Shown here piece by piece: positions 1 through 64,000 of a stretch of DNA of 64,000 bases; within the stretch, counting starts at the first letter, position 1, and each line of letters opens with the position of its first letter. Both the position numbers and the translations under genes were made by a program. The notes under the pieces were generated by a model. That model had not been told where the DNA came from, made no database searches, and worked only from the letters and a program-made list of their open reading frames with translations. The stretch is from the NCBI GenBank assembly GCA_046293175.1, contig JBKBPM010000001.1, positions 511,847 through 575,846 of the forward strand, written 5' to 3'. Source of the DNA: Minisyncoccia bacterium. Lineage in GTDB: Bacteria; Patescibacteriota; Minisyncoccia; Phycocordibacterales; UBA918.

Positions 1-4
1 CACG

Positions 5-574
5 TTATCCGAAATGAACTTCAACCAGCTTCAAAAAGTACTGTTCGCGAAAGTCGACGAAGTCCTGCCGCGAACGGATGTTGACTATCACTCGCTCACC
101 AAACCGCAACCTCACCTGACTCTCAATGAGCCAGGATAGGAGGATATTACCGGTCTCAAACGGGTGTATGCACCGGAACAGCGCACCAATACCCCAGGCT
201 ACATCCGCCGGCTCGCTCGCAACAGCTTGAAACGCTCCAGTGAGCACCTGCTCATAGGCGGGATAGAATACCCGATCGAGAAGTTGCTCGACCCGCTCCG
301 GCGATTGATAATCGCGAAATGTGCCACTAATACCCACCAATCTGGTCGCACGAAACTTTCCAGCCCGAGTATCCGTATCGGTAAAAATCACCCGATGACA
401 CGCCCGCATAGGAAACGGGTGTTGCGGATGTAACCAAAATGATCGAGCTACTTCAGTAGCTGCCACCACTTCCTTTGGTCTCAACGGCATCAGCTTTGGT
501 TCCTGCTCTTGGAACTTTCGCATGAATTCGTTGAGTAGGCGCGTGCTTTCAATGGGGGTCGGAATTTTGACCAT
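5..574 (-). CDS. Fic/DOC-family-like protein (degenerate HPFxxGN motif)
   Basis: 189 aa ORF. Motif ...CIHPFETGNILLSWL resembles the Fic/Doc core HPFx(D/E)GN but lacks the canonical GNGR. Complete ORF with stop at the window edge. Confidence 0.45.
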   Translation of the reverse strand: MVKIPTPIESTRLLNEFMRKFQEQEPKLMPLRPKEVVAATEVARSFWLHPQHPFPMRACHRVIFTDTDTRAGKFRATRLVGISGTFRDYQSPERVEQLLDRVFYPAYEQVLTGAFQAVASEPADVAWGIGALFRCIHPFETGNILLSWLIESQVRLRFGERVIVNIRSRQDFVDFREQYFLKLVEVHFG

Positions 575-624
575 TTAAGCCTCCCTACTCTGTTATAGTT
601 GCGTCCGCAAAATACTATACGCCG

Positions 625-1734
625 CTATTTCGCAGATGCAAGGTATTCCTCTACCACCCTGGCCACCGCCTCGGGCGTATCTTGTTCCATGAGAAGATGG
701 CGTAATTCGGCCGCTCCATGCCAGCCGCCGACGTAGGCTTTGTAGTGTTTTTTCATGACGGCGAAGTTCTTGAATGGCAGGAGCTCAACAAAGAGCTTTG
801 TGTGTTCAACGAGAACCCGCAGCCGTTCTTCGATACTAATGTACTCGATATCGGCGACACTGGTGTCTGTGGTCATAATAGTGTCGCGGTTCACGCCATG
901 CGTTGGGAGAGCGGTAAGGCGAGTCGGTAAACGACGAGTCGGGTGGAAGAACCACGGATTACCAAACAGTGCACGCCCCACCATCGCGCCATCAAGACCG
1001 TATTCAAGTGCCTTCTGGCGACCGTCTTCGGCGGAGAGAACATCGCCATTGCCGACGACCTTGGTCTCGGGAGCTATTTCGTTGCGCAGCTCTACTACGC
1101 GCCGAAGGCGTTCCCAGCGGGCCGGGACTTTGCTCATCTCCTTGCGCGTACGAGCGTGAACAGTGAGGGCCGCTGGCTTCTCACCGAGGATGACTGGTAT
1201 CCATTCTTCGACCTGATCGGTGTTGTACCCGAGGCGCGTCTTTACTGAGACGGGGATACCGCCGTCGTCGCTCTTGGCGCCCCGCTTCGCCGCCTGTATG
1301 ACCGCGCGTGCAATATCAGGTGTCTTAATCATCGCAGCGCCACAACCTTGGTCGATAATCGCTCCCGCCGGGCAGCCCATATTGATATCAATCCCATCAA
1401 ACCCGAGCTCTAAACAGAGACGTGCCGCATACTCCATATGCTCCGGGTGCCGGGTAAAGAGCTGGGCGATAATTGGCCTTTCTTCTTCACTATAGATAAG
1501 GTCGGCCATGAGCTTCACTTTGCCCTCGGGTGTGGCGCGAACGAGGCCATCAGCCGCCACAAACTCCGTCCAGGTGATATCAGCCCCTCCCTCTGTGCCA
1601 TCAGCGCGAGTATGGTGTGAGTACTTCGCGATCATCTGACGAAAGGCCGCGTCGGTGACGTCGGCCATCGGCGCGATAGCAAGAAATGGTGTTGGGAGTT
1701 GTTGCCAGAAGTTCATAGTTGTTGTACTGTACAC
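625..1734 (-). CDS. dus: tRNA-dihydrouridine synthase
   Basis: 369 aa. DINMGCPA active-site motif and the FMN-binding TIM-barrel pattern (GFDGIDINMGCP...K) typical of Dus enzymes. Confidence 0.85.
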   Translation of the reverse strand: MYSTTTMNFWQQLPTPFLAIAPMADVTDAAFRQMIAKYSHHTRADGTEGGADITWTEFVAADGLVRATPEGKVKLMADLIYSEEERPIIAQLFTRHPEHMEYAARLCLELGFDGIDINMGCPAGAIIDQGCGAAMIKTPDIARAVIQAAKRGAKSDDGGIPVSVKTRLGYNTDQVEEWIPVILGEKPAALTVHARTRKEMSKVPARWERLRRVVELRNEIAPETKVVGNGDVLSAEDGRQKALEYGLDGAMVGRALFGNPWFFHPTRRLPTRLTALPTHGVNRDTIMTTDTSVADIEYISIEERLRVLVEHTKLFVELLPFKNFAVMKKHYKAYVGGWHGAAELRHLLMEQDTPEAVARVVEEYLASAK

Positions 1735-1761
1735 GATAGTATAAAAAGCTCAAGGTGACCC

Positions 1762-2022
1762 ATGAATACCAGAGATACTGTCTGGCTGGTGGTGCGTAGC
1801 TACGCGTGGTTTGCGGCCTTGTGGGCACTCGCTTCGTTCCAGCTTAAGAATGTCGCACTGGCACTGATTCATGCTCCTGACATCGCATCCCTAGTCCAAC
1901 TCTTGGCAACAACAAAAGGTGTCTTCATGTTGCTTGAAAGCATTGCTGGATACCGCATGCTCAGCCGACCGGAAAACGAACAAGTCGCTTACCTTGAAAT
2001 CATAAAGCAACGAGTATGCTAA
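1762..2022 (+). CDS. hypothetical small membrane protein
   Basis: 86 aa ORF with a hydrophobic N-terminus, followed directly by a hairpin plus T-run terminator (2022-2060). Confidence 0.35.
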   Translation: MNTRDTVWLVVRSYAWFAALWALASFQLKNVALALIHAPDIASLVQLLATTKGVFMLLESIAGYRMLSRPENEQVAYLEIIKQRVC

Positions 2023-2023
2023 C

Positions 2024-2060
2024 GCCACCGGAGGGGCCATCTCCCTGGTGGCCTTTTCAT
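2024..2060 (+). terminator. rho-independent terminator
   Basis: Stem gccaccggagggg/ctccctggtggc followed by cttttcatttt. Confidence 0.6.
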
Positions 2061-2061
2061 T

Positions 2062-3018
2062 TTATGCATCATCAGTACTATCTGCGTCCTCTTCATTGGC
2101 GGGTGCCGTAACTTCACTAACCGGTTCACTACTCGTTGCGGTAGAGGTCGCACGACTACCCGGCGCTTCTTCATTTATAAATACCTTGTTCCCGAAGCGT
2201 AGGTCGATGTATTGAAAGCTACCTGGTTTGATATCCGAAAATTCTTTTGAGGCGAGAATGCTCTTGAGGTTCGAGATAGTTTCCTCCGAAGACATCCGTA
2301 AAGTCGCTTTGATTTCGCCACCGCCCGCCACTCCGAGGAAGACATCACGTACCATATCCGTCTCTACAAAAGCAATGGGAAGACCGAGTTCACCACTAAG
2401 CGCTTCACGCAAGGTTTCAATCGCTCGGAGATCATCGGTCGGAATCATTACGGTTCGCTCTTTGGCGTCGGTGCCAATCGTATGAAAACGTGGGAAGGTG
2501 CCGCCTTCGAGCTGTGGCGCACGAGTAAATGCATAGCCAGTGTCGTCAATAAAGTAACACTCTTCACTGTCCCGCCCCTGACACCAGAGTGCATGCGGAA
2601 TATATTCACTAAAACTGATATTGATAGCCGTGCCACTTACCCGCTCGAGCACCGGATCTTTGACCCGGGGAATAGTGCGCACTTGCTCCAAGATTTCTTC
2701 ATCTGGGTAGGTCCAGGCAAAGCGACGGGGTACGAGCCCAACGTAGTTGCCCTCGAGGAGTCCTTCGACAGTCTTTTTAACGGTCTCGTGGTTGATGGTC
2801 TCGCCACCTTCAACGGTCACGGTAGTGATAGTCAAAAATGAGACACGAGTGCCGTACCATACCGCCGTCACCAATAGAGCAATAATAACCAAAATACTCA
2901 GGCCGATGATCACCTGCCGCAGAATCGCGCGCGTACGCGGATCCCACTGGCGACGCTGCTTCTTCGCCTTCAGTGGGGCGGCAAATTTCTTTTTGACCGG
3001 AGACTTCTGTTTGAACAT
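2062..3018 (-). CDS. FtsQ/DivIB-like POTRA-domain membrane protein
   Basis: 318 aa. Basic N-terminus, single TM, then a POTRA-like segment (VSFLTITTVTVEGGETINHETVKKTVEGLLEGN...) and an acidic C-terminal tail. Not adjacent to ftsA/ftsZ. Confidence 0.45.
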   Translation of the reverse strand: MFKQKSPVKKKFAAPLKAKKQRRQWDPRTRAILRQVIIGLSILVIIALLVTAVWYGTRVSFLTITTVTVEGGETINHETVKKTVEGLLEGNYVGLVPRRFAWTYPDEEILEQVRTIPRVKDPVLERVSGTAINISFSEYIPHALWCQGRDSEECYFIDDTGYAFTRAPQLEGGTFPRFHTIGTDAKERTVMIPTDDLRAIETLREALSGELGLPIAFVETDMVRDVFLGVAGGGEIKATLRMSSEETISNLKSILASKEFSDIKPGSFQYIDLRFGNKVFINEEAPGSRATSTATSSEPVSEVTAPANEEDADSTDDA

Positions 3019-3049
3019 GGTACCCAGTGTAGCATATCAAAAAATAGAC

Positions 3050-3120
3050 AAACCGCTGTCGGGAGCAACGCTCCCGACAGCGGTTTGATTGTCTAAGTAA
3101 GGGGTCTGACCCCTTACTTA
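3050..3120. terminator. two tandem perfect hairpins (bidirectional terminator between ftsQ-like and serS)
   Basis: aaaccgctgtcgggagc-aacg-ctcccgacagcggttt (17-bp stem) and taagtaagggg-tctga-ccccttactta (11-bp stem). Confidence 0.7.
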
Positions 3121-3123
3121 CAT

Positions 3124-4386
3124 TTATCCGATCTTGGCCTTACCGAAGTAAGGTATCAGTACATCCGGAATCTTAATCGATCCATCAGCCTGCTGGAGAT
3201 TCTCGACCAGCGAGACGAGGATGCGAGGTGCTGCCACTGCGGTGTTATTGAGTGAATGAGCGTAGCGTACGGTGCCGTCAGTGTCCTTGTAACGAATATT
3301 GAACCGGCGAGTCTGGAAGTCATGGAAGTATGAAGCGGAGTGAGTCTCACGATACTTCTCTTCTTTTGGTACCCAGGCTTCGATGTCATACTTCTTGACC
3401 TGACCCTGACCGATGTCGGCACCACAGTTGAGGACCACGTGGTATGGGATACCGAGCGACTGCATAAAGTCTTCGGTATTCTTCGTGATTTCTTCGTGCC
3501 ACTTTACACTCTCTTCATGTGAGGCTTCACAGAGAACGATCTGCTCTACTTTGTAAAACTCATGCACGCGGATAAGACCCTTCACGTCTTTACTGTGACT
3601 GCCGGCTTCACGACGGTAACAGGGTGAAAAGGCGAGGAACTTTACTGGGAGCTCACTCTTATCAAGGACCTCATCACTATAAAAGCCCATACCAGAAACT
3701 TCACTGGTACCAATGAGGTAGTCATCGTCTTGGGTACGGAAGACATCGTCAGCGTCGTTCGGGAGATGTCCGGTACCGTAGAGGTTTTGCTTACGGACGA
3801 TGGTTGGCGGCAACATCTGCACGAAGTCGCGTGCCCCAAAGAAATCGTTCGCGTAATTCCATATCGCCCACATTAACCGTGCGCCATCGCCGAGCATGTA
3901 GTAGCCGCGGAAGCCGTGCACTTTAGCACCACGTTCAAAATCAACCATCTTGTGGGCAAGCATGAGCTCGATATGGTCTTTGGCCGGAAACGGAAACTTG
4001 GTTTGCTCACCCCAAGCACGCACCTCGACATTGTCGGCATCACTCTCGCCGTCTGGAACCGTCATATCGGGAATATTCGGCACCTGGAGCATCAAGGCCT
4101 TCCATTCTTCAAGGACAGGCTTTAGCTGCTCTTCTTCGGCCTGTACGGCTGCCTTCACGCTCTGCATGGCGGTGATGAGTGGTTCACGGACGCTCGCATC
4201 ACTCGCTTTGGCAATTTCATCGGACACGCGATTTTGCTCGGCTTTTTTACTCTCGATACTCGACATGAGAGAGCGGCGAGTATCATCAAGCGTCACCAGG
4301 CGATCAAGATCCACCTTGATTTTCTTTTTGACTGCCGCTGCCTTCACAATATCGAGGTTTTCGCGAATAAATTTGATGTCGAGCAT
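3124..4386 (-). CDS. serS: seryl-tRNA synthetase
   Basis: 420 aa. N-terminal coiled-coil arm and class-II core with typical SerRS sequence (MLDIKFIREN..., motif 2/3 region GxxREAGSHSKDxxGLIRVHEF). Confidence 0.95.
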   Translation of the reverse strand: MLDIKFIRENLDIVKAAAVKKKIKVDLDRLVTLDDTRRSLMSSIESKKAEQNRVSDEIAKASDASVREPLITAMQSVKAAVQAEEEQLKPVLEEWKALMLQVPNIPDMTVPDGESDADNVEVRAWGEQTKFPFPAKDHIELMLAHKMVDFERGAKVHGFRGYYMLGDGARLMWAIWNYANDFFGARDFVQMLPPTIVRKQNLYGTGHLPNDADDVFRTQDDDYLIGTSEVSGMGFYSDEVLDKSELPVKFLAFSPCYRREAGSHSKDVKGLIRVHEFYKVEQIVLCEASHEESVKWHEEITKNTEDFMQSLGIPYHVVLNCGADIGQGQVKKYDIEAWVPKEEKYRETHSASYFHDFQTRRFNIRYKDTDGTVRYAHSLNNTAVAAPRILVSLVENLQQADGSIKIPDVLIPYFGKAKIG

Positions 4387-4479
4387 ACCTTAATTTCTAC
4401 AATAATAACGTTAAAAGTATACACGAGTTTGCAAATAGATAAAGAAAAGTGTACGCTCGTTCTCAGAAAGGAGTCGTCC

Positions 4480-4980
4480 ATGAACGTATTGCTTTACGAC
4501 TCATCGCGACTGCCTCCGGCAGTACAACCGTACGCTGACGGTATGAATACTCCGGCACCTACCTATCCAGATTACCCGAAGGAAGTCGTCCATCTCGCCA
4601 AGCAGCTACGACGAATTGCCTTGCGCAAGTTCACGAATGAACACCCCGGACTGCAATGGGGCAAGTTCCCTGACTACCACGACATCATGGGTCAGGAAAT
4701 CCAACTGTTCGGTAATCAAATCCTCGAAAAGGCTGTTAATGTCGAAGATGACAAGGCGTGGGGTCGACTCTGCGCTCGCTGTCCGCGAGTCGCCTACCTC
4801 ACCGAGAAGTTCGAGGGCGGGATCACGATCACGACGCGTCAACAAGCCAAAGCGCAACGTCAGCGCATTTGGAAGTACGCCATGGCGGATCCACGAACAC
4901 TTGGCGAGATTGAGGAGTACGTCATCGGACAAGTTCGCTTCGGTATTCCGACGCGGTCAAACCACCCACCTTGTGAGTAG
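4480..4980 (+). CDS. hypothetical protein
   Basis: 166 aa reading from the internal Met (MNVLLYDSS...). The longer ORF in the track overlaps the serS start, so I use the internal start. Confidence 0.4.
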   Translation: MNVLLYDSSRLPPAVQPYADGMNTPAPTYPDYPKEVVHLAKQLRRIALRKFTNEHPGLQWGKFPDYHDIMGQEIQLFGNQILEKAVNVEDDKAWGRLCARCPRVAYLTEKFEGGITITTRQQAKAQRQRIWKYAMADPRTLGEIEEYVIGQVRFGIPTRSNHPPCE

Positions 4981-5028
4981 CGGCGGACCAGTCTCTGGTC
5001 TGCCGCGTTTTTATGCTACAATTTTTTT

Positions 5029-5910
5029 ATGGGTACCTTGCCACTACGGCAGTTACTACGGGAAGAATTCCCGGCTCTTTTGGCGGAAATCCCCCAACCA
5101 CCGAAGTCTCTCTGGGCAGTCGGCAATCTCCCTCCCCCTGATCTCACTCTCCTTGCGGTTGTTGGCTCTCGAAGTCACACCACCTACGGAAAACAGGCGG
5201 TCGAACAACTGATTGGTGGTCTTGCGGGCTACCCCGTTGGTATCGTCTCCGGTCTCGCCTTAGGGATTGATGCACTCGCGCACGAGACGGCACTGCAGGC
5301 CGGTCTCTACACGCTTGCTGTCCCGGGCAGTGGCCTCGGTGAGCAAGTCATCTACCCGGCGACCAATCGTCGCTTGGCGCAGCGCATTGTTGAAGCTGGT
5401 GGTGGACTGTTATCCGAACTCTCACCCGATACGCGCGCGGCACTGTGGACCTTTCCGCAGCGGAACCGCATCATGGCCGGGATGTGTCGGGTGACACTCC
5501 TCATCGAAGCCGGTGAGAAGTCAGGTACCCTCATCACCGCACGCATGGCCGTGGACTACAATCGCGAACTTCTCGTAGTACCCGGGAGTATCTTCTCCCC
5601 GACCTCACGTGGCTGCCACCAATTCCTCAAGCTCGGGGCCACACCCGTAACCTCGGCCGCAGACATCCTCGAAGCACTCAACATTGCACAAATTGAGGCG
5701 GAATCGAAAATTGCGAACGAGAGCAATCTCTCACCCGAAGCCATACTCGTCCTCAGCCATCTCCCTGAACCAACCGACCGCGATACCCTCATCTCCCGTC
5801 TCGGTCTCCCGACTGCTGCCGCCAATATTGTCCTCATGCAGGTTGAGCTCGAGGGACACATCGTGACAGAAGGTGGTGTCTATACAGCAATCACGCATTT
5901 TGTACGATAG
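5029..5910 (+). CDS. dprA: DNA processing protein DprA (Smf)
   Basis: 293 aa. Rossmann-like DprA core: LLAVVGSRSHTTYGKQ..., GIDALAHETAL, GEKSGTLITARMA. Confidence 0.85.
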   Translation: MGTLPLRQLLREEFPALLAEIPQPPKSLWAVGNLPPPDLTLLAVVGSRSHTTYGKQAVEQLIGGLAGYPVGIVSGLALGIDALAHETALQAGLYTLAVPGSGLGEQVIYPATNRRLAQRIVEAGGGLLSELSPDTRAALWTFPQRNRIMAGMCRVTLLIEAGEKSGTLITARMAVDYNRELLVVPGSIFSPTSRGCHQFLKLGATPVTSAADILEALNIAQIEAESKIANESNLSPEAILVLSHLPEPTDRDTLISRLGLPTAAANIVLMQVELEGHIVTEGGVYTAITHFVR

Positions 5911-6123
5911 TAGTGAAAACTTACTATCCCCAAGTAGGTTTATCCGCATAGAGTGCTGTAAAAATGTTCGCAGACAAGGAACGCGAGTAAGGCAATGCGA
6001 GCCGTATTGATAATACGGTGAGTATTGAGGAGCGAGCAGTGACGCTGTATCCGGACATTTTGGCTGTGTTCTATTGTTTGACAGAAAGTAGTAAACCTAG
6101 TATTTGTTACGGCACACACATAT

Positions 6124-8472
6124 ATGAGTACCCTCGTCATCGTAGAGTCACCAGCCAAAGCCAAAACCATTGAAAAGTACCTTGGCAAAGGCTATACCGT
6201 CATGTCCTCCATTGGGCACGTGCGGGATTTGCCAAAGACAAACAAAGACGCCGTTGATATTGAGGCGGGTTTTGTGCCGCGCTACATCATTTCGCCCGGT
6301 AAAGAAAAGGTTATTGCCGACCTCCAAAAAGCGGCCAAAAGTGCCGATCTCGTTCTCCTCGCGTCCGACCCGGACCGCGAAGGAGAAGCTATTGCTTGGC
6401 ACATAGCCGAACTCATTAAAGGAGCAAACAAAAATCTTAAACGTGTCGTCTTTCACGAAATTACCGAAGACGCCGTGAAAGAAGCTATCACGCATCCTCG
6501 CGCCATTGATGAAAATCTCAAGGAAGCGCAAGAAGCCCGTCGTGTACTTGATCGTCTCGTTGGTTACGACCTCTCAGGGCTTATTTGGAAAAAAGTGCGT
6601 TACGGTCTTTCGGCTGGTCGTGTGCAATCACCGGCCTTGCGTATCATCATGGAGCGTGAGCGCGAAATCAGAGCCTTTGTACCTGAAGATTTCTTTGTAC
6701 TCACAACCACAGCCAAAGCGGGCAATACGGTGTTGCCACTCACCTGTACTATCGAGCCAAGCGAAAAAGCTGAAGCCGATCGTATCAAAAAAGTCGGTGA
6801 AAAAGGTACCTGGGTCGTAACCGACCTCAAAGAAACCGAGGCGCGTCGCGCACCTCGTGCACCGTTTACCACCTCAACCATCCAGCAAGCCGCTTCAACC
6901 CGACTTGGATTTTCGCCATCTCGCACTATGGGAGCGGCACAAAAACTCTACGAAGCGGGACACATTACTTACATGCGTACGGACAGTACAACCTTGAGTG
7001 TGGTAGCGCAAAAGCAAATCATCGCCCACATTAGTGCCGAGTACGGCAAAGACTACCTCGCACCACGTCAGTACAAGACCAAGAGTAAGTCAGCCCAAGA
7101 AGCCCACGAAGCAATTCGTCCGACAAATATTGCCGTGAAGAGCGCTGGTCTTACTCAAGACCAAAAGGCACTCTACGAACTCATCTGGCGGCGGACCGTG
7201 AGTTCACAAATGAGTGATGCGCTATTTGCCCGCACAAAGGTTGTCGCAAACATTGCCGGTAAAGAGACGATTCCAGACTTCGCTGTCACCGGTGCTCGCA
7301 TCACCTTTGATGGTTGGCTTAAGGTGGACACCGCCTCACGTGGTGAAGATGTCGAAGTCCCAAAACTAGGTATCGGCACCGAGCTAACGGTAAAAGAAAT
7401 CGCTGTTGAAGCCAAACAAACCCAACCGCCCAACCGCTACACGGAAGCTGGTCTCATTAAGGAACTTGAAAAGCGTGGTATTGGCCGGCCATCAACCTAT
7501 GCCAGTATCATGAACACTATCACCGAACGTGGGTATGTCACCAAAGAAGGTCGTACGCTTATTCCGACCGATACGGGAGATGTGGTTTCAACGTTTCTTG
7601 AGCAGTACTTTGGTGAGTATATTAGTGATACCTTCACGAGTGAGATGGAGGACGAACTTGATGAAATCGCCGAAGGCAAGCGCACTTACGAAAAGACGCT
7701 TAAGGATTTCTATACCCAGTTTAGCAAAGACGTGGCCGCTAAAGAAGATATCCCAAAGCTCACGAATCTCGGCGCTGGTCCAAAACAATTCCCTTGCCCT
7801 ACCTGCGGTGCTGGCATGGTAATAAAGCTCGGCCGTTCGGGAACCTTCCTCTCGTGCGAACGCTACCCAGACTGTGAAGGCGCTCGCCTCATAGATGGCA
7901 ATGAACTGAAGGCCGAAGCGCCAATTGGCAAGCACCCCGAGACTGGAGAGGATATCTATGTACTTAATGGTAAATACGGACCGTATGTCCAGCTTGGTGC
8001 CACCCCAGAAAAGGTAAAGGGCAAAAAAACGGTGACACCAAAGCGCGCGAGTCTCCCGGCTGGTGTGAAGATGGAAGATGTGACGCTCGAGATGGCAACC
8101 AAGTATCTCATCTTACCCCGCGAACTCGGCACCCATCCTGACACCGGGGAACCTGTGATAGCCAACACTGGACAGTATGGTCCGTACATTGCCCACGCAG
8201 GTGATTTCCGTTCCCTTAAGGGTAACGATGATCCGTACACCATTACCTTCAAGCGCGCACTTGAGATATTGAAAGAACCAAAGCCGGGCCGCAAGGGCGA
8301 AACCATCCTCAAACAAATTGGCATCCATCCTCGCACTCGCAAACTCATCAACCTCTACGAATCAAAATCAGGACGCTACTTTCGCAAGGGTTTCAAACGT
8401 ATCAGTATTCCAGACAACATGAAGACGGAGGATATCACCCTTGAGGTGGCTCTTGAGTTACTAAAGCAATAG
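6124..8472 (+). CDS. topA: DNA topoisomerase I
   Basis: 782 aa. Toprim domain (STLVIVESPAKAKTIEKYLG), active-site Tyr region, C-terminal Zn-ribbon (CPTCGAGM...CERYPDC). Confidence 0.95.
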   Translation: MSTLVIVESPAKAKTIEKYLGKGYTVMSSIGHVRDLPKTNKDAVDIEAGFVPRYIISPGKEKVIADLQKAAKSADLVLLASDPDREGEAIAWHIAELIKGANKNLKRVVFHEITEDAVKEAITHPRAIDENLKEAQEARRVLDRLVGYDLSGLIWKKVRYGLSAGRVQSPALRIIMEREREIRAFVPEDFFVLTTTAKAGNTVLPLTCTIEPSEKAEADRIKKVGEKGTWVVTDLKETEARRAPRAPFTTSTIQQAASTRLGFSPSRTMGAAQKLYEAGHITYMRTDSTTLSVVAQKQIIAHISAEYGKDYLAPRQYKTKSKSAQEAHEAIRPTNIAVKSAGLTQDQKALYELIWRRTVSSQMSDALFARTKVVANIAGKETIPDFAVTGARITFDGWLKVDTASRGEDVEVPKLGIGTELTVKEIAVEAKQTQPPNRYTEAGLIKELEKRGIGRPSTYASIMNTITERGYVTKEGRTLIPTDTGDVVSTFLEQYFGEYISDTFTSEMEDELDEIAEGKRTYEKTLKDFYTQFSKDVAAKEDIPKLTNLGAGPKQFPCPTCGAGMVIKLGRSGTFLSCERYPDCEGARLIDGNELKAEAPIGKHPETGEDIYVLNGKYGPYVQLGATPEKVKGKKTVTPKRASLPAGVKMEDVTLEMATKYLILPRELGTHPDTGEPVIANTGQYGPYIAHAGDFRSLKGNDDPYTITFKRALEILKEPKPGRKGETILKQIGIHPRTRKLINLYESKSGRYFRKGFKRISIPDNMKTEDITLEVALELLKQ

Positions 8473-8485
8473 TTCAAGGCAAGAC

Positions 8486-8532
8486 CTCGAACTAAATCAT
8501 CAAGCACGAGGTCTCGCCTCGTGCTTTGATAT
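8486..8532 (+). terminator. tandem hairpin terminators after topA
   Basis: gacctcg...cgaggtc and agcacgagg-tctcg-cctcgtgct. Confidence 0.55.
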
Positions 8533-8721
8533 TACCGATACATTTCAACATTCTTACAAAAATCGCTGTTCGAAATCTTGCTTTGAACTTGAATTTCTAA
8601 TATAAAAAGGTGCTATTTGAAGCACCTGAGATTATTGCGCTTATTGCGCTGTTATTTTGCAATAATTAAAGAGCTAGTTGAAGGTGAGCGAGTCCGCCCA
8701 CCTTCGCGACCTGGTCTAGGC

Positions 8722-8925
8722 TCAGCTCCTCAGCGGTTCTTGGTAGACAGTTCCGCAAGTTCCGATCCGTCCAACCACCTGGACACCGGCCGGCATCTTT
8801 GCAATGGGGTACCCGCTCGGCGAGATGGTGGCCGGGGAAATGCCGTGCCACTTTTCAGCATCCGAAAGCTTGGCCGTCGGAAGGGGTCCTTGGGTGACCA
8901 TCGTATACTTTTTGGTTTTCATCAT
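8722..8925 (-). CDS. hypothetical small protein
   Basis: 67 aa. AAGGA ribosome-binding site 5 nt upstream of ATGATG. A hairpin terminator (aggtgcttcaaatagcacctttttt on the minus strand, about 8604-8630) follows. Confidence 0.35.
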   Translation of the reverse strand: MMKTKKYTMVTQGPLPTAKLSDAEKWHGISPATISPSGYPIAKMPAGVQVVGRIGTCGTVYQEPLRS

Positions 8926-9183
8926 CTGTCCTTATTTCCGTATTTCACGCGGGTGATGTTTTTACTTGCAGACCAGCAAGCTTCGGTTTACACGTTGTCC
9001 CAAACGTGTAAGTAAAATTGAACCACAAAGACGAGCACAATGCAAGAAATCCATATCTACAGTCCCAAGGGTTTACACCGTAAGAAATCTCTCATTTGCT
9101 CAGTTGGTTACAACCAGCGAAGCGAAGTAATAAAATGCGCAGATGTTAGCGTATCACTGTAGGAGATTTCTAACGGGGTGAAC

Positions 9184-9212
9184 TTGCTATTCCTACCACT
9201 CTTCCCTACAAT
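9184..9212 (+). promoter_or_regulatory. sigma70-like promoter for relA (TTGCTA-17-TACAAT)
   Basis: -35 TTGCTA at 9184-9189, 17-nt spacer, -10 TACAAT at 9207-9212. The ATG at 9219 is 7 nt downstream, so the mRNA would be leaderless. Confidence 0.45.
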
Positions 9213-9218
9213 GACTTT

Positions 9219-10766
9219 ATGCGTACTGCAAGCGACATCATCGGCAAAATGCCGAAACTAACGAGAGCAAACGAAGAGCTCATCACCAAAGCGTATGAGT
9301 ATGCTGCCAAAATGCACGCCACCCAGACCCGCTACTCGGGCGAACCATACATGACCCACCTCGCTGAAGTGGCGTACAAAATCGCTGATATGGGACTTGG
9401 ACCCCGCACGGTCGCTGCTGCCCTCCTCCACGACAGTATCGAAGACACCGAAGCCACACCTGAAGAGATCAAAGAAATCTTTGGTGAAGAAATCCTCTAT
9501 CTCGTTGAAGGAGTAACAAAGCTCTCTTCTGTCCGTTACTATGGGAAAGATCGCCACAATGAGTCACTCCGGAAGCTTTTTGTGGCAACAAGTCAGGATA
9601 TTCGAGTACTCATCATTAAGCTCAATGACCGCCTCCACAATATGGAGACACTTGGCCATGTACCCGCCGAAAAGCAACTTCGTATCGCCCGCGAGACCCT
9701 TGAGATCTATGTACCAGTCGCTCACCGTCTGGGAATGGGTAAGCTTCGCAAGGAGCTCGAGGACCTCGCTTTCTTCTATGTGTACCCAGAGGACTATAAG
9801 CGCGTGAAGCAACTCCTTGAGCAACGCGCCGGTAAGAGTAGTGAAATTCTCGAACGCGAACGTAAGTCGCTCCAAAAGCGCCTCGCTGAGGCAAAACTGC
9901 TTGATTTTAATACGTCATACCGCGTGAAAGGACTTTATAGCCTGTATCACAAATTGATGCGCAAAGACTGGGACATTAATGCCGTGTATGACCTCATGGC
10001 GATGCGAGTTGTTGTCCCAACACTCGAGGACTGCTATCGTACACTTGGTATCATTCACGACCTCTGGCGACCACTCCCTGGTCGTATGAAGGACTATATC
10101 GCCTTTCCAAAGCCAAACGGTTACCAATCAATTCATACGACCGTCACCTCAAATCATGGCACGATTATGGAAATCCAGATTCGGACCCGCCAGATGCACC
10201 AAGAAGCCGAGTTCGGTGTGGCGTCGCACCTTATCTATAAAGAGCAGGTGGCACCGAAAGCGAGCAGTACCGCCACCGGTGGCCGCTTTGCAAACCTTAT
10301 CCCATCACTCTTCCGGCCATTTTCACGACGTTCCATCCCTGAAGAAGTAGTGGATGTCAAAATCCCAGACCACAAAGAAAAAATTCCGCAGTGGATTAGT
10401 CAGATTGGCGACATGTACACCAAAGACGAAATGAGTAGCCAGTTTATGACTGACATGCGTCAAGACTTCTTCATGAACCGCATCTTTGTCTTTACCCCAA
10501 ATGGAGACGTGGTTGACCTCCCCCTTGGTGCCACCCCAATTGATTTTGCCTACGCTATCCACTCCGAAATCGGTAACCATATTTCAGGCGCCCGAGTAAA
10601 CCGCAAGTTTGTACAACTCGAAACCGAACTCAAAAACGGTGACATTGTCGAAATTGAAACCAAAGAATCAGCCAAGCCATCAAAGAAGTGGCTTGATATT
10701 GCCAAGACCTCACTCGCCCGTCGTCATATCCGCAGCGAGCTTGGCCTACCGGCGGTTGGAAAATAA
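9219..10766 (+). CDS. RelA/SpoT-family (p)ppGpp synthetase/hydrolase (short form)
   Basis: 515 aa. HD hydrolase domain (HDSIEDT), synthetase domain and TGS-like region. No ACT domain. Confidence 0.85.
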   Translation: MRTASDIIGKMPKLTRANEELITKAYEYAAKMHATQTRYSGEPYMTHLAEVAYKIADMGLGPRTVAAALLHDSIEDTEATPEEIKEIFGEEILYLVEGVTKLSSVRYYGKDRHNESLRKLFVATSQDIRVLIIKLNDRLHNMETLGHVPAEKQLRIARETLEIYVPVAHRLGMGKLRKELEDLAFFYVYPEDYKRVKQLLEQRAGKSSEILERERKSLQKRLAEAKLLDFNTSYRVKGLYSLYHKLMRKDWDINAVYDLMAMRVVVPTLEDCYRTLGIIHDLWRPLPGRMKDYIAFPKPNGYQSIHTTVTSNHGTIMEIQIRTRQMHQEAEFGVASHLIYKEQVAPKASSTATGGRFANLIPSLFRPFSRRSIPEEVVDVKIPDHKEKIPQWISQIGDMYTKDEMSSQFMTDMRQDFFMNRIFVFTPNGDVVDLPLGATPIDFAYAIHSEIGNHISGARVNRKFVQLETELKNGDIVEIETKESAKPSKKWLDIAKTSLARRHIRSELGLPAVGK

Positions 10767-10824
10767 TTACAGATCATGCAGAAGCGGCACCCTACCTATA
10801 GGTGTCACTTTTGTTGAGTGCTGC

Positions 10825-12204
10825 CTAGATTGTAAATTTTGTCACCGAATAGAGATCTTCATCTGAAGCAGGTTTCGTGGTGACCACTTCAGAGGTCGGC
10901 GCTGGCTCTACTACCGGTGTAACAGGAGCCGCTACCACAGGAGCAGATGTTGGTTCAGGCGCCCGATTACCTAGGAGTGAAGCGAGCTGGTCGCGCAGGC
11001 TTGGCTTCGCTCCACTTTCGGCTGGTGCAGTTGGTACTGGTGTCGAGGTTGATACAACAGGCTCGATAGGCTGTTCTGATACTTTGACCATTGGTGCTGC
11101 TGGTACTACTTCAGGTTCTATGACCGGCACCTCCAGCTCTTTTGGTACTTTAAGTACCTCAGGCGCAACTACAGGTGCAGCTGTCGCCTGGCTCGGTACC
11201 ACTGGTTCGAGACCAGTCGCACGCGCGAGCTCAGCCAGGGTCGCCATTTCTTCGTCTACTTCATCACTCACGACGGTGTCTTTTGATTCATCTTGGTAGT
11301 CTGCTGGTACCGCTGTACGCGCATCGCTAAACTTCTCCTGACGCATCCGTTCGAGCATCGACTCAAGATCTTCGAGTGAGAAGTAATCAATAGTGAGACG
11401 ACCACCAAACTCGGTCTTCGTGATGCTCACCCGGGTACCAAGCGTGCTACTAAATTCTTTTTCCATCTCAAGCAGTCCATCATCCACCAATTCCTTCTTG
11501 CGGACTTTTTCGGTAGCAATCCCACGCGCAATTTTTTCTACTTCACGTACCGATAGTTTCTTAAGGAGAATCTCGCGGAACACCACATCTTGCTCTTCAG
11601 GACGATCATTGAGCATGAGGAGCGTACGAGCATGCCCTTCGGTGATGTCGTTGCTGCGGAGCGCATCAAGCATGTAGTCAGGTAAGGCCAAAAGGCGAAT
11701 TGAGTTTGAGACATACTCACGACTGCGCCCCACCTTCACTCCCACCTGGGTGTGTGAGAGTCCAAATACATCCGCCAGCTGGCGAAACGCGAGCGCGCGG
11801 TCAACCGCATTAAGATCCTCACGCTGAAGGTTTTCGATAATGGCAAGTTCAAGTTTCTCTTGCTCAGTCTGCTCACCATCACGAATAATCACCGGCACAA
11901 TTTGTAACCCCGCAAGTTTACTCGCGCGTAAGCGCCGCTCTCCGGCGATGAGTTCATACTCACTGCGGAATGATCCATCTTCTCCCTGGATTTCTTTGCG
12001 GGTGACGGTGAGCGGCTGCAAAATACCGTACATCCGCACTGACTCGGCCAGTTCTTTGAGTTTTGCCTCATCAAATTCACGACGTGGCTGAAATGGGTTT
12101 GGGACAATTTTTTCAACTTCTACCCAAAAGATTGAATCACCTTGAAATGCCATGATGGAATGATAGTTAAAACACGGAAAAAGCCGAGCAAGAATGACCT
12201 CCAA
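10825..12204 (-). CDS. parB: ParB/Spo0J-family protein with long Pro/Val/Ala/Thr-rich C-terminal tail
   Basis: 459 aa. ParB N-terminal domain (IVPNPFQPRREFD..., YELIAGERRLRAS, HTH). The C-terminal about 150 aa is low complexity (PEVLKVPKELEVPVIEPEVVPAAP...). No adjacent parA. Confidence 0.75.
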   Translation of the reverse strand: MEVILARLFPCFNYHSIMAFQGDSIFWVEVEKIVPNPFQPRREFDEAKLKELAESVRMYGILQPLTVTRKEIQGEDGSFRSEYELIAGERRLRASKLAGLQIVPVIIRDGEQTEQEKLELAIIENLQREDLNAVDRALAFRQLADVFGLSHTQVGVKVGRSREYVSNSIRLLALPDYMLDALRSNDITEGHARTLLMLNDRPEEQDVVFREILLKKLSVREVEKIARGIATEKVRKKELVDDGLLEMEKEFSSTLGTRVSITKTEFGGRLTIDYFSLEDLESMLERMRQEKFSDARTAVPADYQDESKDTVVSDEVDEEMATLAELARATGLEPVVPSQATAAPVVAPEVLKVPKELEVPVIEPEVVPAAPMVKVSEQPIEPVVSTSTPVPTAPAESGAKPSLRDQLASLLGNRAPEPTSAPVVAAPVTPVVEPAPTSEVVTTKPASDEDLYSVTKFTI

Positions 12205-12322
12205 AACCGTTCTAACGCGGTTGCTCGTCCTTCCATTCTACCACACCCCACCCCACCCCACCATGGGTGTTTATAAGTTTCTGGTTTTCTGGTATGCTCT
12301 AGCGACCGTTACAGAACGTAAT

Positions 12323-12404
12323 GCCTCGGTGGCGGAATTGGTATACGCGCACGACTCAAAATCGTGTATCGCAAGGTGTGAGGGTTCGACCCCCTCCCGA
12401 GGCA
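12323..12404 (+). tRNA. tRNA-Leu(CAA)
   Basis: Hand fold. Acceptor GCCTCGG/CCGAGGC, anticodon stem CACGA/TCGTG with loop CTCAAAA, long variable arm, T-arm GAGGG-TTCGACC-CCCTC, discriminator A. Confidence 0.85.
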
Positions 12405-12439
12405 CAATGAATCCCTGTTTAGGGGTTTTGTGTCTCGGA

Positions 12440-12575
12440 GAACATGACTAGATCTCATGTTCATGAGTGGGTCGAAGAGGTTGCCAGCTATTTTTGAGTT
12501 TAGCGAAAAAATAACGACAACCTGTACCGATTCTGTAAGAATCAAGTCCCCCCTCCGGCACCATAGCAAATACAA
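12440..12575 (+). repeat. tRNA-associated structured repeat, copy G (downstream of tRNA-Leu-CAA)
   Basis: gaagaggttgccagctatttttgag...gacaacctgtaccgattctgtaagaatcaagtcccccctccggcacca. Homologous to the copies at 17935, 27423(-), 51522 and 58037(-). Stems covary between copies (ggttgcc/gacaacc here, ccttgcc/gacaagg in copy A). It ends in a diverged copy of the tRNA-Leu 3' end. Flanked by 22-nt hairpin direct repeats at 12408-12430 and 12575-12598. Confidence 0.6.
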
Positions 12576-12606
12576 AATCCCCGTTTAGGGGATTTTGTAA
12601 ACACTG

Positions 12607-13239
12607 TTAATTTCGTTTAGCTTCCACCTTAATATTCCCAAAATCAGACACTCGCAGCCAATCAGTCTTCCAACCAGTCTTCTCGAGCAGTTCCCGCACC
12701 TCACCTTCTGTATAGAGACACAGTGGTGCAGAGATCGAAAATAATTCCTGTCCTACCTTATCGAGCTTCCCCCACCTTTCTGTTATCGGCTCTTTGAGTA
12801 CTTCATAATGATTTGCAATCGCAGTCTCGGCTCCAGTCACCGAGAGATAGAACCTATCGCTCACAACGTGTAACTTCTCTAAAGCTATTCGCGCGTCTTC
12901 ATACGGCAAATAATGAAGCACGCGCTGTAACACCACCAGATTAAACCGTTCGGTATTCGTAGTCACCCAGTCACGGATATCCGCATGTATAAAATCAATA
13001 GCGTCACCGTGCGACATAGACTGTCCATGTAGCACATCTCCATAATCATCAATATCAATCGCCGTCACCGTCGCTCCCGCCGCCGCGAGAGCGCCAGACA
13101 GTCCACCTTGCCCACAGCCCACATCAAGCACACAAGGAGACACTCCCGCACCCACCATCTGCTCGACCGCCGCTAGTACCCGTTTATCAAGATCATCAAG
13201 TCGTACACTTGCGACATCCACCCCGTATTGCATCGTCAT
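12607..13239 (-). CDS. class I SAM-dependent methyltransferase
   Basis: 210 aa. Motif I LDVGCGQGGLSGALAAAGATVTAIDI. Confidence 0.7.
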   Translation of the reverse strand: MTMQYGVDVASVRLDDLDKRVLAAVEQMVGAGVSPCVLDVGCGQGGLSGALAAAGATVTAIDIDDYGDVLHGQSMSHGDAIDFIHADIRDWVTTNTERFNLVVLQRVLHYLPYEDARIALEKLHVVSDRFYLSVTGAETAIANHYEVLKEPITERWGKLDKVGQELFSISAPLCLYTEGEVRELLEKTGWKTDWLRVSDFGNIKVEAKRN

Positions 13240-13555
13240 ATACTACGTAAATCAATAACAAAATACCACCCTAGACATTCCTCGATTTTCCTATAAGCTG
13301 CTTTCAGAGCGCACCTTCACAGCGGCAAAAACAAACAAGCAGAGAAGATTAATCAAGGGGTAACAATACCAAACAGCGTGATAGACACATCGTGCTTGCC
13401 CTTGACGGCATGACCGCCAAGCAAATCACGGAAGTCGCAGAGGCGACCAAGGTAGTGGGAAGCCAAGCCCAGCAGGATGCAGCAATTCGTATTCAAATGA
13501 ACATTCACAGTGTTCTGGATACGAGCGCGCATATCAAGAGCGTCGCTTGACCTCA

Positions 13556-13600
13556 CTCCGCCGCCCTGGCTCACCTTGGGGCGGCGTATTCTTTTTACTT
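13556..13600 (+). terminator. rho-independent terminator (orphan transcription unit)
   Basis: ccgccgccc-tggctcaccttg-gggcggcg followed by tattcttttt. Terminates a plus-strand unit that contains only a 47-aa ORF (13418-13561). Confidence 0.55.
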
Positions 13601-14079
13601 TTACTTTGCGTAATATTTGCACCCTGCTACAATCAACTTATGACCTTCTGTCACACAACAACTAAGCGTATGACTACCTGGATACCACTTCGTGGCTTCG
13701 CGTTTGGCTTTGTGTGTAACTGATTATTCCCCAAATTCCGTTGTAAACAAGAACCAGGCGCCAAGCCAGGTTTGTTTTTTATAAAAACGAGGGAGTCTTA
13801 GATACGTATGTGCCGGTTATCGCCTATGCACCAAACCAAGAACTAAACCCGCTCTTCGGCTACGAATTATGGCCAACTCATCCGAAGCGCGGTACACCGT
13901 ATATTCTTCACCTCACGACGGAGGAGTACACAAGGGCACAGTCGAGTCGTATTGGCCACTGCTACGGCAAGATGGTGACTGTACACACATGTCCCGCCAC
14001 TCGCGCTTTATGCTACGCATTGTGAAGCCCCGGGCTACACTCACCGCGTTTACGCCACTGCGGTCACTTCGCAACCTTG

Positions 14080-14112
14080 ATGCCACGCTCCCGTAGCGTG
14101 GCGTTTCTTTTT
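14080..14112 (+). terminator. rho-independent terminator immediately upstream of miaA
   Basis: gccacgct-cccgt-agcgtggc followed by gtttctttttt. Confidence 0.6.
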
Positions 14113-15056
14113 TGCTCATTTTTGCTACACTGCCGCTACCAGTCATGACCAAACAACCACTCATTATCATCGTGGGACCGACTGCCTCCGGCAAAACTTC
14201 CCTATCTATCAAATTAGCGGAGGCTTTTGCCGGTGAGGTGATTTCGGCTGATAGTCGACAGGTCTACCGCGGACTTGATCTCGGCAGTGGCAAGGTGACT
14301 ACGGATGAGATGCGAGGTATACCCCACCACCTCCTTGATATCGCTGACCCCATGACCGTCTACAATGCCAGTGATTTTGTCCGTGATGCCAAGTCCGCTA
14401 TCGCCGACATTGCTGCTCGACAACACCTCCCCATCATAGCCGGTGGCACCTTCTTTTACATAGACAGTCTCCTTGGCCGTCTTTCACTCCCATCGGTACC
14501 ACCAAATGATACCCTCCGCACCGAACTTGAATATCTCAGTGTAGATGAACTTTATGCACGACTCACTGCCCTTGACCCAGTAAGATCAGAAACAGTTGAT
14601 AAAAATAATCCCCGCCGCCTCGTGCGCGCTATTGAGATAGCCACTGCCCTGGGACATGTGCCACCAACTACAATCAGTGACTCCCCTTACCGCCCACTCA
14701 CCCTTGGTATCACGATTGATAAAGAAACGCTCCACCACAACATTCATGTCCGCCTGCATGAACGATTAGATGCCGGTATGATAGCTGAGGTAGAGGGTCT
14801 TGTCGCTACCGGCATATCACACGAACGTCTCGAATCGCTTGGTCTCGAGTACCGTTATGTCTCACGTTACCTGCGGGGACTCATCGACTACGACACCATG
14901 GTCCTAGAACTTGAGACCAAAATCAGACAATTCGCCAAGCGCCAATACACCTGGCTGAAGCGCGATACCTCTATCATCTGGATTGATCCCAAGGACACTG
15001 AAGGCATTAATCCCCTCATGACAGACTTTTTAGCCGCTCCTATTCCAGCCAACTAA
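14112..15056 (+). CDS. miaA: tRNA dimethylallyltransferase MiaA
   Basis: 314 aa (the true start is possibly the MTKQ at 14145). P-loop GPTASGKT, ISADSRQVYRGLDLGSGK. Confidence 0.9.
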   Translation: MLIFATLPLPVMTKQPLIIIVGPTASGKTSLSIKLAEAFAGEVISADSRQVYRGLDLGSGKVTTDEMRGIPHHLLDIADPMTVYNASDFVRDAKSAIADIAARQHLPIIAGGTFFYIDSLLGRLSLPSVPPNDTLRTELEYLSVDELYARLTALDPVRSETVDKNNPRRLVRAIEIATALGHVPPTTISDSPYRPLTLGITIDKETLHHNIHVRLHERLDAGMIAEVEGLVATGISHERLESLGLEYRYVSRYLRGLIDYDTMVLELETKIRQFAKRQYTWLKRDTSIIWIDPKDTEGINPLMTDFLAAPIPAN

Positions 15057-15097
15057 TTTGCCTTTCGGCTGTTTTTTGCGTACTATGGTGCGCACAC

Positions 15098-15168
15098 GGG
15101 TCTATAGTTTAGGGGTAGAACATCAGTCTCCAAAACTGATGGCCGAGGTTCGATTCCTCGTGGACCCG
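15098..15168 (+). tRNA. tRNA-Trp(CCA)
   Basis: Acceptor GGGTCTA/TGGACCC, anticodon stem TCAGT/ACTGA with loop CTCCAAA, T-arm CGAGG-TTCGATT-CCTCG, discriminator G. Confidence 0.85.
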
Positions 15169-15208
15169 CATACAGAAAAACCGCCATAAGGCGGTTTTTC
15201 TGTATGCG
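15168..15208. terminator. long perfect hairpin terminator after tRNA-Trp
   Basis: gcatacagaaaaaccgcc-ataa-ggcggtttttctgtatgc. Confidence 0.75.
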
Positions 15209-15222
15209 TTTTTGAAGCTAAC

Positions 15223-16212
15223 TTAACACGAGACATTTACCTCTCCTCTTCGACCACCCCAATCACAATGCACGTGCCCTGACCCCGAATACATCATTAT
15301 AAAACTAGCTCCAACCGCCCGACATACTCTGACAATATCACATCGACCAGCTCGTCCACCAGCAGAAGTAAGATCAAGCGCTACGCCAGAAGAATGACGA
15401 GAACCGTTACCCCCACGGCTGCACGGCCGAGCAACTGTTCCTTGCTGCTGGCATCGAGGGCACTGATCCCAAAGTTCCGTTTGTCTGGCATCAGATCGGT
15501 ATGAACTGGTAACGCTAAGACTAGGCAGAGATCTTTGCATGGCTGTAAAGCGACCGGCGACGTAAGCTGTCGCCCGGTGATTGCCTTGTCCAGGTATACT
15601 TACCAAAGAACTCTCATTAAAACTACAATTACTTCCGACGGCAGGATTTGGTATAGGCATCCCCGCCGGACCAGGAATGGTGGCTGGAATAATTGTTACA
15701 TCCTCACCTCCTGGAATAGATTCATTTGGTTCAAACGTCACTGGGGTAAACGAGCCCGGGGTTGGTGTCGGCTGAGAATAACACTCCACCGTACTCCAAT
15801 AAAGCCAACCAGTCACCTGCCCATTTGGTATTTGCCCCTCTGAGCCTTCGCGTCCAACCAAACCGCGCATAATGGTGTCAACAATCAGCCACGCTGCCAG
15901 CACAATAATAAGCCCAATAAATGCATTTACAAATCGGTTCTTCGCTTCATCGAGTGCATGATGATTGCCGCCGGAGGTGACGAGGCCAAAACCAGCGTAG
16001 GCGAGGATAACCGCGAAGATAATAAAAAGAAATCCAATGAGCCAGGTGATGAGGCCGTTGGCAAGATGCACTAAGTTACAGGCTGAACAGTCTGGACCAG
16101 AACAGCCGGCGTATTCCGCCAGTGAGGTTTGAGCAATGGCCACGTCCGGCACCACCATTGGTAGAATGAGAGTAAAACTGAAGATAGCTAAAAATAGTCC
16201 GAACCGCATCAT
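15223..16212 (-). CDS. TrbC/VirB2-like two-TM pilin-type domain fused to M15-family (VanY-like) peptidoglycan peptidase
   Basis: 329 aa. Signal peptide, Cys-rich segment, then TM1-GG(N)xxxxExAK-TM2 (AYAGFGLVTSGGNHHALDEAKNR...IGLIIVLAAWLIV). Pro/Thr linker QPTPTPGSFTPVTFEPNESIPG. The C-terminus has SSYRSDARQTELW ... HSSGVALDL ... HVHCDW, matching the LAS/M15 zinc peptidase pattern (SxxR, HxxGxAxD, H). Confidence 0.6.
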   Translation of the reverse strand: MMRFGLFLAIFSFTLILPMVVPDVAIAQTSLAEYAGCSGPDCSACNLVHLANGLITWLIGFLFIIFAVILAYAGFGLVTSGGNHHALDEAKNRFVNAFIGLIIVLAAWLIVDTIMRGLVGREGSEGQIPNGQVTGWLYWSTVECYSQPTPTPGSFTPVTFEPNESIPGGEDVTIIPATIPGPAGMPIPNPAVGSNCSFNESSLVSIPGQGNHRATAYVAGRFTAMQRSLPSLSVTSSYRSDARQTELWDQCPRCQQQGTVARPCSRGGNGSRHSSGVALDLTSAGGRAGRCDIVRVCRAVGASFIMMYSGSGHVHCDWGGRRGEVNVSC

Positions 16213-16217
16213 GATGC

Positions 16218-16721
16218 TTACAATTTTACACTACCGGGACAGAAGCTAAATCGGTAATCAGCACCAGAAGCAGCTTCATCAACATACCCAGGCACACTCA
16301 CGGTGTAATCGAGTCCACACATCTGGGCCTCACTCAGGTTAAGAGTCTTTTTTAGATAGGCTTCGACCGATAGCCGACTTGCTGCGAACGGCTTTTTGAG
16401 AAGTATGATATTAAAATATTTTGTCTCAGCATCAAAAGTAACAATGTACTCGGCTGTTTGGACATCTTCAAAAGTGTTACCTAGAAAATAGTCATTTGTA
16501 TTATATGCAGCTGGAGTGACTTCAGGTAAGGCTAGAAAGTTTTCAACATCAATACTTTTACCGTTTGCTAATGGAAGGGTCACACCGCTATCACTTGGCT
16601 TCGCTACCGAATTATCTGGCCTCGTGATAGAAGCATCCTTTATTAAACTATTATAAAGGATATATACACTGATTGGGATGAAAACAACAAATATAATTGT
16701 AATGACTAAAGAAAATTTCAT
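16218..16721 (-). CDS. hypothetical membrane-anchored/secreted protein (AT-rich gene)
   Basis: 167 aa with an N-terminal TM. Codon usage is more AT-rich than its neighbours. Confidence 0.45.
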   Translation of the reverse strand: MKFSLVITIIFVVFIPISVYILYNSLIKDASITRPDNSVAKPSDSGVTLPLANGKSIDVENFLALPEVTPAAYNTNDYFLGNTFEDVQTAEYIVTFDAETKYFNIILLKKPFAASRLSVEAYLKKTLNLSEAQMCGLDYTVSVPGYVDEAASGADYRFSFCPGSVKL

Positions 16722-16730
16722 ACTAATGTA

Positions 16731-17663
16731 TTACATCCTACCACCATAGGCACGGACACAAGACGCTGCCCGATTATTGCAACCAGGACAAGTCCAGTCG
16801 CGATAACCACGTGTACGAACTAACCGCACCATCATTTGTATATTACACTGCGCACGCATACAATTTGATCGCCAATCATTACAAGCTCCGGGCGGCGGAT
16901 TGCTTCTCCACGTGGTTCGTGTTATCTGAAACGTACCACAGGCAGTTGAATTAGAACCTGGGTGTGTTTCATTATACGGTGGAGTATTTGGATTACCAGA
17001 ACTCTCAGTCATCGCAATGCAAGACATTACATTTGCCTGTACTGGTGTTAAGCCCGCTGCTTGTAGTGCCGCTACACTACAAGCACTATTTGAAGGACTA
17101 CACTGCACACCGCCACCTGGTCCACCGCCAGAGCCACCGCCAGATAAACTGCCGCCAGTAGCACCGGTAATATAGGTGTAGCTACCTGGTATAACCACCA
17201 CACGATTACCAGGAATCTCAGTATTTGGATCAAAAGTTTGTGGAGTAAAAGTCCCTGGGTCCGGGTTTGGTTGTGCCACACAACTCAGTTCATTCCACAT
17301 CCCAAGTCGTGTCTCACCATCAAGGAGTAACATGCGCATACCGGTGTCAATGAGAAGCCAGCCGGCGAGGACAATCACATAGCCAATAATCATGTTACTA
17401 ATCATTGATTTGGCATCTTCTTTGGCATGGCGATTGCCACCAGAGGTCACAAGCTTAAAGCCAGCGTAGACGATAATAATGGCAGCGACCGTACCAAGAA
17501 TGAGCACGAGCCAAGAAATCACCCGATTGACGAGTTCTACCACATAACACATCTGACAAGCCGGTTCACCCTCACCCCCACAAGGAACAAGACCCGCTGC
17601 ATAGGAAAGCAGTGGCACTGCTACGAGCACCAAAAACAATACACTGCCCCAAAATCGCTTCAT
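16731..17663 (-). CDS. TrbC/VirB2-like two-TM pilin-type domain fused to SLT-type lytic transglycosylase (VirB1-like)
   Basis: 310 aa. The N-terminal 150 aa are about 45% identical to the N-domain of 15223..16212 (VYAGFKLVTSGGNRHAKEDAKSM...IGYVIVLAGWLLIDTGMRML; linker QPNPDPGTFTPQTFDPNTEIPG). Gly-rich spacer. The C-terminus CIAMTESSGNPNTPP...STACGTFQI matches the SLT catalytic Glu-Ser ... GLMQ-type motif. Confidence 0.6.
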   Translation of the reverse strand: MKRFWGSVLFLVLVAVPLLSYAAGLVPCGGEGEPACQMCYVVELVNRVISWLVLILGTVAAIIIVYAGFKLVTSGGNRHAKEDAKSMISNMIIGYVIVLAGWLLIDTGMRMLLLDGETRLGMWNELSCVAQPNPDPGTFTPQTFDPNTEIPGNRVVVIPGSYTYITGATGGSLSGGGSGGGPGGGVQCSPSNSACSVAALQAAGLTPVQANVMSCIAMTESSGNPNTPPYNETHPGSNSTACGTFQITRTTWRSNPPPGACNDWRSNCMRAQCNIQMMVRLVRTRGYRDWTCPGCNNRAASCVRAYGGRM

Positions 17664-17767
17664 ATACTAGTCCATTTAGCGTACCACATTCCCCCCTTTG
17701 AAAATAGCCACAAACTGTGGTAACGTACAACCCACGTAGCCAATGTGCTACAGACCAAGTATCAATT

Positions 17768-17850
17768 GCGTCGGTACTCAAGTGGTCAACGAGGGGGGAC
17801 TGTAAATCCCCTGGCATCTGCCTACGAAGGTTCGAATCCCTCCCGGCGCA
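17768..17850 (+). tRNA. tRNA-Tyr(GTA)
   Basis: Acceptor GCGTCGG/CCGGCGC (one G-U pair), anticodon stem GGGGA/TCCCC with loop CTGTAAA, long variable arm GGCATCTGCC, T-loop TTCGAAT, discriminator A. Confidence 0.75.
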
Positions 17851-17895
17851 CACCAAAAAAACAGCTCAGGCAAATGCCTGGGCGATTTTTATTGT

Positions 17896-18029
17896 GTGCC
17901 GGGAAGTAAAGTGTGTGGGACACACTTTACGCGGGATTCGAAGACCTTGCCTGCTATTTTGTGAGGTACGAAACAAAATAGTGACAAGGTGTACTGAAGC
18001 TGTAAGCTTCGAATCCCTCCCGGCGCACA
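17896..18029 (+). repeat. tRNA-associated structured repeat, copy A, with a perfect 24-nt duplicate of the tRNA-Tyr 3' end
   Basis: Hairpin gtaaagtgtgt-ggga-cacactttac, then the core gattcgaagaccttgcctgctattttgtgaggtacgaaacaaaatagtgacaaggtgtactgaagctgtaagc, then gcttcgaatccctcccggcgcaca (18006-18029). The last segment matches tRNA-Tyr 17829-17852 at 22/24 positions. Confidence 0.65.
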
Positions 18030-18094
18030 ACAACTGATTAGAATGCAATGTATTTGGATCATTACCTATTCCATCGACACTGTTCGATACTCGA

Positions 18095-18787
18095 TTAAAC
18101 TATAATCGCAACGTTTAGAATCTTTGGTTCTGGAGCATATACGCCATATTGAAAAGTGGAGCTACTCACCCATTTGGTATCGAATACCGGACCACCGTAC
18201 CCACAGCCGCCTGACCAGAAACTTTCATGATCTGCTATAGAAACTTTTTTGATGGTTGACATTGTTTCTAAGTCAATAATTGAAATTGTCGTTGTGGGAT
18301 TGTAGTAATCAATTATATTTGTGAGATATCTACCCTCTGGAGACAAATCTTCACCATCAGCATAACTAATAGCAAAATCTGTCTTGAAAAAACTTTTTCC
18401 TTTTATATCAAATCCATACACTAAACTTTCTCTGGAACTATATGTTAATGTTTTCACAAAAATTATTCCCGTGAGTTGTGACCTATAGATAGGTTCAATC
18501 ACCGGACCATATGTTGGTTGTACAGAAAATTGATTTTCAAATATAGTTTGAAGCTCTGTATTTGTTGGTAAAGACGTATTTGTTGCCATTGATGACACTT
18601 GACTTGATGTTGCAATAACTGTCTCCACATTTTGAATCATCACTTTATTTTGAACGAATTCATAACCCACATACCCACCCAAAAGTGGTAGGAGTACGAA
18701 CAATGTGAGTACTAAATATTTTGATAGTGGAGTGACTTTTTTCAACGGCGCTATAAGACTCTCCTCTTCATGCTGTTGCGGTTCCAT
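18095..18787 (-). CDS. hypothetical membrane-anchored protein (AT-rich gene)
   Basis: 230 aa with an N-terminal TM (LVLTLFVLLPLLGGYVGY). AT-rich codon usage. Confidence 0.45.
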   Translation of the reverse strand: MEPQQHEEESLIAPLKKVTPLSKYLVLTLFVLLPLLGGYVGYEFVQNKVMIQNVETVIATSSQVSSMATNTSLPTNTELQTIFENQFSVQPTYGPVIEPIYRSQLTGIIFVKTLTYSSRESLVYGFDIKGKSFFKTDFAISYADGEDLSPEGRYLTNIIDYYNPTTTISIIDLETMSTIKKVSIADHESFWSGGCGYGGPVFDTKWVSSSTFQYGVYAPEPKILNVAIIV

Positions 18788-18879
18788 TCTAACAATACTA
18801 CCATGTTCGCCACTACCAATTTCGCAAAATCAGCGTATAATCTCCCCAAACTGAAACCTCAGCACAAGGGAGAAACACT

Positions 18880-19416
18880 GTGCGCCTGATCCTTAAAGTA
18901 CTACTCCTGTCTACCACCCTATCAAACGCTTCCCTGGCTGAGGGAACGTATACTCCCAAGCCGCTGCCCGCCCATCTGCAAGATTGTGTCGACGCAGCTA
19001 TCCGTGATTTGGCTCTCTCTGATGGGAAACGCGACACGATCGAGAAACTCTTCAACAAACACGTCGACCGAAACGGGCTCGGGTATCGCGTATGGAAACG
19101 TGCTTGGGCTAATGGCACGAAAAAGTGGCGAGCCAAAGCCATCGAACTCTACATCGACACGCTCATGCTCGTGGCTAAAGATGCCAAGGCGGGCGCTACG
19201 GTCATTCGGGTGGACAGTCGCTTGGCTGACCACGCAGAACGGGGTGCCAACAACGGCAACGGACTCTGGCAAATCGCCTTCAGTGCCCACCTGTCTGACG
19301 GACGCATCGTAAGCGCCGGCGCCCTGGTCACTGATCAATGCAAAGCAGTCGAGTTCATTCATGGTACCTGGGTTGGTAGACAGATCCCTGCCGCCCTGGT
19401 TGATGCGCAGCTCTAA
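18880..19416 (+). CDS. hypothetical secreted protein
   Basis: 178 aa with a signal peptide and a GTG start. A terminator hairpin ggccgcccggg...cccgggcggtc plus T-run lies at about 19425-19462. Confidence 0.45.
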   Translation: MRLILKVLLLSTTLSNASLAEGTYTPKPLPAHLQDCVDAAIRDLALSDGKRDTIEKLFNKHVDRNGLGYRVWKRAWANGTKKWRAKAIELYIDTLMLVAKDAKAGATVIRVDSRLADHAERGANNGNGLWQIAFSAHLSDGRIVSAGALVTDQCKAVEFIHGTWVGRQIPAALVDAQL

Positions 19417-19494
19417 GACCTAAGGCCGCCCGGGAGTACACTCGGGCGGTCTTTCACTTTTTCTTTCTATTATTCATAAGGTATACTGTCTTTC

Positions 19495-21048
19495 ATGACC
19501 ACCCTATCCCGCCGCCTCCTTCTGTTGACTGTTTTTATTACTGGTGCTGCTGTGCTTATTTTTGAAGTCGGCGCCATGCGTCTCCTCACTCCGTACTACG
19601 GATCATCCCTCACCGTTGTCTCAAGCGTCCTCTCGATTATTCTCCTCGCCCTGAGTCTCGGCTACTACTTTGGTGGACGACTGGCTGACCGCGCTCCGCA
19701 TCTCTCGCTGCTTATGCACATCATCGGAAGTGCAGGGGTTCTCATGCTTGGCCTCCTTTACACTGCACTATTCCTTCTCCCAAGTGTGGCTCCAGCACTT
19801 GGACAAAGCACTGGGCCACTTATTATCTCAGCCGTGATTTTCTTTTTACCAGCTTGTCTCCTTGGCGCTGACTCGCCATTTGTTTCAAAACTCCTTGCGA
19901 GCGGCACTGACAGTGAAGGAGCGGTGGTTGGGACAGTCTTCTTCCTCAGTACCATCGGGAGTATCATCGGGAGCCTTGCTGCTGGTTTCTATCTCATCCC
20001 TAGCTTTGGTCTCTCCACCACACTGGCACTGACCGGACTGGTGCTTGTGCTCTGGAGCATGGGTGTCCTTTGCCTCGTTGGTTACAAAAATAACAACCTT
20101 ACACTTCAGACCTTGGTACTCGCTGGCGCGATGATTTGTATCGCCATTCTCATTGCTGTAGTGAGTATCAAAACCCCACCACACAGTCGCGGTAAGCTCA
20201 TCTATCAGCAAGACGGTCTCTATTCACAACTGACAGTGTTTGAAGAAGAATTTCGCGGTACCACGTACCGCTTTTTAAAAAACGATAGTAACTACTCGTC
20301 AGCGATTATTCCTGGCAGCAGTGAAATGGCCTTTCCGTACGCTGCACTTGCGCTCACCTATAGAGATATGGTTACCAATGCTTCATCGTATCTCGTCCTC
20401 GGTGGTGGAGCATTCACCATTCCTCGCCATGTCCACCTCGATAATCCCAGTATCACAATTGATACGGTTGAACTCGAGCCCTATCTCCTCCCTATTGCAG
20501 CACAATATTTTGAACTGCCCACTTCTACACTGCTGCGCAATCATACGATTGATGCGCGAGTTTTCTTAGAACAAGCAACTACTACTTATGATGTGATTTT
20601 TTCTGATGTCATGAATAGTGGTCTCTTTATTCCACCTCATCTCCTCACTAAAGAGTTTTTTCAAAGTCTTAAACGGAGTCTCGCGCCAGGTGGAGTCGCC
20701 TACCTCAACTACATCGGCAGTCTCGATACCTACGGAACGAGCATGACCGGCTCGCTTATCAAAACTTTGAGCTCTGTGTTTCCAAACTACGCCCTTGTCC
20801 CCATGACGAGTACAACCGAAAAAAAATTACAAAACATTATGATTGTGGTACGACACGATAATGCACCAATTTTGTTTAGTCCTGACACCCGAATACAAAA
20901 TCGTCTCTATAGCTATGACTATCCCGTACGAGACCATCTCACCAGCATCCCAGCCGACACACTTGAAGACGAAGTGGTGTTCACTGATAATCGTCCGGGG
21001 ATGGAGCCACTGCTCGCCAAACAGTTCAGATTACACGGTGAGCAATAA
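19495..21048 (+). CDS. polytopic membrane protein fused to spermidine-synthase-like (PABS) domain
   Basis: 517 aa. About 6 N-terminal TM helices, then a PABS-like Rossmann domain (LVLGGGAFTIPRHVHLD...IDTVELEP..., DVIFSDV). Confidence 0.6.
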   Translation: MTTLSRRLLLLTVFITGAAVLIFEVGAMRLLTPYYGSSLTVVSSVLSIILLALSLGYYFGGRLADRAPHLSLLMHIIGSAGVLMLGLLYTALFLLPSVAPALGQSTGPLIISAVIFFLPACLLGADSPFVSKLLASGTDSEGAVVGTVFFLSTIGSIIGSLAAGFYLIPSFGLSTTLALTGLVLVLWSMGVLCLVGYKNNNLTLQTLVLAGAMICIAILIAVVSIKTPPHSRGKLIYQQDGLYSQLTVFEEEFRGTTYRFLKNDSNYSSAIIPGSSEMAFPYAALALTYRDMVTNASSYLVLGGGAFTIPRHVHLDNPSITIDTVELEPYLLPIAAQYFELPTSTLLRNHTIDARVFLEQATTTYDVIFSDVMNSGLFIPPHLLTKEFFQSLKRSLAPGGVAYLNYIGSLDTYGTSMTGSLIKTLSSVFPNYALVPMTSTTEKKLQNIMIVVRHDNAPILFSPDTRIQNRLYSYDYPVRDHLTSIPADTLEDEVVFTDNRPGMEPLLAKQFRLHGEQ

Positions 21049-21090
21049 ACAAAAGCCCTTCTACTAGTGGAAGGGCTTTTGTTTATTTTT
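21049..21090. terminator. bidirectional terminator shared by the 19495 gene and clpB
   Basis: aaaagcccttc-tactagtg-gaagggctttt flanked by T/A runs. Confidence 0.7.
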
Positions 21091-21091
21091 C

Positions 21092-23809
21092 TTATTTCGT
21101 TGCGAGGACTGCAGGGGCAGGCGCTGGCACCTTTTTGCTTTGAGCACTACGTGAGAGCGCTTTTTTCTTCACGTCAAAGACAAGTTCGTCTTTTTTCAGG
21201 TCTACGCGAACAGTACCGCCACGCAACATACCTTCTTGGATCATCATATTGGCAACAGGAGTAAGGATCTTACTCTGGATGACACGCTTTAGTGGGCGAG
21301 CACCAAACTTTGGATCATAGCCTTCTTTAGCAAGGTAATCGAGGACAGCATCACTAACCGAAAGCGCTATCTCCTTGCTACGCAAACGCTTCGTGACATC
21401 TTCAACCTGAAGAGACACAATACTACGCACGGTCTCAGGTGAGAGAATATCAAAGATGATAATTTCATCCAGTCGGTTGAGGAACTCTGGACGGAAGAAG
21501 TGTTTGAGACTTTCCATCACCTTGTCCTTGGCTTGAGTGTACTGCGCCTGCTCACCACGATCATGCGTGAAGCCCCAATTAGACATCCGGTCGATGTGTT
21601 CGGCACCAATGTTGGAAGTCATGATGATGACCGTGTTCCGGAAGTTGATCTTGCGTCCCTTGGCGTCAGTGAGGTGTCCAGAATCAAGTACCTGCAAGAG
21701 CACGTTAAATACTTCAGGATGGGCCTTCTCGACTTCATCGAGGAGAATCACGGAGTATGGTCGGTGGCGAACACGCTCAGCAATGTTGCCGCCTTCTTCG
21801 TGACCAACGTACCCTGGTGGCGAACCAATAATCTTTGAGACCGAGTGTTTCTCCATGAACTCAGACATATCGATGCGCACCATCGCATCTGGGTCATTAA
21901 ACATAAATTCGGCGAGCGCCCGTGAGAGCTCCGTCTTACCAACACCAGTTGGACCAAGGAAGAGGAACGAACCAATTGGACGATTTGGATCTGCGATACC
22001 AGCGCGTGAGCGCTTAATAGCATCGGCGACGAGCTTAATGGCATGATCTTGCCCAACCACCTTCTTCTTGAGGTCTTCTTCGATACGGGCGAGCTTCTCA
22101 GCTTCGGCTTCAAGCATGCGTGAGACCGGGATACCCGTCCACCGTGAGACCACGGACGCGATATCTTCTTCGGTCACCTCTTCTTTAAGGAGGCGGCGAC
22201 TGCGCTGGAGTTTCTTGAGACGCTTCTGATGCACTTCGAGTTCACGTTCGATACTTGGGATACTGTCGTAGCGGATTTCGGCAGCCCGGGCGAGGTCGGC
22301 CATCGCCTCAGCACTTTCCGCTTCAAGACGGAGCTCTTCGAGCTCTTTCTTCCGTTTACTCATAGCATCAAGGGCTTCCTTTTCATTATTCCACTTTGTT
22401 TCAAGCGCGGAGGTAGTCTCACGAAGTTCGCCGATCTCGCTATCAATTTCTTTCAGGCGATCTTTGATACGCTTCTTTTGTTCGGTCGAGAGGTCAGAAA
22501 CGCCTGATTCTTTCTTAAGTGCTTCCTTCTCAATTTCGAGACGACGAATCTGGCGATCTGATACGACGAGTTCTTCAGGCTTATTCTCAAGTGAGATACG
22601 CAGCGCCGACGCGGCTTCGTCAATAAGGTCCACTGCCTTGTCAGGCAAGAAGCGGTCGGTGATGTACCGGGACGAAAGATTGACCGCACTCACGATTGCA
22701 TCGTCAGTAATACGGACACCATGGAAGAGTTCATACTTCTCTGCGATACCACGCAAAATCGCAATTGCGTCTTCGTGCGATGGTTCGTTTACATACACTG
22801 GCTGGAAGCGACGAGTCAGCGCTGGATCACGTTCGATATGCTTTTGGTATTCTTTGAGTGTTGTCGCGCCAATGACCCGCATCTCACCGCGTGCCAGGGC
22901 GGGTTTAAGCATATTTGACGCATCCATCGAACCTTCCGCCTGACCAGCCCCCACAATCGTATGGAGCTCGTCAATAAACAAAATGATTTGGCCTTGAGCA
23001 GATTCAACTTCTTTCATTACTGCCTTAAGGCGCTCTTCAAATTCGCCACGAAACTTTGTCCCGGCAACGAGGAGACCCAAGTCAAGCGAGAGAATCTCTT
23101 TACCCTTGATAGACTCTGGTACCTGATTCTGTGCAATCTGCTGGGCGAGACCTTCAGCAATCGCGGTCTTTCCAACACCTGCCTCACCAATGAGGACTGG
23201 ATTGTTCTTGGTGCGACGAGAGAGGATCTGCACCACCCGCTGTACTTCCACATCTCGTCCAATGACTGGGTCGAGTTTGTTTTCTTGCGCGAGCTTCGTG
23301 AGGTTACGGGTGTACTTCGCAAGTGAACGAAACTTTTTTGGGGTCTCGGCATCAGAGACACGGTTCTCACGAATCTCTTTGATAGTGTTCATAACACGGG
23401 TCTTGTCGATACCAGCACGCTGCATGATTTCTATCGCTGGTCCAGGATTTTCGAGGACTGCCATAAAGAGGTGTTCAACACCCACGTACGAATCACCAAG
23501 CTGTTCAGCAAGCTGTCCGGAGTATTCAAGTGCCTTCGCGAGATCGGCCGTGAGGTAGAGCTGATACGATTGTGAGACCGTCGTCGCTGATTCCGGTCCT
23601 TCAAGTGCTTCAAGGAGGAGATCGGTGAGCGCAATAATATCAATATCCATTCGGTCGAGCACCGAAATAACCATACTCTCTTCTTGGAGAGCAAGTGCGG
23701 TCATGAGGTGAACTGGACTTACATGGTTTTGCCCGCGTTCAATGGCGAGTTCGTGAGCCTTTCTGATAGCCTCCTTCGCTTTTGATGTAAAATTGTGAAA
23801 ACTAGGCAT
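21092..23809 (-). CDS. clpB: ATP-dependent chaperone ClpB
   Basis: 905 aa. Clp N-domain, two AAA+ modules ([33 protein letters not shown]) and a long middle coiled-coil. Confidence 0.95.
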
Positions 23810-23959
23810 GACAATAGAATTATACAGTACTTCCTTGAGGGAGACGGGCGCACCGTGAGGGTGTTACAGAGAGCAGTCAATCGGGAGTGGAAGTACTCAC
23901 ATAATGCTATAAAAAACACCTTTTGTCCAACTTGAGCAACCGGTTTGGTTTTTCTTTTT

Positions 23960-25183
23960 TTATGTGGTTTTTGCTAAATGCTTTGTGAGTACCACGAGTA
24001 ATCGATCAATGTCAGCAGTGGTGGTATCAGGACCAAGGGTGAAGCGTAGCGTTGAAGTTGCCCTGACTTCGTCATTCGTCATCGCGAGCACGACCTGACT
24101 CGCTCCCCCACCCTTTGAGCTACACGCACTCTTCGTGCTCGCGGCGATACCGTGCGTATCAAGCGTAATCACCGCAAACTCGGCATCGAGGCCCGGGATA
24201 GAAATATGAATATTGTTGGCGACACGGTCGGGACCCACCGGACCATTAACAATTGCTTGTGGCAGTTGCTTCGCGATTTCCGTCAGTGCGTAGTCGCGCA
24301 CACGAGTCACCGCCTCGCTGCGGGACTGCCAATCACTCTGGGCTTCTCGGAGCGCGGTCGCAAAAGCTGCGACAAGGTGCACTGGTTCAGTACCGGGACG
24401 CAGTCCCATCTCCTGCCCACCACCACGCAAGAGTGGTGCCACGGCCACCCCTTTCTTCATCACCAGTGCACCAATGCCTTTGCCACCACCGCACTTTCCG
24501 CCATCAAGCGAGAGCAGGTCCGCCCCAATGCGCACGAGCTGACATGGGAGCCATAGTGGCGCTTGTGCACCATCCACATGGAGCAAAATCTCTGTTCCTA
24601 CTTTCTTTTCGACTTCATTAAGAAGGCGTCGCACGGCGCGTGTATCGGTAATCACTCCAACTTCACTATTCACGTAAGCAAGGGTCAAAAGGACTACACT
24701 TTTGTCGATCAGCGTACGGAGTATTGCCATATCAAGCTGTCCATCAATTTTGACTGGTGCATACACCACCTTGACGCCGAGAGCCGCGAGACCCTCAAGC
24801 GTACGAAGCGTCGCTGGATGCTCGAGCTTCGTCGAGATAATCGTCATCGATTCGTAATCACGTCCAGAGGTCCTTTGTGATTCGATCACGCCACGAATAG
24901 CGAGATTGTTACTTTCGGTACCACCGCTCGTGAACACCACTCCACTTTCCTGCACCTCAAGCGTCCGGGCGACTTCAGTTCGAAATTCCTCAAGGGCACG
25001 CTTGGCGGTCACCCCCTCTTTGTGAATACCACCCGGATTACCAAAATCCGCACGTAAAAAGTGAGTCATAGCGGCTACAGCGGCGGCCGTCATTGGGGTG
25101 GCAGCAGCGAAATCGAGATAGATACGTCTTGGAGTACGAGGTCTTACCTCGAACTGAGGTTTTAACCAGTTCGGTAATTTCAT
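23960..25183 (-). CDS. cysteine desulfurase (class V aminotransferase, NifS/IscS/SufS-like)
   Basis: 407 aa. YLDFAAATP, GNPGGIH, and PLP-lysine region. Confidence 0.8.
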   Translation of the reverse strand: MKLPNWLKPQFEVRPRTPRRIYLDFAAATPMTAAAVAAMTHFLRADFGNPGGIHKEGVTAKRALEEFRTEVARTLEVQESGVVFTSGGTESNNLAIRGVIESQRTSGRDYESMTIISTKLEHPATLRTLEGLAALGVKVVYAPVKIDGQLDMAILRTLIDKSVVLLTLAYVNSEVGVITDTRAVRRLLNEVEKKVGTEILLHVDGAQAPLWLPCQLVRIGADLLSLDGGKCGGGKGIGALVMKKGVAVAPLLRGGGQEMGLRPGTEPVHLVAAFATALREAQSDWQSRSEAVTRVRDYALTEIAKQLPQAIVNGPVGPDRVANNIHISIPGLDAEFAVITLDTHGIAASTKSACSSKGGGASQVVLAMTNDEVRATSTLRFTLGPDTTTADIDRLLVVLTKHLAKTT

Positions 25184-25298
25184 GCGGAAATCATGACACG
25201 GGCTGTTATTTCTGTAAATATCTGCTATACTGCGACCACTTATTTTAGTAGCCGCCGAACTTCCGGCATGTTTCTCAAAACCGTAGCAATTATCACGT

Positions 25299-26795
25299 AT
25301 GGCAAAAGCAGTAAAAACAACGGGCAGTATCGAAAAGCGACCACCAGTGGTTGTGGTAATGGGTCATATCGACCACGGTAAGTCGACCCTCCTCGATTAC
25401 ATCCGCAAGACCAACGTGGTTGATGGTGAAGCCGGTGGTATCACCCAGCACCTCTCTGCCTACGTCGTGAAGCACAAGACCAAAGAAGGCGCTGAGGAAA
25501 AAATCACCTTTCTTGATACTCCAGGACACGCCGCCTTCCAAAAGATGCGCCTGCGTGGTGCAGACGTAGCTGATGTCGCGATTCTTGTCGTTTCAGCCGA
25601 AGACGGTGTGAAGCCTCAGACCCTTGAAGCGCTTAATGCCATCAAAAAAGCCGATATTCCCATGATTGTTGCGATCAACAAAATCGACAAGCCAGGGGCA
25701 GACATCATGCGTACCCAGAGCAGTCTCATCGAACATGAAATTTATATCGAAGGAATGGGTGGAGATATTCCATGGGCACCAATTTCAGCGAAGCAAGGCA
25801 CGGGTGTATCTGACCTCCTTGACCTCGTCATTCTTGCGGCCGATATTCTCGAACTCCAGGGGGACACTGGTGCCACTGCTACTGGTACGGTTGTTGAGGG
25901 TAAACTTGATTCAAAGCGCGGTAACACCGCCACCTTGATCATCAAGAACGGCACCCTCAAGACCGGCCAGTTTGTCGTCTCAGGCAATTCCTTTGCACCA
26001 GTCCGCATCATGGAAGATGCTACCGGTAAGGCCATCAAGGAAGCCGGTCTCTCAGAACCAGTTGGTATTGTGGGATGGAATACCATTCCAAAAGCCGGAT
26101 CTGAATTTTATACGGTTGCCTCAAAGAAAGAGGCAGAGGTCGCCATCAATGAAATTACCACCCCGATTACGACTGCTCACAAGAAAACAAACCTCCCTAC
26201 CATTCCTGTTCTTATCAAAGCGGATGTACTTGGTACTGTCGAAGCGATTGAGCACGAACTCTCACAGTTCACTTCAGAACGTATCACTGTGCGGGTGATT
26301 GACTCGGCTGTTGGTCCAATTACTGCCAACGACGTCCAGGCGGTGAGTGCCACCAAAGACGCGATTATTGTCGGTTTTAATGTCAAGGTAGATCGCGAAG
26401 CCAAAGACCTTGCCGAACGTCTTGGTGTTGAAATCGATACCTTCTCAATCATTTACGAACTCTCTGACTGGCTTAACACCGCACTGAAGAACCGTACACC
26501 CAAGATGGAAGAAAAAGTGGTAACTGGTCACGCCAAAATCCTCAAACATTTCAGTACCCAAAAGTACACTCACGTCCTTGGTGCTCGTATTGAAGACGGA
26601 TTTTTAAAGCAGAACACCAGCGTGCGTGTTCTTCGTCGTGACATCGAAGTTGGTCGCGGTACCATCAAAAACCTCCAACAGATGAAATCTGATGTGAAGC
26701 AGGTCAACGAAGGAGAATTCGGTATGCAAGTAGATGCGAAGTTTGAAATTGCGCCGGGAGATATACTTGAAGGCTTCGAAATGATAATCAGCTAA
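25299..26795 (+). CDS. infB: translation initiation factor IF-2 (short form)
   Basis: 498 aa. G-domain [24 protein letters not shown]...[12 protein letters not shown], followed by the beta-barrel domains. Confidence 0.9.
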
Positions 26796-26953
26796 GCGTC
26801 AGTATAAAATAAGCGCTGGCTTTGTTCTCCTTCGTGAAAATCCATTCAATGTACATTACGTACACCTCATGAATTTTCACTTGTCGGCCTCGCCATCATC
26901 TCATTTTCTACAGACTCTGTAACTATCAAACTTAAAGCAATCGAAAACCTATT

Positions 26954-27382
26954 ATGACCAAACAACTCAATTACGACAAACACGATCGCGCCACCTCACT
27001 CATCCGTGAGGTAGTAGCAACGTATATCCGCAATGAGGCGAACTCCAATCCCCTCATCACGGTCACAAACGTCTCTGTCTCCCCTGATTACCGCAAGTAC
27101 ACTGTCTTTTTTACCACTATCCCAGACGGCCGCGAAGATGATGCCCTCGTCTTCCTTAAGCGGTCAGCGAGCGACATCCGGAGCTACGTGAAGAAACACA
27201 CAAAACTCAAGATCATCCCCCATCTTGAGTTCGCCGTTGATTACGGCGAACGTCATCGCCAACACATCGACGAGATTGCCGCTGATATTGATGTACAAGA
27301 AGGGGTGACACAGGAAGAAGTAATCGAACGCCTCCTCGATGCTGGAAGCAAGAAGCCAGAGGCAGAAGAAACAGACAACTAA
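26954..27382 (+). CDS. rbfA: ribosome-binding factor A
   Basis: 142 aa. RbfA KH-like pattern (RATSLIREVVATYIRNE...LITVTNVSVSPDYRKYTVFF...IPHLEF). Conserved infB-rbfA synteny. Confidence 0.8.
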   Translation: MTKQLNYDKHDRATSLIREVVATYIRNEANSNPLITVTNVSVSPDYRKYTVFFTTIPDGREDDALVFLKRSASDIRSYVKKHTKLKIIPHLEFAVDYGERHRQHIDEIAADIDVQEGVTQEEVIERLLDAGSKKPEAEETDN

Positions 27383-27422
27383 AACAAAACCACCAGCCAT
27401 TAGGCTGGTGGTTTTGTTTTTT

Positions 27423-27515
27423 GAAACCAAAGGCGGGATTCGAACTTTACAAGTTCAGTACATGTTGTCGCTCTTTTACAGAAAAGAGCTGGCAACCTTT
27501 TCGAATCCCTTGTCA
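27423..27515 (-). repeat. tRNA-associated structured repeat, copy E (downstream of tRNA-Cys), ending in a diverged copy of the tRNA-Cys 3' end
   Basis: Minus-strand read: aaggttgccagctcttttctgtaaaagagcgacaacatgtactgaacttgtaaagttcgaatcccgcctttggtttca. The plus-strand tgaaaccaaaggcgggattcgaac matches tgagaccgaggcgggattcgaac (the tRNA-Cys 3' end) at 21/24 positions. Confidence 0.6.
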
Positions 27516-27550
27516 AAATAAAACACCCTCAATCGGGTACTTTATTATTG

Positions 27551-27624
27551 AGACCGAGGCGGGATTCGAACCCGCGCGTGGCGGTTTTGCAAACCGCAGT
27601 GTTAACCGCTTCACCACTCGGTCT
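27551..27624 (-). tRNA. tRNA-Cys(GCA)
   Basis: Acceptor GACCGAG/CTCGGTC, anticodon stem GCGGT/ACCGC with loop TTGCAAA, T-arm GCGGG-TTCGAAT-CCCGC, discriminator U. Confidence 0.8.
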
Positions 27625-27716
27625 GTATGCCCGCTACTATAGCATTATATAGACTGTTTACAAACTAAGATAAATTGGTAAACGTGGATAGTATAATATC
27701 ACTATAAGTTTACCAT

Positions 27717-28211
27717 ATGGCAAAAAAACGTACCTGGACAGAAGCCCAATTAAGACAAGCAGTACATGATTCAAAGAGTATTCGCCAAGTTCTCATTATT
27801 TTGGGACTTATCCCTGCTGGAGGCAACTACCAACACGTTGGACAAACTATAAAAAAGCTTGGGATAGATGACTCACATTTTACAGGTATGGGTTGGCGAA
27901 GTGGACGAACTTTTGATTTTGTCCCTCAGCGAACACTTGAATCTATTCTTCAAAAAAACTCCGATTTTCAAAGTTTCAAATTAAAAAAACGGTTATTTCG
28001 CGAAGGTTTAAAACAACCAAAGTGCGAAATGTGCGGCTGGGCAGAAATATCAAATGATGGTAGGATTCCAGTCGAGCTCGACCACATCAATGGAGATCAC
28101 CGTGATAATCGGCTAGAGAATCTGAGAATTCTATGCCCCAATTGTCACAGTCTTCAACCAACACATCGGGGTCGAAATCAAAAGAAACCGCCGGGGTGGC
28201 GAAATCGGTAG
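27717..28211 (+). CDS. HNH endonuclease
   Basis: 164 aa. HNH motif CEMCGWAE...ELDHINGDHRDNRLENLRILCPNCH. The gene is AT-rich and its last 22 nt overlap the 5' end of tRNA-Leu(TAA). Confidence 0.75.
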   Translation: MAKKRTWTEAQLRQAVHDSKSIRQVLIILGLIPAGGNYQHVGQTIKKLGIDDSHFTGMGWRSGRTFDFVPQRTLESILQKNSDFQSFKLKKRLFREGLKQPKCEMCGWAEISNDGRIPVELDHINGDHRDNRLENLRILCPNCHSLQPTHRGRNQKKPPGWRNR

Positions 28212-28276
28212 ACGCGCAACACTTAAAATGTTGTGAGCGAAAGCTCTTATGGGTTCAAGTCCCATTCCCGGCACCA
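28190..28276 (+). tRNA. tRNA-Leu(TAA), CCA encoded
   Basis: Acceptor GCCGGGG/TCCCGGC, anticodon stem CAACA/TGTTG with loop CTTAAAA, long variable arm, T-arm ATGGG-TTCAAGT-CCCAT, A73, CCA. Confidence 0.85.
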
Positions 28277-28278
28277 TA

Positions 28279-28316
28279 ACAAAACACTCCATGGATATGG
28301 AGTGTTTTGTTATTTT
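28279..28316. terminator. perfect hairpin terminator (copy 1 of a duplicated terminator)
   Basis: aacaaaacactccat-ggat-atggagtgttttgtt followed by attttct. The arms are identical to the hairpin at 29094-29126. Confidence 0.7.
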
Positions 28317-28331
28317 CTAAACCAATCATTG

Positions 28332-28413
28332 TGCCCAGGAGAGGACTTGAACCTCCATGAGTCACCTCGCTTGCTCCTAAGGCAAGTGCGTCTACCAATT
28401 TCGCCACCTGGGC
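28332..28413 (-). tRNA. tRNA-Leu(TAG)
   Basis: Acceptor GCCCAGG/CCTGGGC, anticodon stem CTTGC/GCAAG with loop CTTAGGA, long variable arm, T-loop TTCAAGT, A73. Confidence 0.85.
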
Positions 28414-28503
28414 ACACTGATTACTTTAGCTCTGCTTCACGTTATACGTGTGTGCAAGAGTGTAGCACAGTCAGAAAGCGATTCCAAACAGCCTTTTTAG
28501 CAC

Positions 28504-28532
28504 TTGCCTTCTTTTTATTAATCTTGTATACT
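28504..28532 (+). promoter_or_regulatory. sigma70-like promoter for tRNA-Lys (TTGCCT-17-TATACT)
   Basis: -35 TTGCCT at 28504-28509, 17-nt spacer, -10 TATACT at 28527-28532. The tRNA begins 16 nt downstream. Confidence 0.5.
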
Positions 28533-28547
28533 CTCGCCACCAGAAAT

Positions 28548-28620
28548 GCCTTCTTAGCTCAGTTGGTAGAGCAGCTCCCTCTTAAGGAGACGGTCCAAGG
28601 TTCGAGCCCTTGAGGAGGCA
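28548..28620 (+). tRNA. tRNA-Lys(CTT)
   Basis: Acceptor GCCTTCT/AGGAGGC, D-arm GCTCAGTTGGTAGAGC, anticodon loop CTCTTAA, T-arm CAAGG-TTCGAGC-CCTTG, A73. Confidence 0.8.
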
Positions 28621-28678
28621 CTAAGATATAACAAAAGCACATGACAACATTGTTATGTGCTTTTGTTATAATTCCCCT

Positions 28679-29095
28679 ATGACCACCCCAGCATTCGCCT
28701 TCGGTGACGGGATCACTCCTCCTACCCCTTTTGTCCTCCTCGAACAGATTATTGAAGATCGCGGCAGTCGCTATAGCGTGAGCTACGGCCACGTACAGAG
28801 TCGCGAGGATATCAAAACCTTTCTCAAAACCCTCAAAAAAGACAAGGCCTATATGCGCGCCGATCACAACAGCTTCGCTGCTCGTATCGAACACGAAGGA
28901 GTGATCTATGAAACCAAAAACGATGATGGTGAGACTGGCGCCGGGATGGTGATTCTCCGCATGCTCCAAAAACACGATGTCAGATGCGGGGTCGTCTGTG
29001 TAACCCGCTGGTTCGGTGGCATCAAGCTGATGGGTGACCGGTTTAAACATATCCAAGACGCCACCATCATCGCTATCAACCACATGCAGTCATAA
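28679..29095 (+). CDS. YigZ/IMPACT-family (UPF0029) N-domain protein
   Basis: 138 aa from the internal Met. GSRYSVSYGHV...DDGETGAGMVILRML...VVCVTRWFGGIKLMG matches the IMPACT/YigZ core. Confidence 0.7.
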   Translation: MTTPAFAFGDGITPPTPFVLLEQIIEDRGSRYSVSYGHVQSREDIKTFLKTLKKDKAYMRADHNSFAARIEHEGVIYETKNDDGETGAGMVILRMLQKHDVRCGVVCVTRWFGGIKLMGDRFKHIQDATIIAINHMQS

Positions 29096-29130
29096 CAAAA
29101 CACTCCATCTAGATGGAGTGTTTTGTATTT
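29094..29130. terminator. perfect hairpin terminator (copy 2 of the duplicated terminator)
   Basis: aacaaaacactccat-ctag-atggagtgttttgt followed by attttgtt. Shared by yigZ-like (+) and trhO (-). Confidence 0.7.
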
Positions 29131-29135
29131 TGTTA

Positions 29136-30185
29136 CTACGCTGGTCGTAGTGGTGCTTTCTTAAATTGCGCCGGGCGAAAGAAACGGTTGTAGTAGCGTG
29201 CTATCACCTTTTTGGTGCGAGTTGGAAGCTTATCAATCAGCTCACACTTGCGCGAGCAGTAGCCGTGGTACTTCGCCATACAAGTGTCACAACCAAGGAA
29301 CAAAACATGGCAAATTTGGTTCTTACAGTGGTAGTGGGTATCACTTTTATTCACCCGACAAAGATGACAGTGCGAAATAATCTCGTCACTAATGCGTTCA
29401 GACAATCGCTCATCAAAGACGAAATTGGTACCGTGGAATTTATTCGGGAGTCCTTGCTCTTTTACCTGGTGCGCGTAGTCGATAATACCTCCCTTAAGGT
29501 GCCGAACATCAGTAAAACCGTTGTGTTTAAGCCACGCACTCGCCTTCTCGCAACGGATACCACCGGTACAGTAGAGGGCAATCTTTTTGTTCTTGTGCAT
29601 CCGAAGAAGCTCTGGAACAATCGCCAGTTCTTCTCGAAAGGTATCAACCTGTGGTAAGACAGCATTTTCAAAATGACCCACCTCACTCTCATATGCATTG
29701 CGCATATCAACTACTACCGCATCTGGATCATCAATGTACGCATTCATCTCTGCAGCTGTGAGGTAGGCACCGGTATTAGTCACATCAAAGGTTGTATCAT
29801 CAAGTCCATCAGCCACTATCTTCTTACGAACTTTTATGGTGAGTTTATAAAATGATGAAAAGTCTTTTTCTTCAACAGCAATCTTGTATGGTGTACCAGT
29901 GAGTTCCGGTAGCGATTGGAGGAAAGTATCGAGTGCGTCGAAGTTATCAGTGGGGACATTCATTTGAGCATTAATTCCCTCACTAGCCACATAGATACGA
30001 CCAAGACACTCAAGCTCCGCGAGCTTGAGAAAGAGCTGGTTCCGGAAAGCAGTCGGGTCAGCAAGCCGCACATACCGGTAAAACGAGAGGGTCGTGCGGG
30101 GACGAGCTTCACTCGCTACAGCGGCCTTTTTCTCCGCACGAGGCCGCATATCTGCCTTAATCATTGGGGTAGTAGACACAGTCAT
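29136..30185 (-). CDS. trhO: rhodanese-domain tRNA uridine(34) hydroxylase TrhO/YceA family
   Basis: About 350 aa (start uncertain). UPF0176 N-domain, rhodanese active-site loop YCTGGIRCEK, C-terminal Cys cluster. Confidence 0.7.
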   Translation of the reverse strand: MTVSTTPMIKADMRPRAEKKAAVASEARPRTTLSFYRYVRLADPTAFRNQLFLKLAELECLGRIYVASEGINAQMNVPTDNFDALDTFLQSLPELTGTPYKIAVEEKDFSSFYKLTIKVRKKIVADGLDDTTFDVTNTGAYLTAAEMNAYIDDPDAVVVDMRNAYESEVGHFENAVLPQVDTFREELAIVPELLRMHKNKKIALYCTGGIRCEKASAWLKHNGFTDVRHLKGGIIDYAHQVKEQGLPNKFHGTNFVFDERLSERISDEIISHCHLCRVNKSDTHYHCKNQICHVLFLGCDTCMAKYHGYCSRKCELIDKLPTRTKKVIARYYNRFFRPAQFKKAPLRPA

Positions 30186-30307
30186 ACACAAATCTTTATG
30201 CGCCTTATCGTACCACACAATCAAAAATAGGACAGTCAAAAGCGGTTATAGTGGTCAAAATGTGTAAAATATCCATATTTAGAGCCCTACTTGCACCGCC
30301 TCATAAC

Positions 30308-30336
30308 TTGACTTTTTGCACTAAATATGCTATTAT
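30308..30336 (+). promoter_or_regulatory. sigma70-like promoter (TTGACT-17-TATTAT) followed by an approximately 130-nt structured GC-rich leader
   Basis: -35 TTGACT at 30308-30313, -10 TATTAT at 30331-30336. The leader contains nested inverted repeats tgcctaccgg/ccggtaggtgca and cttgg/ccaag. Confidence 0.45.
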
Positions 30337-30477
30337 ACTAAGTGGAATGGGGGCAATGTGCCTACCGGCGTCCCCTTCTTGGTCTGAATGTCCAAGAGCG
30401 GCATCCGGTAGGTGCACCCGCTCACCTTGGTCACGGCAACAGCGCCGGTTGACAACAATATAGCAAAGGAACACAAC

Positions 30478-31989
30478 ATGCTGATGTATATTGCAGCGAT
30501 CCTCCTCGTCATGGGAGTCACCCTCTACTTCTACCAACAGCGACCGCAGCTCAATGGTGTACTTGCAAAAGTCACCTCAGAGCGTGAAAGCGCCATTGGC
30601 ATCAAAGGAATCGTCATTGGACCGGTACAAATGGTCCTTATCCGTTTCCTCGGTGTGCCCATTATCGCTTTCATCATTTCGGCACTTGTTGGATTGCTGG
30701 TGAGCTTTGTCATCGTTGCTTCGACGACAATGACGCTTTTCAGCGCCAGCCAACTCCTCCTCATCGGCCTTGTGGCTATGATCGGTGGCGGTATCATCAC
30801 CGCTGTGCTCATTTGGCCAGAAACTGATGATGACGGGAAACCGCTGGTTGTACCAACAAACACGGTGGCGCCGCTCACCTTCTTTGGCACCCTCTACCGG
30901 ATTTATCTGCTCGAGGGTGACTATGCCTGGTGGGGACGGAAGCTGTTCTTCAGCCGGTCGAAAGTCGCACTCCGCGACTTTACAACACGGGTAAAAGACG
31001 GTGATGTTGCTGACGGCTTCTTCAAGCGCACGCCCATTCCCTTCAACCTCTACAACGAACGACCGAAAGAAAAGGATGGGAAAACCATCATCGGAAGTTC
31101 GCTCATCGAGGGGGTGGCCAAAGGCGGGAGCCCGGTGAAAGCCGAGCTCCTGACGACATTTGTCAGCTTTGACCCCCATCGCGCTCTCCGCAACGATGAT
31201 CCGGGTCTTGAAATTGCTGAACGTGCTCGTTCGATGTTTCGGACCTGCATCAGCTATTTCACTTCGGTCGACAATGCAGTGGCTAAAGACGCCATGGCAC
31301 ACCTCATCGAAGGCAAGACTATCGTCGTGGCTTTCCTCCTGAAATCGGCCGATCAGCTGGCGGAAGGTTCAATCGTCCGGGACACGGGAGGCGAACCCAC
31401 CTACTTCATTGTCGAAGCGAAGGCAGGCGAAGACCTCAAGAATCCTAAGGATCTGAAGAAGGCGACCGCCAGGACCATTCGGGAGTACAAGAAACATCTC
31501 GATGCGCACCTGACCAAAACGATGCGTGACGCTGTCACCATCGAAGTGGAAAGGGACCAGAAAGATGGCTCAACGACCAAAGAAAAAGAGTATGTCATCG
31601 AAACCCGGTCGGTTGAGATTGGCCTCAACGAAATCCTCGAGAAGAACGGTTTCTACCTGACGTCGGCCTCGGTCGGTCATGTGGAAATCAGCGAGAACCT
31701 GTCTCGCTTGGCGGTGGCTGCTGAAATGCAGACATATGAAAACACCGTCCAGGTAAGGAGTGCCCAAGCGACTGCGGCGGCACTCGAAAAACTGAAGAGT
31801 TCTCCCGAACAGATGAATGACCCCGCCTACCTCGACAAAATCGGTATTGCTGCGGCATCCGATCCGGGAGGCAAGTCGCAATTCATTCGGGCGTCGACCG
31901 ACAACAAGCTTGCCACGGTCGGCGTCGCTGCGGCCGTGGTCAACCAACAACCGTCGCAGAAACCTGCGTCGGAAGCAGCAAAGGACTGA
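30478..31989 (+). CDS. hypothetical large membrane protein (4 N-terminal TM helices plus soluble about 350-aa domain), GC-rich island gene 1
   Basis: About 503 aa from the Met preceded by aaaggaac. No recognisable catalytic motif. Local GC is about 57-58% against about 50% in the flanks. Its stop lies 2 nt before the next gene's ATG. Confidence 0.55.
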   Translation: MLMYIAAILLVMGVTLYFYQQRPQLNGVLAKVTSERESAIGIKGIVIGPVQMVLIRFLGVPIIAFIISALVGLLVSFVIVASTTMTLFSASQLLLIGLVAMIGGGIITAVLIWPETDDDGKPLVVPTNTVAPLTFFGTLYRIYLLEGDYAWWGRKLFFSRSKVALRDFTTRVKDGDVADGFFKRTPIPFNLYNERPKEKDGKTIIGSSLIEGVAKGGSPVKAELLTTFVSFDPHRALRNDDPGLEIAERARSMFRTCISYFTSVDNAVAKDAMAHLIEGKTIVVAFLLKSADQLAEGSIVRDTGGEPTYFIVEAKAGEDLKNPKDLKKATARTIREYKKHLDAHLTKTMRDAVTIEVERDQKDGSTTKEKEYVIETRSVEIGLNEILEKNGFYLTSASVGHVEISENLSRLAVAAEMQTYENTVQVRSAQATAAALEKLKSSPEQMNDPAYLDKIGIAAASDPGGKSQFIRASTDNKLATVGVAAAVVNQQPSQKPASEAAKD

Positions 31990-31991
31990 CC

Positions 31992-33356
31992 ATGAAAGCG
32001 GTACTCGCAAGCACAAACACCAAACTGCAAGGTCTGGTGCAATCGAAGTGGATGGTCTTGGGCCTGCTTGGCCTCGGCATCATCCTGCTCATCCTCAATC
32101 TTTTTGTCGGGGGCGATTCCGCCCCCGTGAATCCGACGACAGTGGAAGCGCCGGCCGTTGATGCGGTTGAAGCACCTGCTGCTCCAGCGATCGACCTCGA
32201 GGTGAATACGGAAGGTTTCTTCGCCTCCATCGGTGAAGGAAACTTCTGGCTTGCAATGACCATCATTTTGGCGATTCTCATGACCGCCAACTGGGCTAGC
32301 AAGCTCATGAAAGAACCACCGGCAAAAGTCTTCGACAAGGCCAGCAAAACCTGGGTGGAAAATAAGAACACCAACCCAGTACCTCGCTTCAAGGCAAGCT
32401 TTGTCTGGCTCATCGCCGGCGTGCTCATGGTCGTCGTCGGATTGTGGGGAATCTACCCTGCCTTCTTCGGCGAAAACAACGAAATCTCCGAAATCTTCGG
32501 TGAACTCGGACTCTTTGACATCATCGCCGTCGGCGCGATCGCCATCACGCTCGTCGTCGGTGCTGTCAAATACATGGGGATTGCCGGCAATGCTTCTGCC
32601 TACTTCTTCATGGTGGGGTGGGTTCTCCTCGTGTTTTTCGCCATCCTCTACCTGATTGGTATCTTCCTTGCCCCTGATGCGACTACTCTCATCATCGAGG
32701 CCGTCAAGAACGATGCACAAAGCGCCGCTGCGAGCATCGTCGAAACGACCGAAGAGACCAGCTCTATCAAATGGGAGGCACTCTTCGACCCTGAGACCTG
32801 GACAAACATCGCCATCATCGCCATCCTCACATTGGCGCCGGTGGTGGTGTTCCACCAATACATCTCAAAGAACAAGCTGGTGGTGGTGCCGGTCGCCATC
32901 GTGGCAATGATGATTCTGTTCGGCAGCATCTACAAGATACTGATCGAATACGAACCGGCACGAGAGGTCATTGAAGACGTGAGCGGCGCCCTTGGCGCCG
33001 CTAACGAAAAGTTCAACCCGACCCTGGGCGAAAGTCTGAGCCTTCGGCTCTATAAAGATGATCTCGGGCGAGCCAGCACGATTTCGCTCGGGATGCACGA
33101 TGACTTGACTGTCTTTGTGCCCGAAGACGGCTATGCCCTCTGTATCGACGCAAGCGCAAGCTTCAAACGCCGTTACGAGGATCGCGGCTGGTTTGACCCG
33201 ACCCATGTGGTCGATATCACCAGCTACAACCGGAACATGGCCAACCGCCTCACAGTGGCAGAAGCCATGAAGCCGGGGCTCAAGGCCGAAGGCATCGAGC
33301 GGGTTACCTACACCATCATCCTCATGAGGACCGGTGGTGTCTGTAACCCTCAGTGA
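31992..33356 (+). CDS. hypothetical polytopic membrane protein (about 8 TM), GC-rich island gene 2
   Basis: 454 aa. Translationally coupled to the upstream gene. Followed by a strong terminator. Confidence 0.55.
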   Translation: MKAVLASTNTKLQGLVQSKWMVLGLLGLGIILLILNLFVGGDSAPVNPTTVEAPAVDAVEAPAAPAIDLEVNTEGFFASIGEGNFWLAMTIILAILMTANWASKLMKEPPAKVFDKASKTWVENKNTNPVPRFKASFVWLIAGVLMVVVGLWGIYPAFFGENNEISEIFGELGLFDIIAVGAIAITLVVGAVKYMGIAGNASAYFFMVGWVLLVFFAILYLIGIFLAPDATTLIIEAVKNDAQSAAASIVETTEETSSIKWEALFDPETWTNIAIIAILTLAPVVVFHQYISKNKLVVVPVAIVAMMILFGSIYKILIEYEPAREVIEDVSGALGAANEKFNPTLGESLSLRLYKDDLGRASTISLGMHDDLTVFVPEDGYALCIDASASFKRRYEDRGWFDPTHVVDITSYNRNMANRLTVAEAMKPGLKAEGIERVTYTIILMRTGGVCNPQ

Positions 33357-33427
33357 TGCGAGCCGTCGAATGAAACGATCGGCCCGACATCACCTGTTCT
33401 TTTGCGCCTCGAAGGCGCACCACGCAG

Positions 33428-33470
33428 CGAACCCCTCCGTCAGTCTATCGACGGTGGGGTTCTTTTTTTA
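33428..33470 (+). terminator. rho-independent terminator ending the GC-rich island
   Basis: aacccctccgtc-agtctat-cgacggtggggtt followed by ctttttttat. Confidence 0.7.
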
Positions 33471-33480
33471 TATGTCGGTA

Positions 33481-33873
33481 TTAGCAGGGACCAGAACCGG
33501 TACAAGGAGGCGGTACGTAGAGGGAAGCATCAATACAATTAGCGTTAAGTGGGTCACTCGCACAATCTAACGTATCTTGTAGACCAAAAGTCCCAGCGGC
33601 AATACCAAGGATACTGTAAGCCACGAGCATAATAAACATCCCCACTATCCCCCAGAGAATATGCATCTGGCCAGTCTCACGGGCACTACTTTCGGCACTG
33701 TGGCTGATGTACTCGTAGCAGCCGTAGAGGAAGATGAGGAGCGCAAGCCCCATCAAAAGCATTATCAGCGGGTATAAAATTACTTCATTGAGTCGCTCAA
33801 CAAAGTTATAAGCTTCACGCATACCGGGTGTTGGTCCTTGAGCGTACGCAATTGATACAAAAAATCCAAACAT
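33481..33873 (-). CDS. TrbC/VirB2-like small two-TM pilin-type protein (paralogue 5)
   Basis: 130 aa from MFGFFVSIAYAQG. Signal peptide, TM1, charged loop (HSAESSARETGQ), TM2. Confidence 0.5.
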   Translation of the reverse strand: MFGFFVSIAYAQGPTPGMREAYNFVERLNEVILYPLIMLLMGLALLIFLYGCYEYISHSAESSARETGQMHILWGIVGMFIMLVAYSILGIAAGTFGLQDTLDCASDPLNANCIDASLYVPPPCTGSGPC

Positions 33874-33934
33874 AAACAACAACAGTATAACACAAAAGCC
33901 CCGCGAGGGGCTTTTGTGTAGACTGTGTTTGGTA

Positions 33935-34312
33935 CTAGTTACCAAGAGTTGGCACCTCTGGAGTAGTGTCCAGTGAATCTTCAAGACCAAGACCATTTGA
34001 GAGAATGTTCACAATACCCCAAAAGGCGAGAATAACTACATATCCAGCAATGGCGTACATGATGAGACTGCGGCCATTTTCCTTGGCTTCTTCGTTTGCA
34101 CCACCACGAATGAAGTAGTTAAACATTCCCCACACAAACATGAGGAAACCGATGGCCAGAATAAATGGAATAACATAGCCACTAATGAAAGCAAGGATGG
34201 CTGTCATTGCGCCACCAATATCTCCACCATCGCCGCCATTGAGTACAGCTGCAGAGGCTGGAAAAGCCACCGCGAGGCTAGCCAATACAACAAGAGAAAG
34301 GAATGATTTCAT
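33935..34312 (-). CDS. TrbC/VirB2-like small two-TM pilin-type protein (paralogue 4)
   Basis: 125 aa. Signal peptide AFPASA, then FIRGGANEEAKENGRSLIMYAIAGYVVILAFWGIV matching the GGNxxAKEDAK-TM2 core of the 15223 and 16731 N-domains. Confidence 0.6.
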   Translation of the reverse strand: MKSFLSLVVLASLAVAFPASAAVLNGGDGGDIGGAMTAILAFISGYVIPFILAIGFLMFVWGMFNYFIRGGANEEAKENGRSLIMYAIAGYVVILAFWGIVNILSNGLGLEDSLDTTPEVPTLGN

Positions 34313-34477
34313 ATGATTCTAAATACGATAAAAGAAGCGGATATGTATGCTTCATATATTATTATACACGAAAAGTAAGATTTTTAAAGGGTTTCAATCC
34401 CGGGTGTGCAAAAGTTACATGAACAACAGTAATTAATCACAAGTCTTCAAAAAAAGAACAGTAGCGAGGCGCGAAAG

Positions 34478-34585
34478 CGAAGAAATGTGAGATGTGAAGA
34501 AACACGGGGCGTTTCTGCAAGACTCATTGAGCATTTTGCGAATGAAATGATGCAAAAGGCCAATGAGTGGACAGTTTCTGTAAGA
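34478..34585 (+). repeat. structured repeat, copy C (subfamily 2, orphan; between pilin-like genes)
   Basis: gtgagatgtgaagaaacacggggcgtttctgcaagactcattgagcattttgcgaatgaaatgatgcaaaaggccaatgagtggacagtttctgtaag. About 80% identical to copy D at 41943-42030. Hairpins gaaac/gtttc, actcattg/caatgagt and ttttgc/gcaaaa. Confidence 0.6.
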
Positions 34586-34651
34586 AACTTTTGTATGATG
34601 AACGTTTCTGATGCGAACCGCAACCAAGCTAATGACTTTTTATGGAGACTT

Positions 34652-34900
34652 TTAATTGCCGGTAAGAAGAGCGAGTATCCCCCAAATCGATACCATGATA
34701 ATCATCACCACCACGGCCGTGATAGCTATTGTCGTACCCTCCTCACGCTTACTTGGATCATCAGCATGAATGACCCAGGCGTCTATCATCTTCCACAGTA
34801 CAACGAGGAAGGCAATGGCAAAGATGAAGGTGATAGCCAGATTAACAAACTCCAAAAAGAAGCTTACTAGTCCAGCGAAGTCTGTCGGGGTGGAGTCCAT
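34652..34900 (-). CDS. small two-TM membrane protein, probable TrbC/VirB2-like paralogue 6 (no signal peptide)
   Basis: 82 aa. TM1, DDPSKREEG loop, TM2. Confidence 0.4.
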   Translation of the reverse strand: MDSTPTDFAGLVSFFLEFVNLAITFIFAIAFLVVLWKMIDAWVIHADDPSKREEGTTIAITAVVVMIIMVSIWGILALLTGN

Positions 34901-34921
34901 AATAATTACACAGGCTCCACC

Positions 34922-35308
34922 TTAGGCGGCGAAACTGTCAACGGTATTCCTGATAATTTCTGCAATAGCAACCGCTGCAAGAATGAGTACTCCGCCGATG
35001 ATTGCGTAGGTGAAGGTGGTGGTGGCTTCTTCGATCTGTCTCGGATTACCCTGCGCGGTTACGTACTTAAAGCCAGCCAAGATGATAAAGAGAACAATAA
35101 TCGGAATCATGAGCACCATAAAGATGTTGAGGATGGCGATAAGCAGTTCCTCGATAGAGTTTACGCGGAGTGGGTTATCGAGAGTGACTGGTTCAATCGA
35201 AGGAGTACCACCTGTAGTTTGCTGAGCCTGCACATAGGTAGTTAAAAAACCAAAAAAGAGAGTGGGAAGACACATAACCAAGAAACCAATTTTTTGAAGT
35301 ATACTCAT
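34922..35308 (-). CDS. TrbC/VirB2-like small two-TM pilin-type protein (paralogue 3)
   Basis: 128 aa. Signal peptide, then ILAGFKYVTAQGNPRQIEEATTTFTYAIIGGVLILAAVAI, which aligns with VYAGFKLVTSGGNRHAKEDAKSM... of the 16731 gene. Confidence 0.6.
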   Translation of the reverse strand: MSILQKIGFLVMCLPTLFFGFLTTYVQAQQTTGGTPSIEPVTLDNPLRVNSIEELLIAILNIFMVLMIPIIVLFIILAGFKYVTAQGNPRQIEEATTTFTYAIIGGVLILAAVAIAEIIRNTVDSFAA

Positions 35309-35330
35309 ATCTACGGTACTAAATGCATTA

Positions 35331-36632
35331 CTAATACTCCTGACTCATCCGTCCGACCGCATCCTGGGCTGCTTCACCTGGCCGGCTGCGATTCGCGAGG
35401 ATATCTTCTACCATCTGCGTGAAGATACTGTCAACCACGCGGGGTGTTGGCGATAACCAGCCGCGAGCAACCACCGCTGAGGCGTAAATAATTCTACCAT
35501 AGGTATCACCCGAACCGGCCGCGAGTGAAGATCGATGCGCTGGTGCCATCCCAAGATAATCCGCCATCGACTTAGAAAAATCAGATCCGCCAATGAGTTG
35601 CATTGCAAGATACGCTCCTGATTTGTTATTGGAAGACTTCAACAGCGAGAGACCATAAAATGTTCCATACGTGCGGCGAACCGTAGCAGCGGCACCCTGT
35701 GGTACTTCGGCGATATCGAAGTTGAGGTTTGGATTTTGAGCAGCGAGATCACGGGCTTCACTACCCTTCCCAAAATAGAGAATGAGATCTTCAGACAGAA
35801 AGGCATCCCGATCAGTAGGTTTGGCACGGTTCCAACTGTAGAGAGGGTTACTTGGACTCGCAAAATTGGTGTAGAAGGTCACCGCGGCTTCGAGTGGCAT
35901 TCGGCTCCGGTCTGGCGTCTGATTCAGACTCATAATATAGCGGTCGTCTGAACCTTCACTGACAAGACTACTGCCACCTTGGATCGTAAGCATCGAAAGA
36001 ATGAGTCCGGCATTGGTCACATTACGGTACTCACCAAAAGCAATGGGACTTAAGGTAATATTGCGATTAAAATCACGCTCAACAAAGGTCGGAACGATAT
36101 CGTTCACAATTGATTCCCATGTACGCGGAGCTGCGAGGACATTTTTACTTGAGAGAATATCCCGATTCCAGTACATCACCAGAGGGTCAATCGCAATTGG
36201 GTAACCATACACACCATCTGTCATTGCCCAAATCTCGGCCCCGTCAATGTAGAGGTTTTTAAAATCGCGGGCAGGAAAATTGTCGTACGGAATTGGTTGG
36301 ATTTTACTCCGGTACGACACCAATTCCTCGTGTGGCAATAAGAGGAGGTCGGGGCCACGTCCTTCAGCCAAAGCATTGAGCACCTCACTATCAAATGTAT
36401 CTCTACTCATCTCTTTGTATTGGATTGAACGATACGCCGGGTTGACTTTTATAATTGGTGCCATCACCGTATTAAAAGCATCATCAGGAAGAGTCCCCCA
36501 GATTTCTACGGTACCAAGCGCTACTTTGGTTGTATCAGCCGGTGGTGTATAGGTCGCTAAAAGACCAAGCGCTAACAGGCCTAAGAGACCAAAGCCGAGG
36601 ACAAGAAATAATTCAAAAGGTCTAAGTTTCAT
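35331..36632 (-). CDS. extracellular solute-binding protein (ABC transporter SBP family 1-like)
   Basis: 433 aa. N-terminal TM/signal and a periplasmic-binding fold pattern (DLLLLPHEELVSY..., PLVMYWNRDIL...). Overlaps the upstream methyltransferase gene by 4 nt. Confidence 0.55.
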   Translation of the reverse strand: MKLRPFELFLVLGFGLLGLLALGLLATYTPPADTTKVALGTVEIWGTLPDDAFNTVMAPIIKVNPAYRSIQYKEMSRDTFDSEVLNALAEGRGPDLLLLPHEELVSYRSKIQPIPYDNFPARDFKNLYIDGAEIWAMTDGVYGYPIAIDPLVMYWNRDILSSKNVLAAPRTWESIVNDIVPTFVERDFNRNITLSPIAFGEYRNVTNAGLILSMLTIQGGSSLVSEGSDDRYIMSLNQTPDRSRMPLEAAVTFYTNFASPSNPLYSWNRAKPTDRDAFLSEDLILYFGKGSEARDLAAQNPNLNFDIAEVPQGAAATVRRTYGTFYGLSLLKSSNNKSGAYLAMQLIGGSDFSKSMADYLGMAPAHRSSLAAGSGDTYGRIIYASAVVARGWLSPTPRVVDSIFTQMVEDILANRSRPGEAAQDAVGRMSQEY

Positions 36633-37252
36633 AGTTTTCGAAATGAGACACCATAGTGGTAACTACCAGCTGGGTACTCGCGTTCGTAAATAAAGTAGTT
36701 GGCTTCAAAGAGATCAATGGTGATATCACGCGGTCGCACCATCTCTGGTGTTGGACCAAGGCCATCAAAACTATCTATCCAGTCAACGACGTATACAATA
36801 CCATGTGGACGTAAGGTTCGATACACTTCAGCTATGGCAGCAGCGAGGTCTTCGATCTGGTAGAGGGTGTTAATAATCACCACAAAGTCAGCTGCCGCAT
36901 CGGGCAAATTTGTGCCGCCACGACTGGTAGCGTCTGCCCACACCACCTCAACATTATCGTAACCAAGCTCACGAGCACGCTTATAGAGTGAATTAACCAG
37001 CGGTCGCTGTACCTCCACCGCAATTACCTTGCCAGCCGAACCAACCTTACGGGCGAGGTGCGGGATGTACACACCTTGGCCAGCGCCATAATCAACCACC
37101 ACCGAACCTGGCTCGATGTGAAAGTGTGAGGACACGAGACGTGGCTCCAAAAAGCGCGGCAGTGTCACTGATTCCATACTTCTAGTATACAGCCTGGCTG
37201 CACCGACTTTTCCTACCTCTGGGGATGTGCAAAACACCAACGACGTAAACAA
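36629..37252 (-). CDS. class I SAM-dependent methyltransferase
   Basis: 207 aa (start possibly the internal Met at 37177). Motif I VVDYGAGQGVYIPHLA. Confidence 0.65.
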   Translation of the reverse strand: MFTSLVFCTSPEVGKVGAARLYTRSMESVTLPRFLEPRLVSSHFHIEPGSVVVDYGAGQGVYIPHLARKVGSAGKVIAVEVQRPLVNSLYKRARELGYDNVEVVWADATSRGGTNLPDAAADFVVIINTLYQIEDLAAAIAEVYRTLRPHGIVYVVDWIDSFDGLGPTPEMVRPRDITIDLFEANYFIYEREYPAGSYHYGVSFRKL

Positions 37253-37459
37253 AAAGCGCCCGTCGGGCGCTTTTTGTACATTCTTTTCAAAACAGATGGA
37301 TAGCGAGGCGTGAGAAAAAATTATGAGGAGGTGTCAGAGGAAGTCAGAAATTGCTTCAAGAGCAAGGCGACAAACAAAAAAAGCGACGAGGTGTACTGGT
37401 TTGTACTTTGAGTCGCTTTTTTGTGCAGTCAACGCTGCTATTGGACAATTTATGACTTT

Positions 37460-39931
37460 CTAAACGAAGACGATTGAGGCTATTGAATCGCCAGCCCTCA
37501 TCTTCATCACCCGCACTCCTTGCGTATCACGCCCTAGGGTCGGCACGTCCTTCAGCGGCAGCTTGATTACCTGGCCTTTCTTGCTCATGATAACAAGCTC
37601 ACCTTCGGCACGCTCTTCTGGATTAAGCACAATTGCACCAACTACCACGCCGGTCTTATCGGTCACTTTGGCAGTCTTGATACCCGATCCACCACGGTTT
37701 TGGACCTTGTATTCCTTAATTGGTGTCGTCTTACCGTAACCATCTTCGGTCACGACAAGGATCTCGGCCTTGTTGTCACCCTTCTTTACCACATCGGCGG
37801 AAACAACAACATCACCCTTTCCAAGCTTCATACCAGCGACACCGGCAGCAATACGACCCATTTCGCGAACATCACTCTCCTTAAAGCGAATGGATTGCCC
37901 TTTCTTGGTCACCAGCGAAATATCATCACCTTTACCCACAAACTTGGCTGCAATAAGTGAATCATCTTCCTTGAGGTTAATAGCGATCAGGCCACTACGA
38001 CGCACATCCTTGAAGGCAGCGGCGTCAGACTTCTTTGCGACACCATTTTTGGTAATCATCATGAGACTCCAATCGCCTGCCCATTCTTCTTTGCGGACCG
38101 CGAGCACTGAGGTCACGCGCTCGTCTTGCGTCATCGCAAGGAAATTCATGATTGACTTGCCCTTCGTCGCGCGGCGACCTTCTGGGATTTCGTACATCTT
38201 ACTCTGATAGACTTTGCCCTTATCAGTGAAGAAAAGGAGGTCGCTATGAGCAGAGGTAGTGATGAGGTTTGTTACCACGTCTTCTTCTTTGGTACTGAGG
38301 TCAATCACCCCTACGCCACCACGTTTTTGGGTGCGGTATTCCTCGGGGTTGGTACGCTTGACGTAACCACCTTGGGTGAGCACCAGCACACTCTCATTGT
38401 CCGCAATAAGATCCTCCTGACTCATCATCTTGACCCCACCCTTCACAATCTTGGTGCGACGATCGTCACCGTACTTTTCGGCCACCTCAAGGAGCTCTGT
38501 CTTCACGAGACCGAGCATCTTAGCCTTACTCTTGAGAATTGCTTCAAGTTCCTTAATGAGCTTCTGCACTTCCTTGAGCTCGTCTTCAATCTTCTTGCGT
38601 TCGAGGCCAGCGAGCTTCTGGAGACGCATATCGAGAATCGCCTGCGCCTGGATGGCCGAGAATTTGAACTGCTTCATGAGGCCAGCATGCGCCGTTGGCA
38701 CATCTTTGGCAGCTCGGATGAGTTTGATAATTGCATCAATATGATCAAGTGCCTTCTTGAGACCAAGGAGGATATGTTCACGGTCTTGCGCCTTCGTGAG
38801 GTCGTATTGGGTACGGCGGCGAATCACCTCAACGCGATGCTTCACGTATTCTTCAAGAATAAGCTTTAGGGACACCGTCTGTGGAATACCATCAACGAGC
38901 GCCACCATATTGTAGTGGAAGGTTTCCTCGAGTTGGGTGTGTTTGTAGAGCTTATTGAGGATCGTCTGCGGCTGAGCCCCACTCTTGAGTTCAATCACGA
39001 CTCGAATGTCGTTGGTTGATTCATCACGCATTTCGCGGATACCTTCAATTTTCTTTTCGCGAACGAGATCCGCAATCTTTTCTTGCAAGTCGGCCTTGTT
39101 CACACGGAATGGAATTGAAGTAATGATGATACTGAAGTTACCTTTTTTATCTTCTACGATTTCCGCTTCACCGCGTACAACAACCCCACCTTTACCGTGA
39201 GTGTAAGCATGAGAAATATCCTTTTGATTAAAGACGACCGCTCCCATCGGAAAGTCTGGTCCTTTAATGAACTTAAGGAGGTCGTCGGTAGTCGCGTCTG
39301 GGTTATCGACAAGATGTTCAACCGCAGCGGCAATTTCTCGGAGGTTGTGGGGCGGAATATTCGTCGCCATACCCACCGCAATACCAAGAGACCCGAGAAG
39401 GAGTAGGTTTGGTACAGCTGCTGGTAATACGACCGGTTCTTTCTTTGTACCATCGTAGTTTGGTCGCCAATCAACGGTGTCCTTTTCGAGGTCACGCAAC
39501 ATCTCTTCAGCCAAACGAGACATCTTCGCCTCAGTGTATCGATACGCAGCCGCACCATCACCGTCGATGGAGCCAAAGTTTCCTTGGCCAAGCACCAGTG
39601 GATAACGCGTCGCAAATGGTTGCGCAAGCTTTACCATCGCCTCGTATACCGAGGCGTCTCCATGGGGGTGGAAGCTACCGAGTACGTCTCCCACTACCGT
39701 CGCTGATTTCTTGAACTTGGCACTCGCCGTAAGACCATTGAGACGCATTGAGTAGAGAATACGGCGGTGGACAGGCTTCAGACCATCACGAATATCTGGC
39801 AAGGCTCGTGACGTGATCACGGACATCGCATAGTCGAGGTATGCTCGCTCCATTTCGCCCGTGATTCCCTGCGTCACAATCCCTCGTTCCGGGAATGGCA
39901 TGGTGTCAGCAACTTCAGTCTTTTTTGGCAT
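37460..39931 (-). CDS. gyrA: DNA gyrase subunit A
   Basis: 823 aa. [24 protein letters not shown], active-site region [13 protein letters not shown]-terminal beta-pinwheel repeats. No gyrB adjacent. Confidence 0.95.
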
Positions 39932-40209
39932 AACAGAACAGCGGGTCTTTTAACGATAAATAACGGCATTAGTATAACATAAATTAGAACACATCAACTA
40001 ACCCTATCTCCGTGATTACCTGCGTCGTAATACGTTCACCGTACAATCAAGTACGCCTCGTATTATCGTTCATTGCCTTCTTAGAGTAGCTGTCCAATCA
40101 TTGGTCTATTTGCTTCGCAAAGCTCCCAAATATACACAATGAGTCTTGCGAAAAGTACCCCATACTTTTCTCAACTAGGATACAGAGTCATTTGTAGCGT
40201 TCTAAGCAA

Positions 40210-40596
40210 CTATTGTGTTGTTGTAGACGCTGAGGTGGTACCAATAAGGATAGGGGTCGGAACTGGAGTTGGTTCGGTACTGGTCGAAATCAAGGTACGA
40301 ATATCAATCATCTCTGGTGATGTGGTAGCAGGTGTAGTGGTCGGCATCGTGCTCACAATTGCGCCAGCTTGTTGGCGGAGGTTTGAAAATTGATCTCGAA
40401 AGCCCGTCCACAGACCAGCGAAGGGTTTAGTACCTTCGCTTTGGGCCAGTGCTTCGGTACTACTAAACCGTGCCGGAAGGGTAAGTGTCCAAACCCCACC
40501 AACAAGCAAGGTAAAAGAGAGTGCCGTCAAAAAAGCTACCCGCTGCCGTACGGCTTTTGGTTTTTGGCGCAAATTATCCAAAGTACGAAATAACAT
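40210..40596 (-). CDS. hypothetical membrane-anchored protein with Thr/Pro-rich C-terminus
   Basis: 128 aa. TM LTALSFTLLVGGVWTL. C-terminal TTTPATTSP... Confidence 0.4.
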   Translation of the reverse strand: MLFRTLDNLRQKPKAVRQRVAFLTALSFTLLVGGVWTLTLPARFSSTEALAQSEGTKPFAGLWTGFRDQFSNLRQQAGAIVSTMPTTTPATTSPEMIDIRTLISTSTEPTPVPTPILIGTTSASTTTQ

Positions 40597-40599
40597 AAA

Positions 40600-40640
40600 T
40601 ACGAGTAGGTTGGCGGCGGGCCTACGGCCCGCCGCTCAGA
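40600..40640 (-). terminator. GC-rich hairpin terminator downstream of the MBL-fold gene
   Basis: ggcggcgggcc-tac-ggcccgccgc. Confidence 0.55.
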
Positions 40641-40642
40641 GA

Positions 40643-41263
40643 TTAAACGGTGAGCACGGCGATATCCCCCTCCATCTCATTCACATCCTTCTTCTTCAAA
40701 GTCAGCTTATCAACCGGCGATACTCCTTCGGCACCAGCTTCTTTAAGAAAAGCCTTAAGCGCTGCTGCATCATAGTGCATCGGGATAATCAAACGGGCTT
40801 CAAGCTTGAGGGCCAGCTTCGCAGCCTGCGGTACTTCAAGCACGTCCCCGCCCCCAATTGGGATAAAGAGAATATCAATGTCACCAAACTCAGCGAGGAT
40901 CTTTGGGTCAATCTCTGGGTCTCCGAGCGCACCCAGGAATACCATATTCATTTCCTCAAGGCGGACCTGGTAGATGGTGTTGTAGTATTCACCGCCATCA
41001 TACTTGGTCTTCACCCCATAGCCACGGGCAGTCACGGTACCAATCTCGTATTCACCTGGACCCTGCACGACAAACGGTTCTTTGCTGCCATGTGAGGCAT
41101 TTTCTACCCCATTGAAGTTTGGATGATTAAGTGAGACAAAGGCGACATCAGCCCCAAACTTCACCGCATTTAATTTTGATGATTTTGCAATTGGATCAAA
41201 CGCCAGTGTGGTGTCCCCAAAGGACACCTTAAAGCACTGCCCTCCCTGATATGTGATAACCAT
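40643..41263 (-). CDS. MBL-fold metal-dependent hydrolase (UPF0173-like)
   Basis: 207 aa from MVITYQGGQCF. Beta-lactamase-fold pattern (FDPIAKSSK...GDIDILFIPIGGGDVL...IPMHYD). Confidence 0.65.
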   Translation of the reverse strand: MVITYQGGQCFKVSFGDTTLAFDPIAKSSKLNAVKFGADVAFVSLNHPNFNGVENASHGSKEPFVVQGPGEYEIGTVTARGYGVKTKYDGGEYYNTIYQVRLEEMNMVFLGALGDPEIDPKILAEFGDIDILFIPIGGGDVLEVPQAAKLALKLEARLIIPMHYDAAALKAFLKEAGAEGVSPVDKLTLKKKDVNEMEGDIAVLTV

Positions 41264-41505
41264 AGTGGCACTAGTATACAAGAGAACGAATGAAAATGAA
41301 AAGTTATTGCTGCCTCGCAAGGCAATGTCCTGCTCACAGCAGTGCTTGCTAAAATTAAAATCAAGAAATATCGTAATCCGTACCGCCGATTTTTTGCACC
41401 AAGCGCGAACCCGGGTCCTCAAGACCGACGTTCGTGGACGAACCTATCGTCCGACTGGTGCCTAGTTTCTGGCGGTGTTTGCGAAACGGGAATAAGGAGA
41501 CATCC

Positions 41506-41652
41506 ATGCCCGATTCGATTGACCGCGGCCATATCCGCGGTTCCCCCGCTGGCGGACACGTCAGCAACCACGGCCACATCGGTTCCTTCGCGTCGCCTTC
41601 GACGATGGACCAGGCCGAATTCGCCACCCCGACGGGAGGTGTCGTGATCTGA
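41506..41652 (+). CDS. small His/Gly-rich ORF with perfect Shine-Dalgarno sequence in a GC-rich (about 63%) patch
   Basis: 48 aa: MPDSIDRGHIRGSPAGGHVSNHGHIGSFASPSTMDQAEFATPTGGVVI. AAGGAG lies 5 nt upstream of the ATG. It sits in the 1.1-kb intergenic region upstream of rpsA. Confidence 0.3.
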   Translation: MPDSIDRGHIRGSPAGGHVSNHGHIGSFASPSTMDQAEFATPTGGVVI

Positions 41653-41942
41653 ACAACGATCTGACCAAAGTGAGGTGAAAGACATGAAACCGCCGAAGTA
41701 AGTTCTTCATCGCAGAATCCACGAGAAGTGCTCTGGGTAACTCTGCACTGTTCTACCAAGCAGCTTGACTGCACAAGATCTCAGAAGAGATCACATGACA
41801 GGGAGGGTATGGGTATGCATCACGCTATCCTACCCGACCGCCAATCCGCCTGCGGCCGCCAGCCGTGGGTTTTTCATTGATTCAATTTTGAAGTTAATTC
41901 AAGAAACAAAGTGGTGGTGCGCGGACAGTGCCATTAGGGATA

Positions 41943-42030
41943 GTGAGAAAAGCGTGGGACGCTTTTTGCAAGACTCATTGAGTGATTTTATGAGTGCGAA
42001 CGAAATAAAATAACCAATGAGTAGACAGCC
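41943..42030 (+). repeat. structured repeat, copy D (subfamily 2, orphan; rpsA upstream region)
   Basis: gtgagaaaagcgtgggacgctttttgcaagactcattgagtgattttatgagtgcgaacgaaataaaataaccaatgagtagacagcctctgtagga. Covaries with copy C: aagcg/cgctt here versus gaaac/gtttc in C, and attttat/ataaaat here versus ttttgc/gcaaaa in C. Confidence 0.6.
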
Positions 42031-42396
42031 TCTGTAGGAGGATTGCTCGCGAAAGTTCGCCATTGTCGGCCAGAAAGGCCTCTGTGGCTCACTTTACATA
42101 TATATTGTTTTCTGGTATATTCCCCGCACCGAAAGGTATTAATAGTTTCCTAGCGACACACGTTAACCCTGAGCTTATGGGTATGGCCGGTGAATAATTC
42201 TACGAATTTTTCACTTTGCGAAATGGTAGCTCAGACGCGTGTCGTCGGAATAAATAAGTAAGCATAAGACTTACAGAATCGAGACAGATTCGCGAAGTGA
42301 CGAAATTTCAAATGAGCCGTACTTTGCGGTACGGCGAGTGCCGAAATTGATGACACGACAAAGAAGCTGGCCGATTGTGGAAGTCGCTACAGTTAT

Positions 42397-43485
42397 ATGT
42401 CAGAAGTTATTGAAGTAAACAGCGTGATGAACAATCTCGCTGCCAACATTCCTCCGTCACCACAAGAAGGTGCGTTGGTAGAAGGTACCGTATCAGCCAT
42501 CGGTCGTGCTCGCGTTTATGTCGAGCTCGCACCATTTGGTACTGGTCTTATCTTTGGCCGTGAGTACATGAACGCTCGCGACATTCTCCGCAAAGTCTCG
42601 GTTGGAGACACCATCGCGGCAAAAGTGGTTGACGTCAACAACAAGGACGGCTACATCGAGCTCTCACTCAAGGAAGCTCGTCAGGCGCTCATCTGGGCTG
42701 ATGCGGAAGAAGCGGTGAAGAAGGGTACGGTTATGAGTCTCGAAGTGAAGGAGGCCAACAAGGGTGGTCTTATCATGGAATGGCAGGGTATCCAGGGCTT
42801 CCTCCCAGCGTCACAGCTTGGACCAGACAATTACCCACGCGTTGATAACGGCGACAAGGACAAGATCCTCATGGCGCTTAACTCACTCATTGGTAAGCAT
42901 CTCTCAGTGGTGATGATTACTGCAGATCAGAAGGAGCACAAGCTCATCTTCTCAGAAAAGGGTCACCAGGAACGTGAAGAGAAGGGCGAGAAGGTTGGCA
43001 AGTACGAAGTCGGTGATGTTCTCTCTGGAGAAGTTACCGGTGCGGTAGACTTCGGAGTCTTTGTGAAGATTGAACAGGGTCTTGAAGGACTCGTTCACAT
43101 CTCTGAACTTGATTGGGGTCTCGTTGAGAACACCCGCTCACTCTACAAGGTAGGTGACAAGGTCAAGGTCAAGGTGATTGAAGTGAAGGACGACAAGATT
43201 TCTCTCTCAATCAAGCAGCTCCGTGAAAACCCATGGACTGATGCCGCAAACAAGTTTGCCAAGGATCAGGTCGTACCAGGTGTTGTCATCAAGTACAACA
43301 AGCATGGAGCGCTTGCTTCTATCCAGGAAGGTGTAGCGGGTCTCGTCCACATCTCTGAATTCGAATCAGAAGAAAAGATGAAGGCTACGCTCTCACTTGG
43401 TGGAGTCTACAAGTTCAAGATTGCGCTCTTTGAGCCATCTGAACAGCGTATGACGCTTACATTTAAGGATGTAGCTCAGAGTTAA
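42397..43485 (+). CDS. rpsA: 30S ribosomal protein S1 (short, 4 S1 domains)
   Basis: 362 aa with repeated S1 OB-fold signatures (GxV..v...G.fV.l..g..Glvhisel). Confidence 0.9.
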   Translation: MSEVIEVNSVMNNLAANIPPSPQEGALVEGTVSAIGRARVYVELAPFGTGLIFGREYMNARDILRKVSVGDTIAAKVVDVNNKDGYIELSLKEARQALIWADAEEAVKKGTVMSLEVKEANKGGLIMEWQGIQGFLPASQLGPDNYPRVDNGDKDKILMALNSLIGKHLSVVMITADQKEHKLIFSEKGHQEREEKGEKVGKYEVGDVLSGEVTGAVDFGVFVKIEQGLEGLVHISELDWGLVENTRSLYKVGDKVKVKVIEVKDDKISLSIKQLRENPWTDAANKFAKDQVVPGVVIKYNKHGALASIQEGVAGLVHISEFESEEKMKATLSLGGVYKFKIALFEPSEQRMTLTFKDVAQS

Positions 43486-43499
43486 GCAATTACTCTCGC

Positions 43500-43535
43500 G
43501 CAACAAAACCCCGCGCCTCTGGCGCGGGGTTTTGT
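43500..43535 (+). terminator. rho-independent terminator after rpsA
   Basis: aaaaccccgcgcc-tctg-gcgcggggtttt. Confidence 0.7.
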
Positions 43536-43587
43536 TACACTTCGGAAAATCTATCTCAAACTACCTAAAATGAAGTAAAATAGTCTC

Positions 43588-45090
43588 ATGAAGAAAATCG
43601 AGGTCTATTATGACGGCGACTGTCCGATGTGTACGGCTTTTGCAGACAATCTCAATTCATCATCAAAATCTGATACATTTGACCTCAATAATATCCACGA
43701 AAATTCTCTAGCCGGCGTTACACTTGAAGACCTATCTAAAGAAATGTATGTAAAAGATACCGATGGCACATTGTACAAAAGTGCTGATGCTATTTTAAAA
43801 GTTATTGGCACGTTTCCGAAATGGCGGTGGGTCGAAAAACTAGGTCGCTTACCAATCATCAATGGAGGTTTGCATATTGGTTACAAGCTAGTATCACAAA
43901 ATCGCTATTACCTTTTTGGTGGTATGGGTCGCCTATTTTGGCTCAAGGCTGTTCTGGCGGTAGGTTTTATTGCCGGTCTCCTCTTATCGACAAAACTTTG
44001 GTTAACCGACAGAACCTACCCACTGACACCTGTACTTTCTAACCTGCCACAACCCATTTTCCCATTTGATTATATTTTGTATGGCAGTCTAATTGTATGT
44101 TTATTTTTTACAATTTTTCATAGAAATTTCAAACGATTCTTGATTGGATCAATCGTTTTGGTGGCTTTCCTTCTTTTCCTTGATCAGTCGCGGTTGCAAC
44201 CCTGGGTCTATCAGTACACAACGATGCTACTTGTGTTAAGTGTCTTTTCTTGGCAGGTTAACGACCGCAGAAGCGTACCGTATTTACTCAATATTAGTCG
44301 CTTCGTTGTCGCTACTATTTATTTTTACAGTGGTCTACAGAAACTAAATCCTGAATTTATCGTTTTGACCTTTCCCTGGATGATGCAGCCTATAACTCAC
44401 CAACTTTCACTAACTTCGAGCGATGTCATACTGATGGGAATTACTGTCCCTATTATTGAAATGCTTATTGGACTCGCTTTACTAACTTGCCGATTTAGAA
44501 ATTACGGAATTTTCTTAGCTACTATGATGTGTCTATTTGTCCTTACTACACTTGGGCCAACTGGACATCATTGGAATACTGTCGTCTGGCCTTGGAATAT
44601 AGCTCTTCTCATCATGGTTTTTGTGCTATTTTACCGCACCCAACAATTATCATTGCTTAACTTACTAAGCATTATAAAACAGCCGCTCGGCATCACTACC
44701 ATTATTATATTTGGCATTATGCCCATGACATACTTTTTCCACATTTGGGACTCATACCCTTCTTGGTCTCTCTATTCTGGAACCACTAATCTAGCGAAAA
44801 TAGTACTGCCTGATGAAATGGTTGGTCGTCTACCTGCAGATATCCAAATGCTTATTGTTTTGTCACCAGAAGATAAAGCGACACTCTCTATATCTGATTG
44901 GTCATATCATGAATTAAAAGTTCCTCCCTATCCAGAAACACGTATTTACAATAATATTGGGCATCATTTCTGCACAAAATATGCCCCTGGCGATGTAGAT
45001 GTGTCAATTGTTATGCGAGGTAGAACGGGATGGACTCATGTTGCAGGTAAGAGTACATCCACTTGCCAACAATACTCAAAAGCACCCTAA
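43588..45090 (+). CDS. DCC-family thiol-disulfide oxidoreductase (DUF393) N-domain fused to about 380-aa polytopic membrane domain (HTTM-like?)
   Basis: 500 aa. The N-terminal YYDGDCPMC motif is typical of DUF393/DCC. At least 8 TM helices follow. The gene is markedly AT-rich (about 38% GC) compared with its neighbours. Confidence 0.5.
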   Translation: MKKIEVYYDGDCPMCTAFADNLNSSSKSDTFDLNNIHENSLAGVTLEDLSKEMYVKDTDGTLYKSADAILKVIGTFPKWRWVEKLGRLPIINGGLHIGYKLVSQNRYYLFGGMGRLFWLKAVLAVGFIAGLLLSTKLWLTDRTYPLTPVLSNLPQPIFPFDYILYGSLIVCLFFTIFHRNFKRFLIGSIVLVAFLLFLDQSRLQPWVYQYTTMLLVLSVFSWQVNDRRSVPYLLNISRFVVATIYFYSGLQKLNPEFIVLTFPWMMQPITHQLSLTSSDVILMGITVPIIEMLIGLALLTCRFRNYGIFLATMMCLFVLTTLGPTGHHWNTVVWPWNIALLIMVFVLFYRTQQLSLLNLLSIIKQPLGITTIIIFGIMPMTYFFHIWDSYPSWSLYSGTTNLAKIVLPDEMVGRLPADIQMLIVLSPEDKATLSISDWSYHELKVPPYPETRIYNNIGHHFCTKYAPGDVDVSIVMRGRTGWTHVAGKSTSTCQQYSKAP

Positions 45091-45115
45091 CATACCTGGG
45101 TGGCGGCAAATTGTT

Positions 45116-45700
45116 TTAGTTGTACTTATTCATCGCGCGCTCCTTCCCTTCGGTCACCAAGGAGACAATCGCCTCGACTACTACTGGGTAGAGTGCGGTA
45201 TAGATTTCGTTTTCTTCAAGACTGATTTTGCCAAGGACGTATTGCGCGAGTTCCTCACTCGTTGGCCGTATCGCCTGCCCGGTCTCACTGCCACGGGCAG
45301 CCACCCCAATCCGGACTCGTATAAAGTCCTTTGTGCCAAGTGTTTCAATAATTGACGTCACCCCATTGTGACCACCCGCACCATTGCCAAACGAAATCTT
45401 AAAATCCCCTGCCGGCAAATCCACATCGTCATAAATGACAATGAGTTGGTTGTGCTCACCTTTTTTGACGAGCTTTTTGACCGCATCCCCCGATTTATTC
45501 ATAAAGGTCTCGGGATAGAGTACCGTGACAGCTGTCTCGCCGATAGTTCCTTCACTAATCCGACCAAGATACTTTTTACTCGGCGTCGCCTCAGGCATAT
45601 CAAACGCAGTGAGAAGTACGTCACAGACGAGCCACCCGATATTGTGGCGAGTGTGCTGGTACTTTGCTCCTGGATTCCCGAGTCCAACGATGTAGAACAT
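45116..45700 (-). CDS. pth: peptidyl-tRNA hydrolase
   Basis: 194 aa. MFYIVGLGNPGAKYQHTRHNIGW. Confidence 0.9.
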   Translation of the reverse strand: MFYIVGLGNPGAKYQHTRHNIGWLVCDVLLTAFDMPEATPSKKYLGRISEGTIGETAVTVLYPETFMNKSGDAVKKLVKKGEHNQLIVIYDDVDLPAGDFKISFGNGAGGHNGVTSIIETLGTKDFIRVRIGVAARGSETGQAIRPTSEELAQYVLGKISLEENEIYTALYPVVVEAIVSLVTEGKERAMNKYN

Positions 45701-45811
45701 ACAAGAAATTGTATCATGTCATCTTATAAAATTTTTATTGACTCATTCCATTTTTAAAAAATTTGTTTTTCATTTTTGTATCGAGTATAATGATGCACAT
45801 CATTCACCACC

Positions 45812-46447
45812 ATGTCATTGTTCTCTCGTACACCAGCCCCTCACGTTATCACTACTCCTGAAGATGCGGTTGTGATTCCGCCTCAGAGCGAACATCCACT
45901 GATTGAAATCTTTCGCTTTACTCTCATTGCACTGATTATCGTCATTCCAATCCGACTTTTTGTTGCTCAACCATTTATCGTCTCCGGTGCATCGATGGAA
46001 GACACCTTCCAAAGTGGTCAGTATCTCATCGTTGATCAGGTCAGCTACAAATTCCACCAACCAAATCGAGGTGACGTCATTGTGTTCCGCTACCCGAAGG
46101 ACCCATCAAAGTTCTTTATTAAACGGGTAATTGGTCTGCCCGGTGATACGGTCAAAATTACCGGCAGTACCGTTACCATCAAAAATGAAGCCAATCCAGA
46201 TGGTTTTGTACTCGATGAGCCCTACATCAAGAGTATGCGCAATGTCAGTGATATGACCGAAGAGCTTGGTGAACGCGAGTACTTCGTCATGGGCGACAAT
46301 CGCGATCAGAGCTCAGATTCCCGCGTTTGGGGTGTCCTTCAGGAAGAACGCATTATTGGTCGGGCTTATGTTCGCCTCTTCCCACCAAATACCTTTGATT
46401 ATCTGCCTGGCGAAGCCCGGTATGAAGCCGTTACTAGCACACCATAA
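45812..46447 (+). CDS. lepB: signal peptidase I
   Basis: 211 aa. SGASMEDT (catalytic Ser box), VIVF, KRVIGLPGD, GDNRDQSSDSR boxes. Confidence 0.85.
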   Translation: MSLFSRTPAPHVITTPEDAVVIPPQSEHPLIEIFRFTLIALIIVIPIRLFVAQPFIVSGASMEDTFQSGQYLIVDQVSYKFHQPNRGDVIVFRYPKDPSKFFIKRVIGLPGDTVKITGSTVTIKNEANPDGFVLDEPYIKSMRNVSDMTEELGEREYFVMGDNRDQSSDSRVWGVLQEERIIGRAYVRLFPPNTFDYLPGEARYEAVTSTP

Positions 46448-46458
46448 CATAGACACGT

Positions 46459-47628
46459 ATGCGCATCACTCATAGTCCAACCGAGTTTTTGAAAATCGCT
46501 GCTGAGACCGCTGAACATTTTGGATTTAAAACGATTGAAGCGCTGCGCCAAGATCCAGCCTGTATCAACTGCACCGTGCCGCTTTCGCATACCATGAGTG
46601 ATGCTGACCATGGACTCGACGCGGTAAACGGTCATCTCTCACGTGCTGTCCTCACCTACTGTGAGGCTGGGCTACATGCGTTTGGTAAGCCAGTATTTCT
46701 CTATAGCGTTGATGTCACGACCGATCCGAACGAAACCGCTGTCTCTTTCCATATCTTTAATGTCGACAAGAGTATTGCCGAAGCTATCCTTATCGAGACT
46801 ACCAAGGCCCTTGCGAGTGAACTCGGTCACACCGACCAGGTGGTGCGTATAAATACTCTTGGCGACACCGAATCAATCACCCGTTATAGTCGTGAACTGA
46901 CCAACTTCCTTCGTAAGCGGGTTGATCTCATGCCCGTCGCTGCTCGTGAGCATATGAAGACCCATGCCATGCTTGCGCTGCAGAGCCTCATCGAAGAAAA
47001 CCATGATTTGGCATACAAGACACCAAATCCACTTGAATATCTTAGTGACCAAAGTCGCAAACACTTCCGTGACATCATCGAGTACCTCGATATGTCTGAA
47101 ACCGCCTACGAAATCGATCCGAAGATGCTCGGTCACCACGAGTACTACAGTGACGCTCTCTTCTCAATTGATAGTAGCAATGAAATTGAAGGGGCTCCGT
47201 TTATCATCCGTGGTGGACGGTTTGATACCTTCCTCGAACGAAAGACGAAGCGTAAGACTGGTGGCGTAGGGGCCGTTGCTATCCTCCGTGAACGACCAGC
47301 GCCAAGCCGTATCCCCCGTGCAAAAATCGAAACTCCAAGTACCTACATCATCCAGCTCGGTTTTGGACCAAAGGTACGTAGTCTCATGATCATCAACGAG
47401 CTACGTCGCGCTGGTATCTCTATTATGCAGGACCTCGCGAATGATTCCCTCTCCGCCCAGCTCCGTGACGCTGAAGCCCGAGGGGTGAAGCATGTCATCA
47501 TTATCGGGCAAAAGGAGTTCGTGGATGGTACGGTCATTCTCCGCGATATGGACGCTCGCAAGCAAGAGGCTATTCCACTTGATGCCCTCGCGAAGCGCCT
47601 GAAGCGCGTCCAGCCAGTTAATGTCTAA
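46459..47628 (+). CDS. class-II aaRS-like protein with HisRS-type anticodon-binding domain (HisS/HisZ-like, divergent)
   Basis: 389 aa. The C-terminal HGTP anticodon-binding domain is clear (YIIQLGFGPKV...HVIIIGQKEFVDGTVILRDM). A GGRFD motif resembles the HisRS GGRYD. The N-terminal catalytic motifs 1 and 2 are not recognisable. Confidence 0.45.
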   Translation: MRITHSPTEFLKIAAETAEHFGFKTIEALRQDPACINCTVPLSHTMSDADHGLDAVNGHLSRAVLTYCEAGLHAFGKPVFLYSVDVTTDPNETAVSFHIFNVDKSIAEAILIETTKALASELGHTDQVVRINTLGDTESITRYSRELTNFLRKRVDLMPVAAREHMKTHAMLALQSLIEENHDLAYKTPNPLEYLSDQSRKHFRDIIEYLDMSETAYEIDPKMLGHHEYYSDALFSIDSSNEIEGAPFIIRGGRFDTFLERKTKRKTGGVGAVAILRERPAPSRIPRAKIETPSTYIIQLGFGPKVRSLMIINELRRAGISIMQDLANDSLSAQLRDAEARGVKHVIIIGQKEFVDGTVILRDMDARKQEAIPLDALAKRLKRVQPVNV

Positions 47629-47730
47629 GAGATTGGAAGTGTTGGGGGGTCGACATGTACGTGTCGGGTTTGTATATATAACGATAAAACCTTGCAGTAT
47701 AAAGCGTACTATGGTATTCTATCGCCCACA

Positions 47731-47980
47731 TATGGCAACAAACGTAGCAGTCACTAAGAATAACAACGAAAGTAGCGCAAACGTCATCCGACGCTTCCAA
47801 AAGCGTGTTCAGGGGGCCGGTATTATCCAGAAAGTTCGCGGTGGTCGGTATCATACTCGTATTAAGAGTCGCAACGTTCAAAAAATCGCACGTCTCAAGA
47901 AGCTGGTGAAAAAAGAAACCTACGAAGAGCTCTTGAAGCTTGGCAAGGTCCAGGAACGCACACGCGGTCGCCGCAGCTAA
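47731..47980 (+). CDS. rpsU: 30S ribosomal protein S21
   Basis: 83 aa. VIRRFQKRVQGAGIIQKVRGGRYHTRIKSRNVQK matches the bS21 pattern (RRFKR..AGvl.e.r.r..Y.kP...RK). Confidence 0.65.
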
Positions 47981-47981
47981 C

Positions 47982-48020
47982 AAAAAAGCACCACTTCCTA
48001 AAGGATGTGGTGCTTTTTTA
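47982..48020 (+). terminator. rho-independent terminator after rpsU
   Basis: aaaaagcaccac-ttcctaaaggat-gtggtgctttttta. Confidence 0.7.
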
Positions 48021-48077
48021 TGACTCACAGGACTGGCCTTATAAAAGCCACAAAAAAATGGCATACTACACATATCT

Positions 48078-64000: not shown

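Follow-up and report, generated by a model that had tools for sequence, protein, structure and literature searches.

Several kinds of short structured repeats and recombination sites have been described in bacteria. Miniature elements derived from IS200/IS605, the palindrome-associated transposable elements, depend on a Y1 HUH transposase, which moves them in single-stranded form. Integron attC sites are 60-140 nt long, are recognised as folded single strands, and are inserted next to a G without target duplication. Correia and RUP elements end in inverted repeats and duplicate their target, REP units are single hairpins of 20-40 nt, and each unit of the 178-bp repeats in the E. coli tyrT operon (rtT RNA) ends with the last 19 nt of tRNA-Tyr. 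None of the mosaic intergenic repeat families is known to be enclosed by a sense and an antisense copy of a tRNA 3' end, and we know of no counterpart of such an architecture.

The window, by which we mean the whole 64-kb stretch of DNA that was analysed, contains eight copies of a structured repeat of this general kind, including the orphan copies C, D, and E. The core of the repeat is about 95-105 nt long and consists, from 5' to 3', of (G)TGAGAA, hairpin 1, TTCGCAAGAC, a long hairpin 2 with a GAG...CGAAA tip, the junction G(G/T)AC(A/T)G, and hairpin 3 with the loop CTGTAAG. The genes flanking C, D, and E encode T4SS-type pilins, gyrA, a methyltransferase, and rpsA. It is likely, with a probability that we put at about two in three, that C, D, and E were inserted in this lineage specifically, as copies of a small, mobile structured repeat that does not move autonomously, and that they have no conserved role in regulating the pilin genes, gyrA, or rpsA.

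The repeat resembles the IS200/IS605-derived elements in the absence of terminal inverted repeats and target duplications, in its asymmetric ends with hairpins near both of them, in an insertion point that may lie behind a short fixed target (a G, in most cases RGG), and in being non-coding and multi-copy, with a fold that outweighs the stem sequence. It differs from them in that no TnpA or TnpB gene was seen among the ORFs within 400 nt of the copies, in the lack of a clear strand bias, and in its three hairpins, strongly conserved loops, 3-6 nt fillers, and duplicated tRNA 3' ends. With attC sites it shares the size class, the conservation of the fold over that of the stem sequence, the lack of target duplication, and the adjoining G; however, its consensus has no R/L boxes (RYYYAAC ... 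GTTRRRY), GTGAGAA being only loosely similar, and it is not accompanied by a cassette ORF, an integron integrase, or an array beside an attI site. Like a classical MITE, it is short, non-coding, and multi-copy, and its presence or absence differs among relatives, but it is without the terminal inverted repeats and the target-site duplication of a MITE. Similarly to REP/BIME, pneumococcal BOX and RUP, Neisseria Correia, ERIC, and the Rickettsia palindromic elements, it is approximately 100-150 nt in size, structured, non-autonomous, intergenic, strain-variable, often nested or modular, and found in both orientations, although the inverted repeats and duplications of Correia and RUP are missing here as well. 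The tRNA-linked copies are similar to the tyrT repeats in being tandem-capable, in lying downstream of a tRNA, and in ending with a copy of its 3' end. In contrast to those repeats, however, there is no similarity of sequence or model, the Rfam rtT family gave no match, C and D have no tRNA end, and the family is dispersed over many tRNA species and non-tRNA sites.

Other identities were considered and rejected. The core motifs of hammerhead, twister, pistol, and hatchet ribozymes and of C/D-box or K-turn RNAs do not fit the element, and their Rfam models gave no match. Group I introns are much larger than the three-hairpin element. Those in the tRNAs of Patescibacteria are located in anticodon loops (PMC13011429). 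An identity as a group I intron was therefore rejected on both location and size.

C and D had been singled out in an earlier note made from the sequence alone, and both exist at a level far above chance. A 26-nt motif common to the two occurs twice, against 0.00 expected in shuffles, and a 21-nt version of it occurs three times, against 0.01 expected; furthermore, both copies score highly with the two covariance models (Table 1). The third occurrence of the shorter motif (minus strand, 40082-40102) belongs to copy E, an orphan that had been overlooked when the orphan set was limited to C and D. The identity of C and D is 71-72% (79 of 111 columns, or 68 of 94 on the coordinates of the note) instead of the approximately 80% previously given, and the end of D formerly placed at 42030 cuts off its final hairpin. 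Every one of the three stems listed earlier is present on folding, but those numbered 2 and 3 belong to a single long hairpin, as its base and its tip, and the hairpin that is actually the third, with the loop CTGTAAG, had been missed in both copies. As had been noted, C and D do differ by compensatory changes, which lie in hairpin 1 and at the tip of hairpin 2, and the two copies share an identical hairpin 2 base (ACTCATTG/CAATGAGT). The signature that C and D were said to share with the tRNA-linked copies holds for the architecture and for the AAGAC and TGTAA motifs, but not for GCAAGAC and AATGAGT, since the tRNA-linked copies have CGAAGAC or CGAAAAG in place of the former and are without the latter. 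The lack of a tRNA-like 3' end in C and D was borne out.

Table 1. Copies of the repeat, their parts, and associated features in the window (R1 and R2, covariance models described in the text).
Feature	Position	Strand	Details
Copy C core, three-hairpin element	34494-34593	+	R1 77.8 bits, R2 76.4 bits; fold -29.9 kcal/mol, z -2.55
C, hairpin 1	34498-34516
C, GCAAGAC linker	34517-34523
C, hairpin 2	34522-34568
C, GGACAG junction	34569-34574
C, hairpin 3	34573-34589		AGTTTC/GAAACT, loop TGTAA
Copy D core, three-hairpin element	41944-42047	+	R1 82.4 bits, R2 88.8 bits; fold -32.0 kcal/mol, z -4.71
D, hairpin 1	41948-41966		loop TGGGA
D, GCAAGAC	41968-41974
D, hairpin 2	41973-42022
D, AGACAG junction	42023-42028
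D, hairpin 3	42029-42041		CCTC/GAGG, loop TGTAG
Copy E, third orphan, C/D subtype	40071-40173	-	R1 77.8 bits, R2 78.2 bits
X51, orphan type, downstream of ftsZ, nested in U unit	51505-51606	+	R1; empty site in L004 gives boundaries of about 51503-51598
tRNA-linked copy behind tRNA-Leu(caa)	12438-12548	+	R1; continues into tRNA-like 3' end to about 12568
tRNA-linked copy behind tRNA-Tyr	17905-18015	+	R1; closing helix about 17893-18031; fold z -10.2
tRNA-linked copy behind tRNA-Cys	27437-27532	-	R1
tRNA-linked copy behind tRNA-Ser(cga)	58060-58171	-	R1; position also filled in L007, L008
Block holding C	34414-34658	+	245 nt; L002 has 10 nt there
Block holding D	41879-42092	+	214 nt; L002 has 65 unrelated nt
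Block holding E, upstream of gyrA	39982-40222	-	241 nt; L002 has about 41 nt without its N run
Terminator-like hairpin then T-run, just upstream of D block	41848-41870	+	conserved in L002, 97% over 41847-41878
rpsA promoter-like site (TTTACA, 17-nt spacer, TG-TATATT)	42093-42121	+	downstream of D; in block conserved in L002, L003, L004, L006

The family in the window was delimited with a covariance model (R1) built from the eight copies themselves, namely C, D, E, X51, and the four behind tRNA-Leu, -Tyr, -Cys, and -Ser. R1 found exactly these eight copies in the window, with E values of 1e-13 to 1e-20, the next-best match having an E value of 0.2. A second model (R2), built from metagenome copies only, recovered all eight, with E values of 1e-14 to 1e-17 for C, D, and E. 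When the eight copies were folded together by RNAalifold, three hairpins were obtained, and compensatory two-sided changes were found in 19 of the 25 pairs. Copy E is partly decayed, with the hairpin 3 loop changed to CTCTAAG, a mismatch in hairpin 2, and a fold z of only -1.08. The orphans of the window are only 69-72% identical to one another, which argues that there was no recent burst of the repeat in this genome. A scan with Rfam 15 at the gathering thresholds found 10 tRNAs only and no family on any copy, and three permissive scans over C, D, E, X51, and the Leu and Tyr copies found nothing on the elements.

The family extends well beyond the window, which comes from a Kaiserbacteria-like genome of the Patescibacteria (Paceibacteria). 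The relatives collected by rpsA are all Patescibacteria, labelled Parcubacteria, Paceibacteria, or Kaiserbacteria, and among 80 rpsA loci R1 found 16 further confident copies, in 9 of the 80. A degenerate pattern for the orphan type matched at least 120 loci in a metagenome scan, and 134 copies from the first 100 of these were aligned with R1. In this alignment 90.6% of the predicted pair cells are paired, compared with 61.8% in shuffles and 37-49% in slid controls; two-sided changes occur in 24 of the 25 pairs, and the observed values were attained by 0 of 500 shuffles. The orphan type, to which C, D, E, and X51 belong, has the consensus TGAGAA, hairpin 1, TTCGCAAGAC ... ACAG ... CTGTAAG, and the tRNA-linked type has the consensus GGATTCGAAG ... 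GTACYGA ... TGTAA ... TTCGAATCC, followed by the tRNA acceptor 3' strand. Among the matches listed, the CTCATTG stem-2 subtype, that of C, D, and E, is more frequent than any other (31 copies at 27 loci). D is 84% identical to a copy at a non-orthologous site (L008:14520). As far as sampled, the family is confined to Paceibacteria-type CPR bacteria. On viral contigs the orphan pattern had five matches, none of which was confirmed by the covariance model, and the tRNA-linked pattern had none; BLAST of D against phage and plasmid collections gave no match. A phage origin was rejected on the basis of the viral-contig scans and the BLAST search.

The loops and junctions of the aligned copies are conserved at least as much as the stems, but this is partly an effect of the search pattern, which confounds the comparison of unpaired with paired columns, so that it carries no strong weight. 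Among the mismatches, G-U outnumbers A-C by 121 to 59, or by 69 to 47 once poorly aligned outer pairs are trimmed; this excess weakly favours an RNA made from the annotated strand, though the model itself prefers G-U. X51 and its counterpart in L004 are approximately 95% identical by alignment, whereas the flanking genes are approximately 80% identical. That these copies are more alike than coding genes could reflect selection rather than transfer.

The closest syntenic relatives were compared with the window at the sites of C, D, and E. Synteny with L002 extends from the pilin genes to past rpsA, with aligned blocks mostly at 79-95% nucleotide identity, and L002 has only short or unrelated sequence in place of the blocks holding the three orphans (Table 1). 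At the site orthologous to that of E, L002 has an N run between duplicated 47 nt (7545-7652) with the look of an assembly gap, and the empty-site length there is therefore approximate. The C block is composite, with the core nested within a repeat unit that we call U; in L004 the U unit is kept and the core is replaced by a mini-hairpin alone (CCGTACTTTCTGTACGG). In a search with filters off, no copy was found at the sites orthologous to those of C, D, and E in L002, L003, L004, and L006, and R2 found none at these sites in L002. Conservation in related genomes, on which the earlier note had made its interpretation depend, is thus lacking at the locus level for all three copies, which argues that they are not cis-regulators.

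Six pairs of filled and empty sites were available for comparison (L137 and L095, L180 and L105, L026 and L028, X51 and L004, D and L120, C and L004). In L137 and L095 the flanks are 98-100% identical, and in L120 the flanks of D are contiguous, with a 7-nt gap. In all six pairs the unit that is gained or lost spans (G)TGAGAA to the end of hairpin 3; it is gained or lost whole, with fixed ends, after a G-rich flank. The empty sites hold fillers of 3-6 nt, and each polymorphism could therefore be an excision or deletion instead of an insertion. No terminal inverted repeats were found, the ends TGAGAA... and ...CTGTAAG plus stem not being complementary, and no target-site duplication was found in the six pairs. 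Among 112 distinct copies, the base before TGAGAA is G in 96% and GG stands at -2/-1 in 63%, although this G could be the element's own; the sequence before the unit is usually RGG. The first hairpin starts approximately 5 nt into the unit, and hairpin 3 closes it on the 3' side. The core also nests inside other small repeats and forms head-to-tail arrays in L088 and L107. The array units of L107 (5470-5758, minus strand) are chimeric, with a 5' half of the CTCATTG subtype, a 3' half of the CCTTG subtype, and a hairpin 2 that cannot pair, which suggests unequal crossing-over inside arrays.

Copies of the repeat accumulate behind tRNA genes. Of 158 copies, 19 lie within 120 nt downstream of a tRNA on the same strand, and 44 lie within 300 nt of any tRNA, compared with roughly 7% expected by our own estimate. 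Each tRNA-linked copy of the repeat has an antisense duplicate of the tRNA 3' end on one side and a sense duplicate on the other; these run from the T-loop to the discriminator base and pair to form a closing helix resembling an acceptor/T-arm. Such an end or helix is found in the Leu, Tyr, Cys, and Ser copies but not in C, D, and E; the Tyr copy, closed by this helix, has a very stable fold. Among the 74 tRNA genes on contigs bearing the element, 32 have their own 3' end repeated in exact inverted form (8-24 nt) no more than 200 nt downstream, compared with 2 of 74 in shuffles, although at least two of the 32, a convergent tRNA-Leu pair (28190-28413), match each other's T-arm and have no separate inverted copy. 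In many cases a terminator hairpin precedes the inverted copy, and a structured module and then a second sense copy follow it, as was seen for tRNAs of the window and in L007, L088, L092, L116, L123, L152, and L176. Other hairpin modules, including the U unit, can fill the same slot behind tRNAs. No described CPR repeat or tRNA-linked element of this kind was found in a literature search.

Duplication of this kind also affects the 3' end of ftsZ. In the window (51264-51680) the last approximately 45 nt of ftsZ recur downstream at 51380-51421, and a more degenerate duplicate lies at about 51637-51677. Between the duplicates of the ftsZ tail there are U units of 150-280 nt, each of which starts with an antisense ftsZ tail and one of which contains X51, and the duplication downstream of ftsZ is also found in L002, L004, L014, and L026. 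A small SRP RNA was considered for the U unit downstream of ftsZ and was rejected, with no support from Rfam. Further unusual features were seen at tRNA genes of the window. Upstream of tRNA-Glu(ctc) there is a pseudo-tRNA-Glu (58344-58470) whose first 25 nt and anticodon arm are exact duplicates of the real tRNA, and which is split by approximately 74 nt with a hairpin-1-like stem (GAAAAGCGGGTGGCTTTTC) and CGCGAAGAC; judging from these motifs, the insert is a degenerate fragment of the three-hairpin repeat, matched by neither R1 nor R2. ARAGORN predicted an 89-nt tRNA-Ile with the anticodon TAT and a long variable arm (54306-54394), a class II shape that is unusual for isoleucine. Beside the tRNA-Leu/Leu/Lys cluster there are two near-identical 41-nt palindromic terminator-like hairpins (CATAACAAAACACTCCAT...ATGGAGTGTTTTGTTAT), at 28275-28315 and 29091-29131, 816 nt apart.

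The possibility raised earlier, that C and D are a functional RNA module acting on their neighbours, is supported as far as a genuine structured module is concerned, whose stems covary over more than 130 copies, but not for an action on adjacent genes. It is true that D is on the same strand as rpsA, 350 nt upstream, and that E is on the same strand as gyrA, 140 nt upstream, so that a leader, an attenuator, or an sRNA acting in cis on rpsA or, for C, on the pilin-like cluster could be imagined. However, C is antisense to the pilin gene on either side, and the downstream one has its promoter-like site in the interval that separates it from C. D lies downstream of a conserved terminator-like hairpin and upstream of the conserved promoter-like site of rpsA, and for this reason it is probably outside the rpsA transcript. 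Furthermore, the element is found in dozens of unrelated contexts and in both orientations: across the family the downstream gene is on the same strand in 67 cases and on the opposite strand in 57, which is near random, the counts being approximate because of naive ORF calls. Above all, the four close syntenic relatives retain the genes and have no copy at the orthologous sites. From sequence comparison, then, the absence in relatives has already largely refuted a cis-regulatory role for C and D, which we regard as extremely unlikely, and a T-box or a ribosomal-protein leader for rpsA was rejected on the grounds of position and of this absence. In the same region, a segment of 1.6 kb (43538-45115) is missing from L002 and L004, in both of which rpsA is followed by the next gene without it; its 500-aa ORF (43588-45090) was considered as a transposase and was rejected, because it encodes a DCC1-like thiol-disulfide oxidoreductase/DoxX protein.

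A functional role that is independent of the neighbouring genes deserves more weight, although we still consider it rather unlikely. The module might be a multi-copy functional RNA, protein-binding or catalytic, whose tRNA-linked form would be cut from tRNA precursors and stabilised by the acceptor/T-arm-like closing helix, with C, D, and E as extra gene copies; this would be compatible with mobility. The strong covariation of the stems around constant TTCGCAAGAC, GTGTACAG, and CTGTAAG is consistent with such a role, as are the GAG...CGAA tip, which could form tandem G-A pairs, the excess of G-U over A-C mismatches, the very stable closed fold of the copy linked to tRNA-Tyr, the retention of the tRNA-Ser(cga) copy at its position in the window, L007, and L008, and the higher conservation of some copies between genomes than that of coding sequence. 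Against it stand the near-random orientation to neighbours, the absence of a recognisable promoter inside the unit, the coming and going of orphans among close relatives, the decay of E, the persistence of recombinant array units with broken stems in L107, and the lack of a matching Rfam family. At the other extreme, the copies could be inert scars, either what is left of integrase attachment sites or degraded tRNA duplicates that stem from integrative elements targeting the T-loop, later scattered by recombination. Integration into a tRNA gene classically leaves an exact duplicate of the 3' end of the tRNA, and the tRNA-linked copies end in just such a duplicate of approximately 22 nt starting in the T-loop; the ftsZ 3' end is duplicated likewise, and the pseudo-tRNA-Glu appears to hold a fragment of the element. 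However, three covarying hairpins would not persist over more than 130 copies of an inert scar, units are gained and lost with identical boundaries at non-tRNA sites, C, D, and E have no tRNA sequence, and no integrase recurs beside the copies, all of which makes this explanation quite improbable. A broader proposal, which we find about as doubtful as the functional RNA, is that the core is a module of an undescribed CPR system in which structured cassettes join the 3' ends of genes (many tRNAs, ftsZ), copy them in antisense and sense, and fold as an RNA capped by a tRNA minihelix; the core would then perhaps be a new class of functional RNA, for example self-processing or protein-recruiting, that also spreads alone as the orphans C, D, and E.

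We therefore favour the reading of C, D, and E as insertions of a mobile repeat. The folded strand of the element would be recognised by an enzyme of the host or of a mobile element and moved in trans, in a manner for which, by analogy, the IS200/IS605-derived elements and the attC sites may serve as models. Recognition as a folded strand would have the consequence that stems covary while loops and junctions stay constant, and C, D, and E would be by-products of the spread of the repeat. Against this reading, no autonomous parent element was found, and the divergence of the orphans within the window argues that they did not arise in a recent burst. When the ORFs within 400 nt of the copies were clustered, no mobilising enzyme could be identified and no transposase or integrase recurred; the only recurrent neighbour proteins were ftsZ and one downstream gene, at five loci each. 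Some features lean toward an RNA, namely the conserved junctions and loops, the preponderance of G-U over A-C, and the copies that are more conserved than coding sequence; conserved loops and junctions are more typical of functional RNAs than of classical MITEs, although here they are partly an effect of the search pattern. Other features, namely random orientation, the absence of an internal promoter, and the persistence of decayed and recombinant copies, lean toward an element that acts at the DNA level or is selfish.

The genomes of CPR bacteria are tiny and streamlined, and interspersed repeats are, to our knowledge, not a known feature of them. In the window, a single small structured element is present eight times within 64 kb; at least 120 metagenome contigs have it too, and its presence varies even among strains that are nearly identical. 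The repeat is thus a marker of recent genome change in uncultured lineages, and it calls for caution, in that hairpins of such a kind should not be taken for gene-specific regulators. Of possibly greater importance is the association with tRNA 3' ends: if it reflects a mechanism of targeting or processing, it would be a new way to recognise the ends of genes.
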